IMG/VR virus record: IMGVR_UViG_3300036861_000552
Location: 1 to 44,656 of that record
Source of the DNA: a virus
Direction: 5' to 3' (one strand)
DNA: 44,656 nucleotides
Shown here: positions 1 to 44,656 of the stretch, one piece after another
Layout of the letters: the number at the start of each line of letters is the position of its first letter
How positions within the stretch are numbered: position 1 is the first letter of the stretch
Translations under genes and position numbers: made by a program
Notes under the pieces: generated by a model
Databases searched by the model: none
Seen by the model: the letters and a program-made list of their open reading frames with translations, nothing else
What the model was told of the DNA's origin: nothing

Positions 1-120
1 TGCTTCGAATGTGTGCCGGCCACAACGGCAGACATTGCCGCGATTGTAGAAGAGGATAAGGCAACGCGCTGGCCAGTGATCCAAAAAGAACTTGACGCCA
101 AAGACGGGGAGATAGTATAA
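1..120 (+). CDS. 3' part of small Cys-rich protein CDS (duplicate of 44530..44649 created by the terminal repeat)
   Basis: Frame 1 reads CFECVPATTADIAAIVEEDKATRWPVIQKELDAKDGEIV*, identical to the C-terminus of ORF 44416..44649. Confidence 0.5.
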   Translation, partial: CFECVPATTADIAAIVEEDKATRWPVIQKELDAKDGEIV

Positions 121-127
121 TGATCGG
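1..127. repeat. terminal direct repeat, copy A (identical to 44530..44656)
   Basis: Read by eye: tgcttcgaatgtgtgcc...gatagtataatgatcgg occurs at both ends of the window with no mismatch; 127 nt. Confidence 0.95.
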
Positions 128-200
128 CACAGTAATTTTGATGGTAGTTGGTTTCTTCGTGGTGTGTAGTGTGGTAGAATACTTCACAAGAGAGGAGTAA
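120..200 (+). CDS. micro-ORF, 26-aa hydrophobic peptide (MIGTVILMVVGFFVVCSVVEYFTREE)
   Basis: Hand-translated; ATG overlaps upstream stop (TAATG); GGGGAG 8 nt upstream; below ORF-track cutoff; its last codons (GAGGAG) form the RBS of the next gene. Confidence 0.4.
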   Translation: MIGTVILMVVGFFVVCSVVEYFTREE

Positions 201-204
201 CGCC

Positions 205-1173
205 GTGCGTACCGTTTTCACAAATCATATGTGCGCGCACGTTTGGGCGCAAGGTTCACAGGAACACGGGAGAAGCGGGTCAACACATTTTGAGCGTGAC
301 GTGTTTTTCTCCTACTCTACCCCGGTTGCCCGCATCGTGCGGGACACGCGCGGCAACCGCGTTGCCTTGATCACGGCCGCAAGCTACAGCGTCACCACGA
401 GCGGGCACGTATCGGGCGCAAGTCACGCGTTCCACGGTAACGGGGATACGTACCGCGTCCCGAGCCTTGGAGTCAATGCCGGCCGGCACTACGGGGATAC
501 CAGCCCGGAGCCCGATCACGCGCGCAATCTTGCATACCTTATGGAGCAATACGAAACGCAAAAGGGACGGCTCAAGCGGATGCGTTCGGAGCCGTACTCC
601 TCCATTTATGACGCATTAGGACAGGATACCGCGAACGCGGAAGGGTACGCGGATGCGTTCGGGCTCGAATGTGACCTTGACCGCGCGGGGGATGCAATCG
701 CAATTGAAAATGCCCGCGCCGAGCGTGCCGCAAGGCTTGATACGCCAGCATATCGCGCCAAGCGTGAGCGGGAAACCGCGCGACGCGTTGAACGCGAGCA
801 GGAAAGGCAACGCGTTGCTAGGCTCGAATCGGCCGAACGTATCACGCAATGGCGTGCCGGCAATACCTTTGTGCGCTTGGAGTACCATGAAATGCGAACC
901 GCACAAGGCTCGGCGATGCTTCGCCTACGCGGGGAGACCGTCGAAACGTCCCAAGGCGCAACCGTCCCGCTTGCACATGCGCTCATTGCCATGAAACGCG
1001 CGGCACACTGCCACGATACCGGCACAGCATGGGAGCCGAACGGGCACACGCTCCACGTAGGAGCGTTCCAAGTCAACCGCATTTCCGCCAATGGTGACGT
1101 AACGGCGGGATGCCATTTGATTCAATGGGCGGAAATCGAAGCGTTTGCCGCCACCATCAACGCGGAGGTATAA
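205..1173 (+). CDS. hypothetical protein (first large gene of the + arm)
   Basis: 322-aa ORF; GTG start 7 nt after GAGGAG; central Arg/Glu-rich helical stretch RAKRERETARRVEREQERQRVARLE; no family recognised. Confidence 0.75.
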   Translation: MRTVFTNHMCAHVWAQGSQEHGRSGSTHFERDVFFSYSTPVARIVRDTRGNRVALITAASYSVTTSGHVSGASHAFHGNGDTYRVPSLGVNAGRHYGDTSPEPDHARNLAYLMEQYETQKGRLKRMRSEPYSSIYDALGQDTANAEGYADAFGLECDLDRAGDAIAIENARAERAARLDTPAYRAKRERETARRVEREQERQRVARLESAERITQWRAGNTFVRLEYHEMRTAQGSAMLRLRGETVETSQGATVPLAHALIAMKRAAHCHDTGTAWEPNGHTLHVGAFQVNRISANGDVTAGCHLIQWAEIEAFAATINAEV

Positions 1174-1175
1174 CC

Positions 1176-1364
1176 GTGGATCGTCAAGCTATGAGCTACC
1201 GCGCGCAATGGGTCCTGCACGGCATGCGCCGGACGCGCAAAGCCGCAACGCAAGAGATGCAGCGGTTGTGTACCAGCGTCGGAGTCAACGCGCTGATCAC
1301 CAAAGCATTCAACCCGGACGGTGTGACCGTGTGGCTTGTGTGGTATGACAAGCGGGAGGATTGA
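1176..1364 (+). CDS. hypothetical protein
   Basis: Frame of ORF 1110..1364 trimmed to GTG 1176, 7 nt after GGAGG and 3 nt after the upstream stop. Confidence 0.5.
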   Translation: MDRQAMSYRAQWVLHGMRRTRKAATQEMQRLCTSVGVNALITKAFNPDGVTVWLVWYDKRED

Positions 1365-1368
1365 AGAC

Positions 1369-1530
1369 ATGCCGCGCATTGGTCGGCCGTGGAACTTCTA
1401 CAGCATGCCCGGACGCATCGCATGCACGCGAGGGTATCGCCGTTGGCATTGGCTCCCGCGTGCCTACCCCGGCATCGGACACGTCACTACCACACTGTAC
1501 GTGTGGGGATTCTGGAGTCTAGAGCTATAA
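1369..1530 (+). CDS. hypothetical protein (53 aa, Trp/Arg-rich)
   Basis: Frame of ORF 1336..1530 trimmed to ATG 1369, 8 nt after GGGAGGA; competes with the overlapping frame 1389..1745. Confidence 0.35.
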   Translation: MPRIGRPWNFYSMPGRIACTRGYRRWHWLPRAYPGIGHVTTTLYVWGFWSLEL

Positions 1531-1550
1531 CCACGCGCGAAGCACTAGAC

Positions 1551-1745
1551 GTGCTCAAGGCACACTTGCGCGCGCTCCACGCGCAACGGTACCCAACCGA
1601 TGACTACGGGGATGCCGTGGACGCGGATGGGTGGCCGGCCGTGGACCCTTCGCCGGCTGGTGACATTGCGCGGGGATGGGCGCGACAACTATTAGAAGAG
1701 GCTCACGCTAACGGGCAATGCGGTTGCCTACTCTGCCGGGGATGA
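1551..1745 (+). CDS. hypothetical protein (C-terminal CxC/CxxC: GQCGCLLCRG)
   Basis: Protein-like distal part of ORF 1389..1745 (ALDVLKAHLRALHAQRYPTDDYGD...); GTG 1551 is the first start clear of 1369..1530; start uncertain, no clear RBS. Confidence 0.4.
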   Translation: MLKAHLRALHAQRYPTDDYGDAVDADGWPAVDPSPAGDIARGWARQLLEEAHANGQCGCLLCRG

Positions 1746-1773
1746 TCCCAGCCGGCCCGGAGGGAGGTACTCC

Positions 1774-1872
1774 ATGATACGTCTATTGTGTTTTCTCGCG
1801 TGCCTTGGTACACTCATGTGCCTGTCAATGCTCTTGCACGAAGCATACCCCTACCTGTACGCTGGACGGTAG
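1774..1872 (+). CDS. micro-ORF, 32-aa membrane peptide (MIRLLCFLACLGTLMCLSMLLHEAYPYLYAGR)
   Basis: Hand-translated; ATG 6 nt after GGAGGGAGG; hydrophobic N-terminal 21 residues; below ORF-track cutoff. Confidence 0.4.
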   Translation: MIRLLCFLACLGTLMCLSMLLHEAYPYLYAGR

Positions 1873-1896
1873 GCAACAACTATTGGCAACCGAAGG

Positions 1897-2091
1897 GTGG
1901 TGATTCACATGGCAGAGCCGGCCGTAAGGCTTGGGGACATTCGCGTTGACTTGATCCTCCCGCCTATCCCATGCCGTCAATGGGACTGGTGCGCGTGGCG
2001 CGATGGGACGGAGGAGTCTGGACCCTACGGATGGGGTAGCAGTAGCGTGGAAGCAATCACGGACTTGATCGAGCAAGAAGAAAACGCTTGA
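1897..2091 (+). CDS. hypothetical protein
   Basis: 64-aa ORF; GTG 1897 or ATG 1909 (MAEPAVRLG...) downstream of GAAGGGTGG. Confidence 0.5.
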   Translation: MVIHMAEPAVRLGDIRVDLILPPIPCRQWDWCAWRDGTEESGPYGWGSSSVEAITDLIEQEENA

Positions 2092-2129
2092 CTCCATCCG
2101 CACGGCATGAGATACTACTATAGGGCGCA

Positions 2130-2150
2130 GGGACAACATGGGATTGTCCC
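2130..2150 (+). promoter_or_regulatory. perfect 7-bp inverted repeat GGGACAA/TTGTCCC, 7-nt loop, in a 125-nt intergenic gap
   Basis: Seen directly; lies between a TTGACT hexamer (2089) and the RBS of the 2216 gene; function unknown. Confidence 0.3.
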
Positions 2151-2215
2151 AAACGATCCGATCTCGGCGAGACGACTGTTGACCTGCGCCCGTACAACTA
2201 TCGGGAGGTAAAAGC

Positions 2216-2389
2216 ATGGATCACGAAGAGGGATGTCCCTGCCCGGAGTGTGACCCGGATTCCTATGATCCCCGCAACATCGATCCGACTATCGCCTACG
2301 AAGACGATCCCTTTGGCGATGACGAACCGATCGAATTTGACCCAGACCCCGACTTTTTTGGGGAGGAGGATGATGATGTCCCGTTCTAG
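2216..2389 (+). CDS. hyper-acidic 57-aa protein with CPCPEC motif
   Basis: Hand-translated MDHEEGCPCPECDPDSYDPRNIDPTIAYEDDPFGDDEPIEFDPDPDFFGEEDDDVPF; ATG 7 nt after GGGAGG; 23 of 57 residues are D/E; below ORF-track cutoff. Confidence 0.55.
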   Translation: MDHEEGCPCPECDPDSYDPRNIDPTIAYEDDPFGDDEPIEFDPDPDFFGEEDDDVPF

Positions 2390-2630
2390 GACTATCGGCC
2401 GCAAGCTGGTCGAGCGCGAGCTTACTCCCCGAGCATTCCGGCACGGCAAGCCAATCGTGATGGAGAAGGATTTCAACCCGACAGAGTACGGGCCCGGCGA
2501 GGTTGGCGTAAGGAAATCCAACACGCTGATGGTCGCAAACGGTCCGACTATCCTGCACGGGTTGATCAACGGAGGTTCTGATTCCGGTTCCCGCGCGAGC
2601 GAACCGAATTGGTGGAAGGAGGAGAAGTGA
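2370..2630 (+). CDS. hypothetical protein
   Basis: Frame of ORF 2250..2630 trimmed to the ATGATGATG run at 2370, directly after GGGGAGGAGG; overlaps the end of the 2216 gene. Confidence 0.5.
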   Translation: MMMSRSRTIGRKLVERELTPRAFRHGKPIVMEKDFNPTEYGPGEVGVRKSNTLMVANGPTILHGLINGGSDSGSRASEPNWWKEEK

Positions 2631-2869
2631 AAACCACAGCACGCCCGCTCCGTTCACTGGAGCAACGACTATCGGCCGGCAAACAACGCCGTCGCGCGAA
2701 GCGAATCGCACGTAGGATTGAACGTGATCCAGCCAAGCTCCACGCGTTCAAGTTCATGTGCGCTCAGATGTCTCAGTTCCACCAAGAGGTTCGCAGGTTT
2801 AAGTTGAGCCGATGGATCAAGTGGTTGGGTCGGCCCGAGGGGGACGAAAGCCCGAACCCCGGCCTATGA
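2627..2869 (+). CDS. hypothetical basic protein
   Basis: Frame of ORF 2609..2869 trimmed to GTG 2627 (GTGA overlap with upstream stop) after GGAAGGAGGAG; Arg/Lys-rich. Confidence 0.5.
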   Translation: MKTTARPLRSLEQRLSAGKQRRRAKRIARRIERDPAKLHAFKFMCAQMSQFHQEVRRFKLSRWIKWLGRPEGDESPNPGL

Positions 2870-3180
2870 GCATCGACAAAACATCAGCGGCGTGGGCTGC
2901 GGGGTTCTTTGACGGTGAAGGATACGTAGGATGTATCCGTGGGAGACTTCGAGTTGTCGTTGGCCAGAAGGACAGGGAAGTGCTTGATAGGTTTCATGCA
3001 ATCGTAGGTGAAGGCGGTGTGCTGGGGCCATACTTTCCCAAAGGGAAGCAGATTTACCGCTGGCAAGTAGGTGGATATTCAGCTACGAGAAGGGTTTACG
3101 AGATTCTTCGTCTCAACTTGGGGAGGATCAAGGTCGTTCAGTTTTGGAACGCATTCGATAAGTTCAGGGAGGTAAAATGA
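2866..3180 (+). CDS. free-standing single-motif LAGLIDADG homing endonuclease
   Basis: MSIDKTSAAWAAGFFDGEGYVG carries the LAGLIDADG-type helix motif (AGFFDGEG) near the N-terminus; about 104 aa as in homodimeric I-CreI-type enzymes; ATGA overlap with the upstream gene; visibly AT-richer than its flanks. Confidence 0.75.
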   Translation: MSIDKTSAAWAAGFFDGEGYVGCIRGRLRVVVGQKDREVLDRFHAIVGEGGVLGPYFPKGKQIYRWQVGGYSATRRVYEILRLNLGRIKVVQFWNAFDKFREVK

Positions 3181-3368
3181 CTCTGGCTATATACTTAGGC
3201 ACGAAGTACGTTGTCCGAGAGTACGACGAAGGACGAGCCGGCCTGTGGGCCCGCCTCGGGCCGAACTACGACCGCGCCAAAGCCGGGCTCCTCGCCGACT
3301 CCCTGAACCGGGAGCGGGACGCCGAGCTCGAGGAGAAACGTCATCAAAAGTCAAGAGCCTCAGAGTAG
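3177..3368 (+). CDS. hypothetical protein
   Basis: 63-aa ORF, ATGA overlap with upstream stop. Confidence 0.55.
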   Translation: MTLAIYLGTKYVVREYDEGRAGLWARLGPNYDRAKAGLLADSLNRERDAELEEKRHQKSRASE

Positions 3369-3386
3369 CTTCGCTACTCTCTGAGG
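3358..3386 (+). promoter_or_regulatory. stem-loop overlapping the stop codon of 3177..3368 (AGAGTAG/CTACTCT plus CCTC/GAGG)
   Basis: Seen directly; 7-bp perfect stem, 5-nt loop, outer 4 bp after a 2-nt bulge; no T-run follows, so not a classic intrinsic terminator; a second hairpin AGGGTA/TACCCT lies at 3400-3417. Confidence 0.3.
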
Positions 3387-3437
3387 GCCTTGATAAACGA
3401 GGGTAAATCCATACCCTGAAAGGAGTTAATTCTTATC

Positions 3438-4556
3438 ATGGGCGTGATAAAGGTCAACCCCCACAAGAACTGGTTGGACAAGGCCCGGATCCTCGAGACC
3501 GAGGGCTCCGGGGCTCTGGAGAACATCCCAAAGCCCTGGATGCTGATCGAGGGCCTGATCCCCCAAGGTGCGGTCTGTGTGCTGGCGGGGCGCGGGTACT
3601 CGGGCAAGACGTTCCTGGCGATGGAAGCGGCGCGGTCCATCGTCACGGGATCCCCGTTCCTCGGGCACTACAAGGTCCCGGAGTACAGCCGGGGCAACGT
3701 GCTGTTCATCGAGCAGGACTCCCCGAAGTACGACACGGGCAATGCGATCTGGGCGATGATCAAGGAGCAGTGGAAGGCCGAGAAGACAGACATGAACCTC
3801 CAGCAAACGCTCGAAGGGCTTAGGCTGTGCTGGCATCCGGGACTCAATCTGATGCAGCGAATGGATGCGTACTCGATCGCGAAGACGGCCAACTCCCTGT
3901 TCACCCATCTCAAGAACGTGGTGACCTTCGAACCCATCTTCTCCGAAGAGGGTGACATCATCGGCCAGCGCCCGACTGGCGACATCGAACAAGAAGGGTA
4001 TCGAGGATCGAAGCTCATCGTGCTCGACACGCTGCGCGCGTTGAACACGGGCAAGGAGAATGAGTCGGACGACATGGAGCCGATCATTCAGAACCTCAAG
4101 CTGATCCGGCATCTCACTGGAGCAACGATCATCCTGATTCACCACACGGGCGCGGGCGACGAACGCACGCGTGGGTCTACGGCAGTGGAAGACGGCGCAG
4201 ACTTCACGATGTTTGTCAAGGGAAGAAAGGGCAAGGCCAAAGTCGAGATTCGGAAGGCCCGCGCGGTCCAACCGCTCGATTTCAAGTTCGAGATCACGTC
4301 GCAGGAGAAGCCCGAACTCGGGATGACGAAACAGGTCGTGTTCCGTGGTGAGTTGGAGGAACAGGACTCGGACGATGAGGATCCCAATCAGCTTGCGGAA
4401 TACCTCAAGAAGCAGGGCGAGGTCTCACGCGAGCAACTGCTTGAATGGTCAGCACTTAACGGCATGTCATCGGCGACGCTTGATCGCCGGCTCAAGGAAC
4501 TTGCCGTCTCGAAGCGCGCGGAAGGTCGGCGCGTGTTCTACACACTTTCCGCTTGA
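3438..4556 (+). CDS. RecA-fold replicative helicase / RepA-like ATPase with C-terminal winged-helix
   Basis: Walker A GRGYSGKT, Walker B LIVLDTL, IILIHHTG; C-terminal HTH-like LLEWSALNGMSSATLDRRLKEL. Confidence 0.8.
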   Translation: MGVIKVNPHKNWLDKARILETEGSGALENIPKPWMLIEGLIPQGAVCVLAGRGYSGKTFLAMEAARSIVTGSPFLGHYKVPEYSRGNVLFIEQDSPKYDTGNAIWAMIKEQWKAEKTDMNLQQTLEGLRLCWHPGLNLMQRMDAYSIAKTANSLFTHLKNVVTFEPIFSEEGDIIGQRPTGDIEQEGYRGSKLIVLDTLRALNTGKENESDDMEPIIQNLKLIRHLTGATIILIHHTGAGDERTRGSTAVEDGADFTMFVKGRKGKAKVEIRKARAVQPLDFKFEITSQEKPELGMTKQVVFRGELEEQDSDDEDPNQLAEYLKKQGEVSREQLLEWSALNGMSSATLDRRLKELAVSKRAEGRRVFYTLSA

Positions 4557-4605
4557 CGGGGCGCTGTGCGCCATGATAAGGTAGAAGGGTAGGAGGAGGG
4601 GGACA

Positions 4606-4917
4606 ATGAGCTTCGGCAATCGCAAACGACTCATGGAAGAGGTCGAGGGCACGCCCCCGGACCCCTGGCGCAACGACCTCGACGCGTTCCTAGTATCATG
4701 CGAGGACTTGAACGCGGGAGGTCACGGCATCTGGTACGGGAGCAGCGTCGAGGAATCGTACAGCGACGAACTGCATGGCGCGTACAAGGCAATCGACAGC
4801 ATCCTAACGGAGAGCATCGCTCAAGGGAGAACAGAGAGTGTGGAGGGACAAGAAGACCCAGAAGGCTTGGTCGAAGACACGGGCCGGGAAGAGAGCAACC
4901 CAACGGGCAGTGCATAA
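4606..4917 (+). CDS. acidic hypothetical protein
   Basis: 103-aa ORF after GGAGGAGGGGG; strongly D/E-rich, especially the C-terminal third (VEGQEDPEGLVEDTGREE). Confidence 0.6.
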   Translation: MSFGNRKRLMEEVEGTPPDPWRNDLDAFLVSCEDLNAGGHGIWYGSSVEESYSDELHGAYKAIDSILTESIAQGRTESVEGQEDPEGLVEDTGREESNPTGSA

Positions 4918-4940
4918 CACGGTGTTCACGCGAGGAAGAC

Positions 4941-5210
4941 ATGGGACGTAAGAAACCTCCTATGCCAGAAACTAGAGCAAGTCAGGCACTAGATACAGCC
5001 AAGATCATCATAGGGCGTCTTCCAGAAAATTGCGTATATGCTTTTTCTTTGACTGATGACTGCGCAGAGTTGGAGGTATATCCAGACGACAAAAAGCAGT
5101 ACCTCTACGTGTCAATGGACTACCGTTTCGCACCGAAGGAGATGCAGAGAATCGAGATGAGAAGGGGCATCCTGACAGTGATCATCAACCCACCAGAAGA
5201 AGGAGAATGA
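4941..5210 (+). CDS. hypothetical protein
   Basis: Frame of ORF 4698..5210 trimmed to ATG 4941 after GAGGAAG; AT-richer segment. Confidence 0.55.
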   Translation: MGRKKPPMPETRASQALDTAKIIIGRLPENCVYAFSLTDDCAELEVYPDDKKQYLYVSMDYRFAPKEMQRIEMRRGILTVIINPPEEGE

Positions 5211-5211
5211 A

Positions 5212-5466
5212 ATGAGCACGGCAACTCTCAGCACCCCGTTCCCCGCTGTCGGTCAGGTCTGGCGTTCGCGCGATCCGCGCCAGGGCGGCCGCACCATCAC
5301 GATCAAAGGTGTTGGCTCCTCGCGTGTGTCCTTCATCAACGCGCGTGGTGAGCTTCGCACCATCTCCATCGCTCGGCTGCGCCCGTGGGGTCTCACCAAG
5401 GGCTACGAGTTCGTGTCGGTTCTCCTCATCCCGATCCCCGAGTCTGCGCCGGCAGATTCCTTATGA
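5212..5466 (+). CDS. hypothetical protein
   Basis: 84-aa ORF starting 2 nt after the upstream stop. Confidence 0.55.
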   Translation: MSTATLSTPFPAVGQVWRSRDPRQGGRTITIKGVGSSRVSFINARGELRTISIARLRPWGLTKGYEFVSVLLIPIPESAPADSL

Positions 5467-5666
5467 AGTGGACTTACGATCACATCACGGTCTTCTTGAC
5501 GAACGGCACGACTCTCCGGTTCTACAAGGTGACCAACTATGACATGACTGGAGGGTGGATCGCATGTTTCGACTACGAGTCCGCTTCTGATGGCAAGAGC
5601 AATTCGGCCACGCTCTACCTCGATAAGGTCGTCATGGTCGCTGGCGCGAACGGAGTACAGGCATGA
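5463..5666 (+). CDS. hypothetical protein
   Basis: Frame of ORF 5385..5666 trimmed to ATG 5463 (ATGA overlap). Confidence 0.55.
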   Translation: MKWTYDHITVFLTNGTTLRFYKVTNYDMTGGWIACFDYESASDGKSNSATLYLDKVVMVAGANGVQA

Positions 5667-5905
5667 TCCCTCGAATCGTTGAAATCGAATGGGTGGATTC
5701 GGCAACTACTCGGGGCTGGGGTGCTCGCGAGATGTTTCTAGGTACCGGGATTGCTGTGTGCCGAACGGTAGGCTATGTCCTAGAGCACACCAAGAAGCAG
5801 ATCGTAGTGGTGCAGAGCATCTGTATTGACACCGGCAACTACGCCGACAGCATCGCCATCCCTACTAGGTGCATCAAGCGCCTTCGGAGGATCAGTGCGC
5901 GCTGA
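5663..5905 (+). CDS. small hypothetical protein, paralog-like to 42516..42920
   Basis: IVEIEWVDSATTRGW...VGYVLEHTKKQIVVVQSI...SIAIPTRCIKRL parallels LVELYWIDAQGDTS...VGYFVRFVS..PYIVIAMEI...SIPIGWITRW. Confidence 0.6.
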   Translation: MIPRIVEIEWVDSATTRGWGAREMFLGTGIAVCRTVGYVLEHTKKQIVVVQSICIDTGNYADSIAIPTRCIKRLRRISAR

Positions 5906-6857
5906 GAAACTTGAGTACATCAGCGTCTCATCCATCAATGCGTTCCAGTCGGATAGGCTACGCTGGTGTTATGCGTGGCTGGAGAACCGTGTGCCCCGGC
6001 GCACGCCTCAGGCTCTCGTCACGGGCAAGATCGTTCACAAGGCATTCGAGAAGTCCTTCGCCGAGGGGACTCAGGTGGGCGAGGCCCTGGCATCTATTCT
6101 GCCAGCGGTCTCCCCACTTGGCGAAGAAGATTCCTACAACGAACTCAAGTCGCTCATCGAGCCTTTGAGATTCTGGAAGGACTACTTCCCCATCGAAGCT
6201 ACGCTCGAAGTCGAGCAGTCCTTCGAGTTCGAAACGTGGTCGGGTCTTCCGTTCAGAGGTCGGCCCGATAGGGTGGCGGTGATCTTCGGCAAGGCGTTCC
6301 ACATCCAGAACAAGACCATCGGCGCGAGCATCAAGGCCGACAACTACATCAGCGTCGCTCGGCGCAACATGCACGAGTTGCTCTACGGCTGGTACCTGCG
6401 AAACAAGTACAAGGAGATGGGACTGGAGTACAGCGGCACGATATACAACGTGATCCGCAAGCTCAAGTACCGCTCGATGGCGCGCATCAGCAAGAAGCGG
6501 TTGGCTGAGTTGGGTCTACCTGAGGACATCGATCAGGCGAGCCCACTCCTGATGCCTCATCGGGAAATCCTGAACACCCCGGAGGAGATGTTCCTCCAGA
6601 CGGTCATCGGCATGGACGAACGGCAGATCGAATCAGCGCGCGAGGACCTCACGGTTCTCTCGATCGAGATGGAACGCACGGCAGATGCGTACCTGAGCGG
6701 CCGGCCTATCCCATCCACACGGGGAGCCGACAGCGGATACTACGGGAGCAGCATCGATCCGTACACGCTGGTCTTTTTGAATGAGATCAGCTTGGATGAC
6801 GATGAGTTCTTCGCCGATAGAGAAGAAACATATGGCTCCGACGAAGCGTCCTTTTAG
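5895..6857 (+). CDS. PD-(D/E)XK (Cas4/RecB-like) nuclease
   Basis: GRPDRVAVIF...FHIQNKT resembles the D-x(n)-(E/Q)xK core; GTG 5895, 4 nt after GGAGGA; sits near the Sak4-like ATPase, a typical recombination pairing. Confidence 0.6.
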   Translation: MRAEKLEYISVSSINAFQSDRLRWCYAWLENRVPRRTPQALVTGKIVHKAFEKSFAEGTQVGEALASILPAVSPLGEEDSYNELKSLIEPLRFWKDYFPIEATLEVEQSFEFETWSGLPFRGRPDRVAVIFGKAFHIQNKTIGASIKADNYISVARRNMHELLYGWYLRNKYKEMGLEYSGTIYNVIRKLKYRSMARISKKRLAELGLPEDIDQASPLLMPHREILNTPEEMFLQTVIGMDERQIESAREDLTVLSIEMERTADAYLSGRPIPSTRGADSGYYGSSIDPYTLVFLNEISLDDDEFFADREETYGSDEASF

Positions 6858-6929
6858 GACACTCACACCGATCAGTCAATATCAAAGACTTTGGCGTGAG
6901 CGCAACCCGCATCAGAACGAGGAAACGTC

Positions 6930-7160
6930 ATGCCGATATATGTTTATTTGTGTGAGAAGTGCGGCGTCAAGTTCGACGCCTACGACAAGTACACCGACCC
7001 GATGGAGCGGGCGTGCGAGGCGATCGTGGATGATGGTCATGGAGGGGGAGAGCAGTGTGACGGAACCGCCAAGCGCGTGCCCAGCATCCCGGCCCCGGCG
7101 ACGTTTCGATGCTCAATGCCAACTGCCCCAACTCGCCATCATAAGCATGGCAAAGACTAA
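6930..7160 (+). CDS. FmdB-type zinc-ribbon protein
   Basis: N-terminus MPIYVYLCEKCGVKFD matches the MPxYxYxCxxCGxxF zinc-ribbon signature; second Cys pair CEA...QCDG. Confidence 0.55.
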   Translation: MPIYVYLCEKCGVKFDAYDKYTDPMERACEAIVDDGHGGGEQCDGTAKRVPSIPAPATFRCSMPTAPTRHHKHGKD

Positions 7161-7215
7161 ATGGAGAGCGCGGTCATCGAACGCGAACCTTTCAACGAGG
7201 GGAGCAGAATAGACA

Positions 7216-8250
7216 ATGACACACGCTGAAGCTGAGAAGGTCTTCACCCTCATGCGCCGGCACTGGCCGGCGCTCGCCAATCCTGCGTTCCGAATCTTCG
7301 CGCGCAGGAAGGACAAGGCGTTCGGCATGGTGTGCGGGAATCCGGCACAGCTTCGCAATGCTGCGAACTGGTCGGAAGCTGATGGCTGGAACCTCTACGT
7401 GCAGATGAATCCGAGCGCGCCCTTGAACGGCACGCGTTCGAGCGCGGATGAGATCGATTTCTGGTGCTGGTTCCTGATCGACATCGATCCCCTGGCGAAT
7501 TACGAGGGTATCCCCAATCCGCTTGCGGCGCTCGACAAGGTAGATGCGATCCTCAGGAACTACATCGGAGAGAAGACGCTTCATCGGTACGTCATCGACT
7601 CGGGCCGAGGAATGCAGGCATGGTACCCGCTCTACCCCGTCGCCGTCACCGAGCGCAAGATGTTTCGCACGGAACCGCTGGCTCGGGACTTCGAGTTGGA
7701 GGACACGCTGATCGGGGTGCAGGAGTACGCTATCAAGGAAGCGGCCCCGAGGGCGATGGGTTACTGGCTTAATCTCCTGCGGGAGAGGCTCGACATCGTA
7801 GGAAATGAGGGGTGTATGGTGGACCTGTGTGCGCGAGACCTACCGCGTGTCATGCGGATGCCGTACACCATCAACGTGAAGACTGGCAGGCGCGGGGACT
7901 TGCTCGAAGAGGCGACCGACAACAACTACGCTCTCGCAGACAAGCTCCTCAAGTACGCGCCATACGGTGTGTGGAAGCCGGTTGAAGTTGTCTCACTGCC
8001 TGGAGTGGATGGATCGACCCCGTGGCAGGTGTTTATCCCACACATGACCCGGGCTGGTCGATTGTTCATCACGGAAGGAGCCGAGGAAGGAGGCCGCCAT
8101 CATGCCGCCGTTGCTGCGGCCCGTAGCTTGCGGGACTTGGGATGCTCGGCCGAGCAAGCGAAACTCGCGCTGATTGAGGGGGGCAAGATGTGCTTCCCCA
8201 AGTTTGAGGCGAACGAGGTAGAGGTAATAATTGTCCGCAATTTCAAGTAA
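7216..8250 (+). CDS. archaeo-eukaryotic-type primase-polymerase (AEP) with PriCT-like C-terminal domain
   Basis: NLYVQMNP, motif I FLIDIDP, motif II DSGRGMQAWY (SGxGxH-like with Q for H); helical C-terminus GRHHAAVAAARSLRDLGCSAEQA. Confidence 0.75.
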   Translation: MTHAEAEKVFTLMRRHWPALANPAFRIFARRKDKAFGMVCGNPAQLRNAANWSEADGWNLYVQMNPSAPLNGTRSSADEIDFWCWFLIDIDPLANYEGIPNPLAALDKVDAILRNYIGEKTLHRYVIDSGRGMQAWYPLYPVAVTERKMFRTEPLARDFELEDTLIGVQEYAIKEAAPRAMGYWLNLLRERLDIVGNEGCMVDLCARDLPRVMRMPYTINVKTGRRGDLLEEATDNNYALADKLLKYAPYGVWKPVEVVSLPGVDGSTPWQVFIPHMTRAGRLFITEGAEEGGRHHAAVAAARSLRDLGCSAEQAKLALIEGGKMCFPKFEANEVEVIIVRNFK

Positions 8251-8274
8251 ACGCCTTCCAGAAAGGACAACTTC

Positions 8275-9132
8275 ATGGCACTACAGACGTTATCTCCTGA
8301 AGTAGCTACACAGCGGCGGGACATCATCCTCCTATATGGAGATGCTGGCTCGGGGAAAACGCGCCTCGCTACTTCACTCACCGAGCGGTTTGGCGAGATC
8401 ATTTACTTCGCGCTAGATGAGGGAAGCGAAGGTCTCGATTCGGTATTGGAAAAGTACCGTGGCCGAATCCATGTGGTCAAGCCCACTTGGGAAAATCCAT
8501 TCGTTGATGCGGCTGAGATTGCATCGCGGGATTGGAGGAAGCAGTTTCCGACAGCTAAGACCATCGTGATCGACACCTTCTCGAACCTAACCTGGAAACT
8601 CCTGTCCTATTGCACGAACATGGGGATGTTCTCCAGCAAGCACGTCGAGATAGGCACCGGCACGGCCCTTCGTGCCAGTCTACCCGACCGGGGGGACTAC
8701 GGCGGAACCCACGCCATCATCCGCAACTTCGTGGTTCAGATTTTGAACCAGCAGAAGACATTCAACATAGTTTTCGTATGTCACCAAGATCACCCGGATA
8801 CAGACGATGCAGGGAACAGGCTCCCAGGCGGCCCGGCGACGGTCGGAAAGGCAATGACCACCTGGCTCGCAGCGCGCTTCAAGTCGGTGATCCGACTCGA
8901 TAGGGAGATTGAGAACAAGATCGTGGCGGGGAAGGTGGAGATCATCACGAAGATTGTAGCTAGGACGGCCCCCCACGGATCGTTTATCGCGCGCATCAAT
9001 GAAGCTGGCGAGAAGGGCAACCCGATCCCGGTGGTGCCTGTGGCAGTGGATGCCAGAAACTTCTGGGAGATGTTTGATCGTCACTTCTATCAAGAGGAGG
9101 CGAAGGAAGTTGTCGTGGAGCCTACGGCGTAG
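8275..9132 (+). CDS. Sak4-like (AAA_24-type) RecA-fold ATPase
   Basis: Walker A GDAGSGKT, Walker B TIVIDTFSNL; size and position typical of phage Sak4-type annealing/mediator proteins. Confidence 0.75.
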   Translation: MALQTLSPEVATQRRDIILLYGDAGSGKTRLATSLTERFGEIIYFALDEGSEGLDSVLEKYRGRIHVVKPTWENPFVDAAEIASRDWRKQFPTAKTIVIDTFSNLTWKLLSYCTNMGMFSSKHVEIGTGTALRASLPDRGDYGGTHAIIRNFVVQILNQQKTFNIVFVCHQDHPDTDDAGNRLPGGPATVGKAMTTWLAARFKSVIRLDREIENKIVAGKVEIITKIVARTAPHGSFIARINEAGEKGNPIPVVPVAVDARNFWEMFDRHFYQEEAKEVVVEPTA

Positions 9133-9405
9133 AAAGAAAATCCAAGAGGAGAACGCTTCCTTTTACAGGAACAGAAAACTCCTCATGGACCTACTCAAGG
9201 ATGAGCCTTGCATGGACTGCGGGAAGAAGTTCCCACCGAGTGCATGGATTGGGATCATGTTCGAGGGCGGAAGAAAAGACCCGCAAGCAGAATAAAGTAC
9301 AGCATCAAACAGGTGGAACAAGAGTTGGCGAAATGCGACCTGGTGTGCGCCAACTGTCATCGTACCAGGACTAAGCAAAGGAGAACACGAAATGCTGGAC
9401 AATGA
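9110..9405 (+). pseudogene. HNH homing endonuclease, frameshifted copy (paralog of 13384..13680 and 16471..16881)
   Basis: ORF 8999..9295 supplies ...LLMDLLKDEPCMDCGKKFPP and ORF 9208..9405 supplies ECMDWDHVRGRKK...LVCANCHRTRT. Against paralog ccacctgagtgc, this copy reads ccaccgagtgc (one base missing at 9237/9238). TTG 9110 follows GAAGGAAG. Confidence 0.7.
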
Positions 9406-9964
9406 CTTGAATTTGAATCCTGAGCAGTTGGATGCGGTTGCGGCCCTGTCGGGGTTCAACCTCATAGTTCCTGAAGGCACTCCACGCAAAAAGGGAGTAG
9501 CTCGTTGGACCGAGTACGTGACGATCGAGGAGGCCAGCCGTGAGGACGAGACGAGCCAGAAGGGCGCGTCCCGCACGGTGTTCACGCTGAAAGCCAAGGT
9601 CATCCCGGGTCCGGGTACGACCGGCGATAACGTGGGCCGCTCGGTGAACGAGTTCATGCGAGTCAACTTCGGCGTGCTCAAGGGCAACGTCGCGGCTGCT
9701 GGCGCGAACGAAGTGAAGAAGGAACTCACCATGAGTGCGATGGCACTGGCCACGATGAAGCAGCTAATCCAGGCTGCGGGGCTGGACCTCTCGGGTGGGT
9801 TGACGTTGGAGATTCTCGATGCGCTGTTCCCGAAGACCGGACAGAGCGTCTTGATCGGCCAGCACTTCTCCTACGTGATCAACAACAACGAGGGGAACAA
9901 GAATCCGAACGGCGAGAACAACCAAGGCGTCTCGGCCATCTTTGGCGCACCTGAAGGAGTCTGA
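9392..9964 (+). CDS. hypothetical protein (ssDNA-binding role possible from position only)
   Basis: 190-aa ORF, ATG 8 nt after AAGGAG; between Sak4-like ATPase and DNA polymerase; no motif recognised. Confidence 0.65.
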   Translation: MLDNDLNLNPEQLDAVAALSGFNLIVPEGTPRKKGVARWTEYVTIEEASREDETSQKGASRTVFTLKAKVIPGPGTTGDNVGRSVNEFMRVNFGVLKGNVAAAGANEVKKELTMSAMALATMKQLIQAAGLDLSGGLTLEILDALFPKTGQSVLIGQHFSYVINNNEGNKNPNGENNQGVSAIFGAPEGV

Positions 9965-9966
9965 TC

Positions 9967-10536
9967 ATGGGCGAGGGGAACCAGCCAATCATCCCGAGGG
10001 ACAATCCGCTCGCACGGAAGCTGGCTGCCATCGGGCAGTTGAACGAGACCTACGGCACCAGAGCGCAGGGAGGCGCTGGTGCCCCCATCGTCGAGGAGAC
10101 GGCTCCATCAGCGGGACCAGGGACGGTACTTCCGCCTCCTCCAGTGCCGGTGACGCCGGAAGAAGAGGCTGAACTCCAGCGCAAGTTCGATGAGCAGTGG
10201 GGAAATCATCCTGCTGCCGAGCCACCTGTAGCGGCGATGAACCAACGTGTTTCTGCCCCTCGGGCCGTTGTGACTTCTATGCCAGAGGGACTGGCTGCAA
10301 TCGATCTGGTTCATCGACAGGTCGTGGCAACGAATGGGGTGCTGTACCCCATCGATGACAAGGATCACAGGGAACTGATGGTGTTCGCCTTCAGGATCAT
10401 GGTTCGCGGGATCGCAGAGCAGGTCGCTCGGGTTGCAGTATCACTTGGAATCCAGGAGGAAGTGAATGGGAAGCCCGCTGCTGAAACGCAAGGAGAAGCG
10501 GTGCCCGAAGTGCCAGGAGACCAAGCCAGCCAGTGA
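9967..10536 (+). CDS. hypothetical protein
   Basis: 189-aa ORF starting 3 nt after the upstream stop; Pro/Ala-rich linker PPPPVPVTPEEEAE. Confidence 0.6.
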   Translation: MGEGNQPIIPRDNPLARKLAAIGQLNETYGTRAQGGAGAPIVEETAPSAGPGTVLPPPPVPVTPEEEAELQRKFDEQWGNHPAAEPPVAAMNQRVSAPRAVVTSMPEGLAAIDLVHRQVVATNGVLYPIDDKDHRELMVFAFRIMVRGIAEQVARVAVSLGIQEEVNGKPAAETQGEAVPEVPGDQASQ

Positions 10537-11086
10537 GTGGTGGAAGGGCGCGAGTTGGTGCAAGCAGTGCCGGCTACTCTATCAAAGGACGAGTGAGAGC
10601 CGTAGATTACGTCAACTAGGTTACGATGCCAATTATAGGGCAAAGGGCCTAGCTGGACTCAATGATTTCATCCATAGGTCTGGGCTCTCCAGGAAGGAGG
10701 CCCAGATCATGTGGCACGCTACAAGGGATGCAGGGGCATGTTGCACCATTTGTGGGATTCCAGGCCATAGGCTCGCTGCATACCAACGTAAGAATGCGCC
10801 GTGTCCGAGCTTTCATCTGAACCATCACAAGATGGAGTTGGATCGGATCAACCCCGGCGGTATGGGCGGTGAGTACACGAAGGGCAATGTACGTCCGCTG
10901 TGCCCGAAGTGCAACTTCCTGCGTGGAGCCGCGCGTCGCACGGATCACGAGGTTCGTTCGATCATGTGGGCAGCGTGGCAGAAGTTTGAAGACATGAAGC
11001 ATCTGCGTTGGTTCAAGAACCTGCACGTTGTCAACGGCAAGTACACCTTGCGAGGACCTGATGACCAAAGCTCTACTGGTGTTTGA
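10466..11086 (+). CDS. HNH-family endonuclease with N-terminal Cys4 zinc finger
   Basis: CPKCQ...CKQC finger; CCTICG...ELDRINPGG...YTKGNVRPLCPKCNFLRG resembles the HNH core with D in place of the first H; ATG after AGGAGGAAG; overlaps the upstream gene by 71 nt. Confidence 0.6.
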   Translation: MGSPLLKRKEKRCPKCQETKPASEWWKGASWCKQCRLLYQRTSESRRLRQLGYDANYRAKGLAGLNDFIHRSGLSRKEAQIMWHATRDAGACCTICGIPGHRLAAYQRKNAPCPSFHLNHHKMELDRINPGGMGGEYTKGNVRPLCPKCNFLRGAARRTDHEVRSIMWAAWQKFEDMKHLRWFKNLHVVNGKYTLRGPDDQSSTGV

Positions 11087-13391
11087 AAGCGTCCTCTCTG
11101 AGGCGTATGAGAGATGGATTTTCAAGGAACTCTCGAAGGTCGGTCTCTCGGCTGCTGACTGCTCACAGATTCATATCGTACCGAAGGAGCTTGGATACGA
11201 AGACAAGCTCACGGCCGCGATGATCTCGGAGAACCTCCCGGCATTCTACAAGAAACTGCGTGAGGCATCGGCCCGGGTAGTCCTCGTGTTCGGGGGACCG
11301 GCCACGAAGGCTGTGCTCGGTCGGTCAGATAGGTTAGAGTTCCTGCGCGGATATGTGTGGGAGCCGGCTGATCTCTCGGTGGTCTCATGGAAGGAGACCG
11401 GAGTTATCGGCGCATACCTTCGGGACAACAAGAAGAAGGGCATCAAGGCTGGGGATGACAAGCTCGGGAAGGTGCTCAAGTCCCAACTCGTAGAGTTGCC
11501 GGATCGTTCTAAGGTCATCTGCACGTTCAGCCCACAGTTTCTCGTGAAGAACGGCTTCAAGCCTCTCGCCGCGTTCGCTGCCGATCTTCGGCGTGCGAAG
11601 ACGATGGCTGATGGTTTCATGTTCCTTCGCGACGACCAGATTTTCGATGCGGAGCGCAACTTCCTAACGGAACCGAAGTGGGATTGGATTCCTCAAGACG
11701 ATATGTTCGCTTTCGACATCGAGGTTCGTGCGACCCCCACGGGGTATTCGCGTGATCCCGAGTTGATCTCCCTCTCAGACGGCGTGGTGACGATGTGCCT
11801 GCCGTGGAATGAGCAGACCCGTGACTACTGCAAGCACTACCTTGGCAACGCGAAGTATACGAAGTGGGCGCACAACTCGATCTTCGATACGGCCCGGCTC
11901 AGGGATGCCGGCTGCACGGTCATCGACCCTATCTTCGATTCGATGCTTGCTGCTCAGTTGCTTACCCCGGACCTTGGGAAAGCACTCGGTAAGGTGGCGA
12001 GTATCTACCTCCATCTCAAGGAATGGAAGTCCAAGAGTGACAGCGACCCCATGTTCTACTCGGCAAAGGACGCGTTTGTCACGGTGCTCCTCGCGAGGGA
12101 ACTCGACAAGAAGCTGAAGAAGCTCGGCATGCACCACCTGTTCACGAACATCTGCGTCGCGTTGCCGGTACTGCTCGACATGAACGAGCGGGGGATCAAG
12201 GTCGATCTATCGCGCGCTGCCATCTGGGCGCAGGAGTTGAAGGACAAGCTCACGGACCTGAGCGAGAAGTGGATTCAGATGACGGCTCCGATCGCTGCTG
12301 CACACAGCGAGAAGGGCGTCTCACCGGGCTCCACGCGCCAGTTGCAGAAGATGTTCTATCAGTGGTTCGGCTGCGCGCCTCGCCGCAACCGCAGTGACAG
12401 CGTGACTCTCGATGCTGAGGCGCTGTTCGATCTGAAGACGATCTACCCAGAGCACGCGGAACTTGTCACGTTGCTCTTGGAGTACCGAGAGGTCTCGAAG
12501 CAGTACGGCACGTATGCCAAGGTGCTCGCCGGCCTCTTCAACGACGACGCCGACCGCGTTCATCCTGAGTACATCTCAGGTGGGATGGAAGGCGCATCAG
12601 CCCCGGGACGTAAGGGGCACGCAACTACGGGGAGGCTTGGTGTCAGCAGACCGAACATTCAGAACCAGACGCCTGAGGCTCGGCGTATGTACATTCCTGA
12701 TTCGCCTGATCATTGCTTTATTGAACTGGATTTCTCCCAAGCCGAACTCCGGGTCATTGCAGCGTTGTCAGGCGACGCTGAGCTCACGGCAGCATTGGCC
12801 GGAGGCGACATTCACTCTCAAACTGCAACTCGTTTGGGAGTTCCCCGAAAGCTGGCAAAGAACGCCATCTATGCCTCCTGCTATCTCGGAGGTCCTAAGA
12901 CTATTCAATCGATGCTGAAGAAGGAAGGCATCATCGTCGGCGTCCCGGAGATCAAGAAGGTGCAGGCGCTCCTTCGCAGGCTGTACGCACGGATGTTCGC
13001 GTGGCAGACGACTGTGGTGGAAGAGATGCTCGGCCAGGGATACCTCATCAATCCCTTCGGCCGCGTGAGGTTCTTCTACGGCAAGGACAAGGACGGCCCT
13101 GAAGCAGCAGATTTCAATCCCCAAAGTTCGGTGGCCGATATTACCTGGTACCTTCTGCCCGAGCTTCAGGAGCGAGCGGGTGAATTCGGCGGCCGCGTGG
13201 TCTCGCAGGTTCACGACTCGTTCCTTTTCTGTGTGCCGAAGGATCAGGTCGAGCGGGCCACACGAGTCTTCACGGACATCATGCAGCGCGAGTTCGTCCA
13301 GGTTGCGCCTGGGTTCCACATCCCTGTTGATGCAAAGGTAGGCAAGCCCGGCCAGTCGTGGGGAGAGTTGGAGAAGGAAGTCCATGTATAG
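11061..13391 (+). CDS. family-A DNA polymerase with N-terminal UDG-like domain and 3'-5' exonuclease
   Basis: Exo motifs FAFDIEV, HNSIFDTARL, YSAKDAF; Pol motif A DFSQAELRVIAALSGD, motif B RKLAKNAIYASCYLGG, motif C QVHDSFLF; N-terminal LLVFES...VLVFGGPATKAVLG...CTFSPQFL resembles a family-4 UDG fold; start trimmed to ATG 11061. Confidence 0.93.
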   Translation: MTKALLVFESVLSEAYERWIFKELSKVGLSAADCSQIHIVPKELGYEDKLTAAMISENLPAFYKKLREASARVVLVFGGPATKAVLGRSDRLEFLRGYVWEPADLSVVSWKETGVIGAYLRDNKKKGIKAGDDKLGKVLKSQLVELPDRSKVICTFSPQFLVKNGFKPLAAFAADLRRAKTMADGFMFLRDDQIFDAERNFLTEPKWDWIPQDDMFAFDIEVRATPTGYSRDPELISLSDGVVTMCLPWNEQTRDYCKHYLGNAKYTKWAHNSIFDTARLRDAGCTVIDPIFDSMLAAQLLTPDLGKALGKVASIYLHLKEWKSKSDSDPMFYSAKDAFVTVLLARELDKKLKKLGMHHLFTNICVALPVLLDMNERGIKVDLSRAAIWAQELKDKLTDLSEKWIQMTAPIAAAHSEKGVSPGSTRQLQKMFYQWFGCAPRRNRSDSVTLDAEALFDLKTIYPEHAELVTLLLEYREVSKQYGTYAKVLAGLFNDDADRVHPEYISGGMEGASAPGRKGHATTGRLGVSRPNIQNQTPEARRMYIPDSPDHCFIELDFSQAELRVIAALSGDAELTAALAGGDIHSQTATRLGVPRKLAKNAIYASCYLGGPKTIQSMLKKEGIIVGVPEIKKVQALLRRLYARMFAWQTTVVEEMLGQGYLINPFGRVRFFYGKDKDGPEAADFNPQSSVADITWYLLPELQERAGEFGGRVVSQVHDSFLFCVPKDQVERATRVFTDIMQREFVQVAPGFHIPVDAKVGKPGQSWGELEKEVHV

Positions 13392-13680
13392 GCGGGGACA
13401 GCCGAAGAGCAGCTACAACCAAGAATTTAAGGTGCTTCGGCGGCTGACTGTAGACTTGTTGAAGGACGATCCTTGTGCTGATTGTGGGAAGCGGTTTCCA
13501 CCTGAGTGCATGGACTTCGACCACGTCCGAGGCAGGAAGACTTTCAAAATTTCCAGTGGTGTGGTGGAGCATCGCCCAACAGATGCCCTCGAAAAGGAGA
13601 TCAATAAGTGTCAACTGGTGTGCGCCAATTGTCATCGTATGAGAACACGCAGACGGGCAAAAAGCCGAAGGCGTATCTGA
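13384..13680 (+). CDS. HNH homing endonuclease (intact paralog)
   Basis: DPCADCGKRFPPECMDFDHVRGRK...LVCANCHRMRT; overlaps the DNA polymerase stop by 8 nt and the next gene by 73 nt. Confidence 0.85.
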   Translation: MYRRGQPKSSYNQEFKVLRRLTVDLLKDDPCADCGKRFPPECMDFDHVRGRKTFKISSGVVEHRPTDALEKEINKCQLVCANCHRMRTRRRAKSRRRI

Positions 13681-14342
13681 GTGGGCCGATGAGCGGTATT
13701 CCCGAGTATAACGCCCCGGCCTTTGCTTACTTCGCTGAGAAGTACCGTGCTCGGGGCTGGGAGATCGTAAGCCCCCCTGAACTGGATGCAGATGCGAATG
13801 ACTTCGCCTACGAGTCGTGCATCAAGCGGGACATGCGGGTACTGGTGGACCAGGGCATTGACGTGGTTCTGATGTTGCCAAAGTGGCAGAAGTCAAAGGG
13901 AGCGAACCTCGAAAAGCTCCTCGCCGAACTCACGGGTATCCCTTGCTTCGACGCCGAGACCGAGGAAGTGGTCACGGAGTTGGTGCGAGAAAAGGTAGTC
14001 CCCCCGAGTCGGCCTCAGCAGACCATGCCGAAGGACTCCGCTGGGCGTAAAGCAGTCCCGCTGTGCAGTGGGGTGCTCGACTACTTCCCTGCGGCTCTCG
14101 CTGCCGTCGCCAAGATTTCGAAGCACGGAAACGACAAGCACAATCCTGGGGAACCCCTGCATTGGGCTCGGGGGAAATCCACGGATCACGCGGACTGCAT
14201 TGCTCGGCATCTTGTGGACCGTGGGATCATCGATGCTGATACCGGCCTATCTCACACCGTTGAGATTGCATGGCGCGCTTTGGCCCTGCTGCAAGAGGAA
14301 GAGGAATCCCGGGGTGCTCCGCGAGCGAGAGGAGCTTACTGA
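13608..14342 (+). CDS. fusion: DUF4406 (nucleoside 2-deoxyribosyltransferase-like) domain + dATP/dGTP diphosphohydrolase-like domain
   Basis: KAYLSGPMSGIPEYNAPAF...DVVLMLPKWQKSKGA (DUF4406 pattern) then KDSAGRKAVPL...ALAAVAKISKHGNDKHN...HADCIARHLVD...DTGLSHTVEIAWRALALL (DUF5664-like pattern); start 13608, 13620 or 13629. Confidence 0.65.
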   Translation: MSTGVRQLSSYENTQTGKKPKAYLSGPMSGIPEYNAPAFAYFAEKYRARGWEIVSPPELDADANDFAYESCIKRDMRVLVDQGIDVVLMLPKWQKSKGANLEKLLAELTGIPCFDAETEEVVTELVREKVVPPSRPQQTMPKDSAGRKAVPLCSGVLDYFPAALAAVAKISKHGNDKHNPGEPLHWARGKSTDHADCIARHLVDRGIIDADTGLSHTVEIAWRALALLQEEEESRGAPRARGAY

Positions 14343-14587
14343 TGCCCTACATAAAGCAGAAAGATCGTGAGCGGGCGAAATTCGAACCCGTCAGTCCTGG
14401 TGAATTGAACTTTGCGATCACCAGCATTATTCAGGCATACTGGAACTCGAAACCCTGGCCTTCCTATACGACGATCAACGACATCATTGGCGCGCTCGAA
14501 GGTGCGAAGTTGGAGTTCTATCGCAGGATCGTGGTGCCCTATGAGGAGGAAAAGATGGCTGCGAACGGAGATGTCTATGGTAGTTGA
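14342..14587 (+). CDS. conserved phage hypothetical protein
   Basis: Frame of ORF 14270..14587 trimmed to ATG 14342 (overlaps upstream stop by 1 nt, TGATG); GELNFAITS...INDIIGALEGAKLEFYRRIVVPYEEEKMAANGDVY looks like a recurrent phage family that I cannot name. Confidence 0.6.
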   Translation: MPYIKQKDRERAKFEPVSPGELNFAITSIIQAYWNSKPWPSYTTINDIIGALEGAKLEFYRRIVVPYEEEKMAANGDVYGS

Positions 14588-14999
14588 TGATCGTCGTCGT
14601 CGGTACCGCATCAACAACATGCGCGCAGGCAAGTGTCGGTGGTGTCCGAATCCCATCAACGACACGCATCGAGGCGTGTGCCTCCGGCATCATGTGTTCT
14701 ACATGCTCAGGAAGAAGGGATTGACGAAGGGCGTGCTCCCGCCTCCAAAGAAGCGAAAGCGCGAGGCCCTCATCGCCTACATCCAGGGACGCGAGACCGC
14801 GATTCGCAATGGATTCCTCACCCCCGGGACGGATGAACAACGCCTTAAAGATGTGATCGAGACACGTCTGCGCCTCGGGATCACCTGGGGTGGCGTGCGT
14901 GGTGGGGACAAGATGGCCGAGATCGTGAGACTCATTGACCTCAGTGCTATGAGGAAAAGGGAGACCAATGGACAGCAACAACCTCAAGCAACTGCGTGA
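14577..14999 (+). CDS. hypothetical basic protein
   Basis: Frame of ORF 14412..14999 trimmed to ATG 14577; CRWCPNP...H..CLRHH Cys/His cluster. Confidence 0.55.
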   Translation: MVVDDRRRRYRINNMRAGKCRWCPNPINDTHRGVCLRHHVFYMLRKKGLTKGVLPPPKKRKREALIAYIQGRETAIRNGFLTPGTDEQRLKDVIETRLRLGITWGGVRGGDKMAEIVRLIDLSAMRKRETNGQQQPQATA

Positions 15000-15411
15000 T
15001 GAACTGATGCGGGATGAAGGCGTCCGCCTTGATGCCTACCAGGATACTGTTGGCCTCTGGACGATCGGTGTCGGGCATCTTCTTGGCAAAGAGAAGCGCA
15101 TGACTGAGATCACTCAGTTCGAAGCCGAAGCTCTCCTTGATGCGGATATCTGGGTGGCACAGGCATTGGCGAAGGTCTATGCCCCTACTGTGGTGAACAA
15201 CAACGCGCTGTACGGACACTCTCGCGAGCGAGTTCTGGTGAACATGGCATTCAACTTGGGAACTCGGCTGGGGGGATTCAAGAGGTTCCTCGCGGCCGTC
15301 AACGCTCACGATTGGACTACGGCTGCCAGGGAGATGATGGACTCGAAGTGGGCGAAGCAGGTAGGCGCTCGTGCAGATCGACTCCACAACATGATCCTCA
15401 TTGTAGACTGA
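14968..15411 (+). CDS. T4-type lysozyme (GH24 endolysin)
   Basis: LMRDEGVRLDAYQDTVGLWTIGVGH carries the catalytic E...D...T triad context of phage T4 lysozyme; no signal peptide visible. Confidence 0.9.
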   Translation: MDSNNLKQLRDELMRDEGVRLDAYQDTVGLWTIGVGHLLGKEKRMTEITQFEAEALLDADIWVAQALAKVYAPTVVNNNALYGHSRERVLVNMAFNLGTRLGGFKRFLAAVNAHDWTTAAREMMDSKWAKQVGARADRLHNMILIVD

Positions 15412-16481
15412 TGATCTGGGATGCCGTTGTCCTCGGAGCCGGATTGTACGGCTGCAAGGTGGCCCTAGAGTTGGCTGCCCTGCGCTTGAAGGTCGTTCTC
15501 CTCGATCCCAATCCCATGTTTGAAGGAGCTACACGGGTGAATCAGCAGAGGATTCACGCTGGATTTCATTATCCTCGGAGCATTACCACTGCCGAAACGG
15601 CTGCCCGGAACTACTTTAGATTCCTGATCGACCACGCCGAAGCAGTGGATGGCAACGACCGCCATCTCTACTGCATTGCGGCGGACTCGAAGGTCGGCCC
15701 GGAGGAGTATGAGCGGGTCCTCGATAGCATTGGTGCTGACTACCGCCGTGTGTACACCCCCTCGTACTTCGCGCCGAACATGATCGCGCAGTGCTACGAG
15801 ACGCATGAGAAGTCCTTCAACATCGACAAGCTCCGCGCGCTGTTGAACCAGCAACTCAAAATCGCCGGCGTCGAGCGCGTGACCGCCCCCGGGTCGATCG
15901 TTGACCTCGACGATGATCACGTGGTCGTGCAGGCGGGTAACAGCCTCTTCGAAGCGCGGTACGTCTTCAACTGCACCTACGCCAAGATCGACACGATCGT
16001 GCCGATCCGCACCAAGCTCGTGAAGGAGCACGTCGAGGTTCCGATCATCCGTATCCCCGGCCCGCATCCCTTCATCCGCGAAGACGTGACGGTCATGGAT
16101 GGGCCGTACTTCTCGGTGATGAGTTACCCGCCTCGCGTGGACTTCTGGGCCTCGGCCCTGACCCATGTGAAGCACGGACGGCACCATGTGTGGTCTCCCC
16201 CCGAGCCTGAGCCTGAGTGGAATCCCGAGGCGTCCAGCAAGGTGAGCCAGATGCTCTTAGACGCGGCCCGGTACATTCCCATGATGGCTCAGGCGAAGCA
16301 CCTGTCGAGCATGTACACGACGCGCGTGTTGCTCGCGGAAAGCAGTGATGACGATGGCCGGCCGGTGCTCGTTGAGTATGCAGAGGAATCCCCACGGATC
16401 ATTAGCGTGCTTGGAAGTAAATTTACTTCTTGCTACGACATCATAGACTTCATCCGTGTGTGGGCGCAGCATGCCATATAA
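15411..16481 (+). CDS. FAD-dependent oxidoreductase (DAO-like)
   Basis: N-terminal dinucleotide fold DAVVLGAGLYGCKVALELA...VVLLD; GATRVNQQRIHAGFHYP; ATG overlaps the lysozyme stop by 1 nt (TGATG). Confidence 0.75.
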   Translation: MIWDAVVLGAGLYGCKVALELAALRLKVVLLDPNPMFEGATRVNQQRIHAGFHYPRSITTAETAARNYFRFLIDHAEAVDGNDRHLYCIAADSKVGPEEYERVLDSIGADYRRVYTPSYFAPNMIAQCYETHEKSFNIDKLRALLNQQLKIAGVERVTAPGSIVDLDDDHVVVQAGNSLFEARYVFNCTYAKIDTIVPIRTKLVKEHVEVPIIRIPGPHPFIREDVTVMDGPYFSVMSYPPRVDFWASALTHVKHGRHHVWSPPEPEPEWNPEASSKVSQMLLDAARYIPMMAQAKHLSSMYTTRVLLAESSDDDGRPVLVEYAEESPRIISVLGSKFTSCYDIIDFIRVWAQHAI

Positions 16482-16881
16482 AGACATATTCCAGCGCCGG
16501 GCATCGGGCCTTCGTTCGTATTATAAACATAGGACGAAACGTCTGGACTACGCTGAACGTAATCGAGAACGTGAGCGAGCGAGGACTCGACAATGGCGCG
16601 CCGCCAATAGGCTATATGGGAACGCCGCACAACGCATGAGAGTATGGGAGAGAATGTTTTGGATAGGAAAAGTAAAAGCCGATCCTTGTGTAGATTGTGG
16701 GAGAAAGTATCCACCCTACGTGATGCATTTCGATCATATACGAGGTAAGAAGAAGTTCAACATTGCCCTCGGATATCAGAGAACGGCTAAAGATGTCAAT
16801 GAAGAGATCGCGAAATGTGAACTTGTCTGTGCGAATTGCCACGCGGAGAGAACATGGAAAAGGCGTCAGGCATCAAAGTAG
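16471..16881 (+). CDS. HNH homing endonuclease (third paralog, longer N-terminus)
   Basis: DPCVDCGRKYPPYVMHFDHIRGKKK...LVCANCHAERT; AT-rich relative to flanks; overlaps both neighbours. Confidence 0.85.
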   Translation: MPYKDIFQRRASGLRSYYKHRTKRLDYAERNRERERARTRQWRAANRLYGNAAQRMRVWERMFWIGKVKADPCVDCGRKYPPYVMHFDHIRGKKKFNIALGYQRTAKDVNEEIAKCELVCANCHAERTWKRRQASK

Positions 16882-17534
16882 TTGGAAGGCGGGCGCTGAT
16901 GGGAAGGGGATTTTTAGGTTCTTCTCTGGATAAAAAGGGGCGCTGGACCGACCGCTATAACAGGTCAAAATGTGACCTTTGGGGGTCGTATGATTTGATC
17001 GTCGTGGCGGCGCCGAGAGCGGACAAGTGGTTCGCGAACCAGCATCCAGACATAGATCGTGCTGCGGTCGAAGAGATCATCACTGCTCTCGCCCGGGCCG
17101 ATTCGAGGCGCGTGGTGCTGCTCTCCTCTATCGATGCTGGTGGGGCGCACCCTTACGGACAGAATCGCGCGCGATTGGAGGAGGGCATGCCGAAGCATGC
17201 GTCCATCATCCGGCTTCCCGCCCTCTTCGGAGATGGGCTCAAGAAGAATAGCCTTTTCGACCTGCTCAACAATCAGCCCGTTGCGAACAATGTCTTCCAC
17301 TGGTACCACGTGGCCCGTCTATGGGAGGACGTGCGAAAGGCGCAGCCCGGGCTCTGGTGCCCGTACTCTGCGCCTCTATCGATGTGGGAAATTGCGGAGC
17401 GACTCGGCCTCACCCATCTGGTCACTAAGGATTGCGATCGGAAACTGGACTACAATGAAAAAGGCCCCTACACCATGTCTAGTGTAGAGGTCCTGGAGGA
17501 CATCGTTCGATGGGCGACATCCGCCTCAGCGTAA
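16854..17534 (+). CDS. Rossmann-fold SDR / RmlD-like sugar reductase-epimerase homolog
   Basis: GRGFLGS dinucleotide motif; DLIVVAAPRA...VVLLSSIDAGG...YGQNRARLE parallels RmlD-type DVIVNAAA...YSTDYVF...YGxTK, with R where the YxxxK lysine is expected; start 16854 or 16899. Confidence 0.55.
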   Translation: MEKASGIKVVGRRALMGRGFLGSSLDKKGRWTDRYNRSKCDLWGSYDLIVVAAPRADKWFANQHPDIDRAAVEEIITALARADSRRVVLLSSIDAGGAHPYGQNRARLEEGMPKHASIIRLPALFGDGLKKNSLFDLLNNQPVANNVFHWYHVARLWEDVRKAQPGLWCPYSAPLSMWEIAERLGLTHLVTKDCDRKLDYNEKGPYTMSSVEVLEDIVRWATSASA

Positions 17535-18376
17535 TCGTTCCAACATGCGGTCGCAGCACGCTAGAGAACACGGTGCAATCCGTGATGAACCAGATGCGTA
17601 TACACGACGAACTCATCATTGTTGGAAGTAGAGTACCTGAACAATTTCCCAGCGACATGGGACAGTTGAAGTGGGGCTACGACAACAGACCCGGTTTGTT
17701 CCAATTCCTTCATCGGGACAACAAGGGATGTCGCGCGGATAACAGCACCATGAGCGGACCTAAGAATCAGACTCATGGTCCACAGGGCACGGAGAGCGGC
17801 GCAGTCGAGCGGGACATGGGAGATGCGGTCGCCACCGGCACCCACCTGCTCCACATCGACGACGACGACATCTTCGTCAAGGATGCGTTCGAGAAGGTGC
17901 GGGCCGCGATCGCCAAGGACCCCAATCGGGTCCTGATATTCCGCATGGAGTACGGAATCAAGAATCAATGGATCAGCCCGTACTCGATTGACATTGACGG
18001 GGTGCCAACGCTCGGCGTCCAGGAGCGCGTGGCGCTGGCAGCATTCGGCGGGATGGAGATGGTGTTCCCGCGCGTGAGCCCGAACCCGAGATGGGAGCAA
18101 GAGGGAGAGATGCGCAACTCGTGCGAGGACTACTTCAACACGAAGCGGTATTTGGAGGCGCTGGGCACTGAGCCCGTGTGGCCTCGCAAGACGATCGGGA
18201 TTGTCCGACCGACCCGAGAGCAGATTCTCTTCCACACGGGTCGGGACACCAATCCCTTGTACGCACCACAGCCGGCATGGAATGGAGTTCAACAGCGACG
18301 AATGAAGTGTGGCGAGAGCCCACTTCGACCGGAAGTGTTGGCTGCGATGGCTCGAAGGAGAGCAGGAAAGAAATAG
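17510..18376 (+). CDS. family-2 (GT-A fold) glycosyltransferase
   Basis: LSVIVPTCGRSTLENTVQSVMNQ N-terminus and HIDDDDIF DxD motif. Confidence 0.85.
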   Translation: MGDIRLSVIVPTCGRSTLENTVQSVMNQMRIHDELIIVGSRVPEQFPSDMGQLKWGYDNRPGLFQFLHRDNKGCRADNSTMSGPKNQTHGPQGTESGAVERDMGDAVATGTHLLHIDDDDIFVKDAFEKVRAAIAKDPNRVLIFRMEYGIKNQWISPYSIDIDGVPTLGVQERVALAAFGGMEMVFPRVSPNPRWEQEGEMRNSCEDYFNTKRYLEALGTEPVWPRKTIGIVRPTREQILFHTGRDTNPLYAPQPAWNGVQQRRMKCGESPLRPEVLAAMARRRAGKK

Positions 18377-18456
18377 GGGGCGTGGGCTGGTTCGATTCCG
18401 GCTGGATGGTGCATGGGGGTTCGAATCCCTCCTTGGTCTGGGGACAGCACGCCCCG
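18377..18456 (+). other. tRNA-like element: 8-bp closing helix enclosing two T-arm-like hairpins; not a canonical tRNA
   Basis: GGGGCGTG (18377-84) pairs with CACGCCCC (18448-55). Inside are GCTGG-TTCGATT-CCGGC (18386-18402) and GGGGG-TTCGAAT-CCCTC (18415-18431), each a 5-bp stem with a 7-nt T-loop-consensus loop. No D arm or anticodon arm can be drawn. Confidence 0.4.
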
Positions 18457-18464
18457 AAAACATA

Positions 18465-18508
18465 AAGGCCCGACCCCAATGTTCAGGGATCGGGCCTTGT
18501 TCATTTTT
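18465..18508. terminator. bidirectional rho-independent terminator at the convergence of the two arms
   Basis: 9-bp perfect stem AAGGCCCGA/TCGGGCCTT plus inner CCC/GGG; followed by GTTCATTTTTAT on + and by TATGTTTTCG on -. Confidence 0.75.
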
Positions 18509-18519
18509 ATTGAACAGCT

Positions 18520-18927
18520 TTACTTCGTGGCGACCTTGTTCAGTTTCTCCACGGTGCGCATACCACCGAGCCCGAGCATGCCAACAAGTAGAGTGGTCAG
18601 CAATTCAGTCTGCATGATAGGGAGATCGACAGGCCGCTTGAGTAGTGCGCTGCCCCACACGACCAGTGGGCCAAGAACAAGTTGGAATGCGAGCGCGCTT
18701 CCACAGACCCAACCAATGAACGGTCGCCAGCCTGAGACGAACAGGTTTGAGGACGCAGCCTCGATCTCGTTGATCTTGTTCTGGCCGGCAATGACCGCGA
18801 GGTCGCCGCTCTGCTCCAACTCTTGCAGCTTGAGTAGAGCTTCGGCCTTCGCCTTCGGGTCGGGGATCAGCTTGTCGATCAGCTTCGTGCCGAGATCGAG
18901 GATCGAACCAATGACAGGGAGAGGCAT
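18520..18927 (-). CDS. 3-TM holin of the gene-transfer-agent type
   Basis: LGTKLIDKLIPDPKAKAE...GQNKINEIEAASSNLFVSGWRPFIGWVCGSALAF matches the GTA_holin_3TM pattern (iN..eA...F.sGWRP.iGW); last gene of the - arm. Confidence 0.8.
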   Translation of the reverse strand: MPLPVIGSILDLGTKLIDKLIPDPKAKAEALLKLQELEQSGDLAVIAGQNKINEIEAASSNLFVSGWRPFIGWVCGSALAFQLVLGPLVVWGSALLKRPVDLPIMQTELLTTLLVGMLGLGGMRTVEKLNKVATK

Positions 18928-18928
18928 G

Positions 18929-19138
18929 TTACTCCTTTGGACGGGTGCCGAAGTGATCTTCGATTCGCTCTATGCCCGCCTTGATGTACTTCACATCTGT
19001 TTCGAGAACTGCGATCTTCACCGCATGTTCGCTGGTCTTCTTGCTGGTAGCTCCAACCCACCCCAGAGTAGCAGTGGCGAAGATGCCGAGTAGGGCCGAC
19101 CAGAGTGTAGGTGTGAGTGGTGACGAAGAGTCTGACAT
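18929..19138 (-). CDS. single-pass membrane protein next to the holin (possible lysis accessory)
   Basis: TM segment LWSALLGIFATATLGWVGA followed by a charged helix; TAATG and TAACATG junctions with its neighbours. Confidence 0.55.
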   Translation of the reverse strand: MSDSSSPLTPTLWSALLGIFATATLGWVGATSKKTSEHAVKIAVLETDVKYIKAGIERIEDHFGTRPKE

Positions 19139-22026
19139 TACTTCTGCTCCTTCGGAGGATAGAGGGCGTTGACGAGAGCAGGAGTGGCGAGAGGGCCAAC
19201 GACAGGCACCATCGGACCAACATGCTGGAGAGCAAACTTCACTGCGCGCTTCGGCTTGCCGTGAATCGCCTCAGCCAAAGCAGTAGAGGCCTCGAGGACA
19301 TCCGACCCGGTGGGTCCAGCAACGAACCCGCCGATCCAGTCCTTCTTCTCAGCAGCCTGCATCGTATCTCCCCAGATCGAGAGGAGCCCGAGAGCCGCGT
19401 AGTTGTCGAATATGCGCTTCTGTTCATTGCGAGGTTTGTTGCGTGCGAGCGCGCGCATGTCATTGATGACCTCACCGCTGATCTGACCGGCGACGAGCAT
19501 CCGCGTCAACGGCATCAGATCACCTTCCAGCGCGGGCTTCACGACATGCTTCTTGAGAGCGATCGACTGCTGGTAGGCGAAGCTCTTGAACTGAGTCAGG
19601 ACCTTACCCGAGGGACTGTTCCAGAATGCAGGAAGAGACAGCGAGTCTCCCCAGAAGTTCCAGTCGGTCGAAACCTTCTGGCCAGCCTTGAGGAACTCAT
19701 CAGGGGTGAGGATGCCGCCTCGTTTGTAGAGCGCGGCTGTGTCCACCCCGAGGTCCACGAGCTTGGCCTCGATCTTCTTCAGTTGCCCCTCGATGTACCC
19801 CCGCTCCAACCCACCTGCCTTGTTGAGTCGCTGAGACAAACGGAAGGCTTCCTCTGCCTGATGAGAGGCAAAGGACCAACCTCGGAGCACGCCGTACTTG
19901 CGTGCGAGTGTGTCGAGTCCAGTGAAGCCGGTTCGCTGAAGTACCTTGGCCACATCGAAGACCCCTTCCTTACCGCCCGAATACATCGACTCTTCAGCCG
20001 CGCGCACGAGAGACTGAGTGAACGCGCCGGTACGGAGTAAGTTGTCCTGAAGTGCCGGGTCCTTCGACATCAGCCGGAAGAAGTCCTTCGCGGCCCCCCT
20101 GAATCCAGTCTGGAAGTTCGGCGTGACCAACTGCGCCGTCTGCGCGATCTGCGCGAGCCCGAGCTTGGTCACTGCTTGGAATTGCTGGAGGCTGGTGATC
20201 GTGAGCTTGATCCGCCCGCTGGCCTCCTTGTATCCTGAGCCAAGCTGTCGGGTGATGATGGCCTCAAGACGATTCTTCGTGTCCTGATCCGTGATGTTCC
20301 CAAGCTCGGCATACGCCTGTGGGAATAGGTCCTTGGGAGTACGGCCCGTGATGGCAGCATCCTTCTCAGGACCGAACTCGATCGCTTGGGTAATGTTCCG
20401 TGCCATGCGTTCGAGATAGGACGGCAACACATCGGCAGGGTTCAGATGGTATCCAGGCAGGTTGTAGTGCCGGCCCCATACCTGCACGGTGCCCGAAAAC
20501 TTCTTCCCGAACTTCCGCACAGCCTCCTCATACTCTCCAGAAGCACGAAGATGGATACGCTCCAAGACATCCTGCGCATGTGAATCCAGGGTCTCACCAG
20601 CAACGCTGGGTTTCCATCCCTCCTTCGTGAGGGTCTTCTTGATCGAATCGAGAGCCTCAGTGCGGAGCTTGCCATCCTCCATGAACCGTTCCGTGTTCAC
20701 CAGGATGTGTGGCATGCCGAAGTCTTTGCGACGAACGAAGTGGTAGAGGTTGCCACTCTCGGAATCACCAACCACGAGTTGAGCCTGCTCGGCCAGTGAA
20801 CCGACCCGAGTGAGTACGCTCGAAACCTCGCTCACCGCGCGCTGCACGCCCGCAGAATCTTGAGCGCGCGCGAGCAGATCAGGGGTGATTTCGTCTTCAT
20901 GGAGCAGGGTCCCGACGAGGTTCTGGTCCTCCTTCGAGAGCCCACGCATGGCAGCCGCCACGCGGGTGTTCCACTTCGCACCAAGGATATGCCGCTGACC
21001 TCGAAGTGCTACCAGTCGATCGGCGGTTTCGCCGAGCCCGTACTTGCGAAGCAATCCCTCGCCTGAGATGAACACGGCGTCGTTGGCCTGCTTCACCATA
21101 TCGGTGACGGCATTGTAGAGTTTGACGTGCGCGAGCGCCTTGTCGAGGGCCTCCGCCGCCGGACCGACTGTAGCTTTCGCAGCAGCGACACCACCCTTGA
21201 CCACGGCTCCCGCAGTCTTGCCGGCGAGTTTACCTGCTCCTGGAAGGACAGCGCCGAGGGCCACATCTTGCGCGAGCTTCTGCGCGGTGACCTTCTCCTC
21301 GTTGGCGATGGTGTTCGAGACATCGTAGGCTACAAGCGAGGCAATGCTGTGGGCCTCGATCGCGGCAATCTTACGCACGAGTTCATTAGGAATGAATCTG
21401 ACAGCATCACTGACACCGAGTTTGAGTAGACCACCAGCCTGCATGCTGGCGATGTCACCGAGCCCGCGATTCAGTTGGTGCTTCTCTTCCTTCGTCAATG
21501 TGGTGACAGACTTGAGGGTCTCTTCTGCTTGCTGCACGATGGGATCATTCGGTCGAGCAGCCTTGTAGGCAGCGAGACTCAACGCAAGTGACTTCTCCTC
21601 TTCAGGAGAAACCGGCATGCCGGCCTTCGCACGGAACTCCGCAGCCCATGAACGAGCAGCATTCACAGGTCCTTGAGCCCGTACCATGAAAGCAAACGTG
21701 CCAAGGTCCCGTCCAACCGCCTTGAGAGCAGTCGGGGGAGCCTTGGCAACATCAGAGATGAATTGACCAATGCCTTCCCCAAGCTGGGTGATGAGGTTCT
21801 TCTCCATCTTAGCTTCTTTCACAAGGCCCATAGGATCATTCTTGTTGAAAGTAGTAGTTGAGGGTGCTGGAGAAGTCCCTAAACCCAAAGGATCATTAGG
21901 ATCAAACCTATGAATTTCTTCAGGAAGAGGAGCATCCTGAGCCGCAACTAGGCCCTTTGTTACTGGAGCACCCAATCCAAAAGGATCATGGGGATTGAAG
22001 ACTGGAGGATTACTTGTGGGCATCAA
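19138..22026 (-). CDS. large internal virion / ejection protein (T7 gp16-position analog)
   Basis: 962-aa ORF at the distal end of the structural arm after two smaller candidates; N-terminal triple NDPxGLG repeat; product assignment is by size and position only. Confidence 0.6.
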   Translation of the reverse strand: MMPTSNPPVFNPHDPFGLGAPVTKGLVAAQDAPLPEEIHRFDPNDPLGLGTSPAPSTTTFNKNDPMGLVKEAKMEKNLITQLGEGIGQFISDVAKAPPTALKAVGRDLGTFAFMVRAQGPVNAARSWAAEFRAKAGMPVSPEEEKSLALSLAAYKAARPNDPIVQQAEETLKSVTTLTKEEKHQLNRGLGDIASMQAGGLLKLGVSDAVRFIPNELVRKIAAIEAHSIASLVAYDVSNTIANEEKVTAQKLAQDVALGAVLPGAGKLAGKTAGAVVKGGVAAAKATVGPAAEALDKALAHVKLYNAVTDMVKQANDAVFISGEGLLRKYGLGETADRLVALRGQRHILGAKWNTRVAAAMRGLSKEDQNLVGTLLHEDEITPDLLARAQDSAGVQRAVSEVSSVLTRVGSLAEQAQLVVGDSESGNLYHFVRRKDFGMPHILVNTERFMEDGKLRTEALDSIKKTLTKEGWKPSVAGETLDSHAQDVLERIHLRASGEYEEAVRKFGKKFSGTVQVWGRHYNLPGYHLNPADVLPSYLERMARNITQAIEFGPEKDAAITGRTPKDLFPQAYAELGNITDQDTKNRLEAIITRQLGSGYKEASGRIKLTITSLQQFQAVTKLGLAQIAQTAQLVTPNFQTGFRGAAKDFFRLMSKDPALQDNLLRTGAFTQSLVRAAEESMYSGGKEGVFDVAKVLQRTGFTGLDTLARKYGVLRGWSFASHQAEEAFRLSQRLNKAGGLERGYIEGQLKKIEAKLVDLGVDTAALYKRGGILTPDEFLKAGQKVSTDWNFWGDSLSLPAFWNSPSGKVLTQFKSFAYQQSIALKKHVVKPALEGDLMPLTRMLVAGQISGEVINDMRALARNKPRNEQKRIFDNYAALGLLSIWGDTMQAAEKKDWIGGFVAGPTGSDVLEASTALAEAIHGKPKRAVKFALQHVGPMVPVVGPLATPALVNALYPPKEQK

Positions 22027-22945
22027 TCCACTCCTGTGCTCCCTTAGGGTTGTCCTTGAATACTGCGGTTAGGATGCGGCCAAGTTCCAGGTATTCCTTT
22101 TTGCCTGGAGCCAAAAGCCCGGCATTCTTAGCTGTTTCAAAGAAGGTTTCCAGTGCAGCATGCTGAAGTCGTACACCACCTGCTGACTTTGCAGCAGCAG
22201 CCGAACGAGAAAGGATGGCCTGCACCCCAGATTCCGTAAGGTCAATAGTCTCAGGAGTGCTCTTATCGAGTCCAATCCATTCAAGAGCGCCACCCCTGTG
22301 TGCTGGAGTCTTTGCCGTGTTGCCCGGTTTCCTGGCGACATTGGAGATGTCCTCCTGGAACTTGAGGATGAGTTTGTCCTCTTTGTCCTGGGCCAGAGCA
22401 TCAGTCTCAGCCTTGGTCGGCTTCTTCGCAGCAGCAATCTCTTCGAGTTTGTTCTGGTGTTCAATGCCGATCTTCTTGAGATCAAATGCTTCCTGAGCCT
22501 TGCGTGCCTTGTCCGCGAGAGCAGAGTTGGCTTTGACCTGAGCCTCATACTTGTCGAGGTCTCCCTGATCCTCCAGAGCCTTCGCCTTCATGTCCCCGAT
22601 CTTGAGCAGAACGCCGAACCTCTGCATCTGCTTCTCGTGGTTGAAAGCCTCGGAACGAGCGAAGTTCGCCTGCTCTACCCGTTGCTTGTCCTCCCTCTGT
22701 TGCGCGAGCGTAGCCTGATTCGCGGCCATCGACCCGCGTGCGCCCAACTGTTCGGCAAGCGTGGAAGCGAATACGCTGGCCATCTGGCCGAACGGATTCG
22801 CAACCTGGGGCACCGGCTGTGCAGCCGGAGGCGTCAGCGTATCCACCTGAGAGAGTGCATCATGGAAAATCTCAGCCATGCTCTGAGCGCGGCCCTGGTT
22901 CTTGGCTTGCAGTTCCGCGAAAATCTGTTCGAGTTGAGGGTCCAT
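22010..22945 (-). CDS. internal virion protein candidate (coiled-coil, Lys/Glu/Ala-rich)
   Basis: 311-aa ORF; long charged helical region KALEDQGDLDKYEAQVKANSALADKARKAQEAF; position-based call. Confidence 0.55.
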   Translation of the reverse strand: MDPQLEQIFAELQAKNQGRAQSMAEIFHDALSQVDTLTPPAAQPVPQVANPFGQMASVFASTLAEQLGARGSMAANQATLAQQREDKQRVEQANFARSEAFNHEKQMQRFGVLLKIGDMKAKALEDQGDLDKYEAQVKANSALADKARKAQEAFDLKKIGIEHQNKLEEIAAAKKPTKAETDALAQDKEDKLILKFQEDISNVARKPGNTAKTPAHRGGALEWIGLDKSTPETIDLTESGVQAILSRSAAAAKSAGGVRLQHAALETFFETAKNAGLLAPGKKEYLELGRILTAVFKDNPKGAQEWIDAHK

Positions 22946-22954
22946 GTTCTCTCC

Positions 22955-23464
22955 TTACGCCTTCGCCGGGCTGAACCAGTTGGCGAATCCAGTAGCTCCT
23001 GCGTTGAGTGCCGAGGCTCCCACCATGCGGCTCCACGTAGGGTCTTCCTGACGGCCAAGCTGGGACTGACCCCAGATGCTCATCCTCTGGCTAGAGTTCG
23101 CGAGCGCAGCCTTGAGGGCTTCCTCGAAGAGACCTGCCTTCATGGGAAGCTGGAGGGCGGTACCATATCCACGAGCCGCAGCATTGGCGAAGGCACCGAT
23201 GGGCGAGCCACCTGTCCCAGCAGCGGCGACGTTCGATCGAATCTGATTTCCAAGGCTGGTGCCTCGGAGACTGGCCGAACGCATGATCTCCGCGAAGACC
23301 GGAGAGTTCAGGAGGCTGCGGTAGAACTCTTGAGCATCACCCGCCACTGCCCCCGGGCCGAACAACTGCTTCAGCATCTCAGGATCGATGGTAGGACGTT
23401 CGCTCTTACCGAGCAGGGAGCCGGCAGCAGTGAGGCCAGCGGCAATGACAGGAGCCCAGATCAT
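22955..23464 (-). CDS. internal virion protein candidate with N-terminal TM helix
   Basis: MIWAPVIAAGLTAAGSLLG hydrophobic start; Gly/Ala-rich; position-based call. Confidence 0.5.
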   Translation of the reverse strand: MIWAPVIAAGLTAAGSLLGKSERPTIDPEMLKQLFGPGAVAGDAQEFYRSLLNSPVFAEIMRSASLRGTSLGNQIRSNVAAAGTGGSPIGAFANAAARGYGTALQLPMKAGLFEEALKAALANSSQRMSIWGQSQLGRQEDPTWSRMVGASALNAGATGFANWFSPAKA

Positions 23465-23473
23465 GTTTCCTCC

Positions 23474-24103
23474 TTATTCCTCGATCCAGACGATCGAATA
23501 TGCGTGAGTTTGTCCGGCAACTAGTGCCGCCCCGTTGAAGTTCACGGCAAGAACCTGAGTGGTACCGCGAAGGGTGATAGGCTGATCTAAGAGCATGTTC
23601 GATCCGAGTGAAAGAAAGTCAAAGCCAGCATCTTCTTTTACTCCGGCAAAGGTAGCAGGAACCGCAACCGGCGATGCAACACGCTCAGTTCTTAACGTAC
23701 CTACTGCTGTACCGAGAGCGGCAGGGTTCGCCGTATAGTGTCCCACCACAGCAGTAGCAGCACTGTTGTTCGAGTCCACAGGAACTAATGTTGCTGCAAC
23801 GAATGTTCCACCTGTGTCGTCGGCGCTACGTTTGATGAGGAAAAACTGTTGCGATCCCGCCGCAGTGTTGGTGGTAACCAGTTTGAGAGAGACCACGCGG
23901 ATCGTCTTCGTGGCGCTCCCAATGATCTTTATAATATCGGATGGAGTAGCGGCCGGGGTAAAGGTACCGCTAGCCATGAAGGTCTGCTTGCTTTGGGCGC
24001 TGATTTCTCGTCCAGCAGAATCATAGTTTGTGTTCCTTGAGGCTTTACTGGCGGGATCAACTGTAAGTTGATCGGATGAAGCACCTGATTTGATAACTGC
24101 CAC
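23474..24103 (-). CDS. structural hypothetical protein (in low-GC tail cassette)
   Basis: 209-aa ORF, Thr/Ser/Ala-rich beta-type sequence; GC visibly lower than upstream genes. Confidence 0.6.
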   Translation of the reverse strand: MAVIKSGASSDQLTVDPASKASRNTNYDSAGREISAQSKQTFMASGTFTPAATPSDIIKIIGSATKTIRVVSLKLVTTNTAAGSQQFFLIKRSADDTGGTFVAATLVPVDSNNSAATAVVGHYTANPAALGTAVGTLRTERVASPVAVPATFAGVKEDAGFDFLSLGSNMLLDQPITLRGTTQVLAVNFNGAALVAGQTHAYSIVWIEE

Positions 24104-24113
24104 GTTTTTCTCC

Positions 24114-24530
24114 TTAACCTATAAGGTAGTTGATTTTGAACTTGTCTGCAATATAGCCATCAAGCCCACGTGCATAGATTGTGAATTGACCTACTCCCGG
24201 AGCGAACTTCAGATCGAGACCGTCCATCTCAAGTTCATCGAGGTCCTTGCCTGTAGGTGCCTCGTAGGCAACTAACCCTATGAGTTGGGAAGAGAGGCTG
24301 ACATCAGCGTCCGTGATGGTGAAGGAGGCTTCCGAAATTGGCGTGGTTCCAAAGTCGATCTCAGTCTGTTTGATGTTTGTAGAGCTAGCACCTGGGTTAG
24401 CCCATACTCTATCGCCCCGGAGGAATACAGATGAATCAGCTACCCCGGTTCCCAACTGAAGAGACGGGATCATCCCGGAGGTGTCCAGAACAACGTCTGT
24501 ACTTAGCTGAGCGCCGTGCGTCGTAGCCAT
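24114..24530 (-). CDS. tail-fibre-associated hypothetical protein
   Basis: 138-aa ORF abutting the tail fibre stop; SSVFLRGDRVWANPG echoes the fibre motif GQFLRSDGTDTAWS. Confidence 0.6.
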   Translation of the reverse strand: MATTHGAQLSTDVVLDTSGMIPSLQLGTGVADSSVFLRGDRVWANPGASSTNIKQTEIDFGTTPISEASFTITDADVSLSSQLIGLVAYEAPTGKDLDELEMDGLDLKFAPGVGQFTIYARGLDGYIADKFKINYLIG

Positions 24531-27511
24531 TATCCTAGAATCCCCTTCGCCTGCAAATCGGCGATCACGGTACCGAGAACATCCGCCAACTCATCGATAC
24601 TGGTTGAGTTGGCATCGTAGGAACGATCTGTAGTGACATTAGTAGGTGTGTAGGCAGCGCTGGCAGTTAGATTGATTAAGCGCCCGTTGGTGGTGGCGAT
24701 GGGAATCTTTCCGCTGGTGAGGCGGGCACCGTCATCAAGGATGAATGCCTTCCGAGCGGCCCCGGTGGTGATGGTGGCGAAGAAATCATCTGTGGTGAAC
24801 TCTATACAGCCGGCAATTGCCGTGGTGAGACTAGTTCCCGAAGTCAGTTTCAGCGGAGCGATCGCCGTAGTGCCAGCCGCTACCTCTAACAGATGTGTCG
24901 CTACGGCATCCGAACCAATTCTAAGTTGACCTGCAATAACATTTTTGGCGGCTGTTCCAAGGATACGGATACCATATGTGGTTCCACTTATGGTTCCACC
25001 AGATAGTGCCTGAATATGCAATCCTGTATGATTGCTGCTGACGGTACAAGTGCTTAGCCAGTCATTATCGATGCGTATACCATAGGAATTGGTGAAGGTT
25101 CCTGTGGAGGTGCCGCCTTGATTAGAAAGGTACAGGCCATAGAGAGTTGAGTACGTTGCGTTTCCAGGTGTTAATTTACCTTCTAAAGCTGATAAATGAT
25201 CACCGGTACCAGACATTACATTCGTAGGCCCAATGAGTATCCCTATTACGCCTATAGAGGCGTTCAAAAGGCCAGGTGAGCTTGAGGGTACATTTGCTTG
25301 GGACTGTCCTACTACGGCACGAGACACAGCGGATAAACTAGCGCCCACTGTGAAACTAGGATTACTCCAAAGCGTGTTTAAGGAAATACTTCCACTAGTG
25401 TATCCCCAAAGACCAGTTGCTTTGTATACAGTGGAAGCAAACGTACCTCCTGGTGATGCCCCCGAAACAGCAGATACAATAGTTGTAAAAGACATAACAT
25501 CATTTGCGGCGAAATTACCGCCAAACTTGAATAGATTGCCCGCTGAAAAATTTCCTACGGCGTCTCCTACCCCCAGAAAGCCCTCAACAACTAAACTGGA
25601 TGCCGAGCCCCCCGTATGGGCACTTGTACCGATTACCTGTCCGTTCGAGGTCCCCTGGGTTAGCAATAGAGTCGCACTAACATCGGGAACAGTGAGGATT
25701 CTCGTAGTGGCTGTGGTTAGCCCATCAACTTCCAATGCTACCAACTTGGAAGAATCAGAACTACCATAGACTCGGAATACATCATCACGGAAGGTCGCCA
25801 GAACTGAGTTCGTTCCTGGTGTGATCCATGAGAGATCGGTACCATCAGATACGAGAATCTGGTTTGCAGTACCTTTAGCAAGTTTAGTCCAAAGGGGAGA
25901 CGCCCCTTGGCCTGTAATCAAATCACCCCGGGCAGCAGCGCCAGCAATCACATCATCAAACAGGGTCGTTTGAAGTAGGTGCCCCCGGGCTGATTGGGCA
26001 GTGCCACCGCGCGCGATCGAGAGCGTACCTGTCCAGCCCAAGGTCATTGATGCTGCGACAAGGAGGGCAGTAGTCGGCGTGCCCCCTAAAGTCATCGTGA
26101 CGTTGGTATCGTCCGTCTTGCTCAGGGCAAATCCACTACTCCAGGCTGTGTCAGTACCATCGGAACGTAGGAATTGGCCCGACGTACCTTTTGCAAGGCG
26201 AGCCCATAACGGCGTCGCACCCTGACCGGTGATAAGGTCACCCCGAATGGGACTACCGGCCGTTATGTCATTGAACAGTGTAGTGTTGAGAAGCGCGAAC
26301 TTCGGTGTGGGCGCAAGCGGGCCGACAAAGGCACCATCGGAACTGCGGATGTAGGATAGATCAGTGCTCGTGGCTACAGCACGGAAGTAGATATCATTGC
26401 CATAGAGATAGAGCTTCGAGGCTTGGGCATCTACCTTTGCGGCGTTCGGTAGCGTGTTGGCTGCGAGCGTGAGGCCGCCGGTAACCGCTGGGAAGATCGC
26501 GAGCGCGATGTATATCGAGACGAAGTATCCGCCGCTTGCTCCCAATGAGGGATCGGTGCTGTCACTGATTGCTGAGAGAAGCCTATACTCGCCGAATGTG
26601 CCGACGTTTCCAGAGCCACCGGATGTGCTTGAGCTGGAGTTATCGAATGCCGTGTAGTTGGAAGACCCACTCAATGGGCCTACCACGTTGCTGCCAGCAT
26701 TACCTTCAGATGAAGCACGGACGAACAGATATTGTGTGCTGGATGGAAGTCCCGACAAGCTGAGAGATGAGGGCTCTGAGCCTACGAACCCCTGCTCCCC
26801 GAGGGATGTGATCGCTGCTAGGGCAGGTACAGTACCCCCGATGCCAGTCCACCGATGGCTCGTGATGGCCATCGCCGCTGCCGAAGCTGAATATGTGGCA
26901 GTGAGTGTGTCAACACCAGCAACAATTGCAGTGGTCACGACACAGACCCATGCACTGTGGCAGGGACCATTCAGGGTCCCTCCTGATTCGCTATACTGGT
27001 GTTCCTTCAGCTTCGTCCAGGTGTTGCTCTTTGTGTCTGTGATCGTAAGATGGTTGTTCGACGGGCCATTGAACGTGGGCGATGAGAACGTGGGCGTGAC
27101 AAGGAAGAGGGTGATGACATCCCCAACCGAGGCACCTGTGTCAATCGCAATACCACTCCACGTCGCTGTAGGGGTCTTACTGTTCTCCGACGTGAAGTTC
27201 CCGCCATTCACCCACGAACCGGCCACATCACCGAGTGTGGGGATAGCCCCATACAGAACCTGCCCACCCCTTCGGCCCGGGAGGTAGGCGTACTGGGGGT
27301 GATCATCAAAGGTTGCGAGATCAGTTAGCTTATGATGACTCATAAGCCCCAATCCTGCATCGCCCCCGCCCCCAGCAGTCGGACTGAAGCCTCGGATGAT
27401 TGCACCGAATCCTTTATCTACCTGCCCAAGATATCCGTTCATATCCCGGAGGATTTTCACCAGCCGTGGATCAAACTCGCGAGGAATCTCAGAGGGGATG
27501 TAGGTTCGCAT
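24530..27511 (-). CDS. tail fibre protein
   Basis: 993 aa; N-terminal HHKLTDLATFDDHPQY; two copies of TLF-D-I-AG...RGDLITGQGA-PLW--LAKGT--Q-L-SDGTD; Ser/Thr/Gly-rich distal half. Confidence 0.8.
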   Translation of the reverse strand: MRTYIPSEIPREFDPRLVKILRDMNGYLGQVDKGFGAIIRGFSPTAGGGGDAGLGLMSHHKLTDLATFDDHPQYAYLPGRRGGQVLYGAIPTLGDVAGSWVNGGNFTSENSKTPTATWSGIAIDTGASVGDVITLFLVTPTFSSPTFNGPSNNHLTITDTKSNTWTKLKEHQYSESGGTLNGPCHSAWVCVVTTAIVAGVDTLTATYSASAAAMAITSHRWTGIGGTVPALAAITSLGEQGFVGSEPSSLSLSGLPSSTQYLFVRASSEGNAGSNVVGPLSGSSNYTAFDNSSSSTSGGSGNVGTFGEYRLLSAISDSTDPSLGASGGYFVSIYIALAIFPAVTGGLTLAANTLPNAAKVDAQASKLYLYGNDIYFRAVATSTDLSYIRSSDGAFVGPLAPTPKFALLNTTLFNDITAGSPIRGDLITGQGATPLWARLAKGTSGQFLRSDGTDTAWSSGFALSKTDDTNVTMTLGGTPTTALLVAASMTLGWTGTLSIARGGTAQSARGHLLQTTLFDDVIAGAAARGDLITGQGASPLWTKLAKGTANQILVSDGTDLSWITPGTNSVLATFRDDVFRVYGSSDSSKLVALEVDGLTTATTRILTVPDVSATLLLTQGTSNGQVIGTSAHTGGSASSLVVEGFLGVGDAVGNFSAGNLFKFGGNFAANDVMSFTTIVSAVSGASPGGTFASTVYKATGLWGYTSGSISLNTLWSNPSFTVGASLSAVSRAVVGQSQANVPSSSPGLLNASIGVIGILIGPTNVMSGTGDHLSALEGKLTPGNATYSTLYGLYLSNQGGTSTGTFTNSYGIRIDNDWLSTCTVSSNHTGLHIQALSGGTISGTTYGIRILGTAAKNVIAGQLRIGSDAVATHLLEVAAGTTAIAPLKLTSGTSLTTAIAGCIEFTTDDFFATITTGAARKAFILDDGARLTSGKIPIATTNGRLINLTASAAYTPTNVTTDRSYDANSTSIDELADVLGTVIADLQAKGILG

Positions 27512-30500
27512 TATCCGTTCAGGTCCATGAACGACCGCTCGTCGTTGAAGAAGATGTACTGCATCCGAAACGCGGCCGTCTGTGAAGTTGACTTCGAGAA
27601 CGCCACTTCGAAAGTTTCCAACGTATCATCGGGCATCAACTCGATCAGTCCTCCGAACACCGTATCTCCCGTAGGCGTATGTGCGAGTGTGAGTGCCGTG
27701 CGTTGATTCTGGTAGTAGATTGCTGCCGAGAACGCGCCCGTGGTGGCATCACCGGCCGCATCGGCGACCAGATACAGACGCTCAATCCGGCCTTCCCGAC
27801 CAGGACCCGAAGCGTAGAAGCGCCTCGTGCGGATCGTGGGAGCCACAGCCACGCTGTTCTCATCCACGGTACCATTGTCTTCGACGTACACCTTTCCATC
27901 AAGCCCGTGTCCAGTCACAAGACGTGACTGACCAAGCAGGAGGAAGGAATCAGCCGCCGCAGATTGGCACGTCACCGGGCCTATGGCCGGGAGCTTCCCT
28001 TGCTCCTTCAAGTGCATCGGATGGTACGAGAAGTACATCACCTTCGTCATGCGCGTTCCACCGTAGGGCACATAGTAGAGCGCGAGAAGGTAGAGTTTCG
28101 GGTAGTTCTTGAGCACCGTCCGGTGGATCAACGTGGGCTCGATGAGCGGGGTCCCAGAGACAGAACCAACCCAATCGATGTCTTCGTTGAGCGTCACCGA
28201 GGTCACTGCATCCGTGCCGTGCAATCCGTTGTGGGAATGGTACGCCAGGACGGTTCCCCGACCCGGGAGGTCCACGAGCACTGCTGCCCTCGGGCCGACG
28301 ATACCGTGATCAGACGTGATGTCCTCAGTCGCCTGTCCCCGAGTGAAGTCTGCATCGGTTTCCTTCGGGAAGTAGTTCAGGCGTTTCATCGAGTTTTCAC
28401 ACCCGATGATCCCGCCGCGACCGTAAGCCTTGACCAACTTGATGCGGTCATCCAGAGGCAAACGATAGGCATTGGGAACTGCATCCATGTCATCGGGAAG
28501 GGAAGCTACGAGGTCGGTTCCTGTAACCCCATCATCACACACGAACTGACCATTGATAATATCACCCGTGGTTGATTTCGCCGGAGGAGCACCCGCAGCC
28601 CCCACACCGAATGAGTTTCCAATCTGGTCTGAGAGCACGATGGTCTTGAAGGCTTCACCATCGAGATTGATCGAGTTCGCGCCCGCATAGATCGTGACTT
28701 CAACGCCATCGATCAAGTGAGAGAAGTTGACTGCGGAGGCGTGTTTCCGAATCGTCACTCCGAATGTAGTGGTACCATCAACAAAGTCCGAAGGGCTCCA
28801 CGTCACACCCCAAGTATCGAACTGACCACCGAGATCGAGAGTACCAGCACCGATATGAAGTCCAGCGGATGAGATGATTGTGGGAAACTTGGCCCACCGT
28901 TCTGCGCTGGTAGGACTGCCACCCTGAGCACCCTTCGTGAGACCGATGTAGAAGCCTCGATCATCTCCACTGTCGGCTTGAAACCTACCGAAAACTCGTA
29001 CCCGAACACCAGTGATGGAACCTGAGGAGAAACCGCCGATGTTGTTGATGCCGAAACTTTGGAACGCGAGCGCACGATTCGCTCCGGTATCAGAGGGATC
29101 GGAAGCAAATTGATTGTCGAAGGTAGGTTTGTTTCCAAAACCAACAGTCTCAGAGCCCGAAGAGGTTGCCTTTGCCGACATGATTAGGCTACTGGAACTG
29201 GTGACTGAGAGCACTGTGGTACCGTAAGGAACCTTGTTGCCGGTAGAAGTGATGACCATCCCAACAGTCACGGTACCAAAAGCAGCCGAAGAAGTTAGAA
29301 CATTTTCACTGCCAACAGTGGTGCTAAACGTAGCAGTCACACTCTGTTTGGTCACCTGGGAGAGTGCATTGGCGGCTCCACCAGGAAACAAGGTGACGAA
29401 ACTACCGTAGGTATTCGCCACACTCGCATAGCCTTTCTGGAATGGGCTTGTGTCATTGAGTGTAACCTCAGTGGCACTGATTACTACGTCACCGCCCACC
29501 CTACGAAACGTCGATAGGTCTGGCACTGGAAGCGGATCGGCTTGTCTCGGTGCCATATAGATTCTACGATGAGTCGCAGCATTCTGTCCGTAGAGTCCAT
29601 TGTTGTACCGATCTGTGGTGCCACCACCTGTGTTCGTGAAGGTAATCTTGATGCCCTGAGTTGTGTAGTCAGTGATACGTGCATACTTGGGATCACCATC
29701 ATAGGTACTCTCAACTTCATCATCTTCACCAGCATTGAAAACTTCGGTGACAACGAAGTAGTAGTACCCTTCTCTGAAATCAGCAAACGATGACCATGAA
29801 CCTGATACAGCGACAGCTCCAGGGAAATCTTTCACAGGAAGCATACCGAGGGTGCGACTGACCACGGCATTGTTCTTGTAGTAGAGAACCCTCGGAGTAT
29901 CATATCCCGTGAGGAAGATGTGCCTGTTGTTGAACCGGATTGCTTGGAGAATGGCATCAGCGTTCTGCGAAAGTCCCACGAGCAATGCCGTGAATGTACC
30001 CGTGATCCCCGACAGCGGGGACGTGTAGAGCTTGTCCGCAGCCTTGGCGACGAGCAAGTAGTCCTCAACGCTGCTGAACTCCAGGGCCTCAACCCCACTG
30101 ACGGCCTCACTGAATGTGCGGCTGGTCGTGGATGAGTTCGTGGCCGTAACCGACATCGTGAGGGCGCTCGCGCTCGTGATCGAGGCGATGAAGGTGCCAA
30201 CCGTAATGCCGGTGCCCGCAATGAACGTCCCGGGGTGGAGGTCAGAGAAGGTCACCGTGACCGTACCCCCAGCCGTGGCGTTCTTGTTCAGTTCTACCGT
30301 AGACGAGTCAATCACCCGACGCACGACCGTTCCTGCGGGAATCCCCGTGCCCACAACCGTCTGCCCTTCGACAATCGAACCGAAGGCGCTCGACTTGGTG
30401 ATGTAGGGACTCCCGCTGGTCACGACGACCGATGCGATGTCCGTACCGAAAGCAGCGGACGAGGAGAGAGCAGTCGTGCCGTTCGTGGTGCAGGAGATGC

Positions 30501-30666
30501 CCGTGCTACGCACGGTACCATAGGCAGTGCGCCCCGGAGCCCGTTGAAGTGCGGGGTCCCCCGGTTTCAGGATCATTTCGTCAGCCGCTTGGACTTCGCT
30601 GGGGCGCAGCAAGGTAGGGTGCCTTGCCGTCACGACTCCACCGTTCAGGGCTTCATTGACGAGCAT
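27511..30666 (-). CDS. large tail protein (tail tubular B / nozzle-position analog) with repeated N-terminal domains
   Basis: 1051 aa directly after the adaptor-like gene; three to four copies of an SSAAFG...G.V.GTGI..GT.V..V.SS...L...AT motif. Confidence 0.65.
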   Translation of the reverse strand: MLVNEALNGGVVTARHPTLLRPSEVQAADEMILKPGDPALQRAPGRTAYGTVRSTGISCTTNGTTALSSSAAFGTDIASVVVTSGSPYITKSSAFGSIVEGQTVVGTGIPAGTVVRRVIDSSTVELNKNATAGGTVTVTFSDLHPGTFIAGTGITVGTFIASITSASALTMSVTATNSSTTSRTFSEAVSGVEALEFSSVEDYLLVAKAADKLYTSPLSGITGTFTALLVGLSQNADAILQAIRFNNRHIFLTGYDTPRVLYYKNNAVVSRTLGMLPVKDFPGAVAVSGSWSSFADFREGYYYFVVTEVFNAGEDDEVESTYDGDPKYARITDYTTQGIKITFTNTGGGTTDRYNNGLYGQNAATHRRIYMAPRQADPLPVPDLSTFRRVGGDVVISATEVTLNDTSPFQKGYASVANTYGSFVTLFPGGAANALSQVTKQSVTATFSTTVGSENVLTSSAAFGTVTVGMVITSTGNKVPYGTTVLSVTSSSSLIMSAKATSSGSETVGFGNKPTFDNQFASDPSDTGANRALAFQSFGINNIGGFSSGSITGVRVRVFGRFQADSGDDRGFYIGLTKGAQGGSPTSAERWAKFPTIISSAGLHIGAGTLDLGGQFDTWGVTWSPSDFVDGTTTFGVTIRKHASAVNFSHLIDGVEVTIYAGANSINLDGEAFKTIVLSDQIGNSFGVGAAGAPPAKSTTGDIINGQFVCDDGVTGTDLVASLPDDMDAVPNAYRLPLDDRIKLVKAYGRGGIIGCENSMKRLNYFPKETDADFTRGQATEDITSDHGIVGPRAAVLVDLPGRGTVLAYHSHNGLHGTDAVTSVTLNEDIDWVGSVSGTPLIEPTLIHRTVLKNYPKLYLLALYYVPYGGTRMTKVMYFSYHPMHLKEQGKLPAIGPVTCQSAAADSFLLLGQSRLVTGHGLDGKVYVEDNGTVDENSVAVAPTIRTRRFYASGPGREGRIERLYLVADAAGDATTGAFSAAIYYQNQRTALTLAHTPTGDTVFGGLIELMPDDTLETFEVAFSKSTSQTAAFRMQYIFFNDERSFMDLNG

Positions 30667-31400
30667 TACCTATCTCCGCGAGGCCAGAAGTCGAACGGGC
30701 CTTGAGGCGTCTGCCTCTGGGCGAGATCGTAAGGAGTGACAAATCCTTCCCATTGCGCCTGCCCACCCTCGTTCGTGTCATCGAGGATGGCCTTCTGATA
30801 TCGACCGGCATCCGCCCGAGTGCCGTAGACATCACGGATCAGAATCGGAAGACGGGGATTCGAAGAATCGTGCGCCTGAAGAAGGTGGATTCGAGCACAG
30901 TCGAGGAACGTGTACAGATACTTCAGAGGCACATCGATCGGATCAGCAGCCCCGTTGAAGGCCCTGTAGTAACGAAGTAGGGCGGTATCATCTCGGGCCG
31001 GAGGTCGGAAGAGTTGAACCTTCTGGACTTCCGAAGCAGGATCGAAGTCTGCATCATCATCGATGATGGTGTAAATCTCAGGATCGCCCTGAACCGTCTG
31101 ATCCGAAGTCACTGCATCGATGAGTTCCTGCGGAACGTACCGCAGAGGATGCTTCAGTGTACCCGTGAACCTCATCGAGAGGGGTTTGCGGAACGGTTTG
31201 GTGCCGGCCGTCAGTGCATAGCGGCTGGTTCCCGCCACAACCGTGATCGTTTGTGTAACGAGAAGGAAGTGCCAGTCATGGTCCGTCGCCCACATCTCAG
31301 CCGTAGCCTTGAGTGAGTCCAGGGCCATAGCGGTCTTCGCCGTGATGTTGGCCCCTCCCATCACTTGAGCTACGTAGGTTTGTGCTTGGGCTGCGGTCAT
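30666..31400 (-). CDS. head-tail adaptor / tail tubular A-like protein
   Basis: 244-aa ORF between the capsid block and the large tail protein; call by position and size only. Confidence 0.45.
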   Translation of the reverse strand: MTAAQAQTYVAQVMGGANITAKTAMALDSLKATAEMWATDHDWHFLLVTQTITVVAGTSRYALTAGTKPFRKPLSMRFTGTLKHPLRYVPQELIDAVTSDQTVQGDPEIYTIIDDDADFDPASEVQKVQLFRPPARDDTALLRYYRAFNGAADPIDVPLKYLYTFLDCARIHLLQAHDSSNPRLPILIRDVYGTRADAGRYQKAILDDTNEGGQAQWEGFVTPYDLAQRQTPQGPFDFWPRGDR

Positions 31401-32662
31401 TTTGCGAGTAGAGCCTCACGGCGCTGCTTGGTCTTGAGGGATTCGTAGAACTCGTAGAGCCCCACGACCGTCTTCTCAGCAGCACGGTTTGCCCGGACCC
31501 ACTCCTGTCCTCGATCAGCGAGGATGCGGCGAAGTTCCGAGTTCTTGATGAGACCGAGGAGCTTCTCTTTGAAGTCCTGCGGAGTGTCGTAGAGGAGGCC
31601 GGTCTTTCCGTCCTCGATTTCCTTGTAGGGGCCGACGTTCGCGGCCAGCACAGCCTCGGGCCGAGGGCCAACCGTTCCCTCGTACCACTTGATCGCCGAC
31701 TTCGCCCGGTTGAACGGGGAGTCGATCAGCGGACAGAGGTTGATGTCGGCATCCATGCACGAGCGATAGAGCTTGTAGCTCGAATACTCGACCCACTCGT
31801 GGAACTCGATCTGCTCCGGCCGCTTCATCAGCTTGCGGAGCATGGTCGGCATACAGCCCCAGAAGATGTACTTGACCTTCGGGTTCTCATTCGCGATGTC
31901 AGCCATCACCTGAATCAGCGGCATCCAGTCTTCGAAGTGACTGGTCGAGCCCTGCCAGAGGATGCGAACTTCATCGTGGGGCGCGAGATTCGGGAAGAAG
32001 TAATCAGATTCCAGAACGCTGTTCGGGTAGACGTAGACATCCTTGATGCCTTGATCCCGGTAGCATTGCGCGAGAGCTTCAGTTGTCACTGTCACGCCAG
32101 CAGCGAGTCGGGCGATGTCATAGTGCTGACCGATCGTCTTCAGGTTGCGCTCAATGTCCCAGACCTGATCATTGATTCCTCGGGTCTTCTTGTCCACCCA
32201 GAGGTCCTTGGTCGTTCCGTTCGGACCCGGCCACACGAGCTTCGTAGGGTCTTCATCCGTCCCGGGGGTGAGTACCTCACCTTCCCAATTTCGGATGCCC
32301 CAATAGGCATAGGATTCGTTGAGCGGATGAACCCACTCGACCGCATCATCTACGTCATTGACGAAGATGGGCGGGAGTTTGATGGTGCCCTGGCGAATGA
32401 ACGGCTTCATGTCAGCGAACTGCTGCGCATGCCAGAGACCATCATCTCCGGTGAGGTTCCACCCGAGGCAAAGGTCTGAGCCGAACATCGTGGCCGTAGC
32501 GAGTTCGCGGTCACCTTTCCCATTGTCGGGATAGATGTTCGCGAGCCCGGTGCGGTAGAGACTCTTCAGAGGAACTGCGATGCGGTAGTAGCTCTGAGCG
32601 GTCGGGCGCTCGAAGTTCGAGAAGGCATAGACTCCGAAGTTCGAGCCATTGGGCTTAGACAT
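31397..32662 (-). CDS. GT-B fold (group-1 type) glycosyltransferase inside the structural module
   Basis: C-terminal half ILWQGSTSH...NRAKSAIKWYEGTVGPRPEAVLAANVGPYKEIEDGKTGLLYD resembles the GT1/GT4 donor-binding E-x7-E region. Confidence 0.65.
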   Translation of the reverse strand: MSKPNGSNFGVYAFSNFERPTAQSYYRIAVPLKSLYRTGLANIYPDNGKGDRELATATMFGSDLCLGWNLTGDDGLWHAQQFADMKPFIRQGTIKLPPIFVNDVDDAVEWVHPLNESYAYWGIRNWEGEVLTPGTDEDPTKLVWPGPNGTTKDLWVDKKTRGINDQVWDIERNLKTIGQHYDIARLAAGVTVTTEALAQCYRDQGIKDVYVYPNSVLESDYFFPNLAPHDEVRILWQGSTSHFEDWMPLIQVMADIANENPKVKYIFWGCMPTMLRKLMKRPEQIEFHEWVEYSSYKLYRSCMDADINLCPLIDSPFNRAKSAIKWYEGTVGPRPEAVLAANVGPYKEIEDGKTGLLYDTPQDFKEKLLGLIKNSELRRILADRGQEWVRANRAAEKTVVGLYEFYESLKTKQRREALLAK

Positions 32663-32680
32663 CTGAATCCTTTCTACTCT

Positions 32681-33064
32681 CTATCTGAGAGCGATTTTGC
32701 TGCGCACGTCGAAGGCTTTGCCGCCATCGGTTTCGAGCCAAGCGTAGAACCACGCCTTGTGGCCATCCGCTCCCCACAGCCCCTTACCACACATGCAACC
32801 TGCTTCGTGCAAGTGGTCAAGCATGACCATGATCTCGGTGTCGATCTTCGCCACGCGGAATGCGGAGCGGTCCTCGGTCCAGCCCGGCATGTTCTGCTGG
32901 AACTTACCGAGGATACCGATCTCCTCATTCATCGCGCGAAGGTGAGCCGCACCGTCAAGCACGTCAGCCATTCCCGGTACCTTCTCACGAAGGGTCTCGG
33001 GCTCGAAGATGGAGTTCATCATTCCGAGTTCAACGGCTCCGAACTTTGGCTTGTGGACGGACAT
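32681..33064 (-). CDS. hypothetical protein
   Basis: 127-aa ORF, tightly packed in the structural arm. Confidence 0.6.
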   Translation of the reverse strand: MSVHKPKFGAVELGMMNSIFEPETLREKVPGMADVLDGAAHLRAMNEEIGILGKFQQNMPGWTEDRSAFRVAKIDTEIMVMLDHLHEAGCMCGKGLWGADGHKAWFYAWLETDGGKAFDVRSKIALR

Positions 33065-33264
33065 TAGTACGCTCGATTCTTGGGTTTCTTGTGGGATTCC
33101 ATCTGCGCCTTGATGCGCGCCTTCTGGGCTCCCGGCATGACCACACGCTGCCCTTCCGTGTCGAAGAGGGGCTGGAACTGTGCTTGCGCGGCAGCATCAG
33201 CCTCCTTGTCGAACTTGAACTTCTCGACAGGCGTAGAGTCCTGGTGATAGTTTTTACCAGCCAT
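33064..33264 (-). CDS. hypothetical protein
   Basis: 66-aa ORF, overlaps the downstream gene by 1 nt. Confidence 0.5.
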   Translation of the reverse strand: MAGKNYHQDSTPVEKFKFDKEADAAAQAQFQPLFDTEGQRVVMPGAQKARIKAQMESHKKPKNRAY

Positions 33265-33266
33265 GA

Positions 33267-33530
33267 TTACCCCGCCATCCCGTTCTTACCATCTCCACCA
33301 CCATGAGTAGTGGGGCCGGTATTGTCGGGCATCGGAACGTAGTTGCATGCGCCGGTCGGCTTCGCAGCCTCGGGCGTGCGCGCATCAGCCCCATCCCCGT
33401 TAGCACCCACTGCGGGTACTGCTTGGGGAGGGGCAGGATTCAGGTCGAACACGAAAAGAGGGCGTGCCCCTCGGTTTCTGGGATCGAACTGATCCGGGAC
33501 GATGCCTTGATTGTCATTCGGAAAAGACAT
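33267..33530 (-). CDS. hypothetical Pro/Gly-rich protein
   Basis: 87-aa ORF; ATG 6 nt after AAGGAGAAAAG (minus-strand reading). Confidence 0.5.
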   Translation of the reverse strand: MSFPNDNQGIVPDQFDPRNRGARPLFVFDLNPAPPQAVPAVGANGDGADARTPEAAKPTGACNYVPMPDNTGPTTHGGGDGKNGMAG

Positions 33531-33553
33531 CTTTTCTCCTTGAGGGGCAGGTT

Positions 33554-33577
33554 GGTAGGGGGCCGAAGCCCCCCACC
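33554..33577 (-). promoter_or_regulatory. GC-rich stem-loop with cUUCGg tetraloop just downstream of the major capsid gene
   Basis: Minus strand GGTGGGGGGC-TTCG-GCCCCCTACC: 9 pairs plus one A/C mismatch, UUCG loop; no U-tract follows. Confidence 0.5.
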
Positions 33578-33601
33578 TGTTAGCCCTGGTTCAAGTAGCG
33601 G

Positions 33602-34597
33602 TTAGCTGACCGCCGACTTGTTGTTCACTCCCGTGAAGACCCCAAGTCCCTTCTCGTTGCGGACTTCGAGCGTCAACTCGGCACGAATCTGCCCGGCGGT
33701 GCTGTCTCCACGCGTACCCATCAGCCTGTGACCAAGCGTACGGAACCACGCGAGCGCCAGCAACGAACGCTGGAGGAACCACACACGACCCGTCACGTCC
33801 GTCGCGTTCGCAGACGCGGAGGCCGTGTTCGCGGACACAGGCGACCAGCGGTTCAACTGGATCGGCATGAGCCCGAAGTCGGAGTCGTACACGTCCACGC
33901 CAACCACGACCTTCTTGTCGCTGGCGAGCACGTTGCGGGTGTTGGAAGTCGTCAGCGCGCTGAACTGGCGCTTGTAGGCACCGTTCATCACGATGAGGTC
34001 GGTCTTTCCACCCTGATCCCAGATGTCGTTGAGGATTCGGTTCACGTCATTGCTGCTGAACACGCCAGCATGCGTGGAATCACCCACAACACCCGTGTAG
34101 TCCGCACCGTCATAGACGGTCGTGGTGATGAAGTCTTCCAGCGTCTTCATCACGCGGCCAGTCGCCGAGTTCGCCGTGGTCTGGCTCACATCGGCCATCA
34201 GAATCTTCTCGATGTTCCGCATCGTCTCGCGCGTACCCTTCTCCAACTGGTACGTGTAGGCGTCGCCGAACCCGGCCGGATTCTCCTGGCGCTGGGATTC
34301 CGTAACCGCGATGTCCTTACCGACGATCATACACTGATTCGTCACGCGGCTCGGGGCCTCGATCGTCGAGAGCGAGAAGTCCGCTCCTTCGATCAGCCCG
34401 GTGGTGGACGCAGCGAGCAGATCATCGATCTGCCACTGGTGAATCGTGGACCGCGCCGAGGTCTTGCCGAGCAGGACCGTCAGCGGGGTGTCGTAAGGAT
34501 CGATGTTGGCAATGAAGTCAACAAGGTCCTCACGGTTGGAACTGGAGTGGGCATACGAATCATACAGATACGTGCCCACGTTTCCGATCGGGTTCAT
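33602..34597 (-). CDS. major capsid protein (HK97 fold, SU10/DUF5309-like)
   Basis: SNREDLVDFIANIDPYDTPLTVLLGKTSARSTIHQWQIDDL matches the N-terminal pattern of this capsid family; follows the scaffold gene; 331 aa. Confidence 0.85.
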   Translation of the reverse strand: MNPIGNVGTYLYDSYAHSSSNREDLVDFIANIDPYDTPLTVLLGKTSARSTIHQWQIDDLLAASTTGLIEGADFSLSTIEAPSRVTNQCMIVGKDIAVTESQRQENPAGFGDAYTYQLEKGTRETMRNIEKILMADVSQTTANSATGRVMKTLEDFITTTVYDGADYTGVVGDSTHAGVFSSNDVNRILNDIWDQGGKTDLIVMNGAYKRQFSALTTSNTRNVLASDKKVVVGVDVYDSDFGLMPIQLNRWSPVSANTASASANATDVTGRVWFLQRSLLALAWFRTLGHRLMGTRGDSTAGQIRAELTLEVRNEKGLGVFTGVNNKSAVS

Positions 34598-34603
34598 TAG
34601 GAA

Positions 34604-35707
34604 TTACCTCTGTTCCCAGGTCCTCAGGGACTCAGGGAGCATGTTACCGAGCAAACGGCGACGCCGAATCACCGCAGCCTGATCCTGGCTCAAACCAGGG
34701 CCAGCCGCTTCATTCAACGCTTGAATCTCTTCCCTCGTCGGGGCTTCCGTCGAAGGTCGAGCCGCCATCACTCCAGTGTTGGGGGATGTGGGGAGTCCCG
34801 CCTGCGCTCGCGCAGCAAGACGTTCCTCCTCAGCGACAGCAGCGTTCGCCTCCATCTTCTTCGTCAAGTCGAGACCCACACTCGCCGCGTACTGCTTGAA
34901 GGCATATTCCATTGCCTTCGCAGGCTTCCCCATCTGAACCAGTTCCGCAACGATTACAGCCTCATCGGGAGTGGACTTGAGGAAGTTCGAGACCTCGTTG
35001 ATGTGATTCACCGAGTCAGGATACTTGGTTCGCATGTACGTCTCGGCCTCAGTCATTCGCTGAAGCGGGTCGATCTTCGCGTTCACGACCTCGGCGGAAA
35101 TTTGCTCCGCTCGTGCCGTGGCCACTCGATCGATCGCCTGAATGAGAAGGTCGGTCGGAACACTGCTTTCCTCCGCGAATTGCTTCAGCACCGGATCGGC
35201 TGAGAAGTCGATCGGATTCCGAGCCACGGGGTTGACCCGAGGGGAACCTCCCGGAACACTGGCCGGGACAGTGGCGGCATTGCCGGCCTGGGGGTTGGCC
35301 CCAAACGCAGCAAGCTGTTGCCGGAGGCTGGTGATCTCGGAGTCTTTCGAAGCCGAGTCATCCAGCTTGGTCGAGAGCGTGTTGACGGCGTTGAAGTAGC
35401 CCTTACGCAACTCTTCCAGGGTGTTGTACTTCCCGAGTCCATGAGTCTCCTTGTTGAAAGGCTCACCGGGCGCGGGTGCAGACGGGGGAACTACAGCCGC
35501 CGCAGGAGCGGTAGCCGGTGCAGCCGCAGCGGGTGACGCAGCGGCAGCAGGAACAGGTGCAGCAGGAGCGGGTGCCGGATCACCGGCAACTGGAATCTTC
35601 GGAACTCCGGTGATCGCTCCCTGATCGACAAGCTGATTGAACTCTTTGGTGATCTGCGCAGACATCGCTGCACGAATCTGATCGGGGGTACGAGCTTCGT
35701 TTGACAT
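34604..35707 (-). CDS. scaffolding protein
   Basis: 367 aa between portal and capsid; Ala/Pro low-complexity linker PAPAPAAPVPAAAASPAAAAPATAPAAAVVPP flanked by helical segments. Confidence 0.6.
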   Translation of the reverse strand: MSNEARTPDQIRAAMSAQITKEFNQLVDQGAITGVPKIPVAGDPAPAPAAPVPAAAASPAAAAPATAPAAAVVPPSAPAPGEPFNKETHGLGKYNTLEELRKGYFNAVNTLSTKLDDSASKDSEITSLRQQLAAFGANPQAGNAATVPASVPGGSPRVNPVARNPIDFSADPVLKQFAEESSVPTDLLIQAIDRVATARAEQISAEVVNAKIDPLQRMTEAETYMRTKYPDSVNHINEVSNFLKSTPDEAVIVAELVQMGKPAKAMEYAFKQYAASVGLDLTKKMEANAAVAEEERLAARAQAGLPTSPNTGVMAARPSTEAPTREEIQALNEAAGPGLSQDQAAVIRRRRLLGNMLPESLRTWEQR

Positions 35708-35734
35708 GATTGACCTTTCGCGAGTCGATCGCGG

Positions 35735-36040
35735 TTACGGGGTGCCCAATTCGGCCCGGTGTGTCCGGGCATCTTCTGCTTCACGGGCTGCCGCTTGGGC
35801 GTCGGCATCCGCAATGAGAGACTGAGGTAGATCGAGGAAGTGTTGAATCGTGGCGATGCAACCACGGATGTAGTCGTCGGACTTCTGTTCCTCGCGCGCT
35901 TTCGATGGATCAGCCAGAAGCTCCAACATCGTCAATCTGATGTCTTTGAGTCTGGGTTCGAAGAAGTCCTGCCATGCTTGTGAGGCGTAGATGAAGCGAA
36001 CGCTTTCCACAACCTCACTAGGGTATCCTGCACTTTCCAC
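35735..36040 (-). CDS. hypothetical protein
   Basis: 101-aa ORF between portal and scaffold. Confidence 0.6.
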   Translation of the reverse strand: MESAGYPSEVVESVRFIYASQAWQDFFEPRLKDIRLTMLELLADPSKAREEQKSDDYIRGCIATIQHFLDLPQSLIADADAQAAAREAEDARTHRAELGTP

Positions 36041-36051
36041 AACGATCCTTT

Positions 36052-37926
36052 CTACTGGCTGATCATCCCAGCGATGGAGGGTCCTTCACCACCCATCTGT
36101 TGAAGAACTCCGGCATTGGGGTCGGTCTCAGGGACCTGACCGGCATTCTGGAAACCTGAACCCGCCAACATCTCTTGGACCTGGGGTTGCTTCTGGACGA
36201 GTTCGTTTACGTTCTGATAGTCCAACGAGCGGAGCATCTGACGCAGGAAGTTCACCATGTTGATTGCGCCGGCCACCATCGGTTGCGCGCCCGCGAGAAT
36301 CTGGAACATCGTGAGATCGTTCTGCTGCTTCGCTGACTTCGTGATTGAGGAGGCTGAACCTACCGCCCGAGCGACATACTGCGTAGCGAGTTCCCATCCC
36401 TGGATCGTCTCGCGCGTGGTCTGAATCGGCTTACCAGTCAGCGAGTCATTCTGGGCAGCATCACCGAGGATGAGCATCTGACGAGGGACCGAAAGGAGTC
36501 TGGAGTTCAGTGAGGCGAACCAATCGCCGAGAGGTTCAAGATACAGGGCCTCGTACATAATCGACTCCAGCATGAGTCGCGTACCCGCAGCTTCACGCCG
36601 GCCAACGAACTCTCGGGCCGTTTGACGATCGCTGCCGCCTCCCGACACGCCCATCACAGCATCATCGATGATGCCAGAACCCATCTGCATCCACTGCCAC
36701 ATCTGAGCGACTTGGGCAGCCCCAATGTTGAGACCGCGCATGTCGAATTGGATTGGAGCGAAGGCATCACCCGGAGGACCAATCGTCTGGAAGACGCGGC
36801 CAGGGCCGGTGACAAGGTTGCGCGGGTTGACGAGCTTGCGCGAATCCACGGCCGTCATCGGATGGATCACGAGATCAGCGCCATCGAGTTGCTGGTTGAT
36901 GAACCTGTTCGCCACCAACTGCATCTTCTCGGCGACCTCGGCCTTGCCGGGAGCCCAATAGTAGTGCGGGTCCATCGTCGGCGTGGTCGAGATGATCGGC
37001 TTCTGACGATTCGGGAACGGGTTGTCTTCCGCGCGCATGAGATACATGCCGTTGGCAACCGTGATTACCGTGTTGATCGAACCTGCAACCATGCCGCGAG
37101 GGGCGAAGCCGTAGTGCTCGATGATCTCCAGAACCGGGACGTTCTTGTCGTCCTGACCAGGATTGGAGGCCCATCCAGTGCGCGCCTCGAATCGCTTGAT
37201 GAGAGACTCTTCACCACGGAAGGCATTGGTTGCCTGTTCGCGCTTGAGACGCGCGATCTCGTTGGCATCGAAGATCGATCCACCCTCTTCAGAGGCGAGG
37301 AACTCAGCCTGATCGAGGGTCAGGTAGTACCGAATCTGGTACCACGGCATGTCATCTTCGAAGAGGTATCCAGGACAGGGGAAGCAGTCCAGCAAGTCCA
37401 CGGGCTCATAGTTCGGTCCGTCGAAGGTGACCACGCGCGAGCGTTGAATCTGACGCACTCGGTCACCGCTGAGAGGCAGAGCCTTCCACTCTTCCCGCGT
37501 CTGAATCTCTTCCTTGTGATCCCACATCACGCGCGAGACCGCTCGGCCGTACAAGTCGGCCCGAAGCATGTTCAGGTATTCCTTACGGATAACCTTGGCA
37601 TCGCGCAACTGCGCCGAGATGAGCGCATCATGCTTTCGAGCGGTGGCTGCATCGTCAGGACCGTACCCAATGAAGTTGAGGTACGGAGCTTGACCGAAGG
37701 ACGTGGCCATCTTTCGCGAAATGTCTGTCTCGATGGTACTGAAAATTAGAGGAAGATGGACATCATTTTTGGTAATAGAGGCTGTACCGGTATAAAGGCC
37801 CCGCCAAAGTTCGTAGTATCGAGGAAGTTTGTTCTTGAACACAGAGGAGAATCGCTCAGAGCGAGCCCGACATTCTCGCACGAACCCAAGAATCTGATCC
37901 CGCTTTGAGGTATCAACAACTGCCAC
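36052..37926 (-). CDS. portal protein
   Basis: 624 aa, upstream of scaffold and capsid; N-terminal RYYELWRGLY...LPLIFSTIETD resembles portal N-termini; call by size, position and motif recollection. Confidence 0.8.
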   Translation of the reverse strand: MAVVDTSKRDQILGFVRECRARSERFSSVFKNKLPRYYELWRGLYTGTASITKNDVHLPLIFSTIETDISRKMATSFGQAPYLNFIGYGPDDAATARKHDALISAQLRDAKVIRKEYLNMLRADLYGRAVSRVMWDHKEEIQTREEWKALPLSGDRVRQIQRSRVVTFDGPNYEPVDLLDCFPCPGYLFEDDMPWYQIRYYLTLDQAEFLASEEGGSIFDANEIARLKREQATNAFRGEESLIKRFEARTGWASNPGQDDKNVPVLEIIEHYGFAPRGMVAGSINTVITVANGMYLMRAEDNPFPNRQKPIISTTPTMDPHYYWAPGKAEVAEKMQLVANRFINQQLDGADLVIHPMTAVDSRKLVNPRNLVTGPGRVFQTIGPPGDAFAPIQFDMRGLNIGAAQVAQMWQWMQMGSGIIDDAVMGVSGGGSDRQTAREFVGRREAAGTRLMLESIMYEALYLEPLGDWFASLNSRLLSVPRQMLILGDAAQNDSLTGKPIQTTRETIQGWELATQYVARAVGSASSITKSAKQQNDLTMFQILAGAQPMVAGAINMVNFLRQMLRSLDYQNVNELVQKQPQVQEMLAGSGFQNAGQVPETDPNAGVLQQMGGEGPSIAGMISQ

Positions 37927-37928
37927 TG

Positions 37929-38186
37929 TCAGTTCTCCTGGCGCTCATGGCGCTTGATCCAGTTGCAGTTCGCACAAAGCAACTGAAAGCGAGCCGGCGA
38001 CTCAGTTACCGCCTTGAGTAGTTGGCCTGCATTTCCTTCTTTACCCTGTGCCCTCAAACGCCCTCCACCACCATTGACATGATCAACTTGGAGTGTTCGA
38101 GGATCAGAGAATCCACAGCGAGCACATTTCCCACCCAATAGAGCGAGAACTGCCTGCCTATATCGACGTTGGTATTCTTTAGCCAA
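37929..38186 (-). CDS. HNH endonuclease (distinct subfamily)
   Basis: CARCGFSDPRTLQVDHVNGGG...LLCANCNWIKRHE. Confidence 0.8.
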   Translation of the reverse strand: MAKEYQRRYRQAVLALLGGKCARCGFSDPRTLQVDHVNGGGGRLRAQGKEGNAGQLLKAVTESPARFQLLCANCNWIKRHERQEN

Positions 38187-38793
38187 GATTCACCTGTTCA
38201 AACCAATCCGGTAAAGGAAGAAGAAGAATACTGCCATTGACACCGATCACTCCTCCCTCTTTCTGAACAAACTGGAATAGACGACGAGTGAGATGAACAT
38301 CTGCCAAACAGTAGTCGTGGAGTTCCGCGAACCTACCCTGGTTGAAAAGAGCCGGGGCCATGTTACTCTCGCCCGACTTCTTCTGGTTGAGGGTGCGCTC
38401 TCCGACCTCACCAAGCGTGTGGCCCTTCTGCCGACAGGGAAGTGAATCCCAGATCATCAGCAGGAGGTCGTAGTGCTGTCGAAGACAGAGCCGGCGACCG
38501 AGGATCCCCTCGATCACTTCTCGGTCGAACTTCTCACCATTGAAAGAGAGGACCACATCAGCATCTTCCAGATGCCTTGCAGCCTCATCGAGCGTGTTCT
38601 GGTCATAGATGTGAAACCGGCCCGTGGCGGAATCCCACAGAACGAGGACGGAGATGCCACCATCACCTCGTTTCAGATTTGCCCATCCACCGACTTCATC
38701 AGCGAGCTTCTTCGTTTCAATGTCGAAAACTACGGTGCGCAGCGCGGAGGTACTCAAGGGCGTTTTCCAACTCTTTCTCTGTGAATTTTCCAA
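38179..38793 (-). CDS. DEDD-type (RNase H-fold, DnaQ/YprB-like) 3'-5' exonuclease
   Basis: VVFDIET (Exo I), SFNGEKFD (Exo II), HDYCLADV (Exo III). Confidence 0.7.
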   Translation of the reverse strand: MENSQRKSWKTPLSTSALRTVVFDIETKKLADEVGGWANLKRGDGGISVLVLWDSATGRFHIYDQNTLDEAARHLEDADVVLSFNGEKFDREVIEGILGRRLCLRQHYDLLLMIWDSLPCRQKGHTLGEVGERTLNQKKSGESNMAPALFNQGRFAELHDYCLADVHLTRRLFQFVQKEGGVIGVNGSILLLPLPDWFEQVNLG

Positions 38794-39091
38794 GACTCAC
38801 GTTGCAGTCCCAGCAAAGAATGCCTCGTACTTCGCCGGTTTCATGGTCGTGATCTAGATTGAGTTTCTCGGTGCTCCCACAGATAGCACACTGGCCGTTT
38901 TGCTCATTATAAAGACGTGCCCAATCCTCTGGCTCGATTCCATATCGTTGCCGGAGTTTCTGCTTGAATGAATGACGTGAACGACTGACGGGGTTCTCAC
39001 GTTTCCATTTCTTGAGGTACTCACTTCTATCCACGTTTGAATCCAAAGGGTTCGTAGGGAATGGGATCAGTTTGAAAGTTATCTGAACCAA
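38717..39091 (-). CDS. endonuclease VII-type HNH nuclease
   Basis: GQCAICG...LNLDHDHETGEVRGILCWDCNVSLG; ORF-track start is TTG 39091, and a GTG at 39031 would give a short overlap with the TerL stop. Confidence 0.8.
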   Translation of the reverse strand: MVQITFKLIPFPTNPLDSNVDRSEYLKKWKRENPVSRSRHSFKQKLRQRYGIEPEDWARLYNEQNGQCAICGSTEKLNLDHDHETGEVRGILCWDCNVSLGKFTEKELENALEYLRAAHRSFRH

Positions 39092-40778
39092 AGATGTCTC
39101 GCTTCAGTGCATCGAGATCGCGGGCATGATTCGCCTTGAGAACATCATCTCCAGGTTGGATTGGCATTTGGGGCTGATCATCCATACCCACAAGATTATT
39201 GATTCTTCCACGCCATACTTCGGGTCTAAAAACGTCTGCACACGGGTCAGACACGTCATCGTACTTCGTGCGTCCGATGTGGGTCATTTCGTAGATCAGG
39301 GTCTCGATGTTCTCAGCATCATCGAAGAGGCGAACGAAACCTTGGAGCCAGTAGCCCGCAGCTTCGCGGATACGCATATCCTTCTTCGTACCCGAGCGGT
39401 TGAACTGGTGAATCTCAGGAAGTGGAAGACCCGCCCCCAAGATCACTTGCTCAAGACGCTGCTTGTACACTCCGCGTTTACCACCGACCTCTGATTCATC
39501 GGTGAGGGCAGCAACGCGGTAACCGCGCTGTTTGAGGTCCCACAACACTCGAACGAGGTACTGATCGAACTCCTCATCCCGGCACTTGATCCTCACGGAA
39601 CGGTCGAAGTAGACGATGCCATTGGGCCGGAGGTCGTGGAGCCAGACGTTGATGGTGGAGTAGTCGCCTCTTTCGCGCCGTCCCTCATCCTTGAAGGCCG
39701 TGTCGATGTGGACCGTGGCGTACTCGATCGGAGGATTTGTGTCGCGAGGAATCCTCATCTTCTCGATCTGGTTCCGCGTGATCTCCATGTGCTCACCAGT
39801 CGAAGGATCGTTCATATACTGAGTTGAGTGCTCCTGTGACTTGCGGTTCTCATGGTTCGTGAGCCACTTGTCGTTGTAGCCTGCTTCAGGAAGAAGGGGT
39901 TCACCCTTCGGGAAGTTCTTGGTGTTCGAGCGATCACGCGCCTGAAGGTAGTAGACATGCCAGACACCACCAGTCTTGTAGGGTTCAGGTGAATCATGCC
40001 CTGACCAAGTGGCGACACCCTCTTGCTCGATCAACGTGCCGAAGGGGTCTTCATCGCCGTATCGCGTCATCGTGAGAACGAACAGTGAATCCGCACGAAG
40101 CGCATTGAAAATCGAGTCGATGGAGTCGGCAACCGTATCGAACCACGTACCACTCTCACCCAGCTTCTCTTTCGTCACCGGGTCGTCGTAGAAGACTTCG
40201 AGTGGATGCTTCGACGTGATGCCCGTCTCGACGCCGAATACCGCGAAGGACGGTTCAGACACCGCGAGAGAGAGTCGAGCACCGTGGACAACTTCCTCAG
40301 TGTTCCAATCACGCTCAGGGGAGTACCAGTTACCGTACAACCAAGCGAACCAAGCATCAGGATCGCTGCCATCCATGATGGACTTCATGGGCTTGAGGAA
40401 CGCCTTCGCGAGCGGAAGTGTTGCCGAGCCGATGCAGGTACTCATGTTGGGTTCATCGAGATGAGACCAGAGACTCGCCGACTTCGTGATGGTCTGGCTC
40501 TTGCCGTGACCACGAGGCGCGATGTTCGCGATCTTCATGGGCTCATGGACGCCGGCCGCACGAAGCACCTTCCAGTCCATGATCTTGCCTTGGAACCAGT
40601 CGAGCCAAGGTCCGTGAACCCGCTCCTGAAGCCAGGGCAAACCGCCCTTGGCGGTACAGCGCCATTCCCAACCGGCCGCGATCTTGACGAACCACCACAG
40701 GGCCCGCTCGTGTCGGCCCGGGCAGCAGATGTCACTCCACAACTCTCGTTCAGCTTCGAGTGGCCACGTCTTTGACAT
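39027..40778 (-). CDS. terL: terminase large subunit
   Basis: 583 aa; ATPase P-loop-like APRGHGKSQ, LTMTRYGDEDPFG; C-terminal nuclease region ATVHIDTAFKDEGRRERGDYSTINVW. Confidence 0.85.
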   Translation of the reverse strand: MSKTWPLEAERELWSDICCPGRHERALWWFVKIAAGWEWRCTAKGGLPWLQERVHGPWLDWFQGKIMDWKVLRAAGVHEPMKIANIAPRGHGKSQTITKSASLWSHLDEPNMSTCIGSATLPLAKAFLKPMKSIMDGSDPDAWFAWLYGNWYSPERDWNTEEVVHGARLSLAVSEPSFAVFGVETGITSKHPLEVFYDDPVTKEKLGESGTWFDTVADSIDSIFNALRADSLFVLTMTRYGDEDPFGTLIEQEGVATWSGHDSPEPYKTGGVWHVYYLQARDRSNTKNFPKGEPLLPEAGYNDKWLTNHENRKSQEHSTQYMNDPSTGEHMEITRNQIEKMRIPRDTNPPIEYATVHIDTAFKDEGRRERGDYSTINVWLHDLRPNGIVYFDRSVRIKCRDEEFDQYLVRVLWDLKQRGYRVAALTDESEVGGKRGVYKQRLEQVILGAGLPLPEIHQFNRSGTKKDMRIREAAGYWLQGFVRLFDDAENIETLIYEMTHIGRTKYDDVSDPCADVFRPEVWRGRINNLVGMDDQPQMPIQPGDDVLKANHARDLDALKRDIFGSDNFQTDPIPYEPFGFKRG

Positions 40779-41037
40779 ATTGCGCAGCCTTTCTCAATAC
40801 CTCAGGGCTGTCTTTGAAAAGCCCTAAAGCGGTATTGCACCTATTGCATAGAAGACCTCGGACCCTTCCAGTCCAATGGCAATGATCGATGCAGAGATGC
40901 TTTCTTTTGAGTTCCGGTAAACCACAAAGAGCGCATACTCCCTTTTGAGATTGGAACAGGGCATCATATGCTTCCTGTGTGATCCGGTATCGACGAAGAA
41001 CTGTTTCGCGAAGATGTCGTTGTGTTCGCACTCTCAT
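40750..41037 (-). CDS. endonuclease VII-type HNH nuclease
   Basis: GVCALCG...HLCIDHCHWTGRVRGLLCNRCNTALG; overlaps the TerL start by 29 nt. Confidence 0.85.
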   Translation of the reverse strand: MRVRTQRHLRETVLRRYRITQEAYDALFQSQKGVCALCGLPELKRKHLCIDHCHWTGRVRGLLCNRCNTALGLFKDSPEVLRKAAQYVKDVATRS

Positions 41038-41255
41038 GCAAAATTACCGCCACGAGGTTTCCTGCCTTTCGCGAGACGGAAGGTGGGGAGTCCCGTCTCT
41101 GGATCGCCCGTATCGGTGGGCCAGAGTTCCTGGTCTGATGCGCCTGGAGTGCTGGCAGGAATGTGCGTGATCCCAAGTTGGAGCTTGATAGCCTCGATCT
41201 TGCGGATCATGTCCGCATCCTCTGCCTGATTATCGTGTTGCTTATCTTTCGGCAT
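41034..41255 (-). CDS. hypothetical protein
   Basis: 73-aa ORF, 4-nt overlap with the downstream gene. Confidence 0.55.
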   Translation of the reverse strand: MPKDKQHDNQAEDADMIRKIEAIKLQLGITHIPASTPGASDQELWPTDTGDPETGLPTFRLAKGRKPRGGNFA

Positions 41256-41272
41256 TGCAGTTCCCTGCGTGA

Positions 41273-41434
41273 TTAGCCCTTCACGCGCTTGAGACGGGGG
41301 TTGGCTTTCTTCGCGGCGGGAGAAGCATTCCTGGCCGCTGCGGCAAGGACTGCGCCGGGGTTTCTGACTTTGCCTTCGAGCTTTTTCTCGACGGCCTTGA
41401 ATCCGGGATGCTTCGCTGAGTGTTTGTATGCCAT
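41273..41434 (-). CDS. small conserved basic protein (53 aa)
   Basis: Hand-translated MAYKHSAKHPGFKAVEKKLEGKVRNPGAVLAAAARNASPAAKKANPRLKRVKG; starts 2 nt after the upstream stop; below ORF-track cutoff. Confidence 0.55.
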   Translation of the reverse strand: MAYKHSAKHPGFKAVEKKLEGKVRNPGAVLAAAARNASPAAKKANPRLKRVKG

Positions 41435-41435
41435 G

Positions 41436-41585
41436 TCACTTCTTCCTCTTTGGCGCGCTCTTGGGCAGCGCCTTCATCGAGCCCTTACCGTGCGGTTTGA
41501 ACTCAGCGCACTTTCCGGGGCTCATCTTCGATCCTGGACATCCTGCTTCTGCCCACCGAGCTTGTTTCTGACTTTTCGGTGGCAT
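41436..41585 (-). CDS. small DUF3008-like basic protein (49 aa)
   Basis: MPPKSQKQARWAEAGC...GKGSMKALPKSAPKRKK; internal ATG of ORF 41436..41687, 2 nt after the upstream micro-ORF stop (TAACATG). Confidence 0.5.
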   Translation of the reverse strand: MPPKSQKQARWAEAGCPGSKMSPGKCAEFKPHGKGSMKALPKSAPKRKK

Positions 41586-41586
41586 G

Positions 41587-41730
41587 TTACCGTCCCAACC
41601 CGAGCACGCGGAAGACTCCGAAGAGAACCGCTTGCAGCACCACGTTGAAAACGAGTGAACCAATCGAGAAGCCGATACCAAAAGCAAAACCGGTAATAAC
41701 GTGACTACGCGATTCTCGCAGTTTCGACAT
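41587..41730 (-). CDS. micro-ORF, 47-aa membrane peptide
   Basis: Hand-translated MSKLRESRSHVITGFAFGIGFSIGSLVFNVVLQAVLFGVFRVLGLGR; ATG 7 nt after GAGGAG; below ORF-track cutoff. Confidence 0.5.
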   Translation of the reverse strand: MSKLRESRSHVITGFAFGIGFSIGSLVFNVVLQAVLFGVFRVLGLGR

Positions 41731-41998
41731 CTTTCATCTCCTCTTCGAACGCCTGTGGAAACTTCGCGCGAGCGCCGTTGATCTGGTTTTCAAGGAAGAT
41801 ACGAACGAGTGTCGCACTCTTCACGATCTCCGAGTGAACACCCGGATCAGCAGCAGTCTGGTCTGCAAGCATACGGAGAAATCCCACGACCGCTTCCTGG
41901 TTCTTTACGATTTCGCGCACGCGGGCATTCTCCATCTCCTGCGATTCATTTACTTCTTTCTTGGTCACTAGGGACTTCTTACTAGCCATTACGTCCAT
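41705..41998 (-). CDS. hypothetical protein
   Basis: 97-aa helical ORF. Confidence 0.6.
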   Translation of the reverse strand: MDVMASKKSLVTKKEVNESQEMENARVREIVKNQEAVVGFLRMLADQTAADPGVHSEIVKSATLVRIFLENQINGARAKFPQAFEEEMKDVETARIA

Positions 41999-42348
41999 CC
42001 TTTCGGAATTTCGGAAAATCCATTGACCTCATTGAGAAACTGCTTGCGCTTCAACCAGAGGTCCTGGGCGCGCTCCTTCTGCTGCTCGAACTCTTCAGGC
42101 GTGAACGTGGTCGGATCAACTAGGCCCTGTTCCAGCGAATCGGCCCGGGTGGGTTCAGGTGTGATGGTGCAGGTCGAGTCCGTGACAACCGTGTCGGTGA
42201 CTGCTGCGGGGCCTTTGATCCAGAAGTTCGGGACCACCGCTGGTTTCGATGAACCTCGATACGTGATTCCATCCGGCTTCATACTGTGGGGCACGAGTGC
42301 CGGATTCACCGCGAACATGAGGATGAGGGCGAAGAAGATGGTCAGCAT
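41989..42348 (-). CDS. membrane-anchored or secreted hypothetical protein
   Basis: N-terminal hydrophobic MLTIFFALILMFAVNPALV. Confidence 0.6.
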   Translation of the reverse strand: MLTIFFALILMFAVNPALVPHSMKPDGITYRGSSKPAVVPNFWIKGPAAVTDTVVTDSTCTITPEPTRADSLEQGLVDPTTFTPEEFEQQKERAQDLWLKRKQFLNEVNGFSEIPKGWT

Positions 42349-42357
42349 CGAGACCTT

Positions 42358-42603
42358 TCAGCGAGGTCGGAACGGGTAATCATCATGGCCTGGAGGCGTG
42401 GTGGTGTTCTTATCATCAACGATGACGAGGGCGTTCTCGGGGTCGTGAACCACGAGAATGATGTCCTTGTTGAGTCTGGCACACTGCGGTTCACACCAGC
42501 ACTCATTGCCATCTTTCAGGTCGTGGAGTCTGGGAGTTCCGTCTTCAGTGAGTTGTCGCTCTCTGAGGACGTGGATGAACCTGATTCCTGGCGTGCGGGC
42601 CAC
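42358..42603 (-). CDS. possible small CDS in second frame (or frameshift continuation of 42516..42920)
   Basis: Distal part of ORF 42358..42846 looks protein-like (CWCEPQCARLNKDIILVVHDPENALVIVDDKNTTTPPGHDDYPF); GTG 42603 lies 5 nt after GAGG. Confidence 0.3.
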   Translation of the reverse strand: MARTPGIRFIHVLRERQLTEDGTPRLHDLKDGNECWCEPQCARLNKDIILVVHDPENALVIVDDKNTTTPPGHDDYPFRPR

Positions 42604-42920
42604 ACCTGCCTCTTTTCTGTGACAACAGACCATCGAGTGATCCACCCGATAGGAATAGATGTGTGCTGTCGGCAACTCCAGACTTTCGATTCTTGGTCCT
42701 GCATGATCTCCATCGCGATGACGATGTAGGGACCGTGTGGACCTTTCGAGACGAACCGAACGAAGTAACCGACGCTTGGAAGCTCGATCAATCCGCCCGC
42801 TTTGTGGATTTCTACATCGGAAGTGTCGCCCTGAGCATCGATCCAATAAAGCTCGACCAATTCCGGTGGGTCACTGACCTTCGGGGGCCGAAATCTCTGC
42901 ACTCGCGCCTTCATCTGCAT
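42516..42920 (-). CDS. hypothetical protein, paralog-like to 5663..5905
   Basis: ATG after AAAGGA; shared architecture with the 5663 gene through about residue 100 (IPIGWITRWSVV); the last 30 residues look low-complexity. Confidence 0.55.
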   Translation of the reverse strand: MQMKARVQRFRPPKVSDPPELVELYWIDAQGDTSDVEIHKAGGLIELPSVGYFVRFVSKGPHGPYIVIAMEIMQDQESKVWSCRQHTSIPIGWITRWSVVTEKRQVWPARQESGSSTSSESDNSLKTELPDSTT

Positions 42921-42955
42921 CCTTTCGGGCCTGGAGGGCTTCGGGCGCCAGTTCT

Positions 42956-43699
42956 TCAGGAGCTTGAAACTGCTGGGTCGCTGTTTTCGCCGCCTTCTCC
43001 CGCTCCTGAGCCAGCCAGAGGAGGAGAAGTTGCATTCTCTGGCGCAATGAGAGCTTTTTCTTCGGCACTCTCGCTTGATCCACGATGCTCGTCGCTATTC
43101 TGCGTCTGATCTTGCGCAGACTGCTCATTCCAGACCCTTTCCCACGCTTTGCGTGCAATCCGCTTCCCTACGGCCTCGAGCAATAGGCTCAGACGGTGAA
43201 TCTTGTCATCATCGGTGAGTGGAGGACCCGGGCCGAGCCTGTCTCGGGCGCCGATCTGTGCATCGAGCCGCGCGAGGGCCTGGATTGCGGCGATTTCCAA
43301 CTGGAAGTTGCCCGTGATCGCTGCGTTGCGCGCGACCGTGGACAATCTCTGGCGCTGTTCTTCGGCCGTAAGTGGGACGCCACTACCGTTAACCACTGTA
43401 TCAGCGACTTTCTGGCGTGCCGCTATCTCTTTTTCGAGTTCAGCCACCCCGGAGGTCGCCAAGATCGGCCCGGGAGCAGTGTCCTCAGGCAGTTCGCCCT
43501 CGATCATCGGCGAGGAGCGGTCGTAGAAGGACCTCTGGATCACCCCGGTTTGCACCAGGAAGGACCGGGCCGCGCTCACGGTGCCGATCGAGACGTTGAG
43601 GGCCTCGACAACCTGCGCGTTCGTGGCGCTGGGGTTGATTCGGAGGTACTCTTTCGCCTGCTGGAGGGCACCTTTCCGGCGAGGACTCTTAGGAGCCAC
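42956..43699 (-). CDS. HTH DNA-binding protein, candidate small terminase subunit
   Basis: First gene of the - arm; N-terminal LQQAKEYLRINPSATNAQVVEALNVSIGTVSAARSFL is HTH-like, followed by a helical oligomerisation-like core and an acidic tail. Confidence 0.4.
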   Translation of the reverse strand: MAPKSPRRKGALQQAKEYLRINPSATNAQVVEALNVSIGTVSAARSFLVQTGVIQRSFYDRSSPMIEGELPEDTAPGPILATSGVAELEKEIAARQKVADTVVNGSGVPLTAEEQRQRLSTVARNAAITGNFQLEIAAIQALARLDAQIGARDRLGPGPPLTDDDKIHRLSLLLEAVGKRIARKAWERVWNEQSAQDQTQNSDEHRGSSESAEEKALIAPENATSPPLAGSGAGEGGENSDPAVSSS

Positions 43700-43836
43700 T
43701 GAAAATCCTTTCTAAGTCCTTGTGGGGCTTGGTTTTAGAAGCCAAAATGGCGAAAGAACCCGGTATCGACCAGGAAGTCGTATCTGTGATCTCGATGGGG
43801 GGCTCCCCCCGGCGGAGGATCCGTGGCCCGTGCTCG

Positions 43837-43905
43837 AGCGCGTGTGCGCGTCAACCTGCACGCGTGCGCGCGCGTCCACCATAGGCCGGCACGCCACCAC
43901 GCGCG
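43837..43905. repeat. three alternating purine-pyrimidine (CG/CA) tracts in the divergent control region
   Basis: gcgcgtgtgcgcgt (43837-50, 14 nt), tgcacgcgtgcgcgcgcgt (43856-74, 19 nt), cacgcgcgc (43897-905, 9 nt); contain palindromes ACGCGT and GCGCGC. Confidence 0.6.
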
Positions 43906-44006
43906 CCCAATGACACGCTGCCCGTGGGGTATTGCCATAGCGTGCGCCCATGCGGCCGATCGGGTAGACTGTTGACGGTATACGTGAGCCCATCCCCGGG
44001 CCGATG

Positions 44007-44036
44007 CGGCAAAACGCACAGCATTGCGTTGCCTTT
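44007..44036 (+). terminator. terminator-like hairpin plus T-run inside the non-coding region
   Basis: GGCAAAACGCA-cagcat-TGCGTTGCC (6 bp + 3 bp with a 2-nt bulge) followed by TTTTCCCC; no annotated + gene upstream. Confidence 0.35.
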
Positions 44037-44102
44037 TCCCCTACTCTTCTACCTTATCACGTCCACGCTTGCCCGTGTTGCGATGTCATACGTGCAAACG
44101 GT

Positions 44103-44135
44103 CAAGCTAAGTGATTGCGCTACCTTAACTTAGCT
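44103..44135. promoter_or_regulatory. 9-bp perfect inverted repeat AAGCTAAGT / ACTTAGCTT (15-nt spacer); third degenerate copy GCTTAAGT at 44141-48
   Basis: Seen directly; lies 20 nt upstream of the candidate -35 of the + arm, so it is operator-like. Confidence 0.45.
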
Positions 44136-44154
44136 TTGAGGGCTTAAGTTTTTT

Positions 44155-44183
44155 CTTGACCTACCGCTTTGAATGTGATAAAC
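44155..44183 (+). promoter_or_regulatory. candidate sigma70-type promoter of the + (early) arm
   Basis: TTGACC (44155-60); weak -10 options GATAAA (15-nt spacer) or TGnTAAACC (extended -10 style); host and sigma factor unknown. Confidence 0.3.
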
Positions 44184-44350
44184 CCTGCCATCAACGCCAC
44201 CATGCAAAACTCCGCAAAGCCTCACGCAAAAAGCCCCACATTCCACCATCCAACACCTCCAACATAAGCACTTAGCCCTGGCACGCGGCATGCTCTAGCC
44301 TAGACCGTCCCGCGAATGGACGCGTGACACAGGAGAAGAGGAGCAACATC

Positions 44351-44440
44351 ATGGAAACACTTGGTGTGATCGGATGGAGCATCGCCTTCTGGTTCGCCGT
44401 TCCAGCATGGATTAGATGGATGGAACGGAGGGACAAATGA
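44351..44440 (+). CDS. micro-ORF, 29-aa Trp-rich membrane peptide (first ORF of the + arm)
   Basis: Hand-translated METLGVIGWSIAFWFAVPAWIRWMERRDK; ATG 8 nt after GAGGAG; below ORF-track cutoff. Confidence 0.45.
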   Translation: METLGVIGWSIAFWFAVPAWIRWMERRDK

Positions 44441-44649
44441 ATACCGTGTGGACGCTAGAACACATGACGGCATTCCTAAAGCATGCGGGAGTGTGCCTAG
44501 AGTGTGGGCGCAAAACGATCAACGGCCGTTGCTTCGAATGTGTGCCGGCCACAACGGCAGACATTGCCGCGATTGTAGAAGAGGATAAGGCAACGCGCTG
44601 GCCAGTGATCCAAAAAGAACTTGACGCCAAAGACGGGGAGATAGTATAA
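44437..44649 (+). CDS. small Cys4 (CxxC...CxxC) protein
   Basis: Frame of ORF 44416..44649 trimmed to ATG 44437 (ATGA overlap, GGAGGG 5 nt upstream); CLECGRKTINGRCFEC zinc-ribbon-like; its 3' half lies in the terminal repeat. Confidence 0.6.
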   Translation: MNTVWTLEHMTAFLKHAGVCLECGRKTINGRCFECVPATTADIAAIVEEDKATRWPVIQKELDAKDGEIV

Positions 44650-44656
44650 TGATCGG
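44530..44656. repeat. terminal direct repeat, copy B (identical to 1..127)
   Basis: See copy A. Confidence 0.95.

Follow-up and report, generated by a model that had tools for sequence, protein, structure and literature searches.

A flavoprotein, SDR-like protein and glycosyltransferase gene block in a complete phage genome as a candidate glycosylation module

Results

The window analysed here is a stretch of viral DNA of 44,656 nucleotides (IMG/VR record IMGVR_UViG_3300036861_000552), and the genome is complete because the assembly carries a 127-bp terminal overlap. Four genes lie on the plus strand between positions 15411 and 18376; their products are a flavoprotein of the DAO family, an HNH endonuclease, a Rossmann protein that is RmlD-like but divergent, and a family-2 glycosyltransferase of the GT-A type (GT2). 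A preliminary description of this DNA had named these four genes, and comparisons with Pfam, PHROG, family profiles and structure models confirm their positions, their strand and the identities given to all four proteins; its interpretation as a whole is partly supported. The block lies at the end of the replication/lysis arm, with the endolysin upstream and a convergent holin beyond it. The ATG of the flavoprotein gene overlaps the endolysin stop codon (TGATG), and no sigma-70-like promoter match was found on the plus strand in the block region. A terminator scan located a GC-rich hairpin of 13 bp (18465..18498) between the converging GT2 and holin genes; it is followed by a T-run on both strands and is probably a bidirectional terminator ending the operon that contains the block. 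This gene arrangement suggests that the module is co-transcribed with the endolysin and, because of this position at the end of the replication/lysis arm, would act during lytic growth. The FAD homologues and a GTA-type holin point to an alphaproteobacterial host. Pfam scans of the called genes and main open reading frames of both arms, a few small frames excepted, detected no integrase, thymidylate-synthase homologue, cytosine methyltransferase or TET/JBP-type dioxygenase; the earlier negatives (integrase and thymidylate-synthase homologue) thus hold for the window.

The first gene (15411..16481, plus strand) encodes a 356-aa FAD-dependent dehydrogenase or oxidase of the GlpD/GlpO/LhgO-like type, which carries VVLGAGLYG and matches Pfam PF01266 (DAO) with E=1.1e-13 and 51.9 bits (cut-off 27.9). 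Its family profile matches GlpO (4x9m) and the uncharacterised PDB entry 3dme via the N-terminal region. Its invariant residues include GxGxxG, N44-Q45-x-R47-x-H49-x-G51-x-H53-Y54 with R56, D315-x-R317-P318 and G335-x-K337; the stretch from N44 to G51 resembles the x-I-H-x-G stretch of glycerol-3-phosphate and 2-hydroxyglutarate dehydrogenases. Its structural neighbours comprise glycerol-3-phosphate dehydrogenases and amine oxidases, with no sugar oxidases among them, and the model of a fused homologue, P0014, resembles the folds of sarcosine/glycine oxidase, GlpD and opine dehydrogenase at a target-normalised TM of about 0.7.

The SDR-like gene (16854..17534, plus strand, 226 aa) has a GGAGAG ribosome-binding site upstream of its ATG and an alternative TTG start at 16836. 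Its product is a divergent extended-SDR (RmlD/epimerase-like) NAD(P)-binding protein with GRGFLGS, Ser91, Tyr101-x3-Arg105 and the motif RLPALFGDGLKKN. The window protein itself has no match in Pfam, PHROG or NCBIfam; several of its 95 homologues bear PF01370/PF04321, the family profile matches RmlD structures (8g22, E=3.6e-4), and the family comprises 3421 clusters at 50% identity. In an alignment to RmlD 8g22, Cap5F and 1vl0, the YGQNR motif has its Tyr at the position of the catalytic Tyr and its Arg where those proteins have the catalytic Lys. Because Ser91, Tyr101 and Arg105, like GxxGxxG, are invariant or nearly so across 30 homologues, Tyr-x3-Arg, already noted in the preliminary description as YGQNR in place of YxxxK, is a family trait and not decay. 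The protein is predicted to be the keto-reductase partner of the flavoprotein; the departure of Tyr-x3-Arg from the canonical SDR triad and the lack of a Pfam match to the window protein itself count against that role.

The last gene (17510..18376, plus strand, 288 aa) encodes a soluble GT-A fold glycosyltransferase that matches Pfam PF00535 with 31.2 bits (cut-off 23.3). R15 and DDDD117-120 are invariant across 20 homologues, and E206-D207-Y208 completes the motif set. The AlphaFold model (pLDDT 80) has a GT-A fold, and its best Foldseek matches are WrtF, TarP, TarS, SpsA and RmlT, at query-normalised TM values of 0.45-0.50. The C-terminal tail is strongly basic (pI 11.7, compared with 5.7 for the core), and two relatives carry an added CxxC...CxxC extension. 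GT2 has no transmembrane segments, and all three proteins of the trio are soluble. Catalytic competence of the trio is predicted from the invariant Rossmann motifs of the FAD and SDR-like proteins, the Tyr on the RmlD catalytic Tyr and the invariant DDDD. Short GT2 relatives sit in structural modules, among portal, prohead protease, tail-completion and collagen-like fibre genes, with TylF-like methyltransferases nearby and a GT-B-like neighbour in 16 of 38 loci; a phmmer search of their neighbours with an approximate E. coli ThyA query gave no match.

The remaining gene of the block (16456..16881, plus strand, 141 aa; PHROG HNH families, E=6.5e-25) is a free-standing HNH homing-endonuclease gene whose ends overlap both neighbours, by 26 nt at the FAD stop and by 28 nt at the SDR start. 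It shares 47% identity with a second copy at 13384-13680, and a third lies at 9208-9405. Only the window and one relative (L002) have an HNH gene between FAD and SDR, at the identical position; it is absent from L168, L209-L212 and the P0004 contig, where the two genes abut, and likewise from relatives in which they are fused. As the preliminary description stated, the HNH gene is an insertion; it is mobile and selfish, and it occupies a site that is a domain linker in the fused relatives and would have no part in the chemistry of the block.

At least eight related contigs (the window, L002, L168, L209, L210, L211, L212 and the P0004 contig) have the trio in the interval from the endolysin to the convergent holin, in two gene orders. 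In ten more distant phage relatives (P0014, P0015, P0018, P0019 and P0021-P0026), FAD and SDR form one polypeptide of 587-607 aa, for which the P0014 model is confident (pLDDT 91). This synteny and fusion are far more than chance would produce. GT2 orthologues adjoin the fused gene in L004 (39% identity) and L006 (35%), and phages with this arrangement measure 42-64 kb and have 2-4 GT2 genes. More widely, among loci with the FAD gene, 65 of 80 from bacteria and 68 of 80 from viruses have an SDR-like gene no more than 6 kb away from it. Fusion and synteny show the flavoprotein and its SDR-like partner to be functionally coupled, which much strengthens the earlier idea of an oxidase and a reductase feeding a transferase.

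Among the seven relatives with sequence extending past the trio, an integrase occurs there only in the P0004 contig, a 69%-identical relative in which an excisionase-like gene and the integrase directly follow GT2; L168, L209, L210 and L211 run straight to the convergent holin, and L212 has small unassigned minus-strand genes. In the window, the junction of the two arms holds a tRNA-Ser-like fragment (18359..18440, plus strand; ARAGORN tRNA-Ser(CGA)) with a clear T-arm and 3' acceptor half, in which GGGGGTTCGAATCCCTCC is visible. Rfam reported no tRNA there at the gathering score or at E<=1, and the fragment is possibly an attP remnant.

At least 594 bacterial genomes among the GTDB species representatives carry the FAD+SDR pair in glycan-modification operons, usually together with a TIM barrel of the xylose-isomerase-like type. 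The bacterial operon reads GT2, FAD, SDR, TIM barrel (keto-sugar epimerase-like), SMR-like small membrane protein, polyprenyl-phosphate-hexose-synthase-like GT2 and large membrane protein; the bacterial homologues are thus accompanied by a polyprenyl-phosphate-sugar-synthase-like GT2, a small membrane protein of the SMR/EamA type and either a large membrane protein or a PMT_2-like GT-C. Unrelated phages have the pair in sugar clusters, and in giant-virus contigs FAD stands beside an SDR-TIM fusion. In one phage (L084), FAD-SDR-TIM adjoins a GDP-mannose 4,6-dehydratase, a GDP-fucose-synthase-like SDR and three glycosyltransferases. A literature and curated-model search found no paper or curated model on this pair, which is an uncharacterised enzyme pair common in bacteria, phages and giant viruses. 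The window version of the module is without the TIM barrel.

A second glycosyltransferase, of the GT-B type, is encoded on the minus strand at 31397..32662 (421 aa; Pfam Glycos_transf_1, E=6.5e-5; PHROG glycosyltransferase, E=8.6e-24). SU10-like contigs retain the order MCP, small gene, GT-B, adaptor over an identity range of 94% to 28%. In unrelated low-GC phages, homologues are encoded 4-6 kb away from FAD+SDR+TIM sets; FAD/SDR within 10 kb of a GT-B locus is rare (1 of 83). The GT-B-like family beside the short GT2 relatives has no detectable homology to the window GT-B. From its setting, the GT-B protein may cooperate with the block to build a single glycan. The capsid sequence contains nothing that would mark it as glycosylated.

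Discussion

We propose that the block is a conserved phage glycosylation module in which a sugar is oxidised, reduced and then transferred, with a virion protein as the likeliest acceptor, a reading that we hold to be evenly poised between right and wrong. The DAO-family flavoprotein would oxidise a secondary hydroxyl of the sugar to a ketone; the sugar is probably phosphate-linked, either as a nucleotide sugar or as a glycosyl phosphate bound to a lipid or polymer. The RmlD-like SDR, with its Ser-Tyr-Arg triad, would use NAD(P)H to reduce the ketone, giving an epimer or an otherwise re-configured sugar. The soluble GT-A enzyme, with DDDD as its metal/donor site, would then pass the sugar to the acceptor in the cytoplasm, and tailoring could come before or after transfer. 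The absence of the TIM barrel from the window fits such an oxidise-then-reduce, epimerisation-type step followed by glycosyl transfer. Because no characterised enzyme of the window's FAD family or SDR family was found, the substrate is read from gene neighbours; the glycosyltransferases, keto-sugar enzymes and GDP-sugar enzymes among them favour the sugar pathway of the preliminary description, by association.

The same two-protein logic is found in DprE1/DprE2, the decaprenylphosphoryl-ribose 2'-epimerase of mycobacteria; Gram-negative systems for arabinofuranose contain homologues of it. DprE1 belongs to the VAO/FAD_binding_4 enzymes, and DprE2 is a classical SDR that has YxxxK. In contrast, the window flavoprotein is DAO/GlpD-like (PF01266) and its reductase an extended RmlD-like SDR with Arg for Lys (YxxxR), and there is no homology; the parallel drawn in the preliminary description therefore survives as a functional analogy but not as one of families. 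In the known system, the flavoenzyme turns a sugar hydroxyl that adjoins a glycosyl phosphate into a ketone, and a nicotinamide-dependent SDR reduces this ketone to the epimer before glycosyl transfer takes place (PMC11127046). Similarly, bacterial relatives of the window's proteins are accompanied by a lipid-carrier synthase-like GT2 and large membrane proteins, whereas the phage module has neither lipid-carrier synthase nor GT-C, and most relatives add a TIM-barrel enzyme that is missing from DprE1/DprE2.

All three acceptors named at the outset are still carried here: we favour virion proteins, place host envelope glycans second and consider DNA unlikely. Virion proteins are favoured because the GT-B gene is conserved between the capsid and adaptor genes, and its product may act with the block. 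The GT-B homologues near FAD+SDR+TIM sets in unrelated phages and the short GT2 relatives inside structural modules point the same way. Viruses that glycosylate their own virions, as on the capsid and tail of mycobacteriophages or the capsid or fibril glycans of chloroviruses and mimivirus, use their own glycosyltransferases and sugar-tailoring enzymes in lytic growth. The window resembles them in having a GT-B gene inside the structural block, and L084 resembles them in gene content, as its GDP-mannose dehydratase and GDP-fucose-synthase-like genes beside FAD-SDR-TIM recall the chlorovirus Gmd/GMER. We know of no glycosylated virion protein in SU10-like phages. Several observations speak against a virion acceptor: the link between the early-arm block and the GT-B gene is circumstantial, given how rarely GT-B loci have FAD/SDR close by; the capsid sequence carries no mark of glycosylation; bacterial homologues lie in what look like envelope-glycan operons; and one close relative is temperate, with the module beside an integrase.

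A less probable but serious alternative is that the target is a polysaccharide of the host surface (O-antigen, capsule or another glycopolymer), which the module would alter during assembly of that polymer on the cytoplasmic face. Such a receptor change would block superinfection or re-adsorption of progeny, and would mean serotype conversion in temperate relatives. Structurally, GT2 comes closest to cytoplasmic glycosyltransferases that act on cell-wall polymers. TarP, TarS and RmlT, enzymes of Gram-positive bacteria that act on wall teichoic acid, are likewise soluble GT-A proteins with a polymer acceptor in the cytoplasm, and TarP is prophage-encoded; however, the similarity to GT2 amounts to the TM values given above and 12-18% sequence identity, the indications for the window are of an alphaproteobacterial host, and these enzymes have no associated oxidase/reductase. 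The bacterial FAD/SDR operons have the synthase, small-transporter and large-membrane-protein layout of periplasmic glycan-decoration systems (PMC11127046). To the gtrABC-type, three-component systems of phage seroconversion (PMC11127046), the module would be alike as phage-borne modification of a host surface glycan, but the window has no GtrA-like flippase, membrane-anchored GtrB-like synthase, GT-C or detected integrase, and the module itself is without a lipid-carrier synthase and without membrane segments. The excisionase-like and integrase genes of the 69%-identical relative and the tRNA-like fragment of the window weaken the earlier argument that the lack of an integrase excludes lysogenic conversion, although that lack itself stands and the integrase is confined to one of seven relatives. 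Furthermore, the genes are translationally coupled to the endolysin, unlike an independently expressed moron, and giant viruses of eukaryotes, whose hosts have no bacterial envelope, carry the FAD+SDR pair as well.

DNA hypermodification, in which GT2 would glycosylate a phage DNA base and the FAD-SDR couple would be the partner 'epimerase' supplying the nucleotide sugar, as in phage 5hmC-glycan systems, seems to us improbable. Phage GT-A DNA glycosyltransferases have R...DDD...EDY/F motifs and a TarP-like fold, and many need a co-encoded epimerase (10.1101/2023.12.21.572611). GT2 is likewise a small soluble GT-A protein with this motif set (R15, D117-120, E206-D207-Y208), TarP among its best PDB matches and a predicted sugar-configuration enzyme beside it; PolA is encoded close to the block in the replication arm, and a nearby fusion of DUF4406 and dATP/dGTP-diphosphohydrolase could deplete a canonical nucleotide. 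The very basic tail and the CxxC...CxxC extension of two relatives could also be read in this way. However, R/DxD/ED motifs are general GT-A features, the short GT2 relatives lie in structural modules and not beside base-modifying genes, and the 5hmC systems have an epimerase described as one enzyme, not as a flavoprotein-SDR couple. What defines them is a 5-methylpyrimidine dioxygenase or thymidylate-synthase homologue encoded nearby, which makes the acceptor hydroxyl (10.1101/2023.12.21.572611), and known DNA-glycosylation routes all need a hydroxylated base (PMC13326640). As no hydroxylated-base synthase was detected in the scanned frames of this complete genome, a hydroxylated base would not be available as acceptor; the earlier dismissal of DNA glycosylation is thus reasonable, although GT2 does carry the motif set and TarP-like fold of phage DNA GT-A enzymes.

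Least probable of all is a metabolic or redox role of the flavoprotein as an amine, amino-acid, glycerol-phosphate or hydroxy-acid oxidase beside a glycosyltransferase by coincidence: its close structural and sequence neighbours all act on amines, glycerol-3-phosphate or opines, and JGI labels it 'glycine/D-amino acid oxidase-like deaminating enzyme', but an RmlD-like SDR is fused to or adjoins it in hundreds of genomes, glycosyltransferases, TIM-barrel keto-sugar enzymes and GDP-sugar enzymes constantly co-occur with it, and the GT2-FAD-SDR trio survives changes of gene order.

Organization of the genome and the block

The two ends of the contig (1-127 and 44530-44656) form an exact 127-bp direct overlap, which shows that the assembly is circular and the genome, at ~44.5 kb, complete. 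The genome is divided into two arms that converge: replication and lysis genes occupy the + strand, and the structural genes, on the - strand, include those for a capsid, portal and adaptor of SU10 type; the host of these SU10-like phages probably belongs to the Alphaproteobacteria. On the + strand, the endolysin gene (14968-15411) is followed by genes for a DAO-family flavoprotein (15411-16481), an HNH endonuclease (16456-16881; PHROG HNH, E=6.5e-25), an SDR-like protein (16854-17534) and a family-2 glycosyltransferase (GT2; 17510-18376), and all of the motifs that the preliminary description quoted for this block (15411-18376) are present. Beyond GT2, a strong hairpin (18465-18498) precedes the holin gene (18520-18927), which is convergent with the + arm. 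A tRNA-Ser-like sequence (18359-18440, +), in which only the T-arm and 3' half are clear, overlaps the GT2 stop codon; as it was called by ARAGORN and not confirmed by the Rfam tRNA model, we regard it as a fragment.

The gene arrangement suggests that the block is transcribed together with the lysis and replication genes: the start codon of the flavoprotein gene overlaps the stop codon of the endolysin gene, good ribosome-binding sites lie ahead of the SDR and GT2 genes, and a search of the + strand of the block region for a sigma-70-like promoter gave no match. In G+C content, the block does not differ from the genome average, except in the HNH gene. No membrane segment was found in the flavoprotein, the SDR-like protein or GT2 (hydrophobicity maximum KD19 <=1.65, at the Rossmann strand).

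Coupling of the flavoprotein and the SDR-like protein

The flavoprotein has 303 homologues, the nearest of which are encoded by related phage contigs (59-73% identical), and in ten fused homologues (587-607 aa) the C-terminal half is the SDR-like protein. Fusion and synteny tie the two proteins tightly together, and we read them as one functional unit. The split between their genes in the window coincides exactly with the linker of the fused homologues, and it is there that the HNH gene sits. Among the eight phages with the trio of flavoprotein, SDR-like protein and GT2, only the window and a related contig (L002) have the HNH gene at this junction; the flavoprotein and SDR genes abut or overlap in the six other relatives. 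The HNH gene is free-standing, and its product, with a CxxC...HxD...CxxCH pattern, is a putative homing endonuclease. It is evidently a mobile insertion, because its presence at the junction is sporadic and the replication arm of the window holds three paralogous HNH genes (9208-9405, 13384-13680 and 16456-16881, +). Several HNH copies, at differing sites, were also seen in related phage contigs, and a small ORF elsewhere in the window (2812-3180, +) gave a borderline hit to LAGLIDADG_3, slightly under the Pfam cut-off (E=1.9e-4), and may represent a second type of homing endonuclease.

The three trio genes form one group, bounded by endolysin and holin, in the window, in L002, L168, L209, L210, L211 and L212, and in the contig of P0004, a 69%-identical relative, and the trio takes one of two orders, FAD-SDR-GT2 or GT2-FAD-SDR. 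In larger phages (42-64 kb), two to four GT2 genes flank a fused FAD-SDR gene, one of them being an orthologue of the window GT2 (35-39% identity). By this distribution, the trio is a conserved module. At the DNA level, phage records matched the window over 230 bp of an unrelated gene and nowhere else. A tblastn search of 50,697 phage records with the trio proteins found the module in no cultured phage; the sole match was MT839812, an unannotated 4-kb faecal contig with a gene set of the bacterial type described below (SDR-TIM-GT2-FAD, where TIM is a xylose-isomerase-like TIM barrel).

Properties of the three proteins

The flavoprotein contains VVLGAGLYG and matches the DAO family over residues 4-322 (PF01266, 51.9 bits against a Pfam cut-off of 27.9). 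The model of P0014, a fused homologue that is 59% identical (pLDDT 91, pTM 0.68), displays the two-domain DAO/GR2 fold, with sarcosine oxidase, glycine oxidase and GlpD as matches (target-normalised TM 0.55-0.72) and opine dehydrogenase also among the fold neighbours. By sequence, the closest proteins are the type-2 glycerol-3-phosphate oxidase of NCBIfam, GlpO (4x9m) and the uncharacterised PDB entry 3dme; a sequence profile of the FAD family matched PDB entries in the N-terminal Rossmann region only. Two stretches, N44-Q45-x-R47-x-H49-x-G51 and, at the C-terminal end, G335-x-K337, do not vary in the family. Because we take these to resemble the matching stretches of GlpD/GlpO and of 2-hydroxyglutarate oxidases, oxidation of a secondary alcohol close to an anionic group is favoured, and a 2-hydroxyl beside a glycosyl phosphate would be a fitting target.

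The window SDR-like protein itself has no Pfam, NCBIfam or PHROG match; its homologues at 31-40% identity carry PF01370/PF04321, and the family profile matches RmlD (8g22, E=3.6e-4) and also aligns to Cap5F. The family is large, comprising 3421 clusters at 50% identity. In the family alignment, G17, G19 and G22 of GRGFLGS are invariant, and the conserved Ser91 and Tyr101 correspond to the S/T and Tyr of RmlD. In YGQNR, the position of the Lys is occupied by an Arg that is invariant in 30 homologues, which gives a putative catalytic set of Ser-Tyr-Arg in place of Ser/Thr-Tyr-Lys.

GT2 is a soluble GT-A enzyme with a basic tail (PF00535, 31.2 bits against a Pfam cut-off of 23.3). R15, DDDD117-120 and D207 are invariant, and E206 and Y208 are kept in the closer homologues only. 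GT-A enzymes match the GT2 model in Foldseek (E about 1e-9), the nearest structures being WrtF, TarP, TarS, SpsA and RmlT, at a query-normalised TM of about 0.45-0.50 that marks a generic match.

Bacterial and viral contexts of the pair

Relatives of the flavoprotein occur in at least 594 bacterial genomes among the GTDB species representatives (one genome scanned per species). In the best 80 bacterial loci, an SDR-like gene lies within 6 kb of the flavoprotein gene in 65, and the same loci contain the TIM barrel (64 of 80), a GT2 resembling polyprenyl-phosphate-hexose synthases (65 of 80) and a second GT2 (64 of 80). The operon (Pseudomonas locus L117, 8928-17123; L003, 8306-14537; L088-L167) has the order GT2-FAD-SDR(YxxxR)-TIM, followed by an SMR/EamA-like small membrane protein, the polyprenyl-phosphate-hexose-synthase-like GT2 and a large membrane protein. 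In Pseudomonas, the SMR/EamA-like protein is accompanied by a 1057-aa protein, and in Sphingomonas a weak PMT_2-like GT-C is added; Bordetella, Paraburkholderia, Azoarcus, Erythrobacter, cyanobacteria, Acidobacteriota and Patescibacteria also carry the operon. Its layout is like that of lipid-carrier-based periplasmic glycan decoration (compare PMC11127046). The window GT2 showed no homology to the polyprenyl-phosphate-synthase-like GT2 of the operon. NCBIfam provided no informative name for the trio or the operon proteins, and our literature searches turned up neither a paper about the operon nor a description of the gene combination in phages, bacteria or giant viruses.

The viral loci give a similar picture, with an SDR-like gene in 68 and the TIM barrel in 65 of 80. 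The SDR and TIM matches fall in one ORF in 22 of these 80 loci, chiefly giant-virus contigs. In L047 (11048-12646), L020, L023, L024, L026 and other GVMAG loci, the FAD enzyme adjoins a protein of about 490-530 aa, and the one such protein scanned with Pfam (532 aa, from L047) is an SDR-TIM fusion. In a phage of 30% GC (L084), FAD-SDR-TIM stands beside a GDP-mannose 4,6-dehydratase, a GDP-fucose-synthase-like SDR and three glycosyltransferases. Because the FAD-SDR pair is so consistently accompanied by sugar and glycan genes, it is best read as a sugar-tailoring cassette, of which the window lineage has a minimal, TIM-less variant; such a form would be expected if the same carbon is both oxidised and reduced. 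As a separate observation, the FAD region of the fused model matches a 680-aa Marseillevirus 'glycosyl transferase' in BFVD, which hints at a possible FAD-glycosyltransferase fusion.

Comparison with described systems and proposed role

The preliminary description had likened the block to DprE1/DprE2. DprE1 is a VAO-type flavoenzyme of the FAD_binding_4 family, and DprE2 is a classical SDR with YxxxK. This remains the closest system in logic; the parallel fails at the level of both protein families. The window flavoprotein has a DAO rather than a VAO fold, as Pfam finds DAO and Rossmann-type FAD families and no FAD_binding_4, and the fold search with the P0014 model likewise returns DAO-fold enzymes, unlike DprE1. 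Its partner aligns to extended SDRs (RmlD, Cap5F) with YGQNR, not the classical YxxxK. The settings differ as well: DprE1/DprE2 act on a polyprenyl-phospho-pentose, with a co-encoded phosphoribosyltransferase and GT-C enzymes that use the product, whereas the block encodes no membrane protein and Pfam scans of the genome detected no such enzyme family.

The module falls within a known kind, that of virus-encoded genes for glycan synthesis and tailoring. The association evidence is strong, but the chemistry and the target are inferred. We tentatively propose, with less than even confidence, that the GlpD-like flavoprotein and the Arg-type RmlD-like SDR constitute an unrecognised two-enzyme system for sugar epimerisation or tailoring, the non-homologous counterpart of DprE1/DprE2, in which the TIM isomerase is optional and which is common to bacteria, tailed phages and giant viruses. 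Here it would be cut to oxidase, reductase and GT-A, and would decorate the virion with an unusual sugar or, with lower likelihood, DNA by way of an unrecognised acceptor base. Should the reaction prove to be an epimerisation in two steps, driven by flavin and NAD(P)H, the DprE1/DprE2 strategy would have been invented a second time, independently, and a common unannotated bacterial operon would be explained too.

The module exposes a large, unstudied flavoprotein/SDR enzyme pair. Its phage form is minimal, being without the TIM barrel and sometimes a single polypeptide, which makes fused homologues such as P0014 a convenient way into the chemistry. Virus-made glycans alter recognition by hosts, immune systems and defence nucleases, and the enzymes that make them are also useful in glycoengineering. 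For phage biology, the module suggests that SU10-like phages use virion glycosylation or some other trick based on glycans; to our knowledge, virion glycosylation has not been reported before in such phages.

Candidate acceptors

We propose virion proteins as the first candidate acceptor, the host envelope as the second and DNA as the third. For virion proteins, a separate glycosyltransferase gene of the GT-B type (31397-32662, -) lies between the capsid and adaptor genes of the window, 13 kb from the trio. The position of this gene is fixed in SU10-like contigs (L213-L227) from 94% down to 28% identity, in the order portal-capsid-small gene-GT-B-adaptor, and such a fixed place in the head/neck block suggests a virion-directed or assembly-linked role. 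In unrelated phages, homologues of this GT-B are found within a few kb of FAD-SDR-TIM sets, the FAD-SDR pair is also present in giant viruses, and the gene arrangement points to expression of the module in lytic growth. In addition, short GT2 relatives (about 180-220 aa) occur inside phage structural modules, after tail-completion genes (L171-L208; for example, L175, 2285-9822). A GT-B-like Glyco_trans_1_2 gene adjoins them in 16 of the 38 loci, and TylF-like (sugar-type) O-methyltransferases, B12-radical-SAM enzymes and collagen-repeat fibre proteins are nearby; these loci look like candidate virion-glycosylation cassettes. The window GT-B has no detectable homology to the GT-B-like family that adjoins these short relatives, and a tblastn search of phage records with a short relative gave no match.

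Modification of the host envelope would fit the context of the bacterial FAD-SDR operon, and in the P0004 contig GT2 is immediately followed by an excisionase-like gene and an integrase. The tRNA-Ser-like fragment of the window, at the same arm junction, may be an attP remnant from a temperate ancestor. However, the window has no integrase, as the preliminary description had noted, of the seven relatives whose sequence continues beyond the trio just one has an integrase there, and the phage module is without any membrane component. A seroconversion cassette of the gtrABC type, with a GtrA flippase, a membrane-anchored GtrB synthase and a GT-C GtrC next to int/attP in a temperate phage, is dismissed in view of a trio without hydrophobic segments and a window without integrase.

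DNA as the acceptor draws on the likeness of GT2, by described motifs and fold, to phage GT-A DNA glycosyltransferases of the JGT/TarP-like kind. R...DDD...EDY/F motifs and a TarP-like fold have been reported for these enzymes, which often need a partner epimerase (10.1101/2023.12.21.572611), and GT2 has R15, D117-D120 and E206-D207-Y208, with TarP chains among its top Foldseek matches. In contrast, described routes to DNA glycosylation all need one of the enzymes that lead to a hydroxylated base (PMC13326640), and Pfam scans of the called genes and main ORFs of the complete genome detected no thymidylate-synthase homologue, TET/JBP (5mYOX) enzyme or cytosine methyltransferase; many ORFs had no match at all, and a very divergent enzyme may lie among them. 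The scans thus bore out the earlier statement that the window lacks a dNMP hydroxymethylase or thymidylate-synthase homologue. Nor were thymidylate-synthase-like genes found near GT2 relatives by phmmer, with an E. coli ThyA sequence as probe.

Other genes of the genome

Two further observations concern genes outside the block. An ORF upstream of the endolysin gene (13608-14342, +) encodes a DUF4406 domain (nucleoside 2-deoxyribosyltransferase-like) fused to the N-terminal domain of a dATP/dGTP diphosphohydrolase, and a DUF6899 gene comes after it; relatives have, instead of the DUF4406 fusion, an NT5C 5'-nucleotidase with the same diphosphohydrolase domain, and the fusion looks like a means of manipulating the nucleotide pool. 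On the other strand, a 247-aa protein (42956-43699, -) with a weak match to the winged-helix family HTH_24 (E=3e-4) is the sole candidate regulator seen in this integrase-free genome.

Follow-up and report, generated by a model that had tools for sequence, protein, structure and literature searches.

Two T-arm-type hairpins in a variable slot at the early/late junction of an uncultured soil phage, best read as tRNA-gene debris

Why should the early operon of a phage end, directly past the stop codon of its last gene, in two hairpins with the geometry of tRNA T arms that are enclosed by a helix of their own? A sequence-only reading of this locus had offered three answers, namely a decayed tRNA gene or pair of genes, a relic attP-type copy of a tRNA 3' end, and a working tRNA-like structure at the 3' end of the early transcript, and had added that the same letters could also be drawn as a class-II-like tRNA. 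We have followed up these possibilities in the window, by which we mean the whole stretch of DNA analysed. It is a virus record of IMG/VR that is complete at 44,656 bp, carries direct terminal repeats, derives from soil metagenomes and represents an uncultured soil phage. The sequencing runs that contain the stretch are three, all of soil DNA and none of RNA. Early genes extend on the plus strand to 18376 and late genes on the minus strand start past 18520, and the element lies within the 88 nt that separate the stop codon of the last early gene, a glycosyltransferase, from a bidirectional terminator. The features that the argument needs are these, in window positions:

17510-18376, plus strand: family-2 (GT-A) glycosyltransferase of 288 aa, the last gene of the early arm (ORF list; Pfam PF00535, E = 2.5e-7).
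18359-18440, plus strand: ARAGORN call of a tRNA-Ser(cga), judged from the ARAGORN drawing, controls and Rfam to be no tRNA gene.
18375-18451, plus strand: variable block, about 75 nt long, with the entire element inside it (left edge from contig X3, right edge from locus L202).
18377-18384, plus strand: 5' strand of the outer helix, a perfect 8 bp, starting at the first base past the stop TAG.
18386-18402, plus strand: hairpin 1, of T-arm type, with a 5-bp stem and the loop TTCGATT (sequence; genome hairpin scan).
18403-18414, plus strand: linker of 12 nt that starts TGGAT, partly like the linker of a phage tRNA-like family.
18415-18431, plus strand: hairpin 2, of T-arm type, with a 5-bp stem and the loop TTCGAAT (sequence; genome hairpin scan).
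18432-18440, plus strand: acceptor-like 3' strand of the ARAGORN model, with no CCA after it (ARAGORN drawing).
18448-18455, plus strand: 3' strand of the outer helix, whose last four bases belong to the flank common to L202 (sequence; L202 comparison).
18465-18498, both strands: bidirectional intrinsic terminator, common to the converging early and late arms and conserved in L202.
18520-18927, minus strand: holin (GTA_holin_3TM), the last gene of the late arm (Pfam PF11351, E = 2.7e-21).

A check of the letters places the hairpins where they had been reported, at 18386-18402 and 18415-18431, and bears out the perfect 8-bp Watson-Crick complement between 18377-18384 and 18448-18455. The stem of hairpin 1 contains one T.G pair and that of hairpin 2 one G.T pair, and both end in a G-C closing pair. 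The stop codon of the glycosyltransferase is a TAG at 18374-18376, and the basic C-terminal tail that it terminates is common to homologues at 50-76% identity. With the terminator downstream of it, the block presumably forms an untranslated tail of the early operon transcript. Cultured phages gave no DNA match to window 17000-20000, and the DNA polymerase of the window phage has only distant relatives among them, at below 30% identity. A protein-pattern search of viral contigs with the glycosyltransferase and the DNA polymerase returned no relatives, and an alignment search with the glycosyltransferase found the L002 contig only among viral contigs and one more among metagenome contigs; the relatives compared below at the junction were reached through homologues of the glycosyltransferase and the holin. 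The glycosyltransferase closes a three-gene sugar block (window 15312-18376: DAO, a 232-aa protein, glycosyltransferase), which in L210 and L211 has another order, with the glycosyltransferase first, a DAO oxidoreductase second and a protein of about 230 aa last. Judging from the gene orders of L002, L210, L211 and the window, this sugar block is rearranged within the phage group.

Are the hairpins derived from tRNA at all? We found that these two are the only hairpins on either strand of the 44.6-kb genome that combine a 5-bp stem, a TTCRANY loop and a G-C closing pair, and that the same scan of 719 kb of related loci returned 11, three of them in real tRNAs. Given this scarcity, it is very unlikely that two such hairpins would fall by chance on one strand 29 nt apart (a rough estimate is about 1e-4). 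Additional support comes from the T arms of 1130 phage tRNAs called by ARAGORN, of which 41 lie within one mismatch of the 17-mer of hairpin 2 and four within one mismatch of that of hairpin 1. Because these four are T arms of Lys, Asn, Arg and Cys tRNAs, hairpin 1 is a T arm and not a mutated CGA anticodon arm, the part that it had been given in the class-II drawing. Moreover, a tRNA-Ser(TGA) gene of a phage, in L140, has the 22 nt of 18411-18432 without any difference, at the end of its variable arm and in its T arm. A fixed isotype for hairpin 2 was nevertheless rejected, its T arm being within one mismatch in many isotypes. The best cultured-phage matches to the element are likewise T arms of annotated tRNAs, none of them spanning both hairpins. 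The hairpin scan and the matches to phage T arms strongly support the view that both hairpins are tRNA-derived, an origin that we regard as beyond reasonable doubt. T-arm pairs 10-35 nt apart are themselves common in viral contigs, as a scan of IMG/VR for paired T-arm cores at this distance found at least 120 loci. Among the matches listed (122 sites), 48 partly overlap a called tRNA, so that at least one T arm lies outside any called gene, and 68 are without any tRNA call; in six, one call covers the whole site, and this call is tRNA-Ser(cga) in two cases, tmRNA in two, tRNA-Leu in one and tRNA-Trp in one.

Is the locus then a tRNA gene? ARAGORN reports one at 18359-18440, and we find that this stretch is not a tRNA gene. 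Of the eight acceptor positions in the ARAGORN model one is a G.G mismatch and another a G.U pair, no CCA follows the acceptor, there is no real D stem in 18367-18385, the loop TTCGATT stands at the anticodon position with a T at position 37, and the 12-nt variable region forms at best a 3-bp stem. An Rfam scan of the element gave no match at gathering thresholds (29 bits for RF00005), and on 18250-18560 no RF00005 row appeared even at E <= 10, the best row being a sub-threshold mascRNA at 18.9 bits (E = 0.2). Rfam likewise matched no tRNA-Sec in the window element, and neither ARAGORN -m nor Rfam found a tmRNA. The earlier statement that no cloverleaf can be completed proves correct, and the flaws already conceded to the class-II drawing, the missing D arm and the pyrimidine at position 37, are visible in the ARAGORN model. 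When the two hairpins were kept and all else was shuffled, ARAGORN still called a tRNA in 46 of 1000 controls, 42 of them Ser; because such controls are still called, the call rests on the hairpins plus an acceptor pairing that arises about once in 20. In addition, the 5' acceptor strand of the model (18359-18366) falls in codons for the basic tail that is conserved among the homologous glycosyltransferases, and it lies to the left of the breakpoint at 18374/18375. The class-II drawing is what a standard program does return for this stretch, but its acceptor is built from conserved coding sequence outside the variable block.

None of the divergent relatives examined at the same junction carries the element, and its only carrier besides the window is a near-identical strain in run X2, which has at least both ends of the block (the contigs end at 18388 and 18423). 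The left edge of the block is set at 18374/18375 by the X3 contig of a relative, which is identical over 18339-18374 and then unlike, and the right edge by L202, where similarity resumes at 18452 and runs near 90% through the terminator. In L202, whose glycosyltransferase is 69% identical, the 76 nt before the shared terminator extend the enzyme at its C terminus and are not significantly similar to the block. We considered this extension as a decayed copy of the element and rejected it (24/46 identities in a MAFFT alignment, with a global alignment score that 14% of shuffles and 24% of natural segments also reach). The terminator and its flanks are about 90% identical between window 18452-18520 and L202:4926-4995, and the terminator is more conserved between the two than the coding sequence of the glycosyltransferase, which stands at 69% at the protein level.

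In other relatives the space between glycosyltransferase and terminator is filled differently. In L203-L206 the stop codon runs directly into a different hairpin with a different downstream gene, in L209 there is an additional ORF at the junction, and in L002 three more early genes are present that abut the holin. On the P0002 contig (JGI sample 3300071358; glycosyltransferase 69% identical) HTH_17 and Phage_integrase domains begin at the glycosyltransferase stop. What follows the glycosyltransferase on this contig is an excisionase-like HTH_17 protein, a tyrosine integrase of 319 aa and five small ORFs. Because the contig carries such an excisionase-integrase cassette, some members of this otherwise integrase-less podovirus group are probably temperate. 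L003 (holin 71% identical) has real tRNA-Ile(gat) and tRNA-Asn(gtt) genes at 2095-2248 on the minus strand, directly before the terminator, and these resemble the window element in slot, in lying on the early strand and in their site before the terminator; they differ from it in being complete cloverleaves, with T arms that are unlike the window hairpins in sequence. A lone T arm is found in L004 (holin 62%) at 5529-5549 on the minus strand, which is again the early strand, about 150 nt beyond the holin and within a non-coding stretch of about 350 nt, where the Rfam tRNA model covers positions 43-63 only (15 bits). In L056 a tRNA-Thr lies on the converging strand, some 1 kb away from the holin. 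On comparison of these loci, the slot between the glycosyltransferase stop and the terminator is a hot spot at which small cargo is exchanged and tRNA sequences recur.

Taken together, we consider non-functional tRNA-gene debris to be the best reading of the element, and one that is somewhat likelier right than wrong. It is preferred because the hairpins are tRNA-derived while a tRNA fold is absent, because the slot is variable and the relatives are without the element, and because T-arm pairs are common in viral contigs and tRNA fragments pervasive. It is preferred also because folding gives no structural signal, as 200 dinucleotide-preserving shuffles of the 106-nt stretch average -36.1 kcal/mol and the stretch itself has a minimum free energy (MFE) of -35.5 kcal/mol (z = 0.16). 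The element would consist of two tandem fragments, each retaining a T arm and a few following bases, in a block that sits in the cargo-swapping slot, past the stop codon of the glycosyltransferase and ahead of the bidirectional terminator. This block would probably be the remainder of truncated or deleted phage-borne tRNA or tRNA-like genes, and it would be transcribed, with no role of its own, in the 3' untranslated part of the early operon; both this route of origin and the lack of function are what we infer.

Fragments of tRNA genes that arise through recombination or integration and are miscalled by gene finders are documented and pervasive in genomes (van der Gulik et al. 2023, PMC9897764). 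The element shares with these partial tRNA genes that a T arm and adjacent bases are kept and the rest of the cloverleaf is missing, that a finder still reports a tRNA, and that the site is one of genetic exchange. It differs from them in that there are two tandem fragments, which are enclosed by an 8-bp helix and lie in the virion-form genome of a phage with no integrase, and in that neither a complete partner tRNA gene nor a matching host tRNA turned up. Several observations also speak against debris. Both hairpins are perfectly formed, which is unexpected in an old decaying relic, although the block may be recent. The outer helix, the one feature that a relic leaves unexplained, is a perfect 8 bp; with flanks placed in this way, a helix of that kind turned up in 0.28% of shuffles and at only about 0.9-1.0% of comparable natural positions in the window genome and related loci, a rarity that was noticed after the fact and that we regard as suggestive. 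In the MFE fold the outer helix is stacked directly on hairpin 1, and a fold drawn by hand from the outer helix and the two hairpins has -28.2 kcal/mol. Finally, L003 contains a complete tRNA-like RNA, described below, which implies that RNAs with two T loops can be real genes in this phage group, and the window scores at the top of the range of generic sites against a model of the 3' half of such RNAs.

These same observations are what favours the alternative that survives best, according to which the element is a functional and self-contained tRNA-like module that ends the early transcript and in which an 8-bp helix closes off the two T-loop hairpins; we regard it as unlikely. Possible roles for such a module are a cleavage signal for tRNA processing past the glycosyltransferase stop, protection of the 3' end, or a decoy for tRNA-binding factors, and it could be a minimal relative of the two-T-loop tRNA-like RNAs of phages. 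The latter are a recurrent, covarying phage RNA that we found among the double T-arm sites without a tRNA call (L108, L112, L180, L199, L200, L191, L155, L137, L146, L173, L176, L162, L192 and L213-L219). From 5' to 3' its members consist of a 7-bp acceptor, a D-like hairpin whose loop is TTGG, a 5-bp arm with a tetraloop (often GACG) that occupies the anticodon position, a TTCGATT hairpin, a linker of 9-13 nt containing TGG, a T arm and the acceptor 3' strand, and their stems covary between members. Most of them receive no tRNA call from ARAGORN, two being called Ser(cga) or Leu, and Rfam 15 matched no such family in the window and the relative loci scanned. Full-length versions are present in dozens of other viral contigs as well as in the related phage L003.

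The L003 element (3414-3510, minus strand) is a complete non-canonical tRNA-like RNA that lies between early genes on the early strand and has an encoded ACCA. Its 7-bp acceptor, the 5' strand of which shows a tandem duplication of 9 nt, is accompanied by a D-like hairpin, an arm capped by a tetraloop, a T-loop hairpin, one more small hairpin and a 4-bp T arm. ARAGORN misses it, Rfam gives it 23.9 bits as tRNA-Sec (E = 0.013), and R1, a full-length model of the family that we built from six members, aligns over its whole architecture with 27.3 bits (E = 0.002). Its T-loop hairpin is identical to hairpin 1 of the window at 15/17 positions, and the two positions that differ pair with each other in both (T.G in the window, A-T in L003); the spacing from hairpin to T arm is 33 nt in L003 and 29 nt in the window. 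Like the members of the family, the window has a TTCGATT hairpin, a linker that contains TGG and that starts TGGAT as in several of them, and a T arm, with its 29-nt spacing within their range. In contrast to them it is without an acceptor stem, a D-like TTGG hairpin and a tetraloop arm 5' of hairpin 1, that is without the whole 5' half. Against R1 the window reaches 18.2 bits (E about 0.3), which is at the level of ordinary tRNAs, whereas members reach 35-113. Against R2, a model of the 3' half only whose members were chosen without reference to the window, it reaches 33.5 bits, near the 37.0 of L003 and below the 43-49 of held-out members, but generic double T-arm sites span 17-33 bits on the same model. 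By the full-length score the window element does not qualify as a member of the family; it may be a truncated derivative.

One further locus bears on a functional module. L152 (G006:C1:15613-15649, minus strand) belongs to a phage of 49.7 kb that has terminal repeats. Where its gene blocks diverge, they leave a region of 2.4 kb, and in this there is a double T-arm block like that of the window, with a linker ending CAT and a second stem GGGGG followed by TCTGG. This is the only other IMG/VR match to the pattern, and thus the only other viral contig with the same arrangement of hairpin, CAT and GGGGG stem. We rejected this phage as a relative of the window phage, since the two share no detectable proteins in the 13 kb examined around its element, and this counts against the module. 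Against a module there is in addition its absence from every divergent relative at the junction, and a terminator within 10 nt of the helix, which makes a separate 3'-end signal seem redundant. The functional option of the sequence-only reading falls on three of the four points that had been named for its refutation, with no covariance support from Rfam, a folding energy equal to that of shuffles and no conservation in relatives. In its more specific form, in which the element would be a minimal working member of an undescribed set of non-decoding two-T-loop phage tRNA look-alikes with the 8-bp helix replacing the acceptor stem, it appears a shade less likely still; such a module would mark the early transcript past the glycosyltransferase stop for host factors that process or bind tRNA. 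The t-elements of plant mitochondria and the mascRNA mimics are comparable in that a T-arm-bearing structure stands at the 3' end of a long transcript. In these mimics, however, the T arm carries a stacked acceptor stem and RNase P or RNase Z is proven to cleave them, whereas in the window any pairing of the acceptor is weak or lies 16 nt out of place, and processing of this kind would be putative.

It has also been proposed that the element is a relic attP, and it would then hold copies of host tRNA 3' ends left behind after deletion of an integrase cassette. We think this improbable. Its circumstantial support is that in the P0002 contig the HTH_17 and integrase genes follow immediately upon the glycosyltransferase stop, which puts the cassette of one relative in exactly this slot, and that the left edge of the block in the window coincides with the point where cassettes start. 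A T arm plus the 3' acceptor is, moreover, the usual extent of identity at att sites in tRNA genes, according to Williams 2002 as cited in PMC9897764. Against this, the tyrosine-integrase domain PF00589 is absent from the complete genome and from five relatives, in a search where the control genomes were all positive. We also searched for exact matches in 185,579 species of bacteria and archaea, each represented by a single genome. Hairpin 2 with the seven bases that follow it (a 24-mer) had none, and hairpin 1 with its following bases (a 22-mer) had one, in Rhizobium daejeonense, which lies in coding sequence with no tRNA nearby; we attribute it to chance, and it nominates no host. A hint at a host among the alphaproteobacteria comes from the GTA-type holin. 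The bases after each T arm are also unlike normal acceptor ends, there being no CCA and the implied first bases being odd, and a single attP does not need two fragments 29 nt apart. As far as the sampled genomes go, a recent attP copy of a host tRNA is excluded by the scan, and the block may at most contain a decayed copy or one from an unsampled host. Of the relic attP there thus stands the circumstantial link to the slot, and there falls any direct link to an integrase or to a host tRNA.

Least probable by far is what the ARAGORN call implies, a tRNA-Ser(CGA) that works although it is non-canonical and has no D arm, for which one can cite, besides the call itself, that TCG is the commonest Ser codon in the long ORFs of the phage (26.5%) and that hairpin 2 matches class II tRNA T arms, among others, but which is opposed by every defect of the model listed above, by the silence of the Rfam tRNA model, by the recurrence of the call in 4.6% of controls, by an acceptor strand in conserved coding sequence left of the recombination breakpoint, by a supposed anticodon arm that is a T arm, and by a fold of -19.2 kcal/mol as against -28.2 for the outer-helix fold and -24.7 for the MFE fold of the same 82 nt.

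Returning to tRNA-gene debris as the preferred reading, a first consequence is one of caution, in that the tRNA-Ser(CGA) call made here by a standard finder fails inspection, and the phage should not be credited with a tRNA gene. Should the element be a working module after all, it would be a very small natural two-T-loop RNA and a handle on the poorly known tRNA mimics of phages. For the biology of this podovirus group, our comparisons show that the early/late junction is a cargo slot, where tRNA genes, an integrase cassette and ORFs come and go, and where fragments remain.
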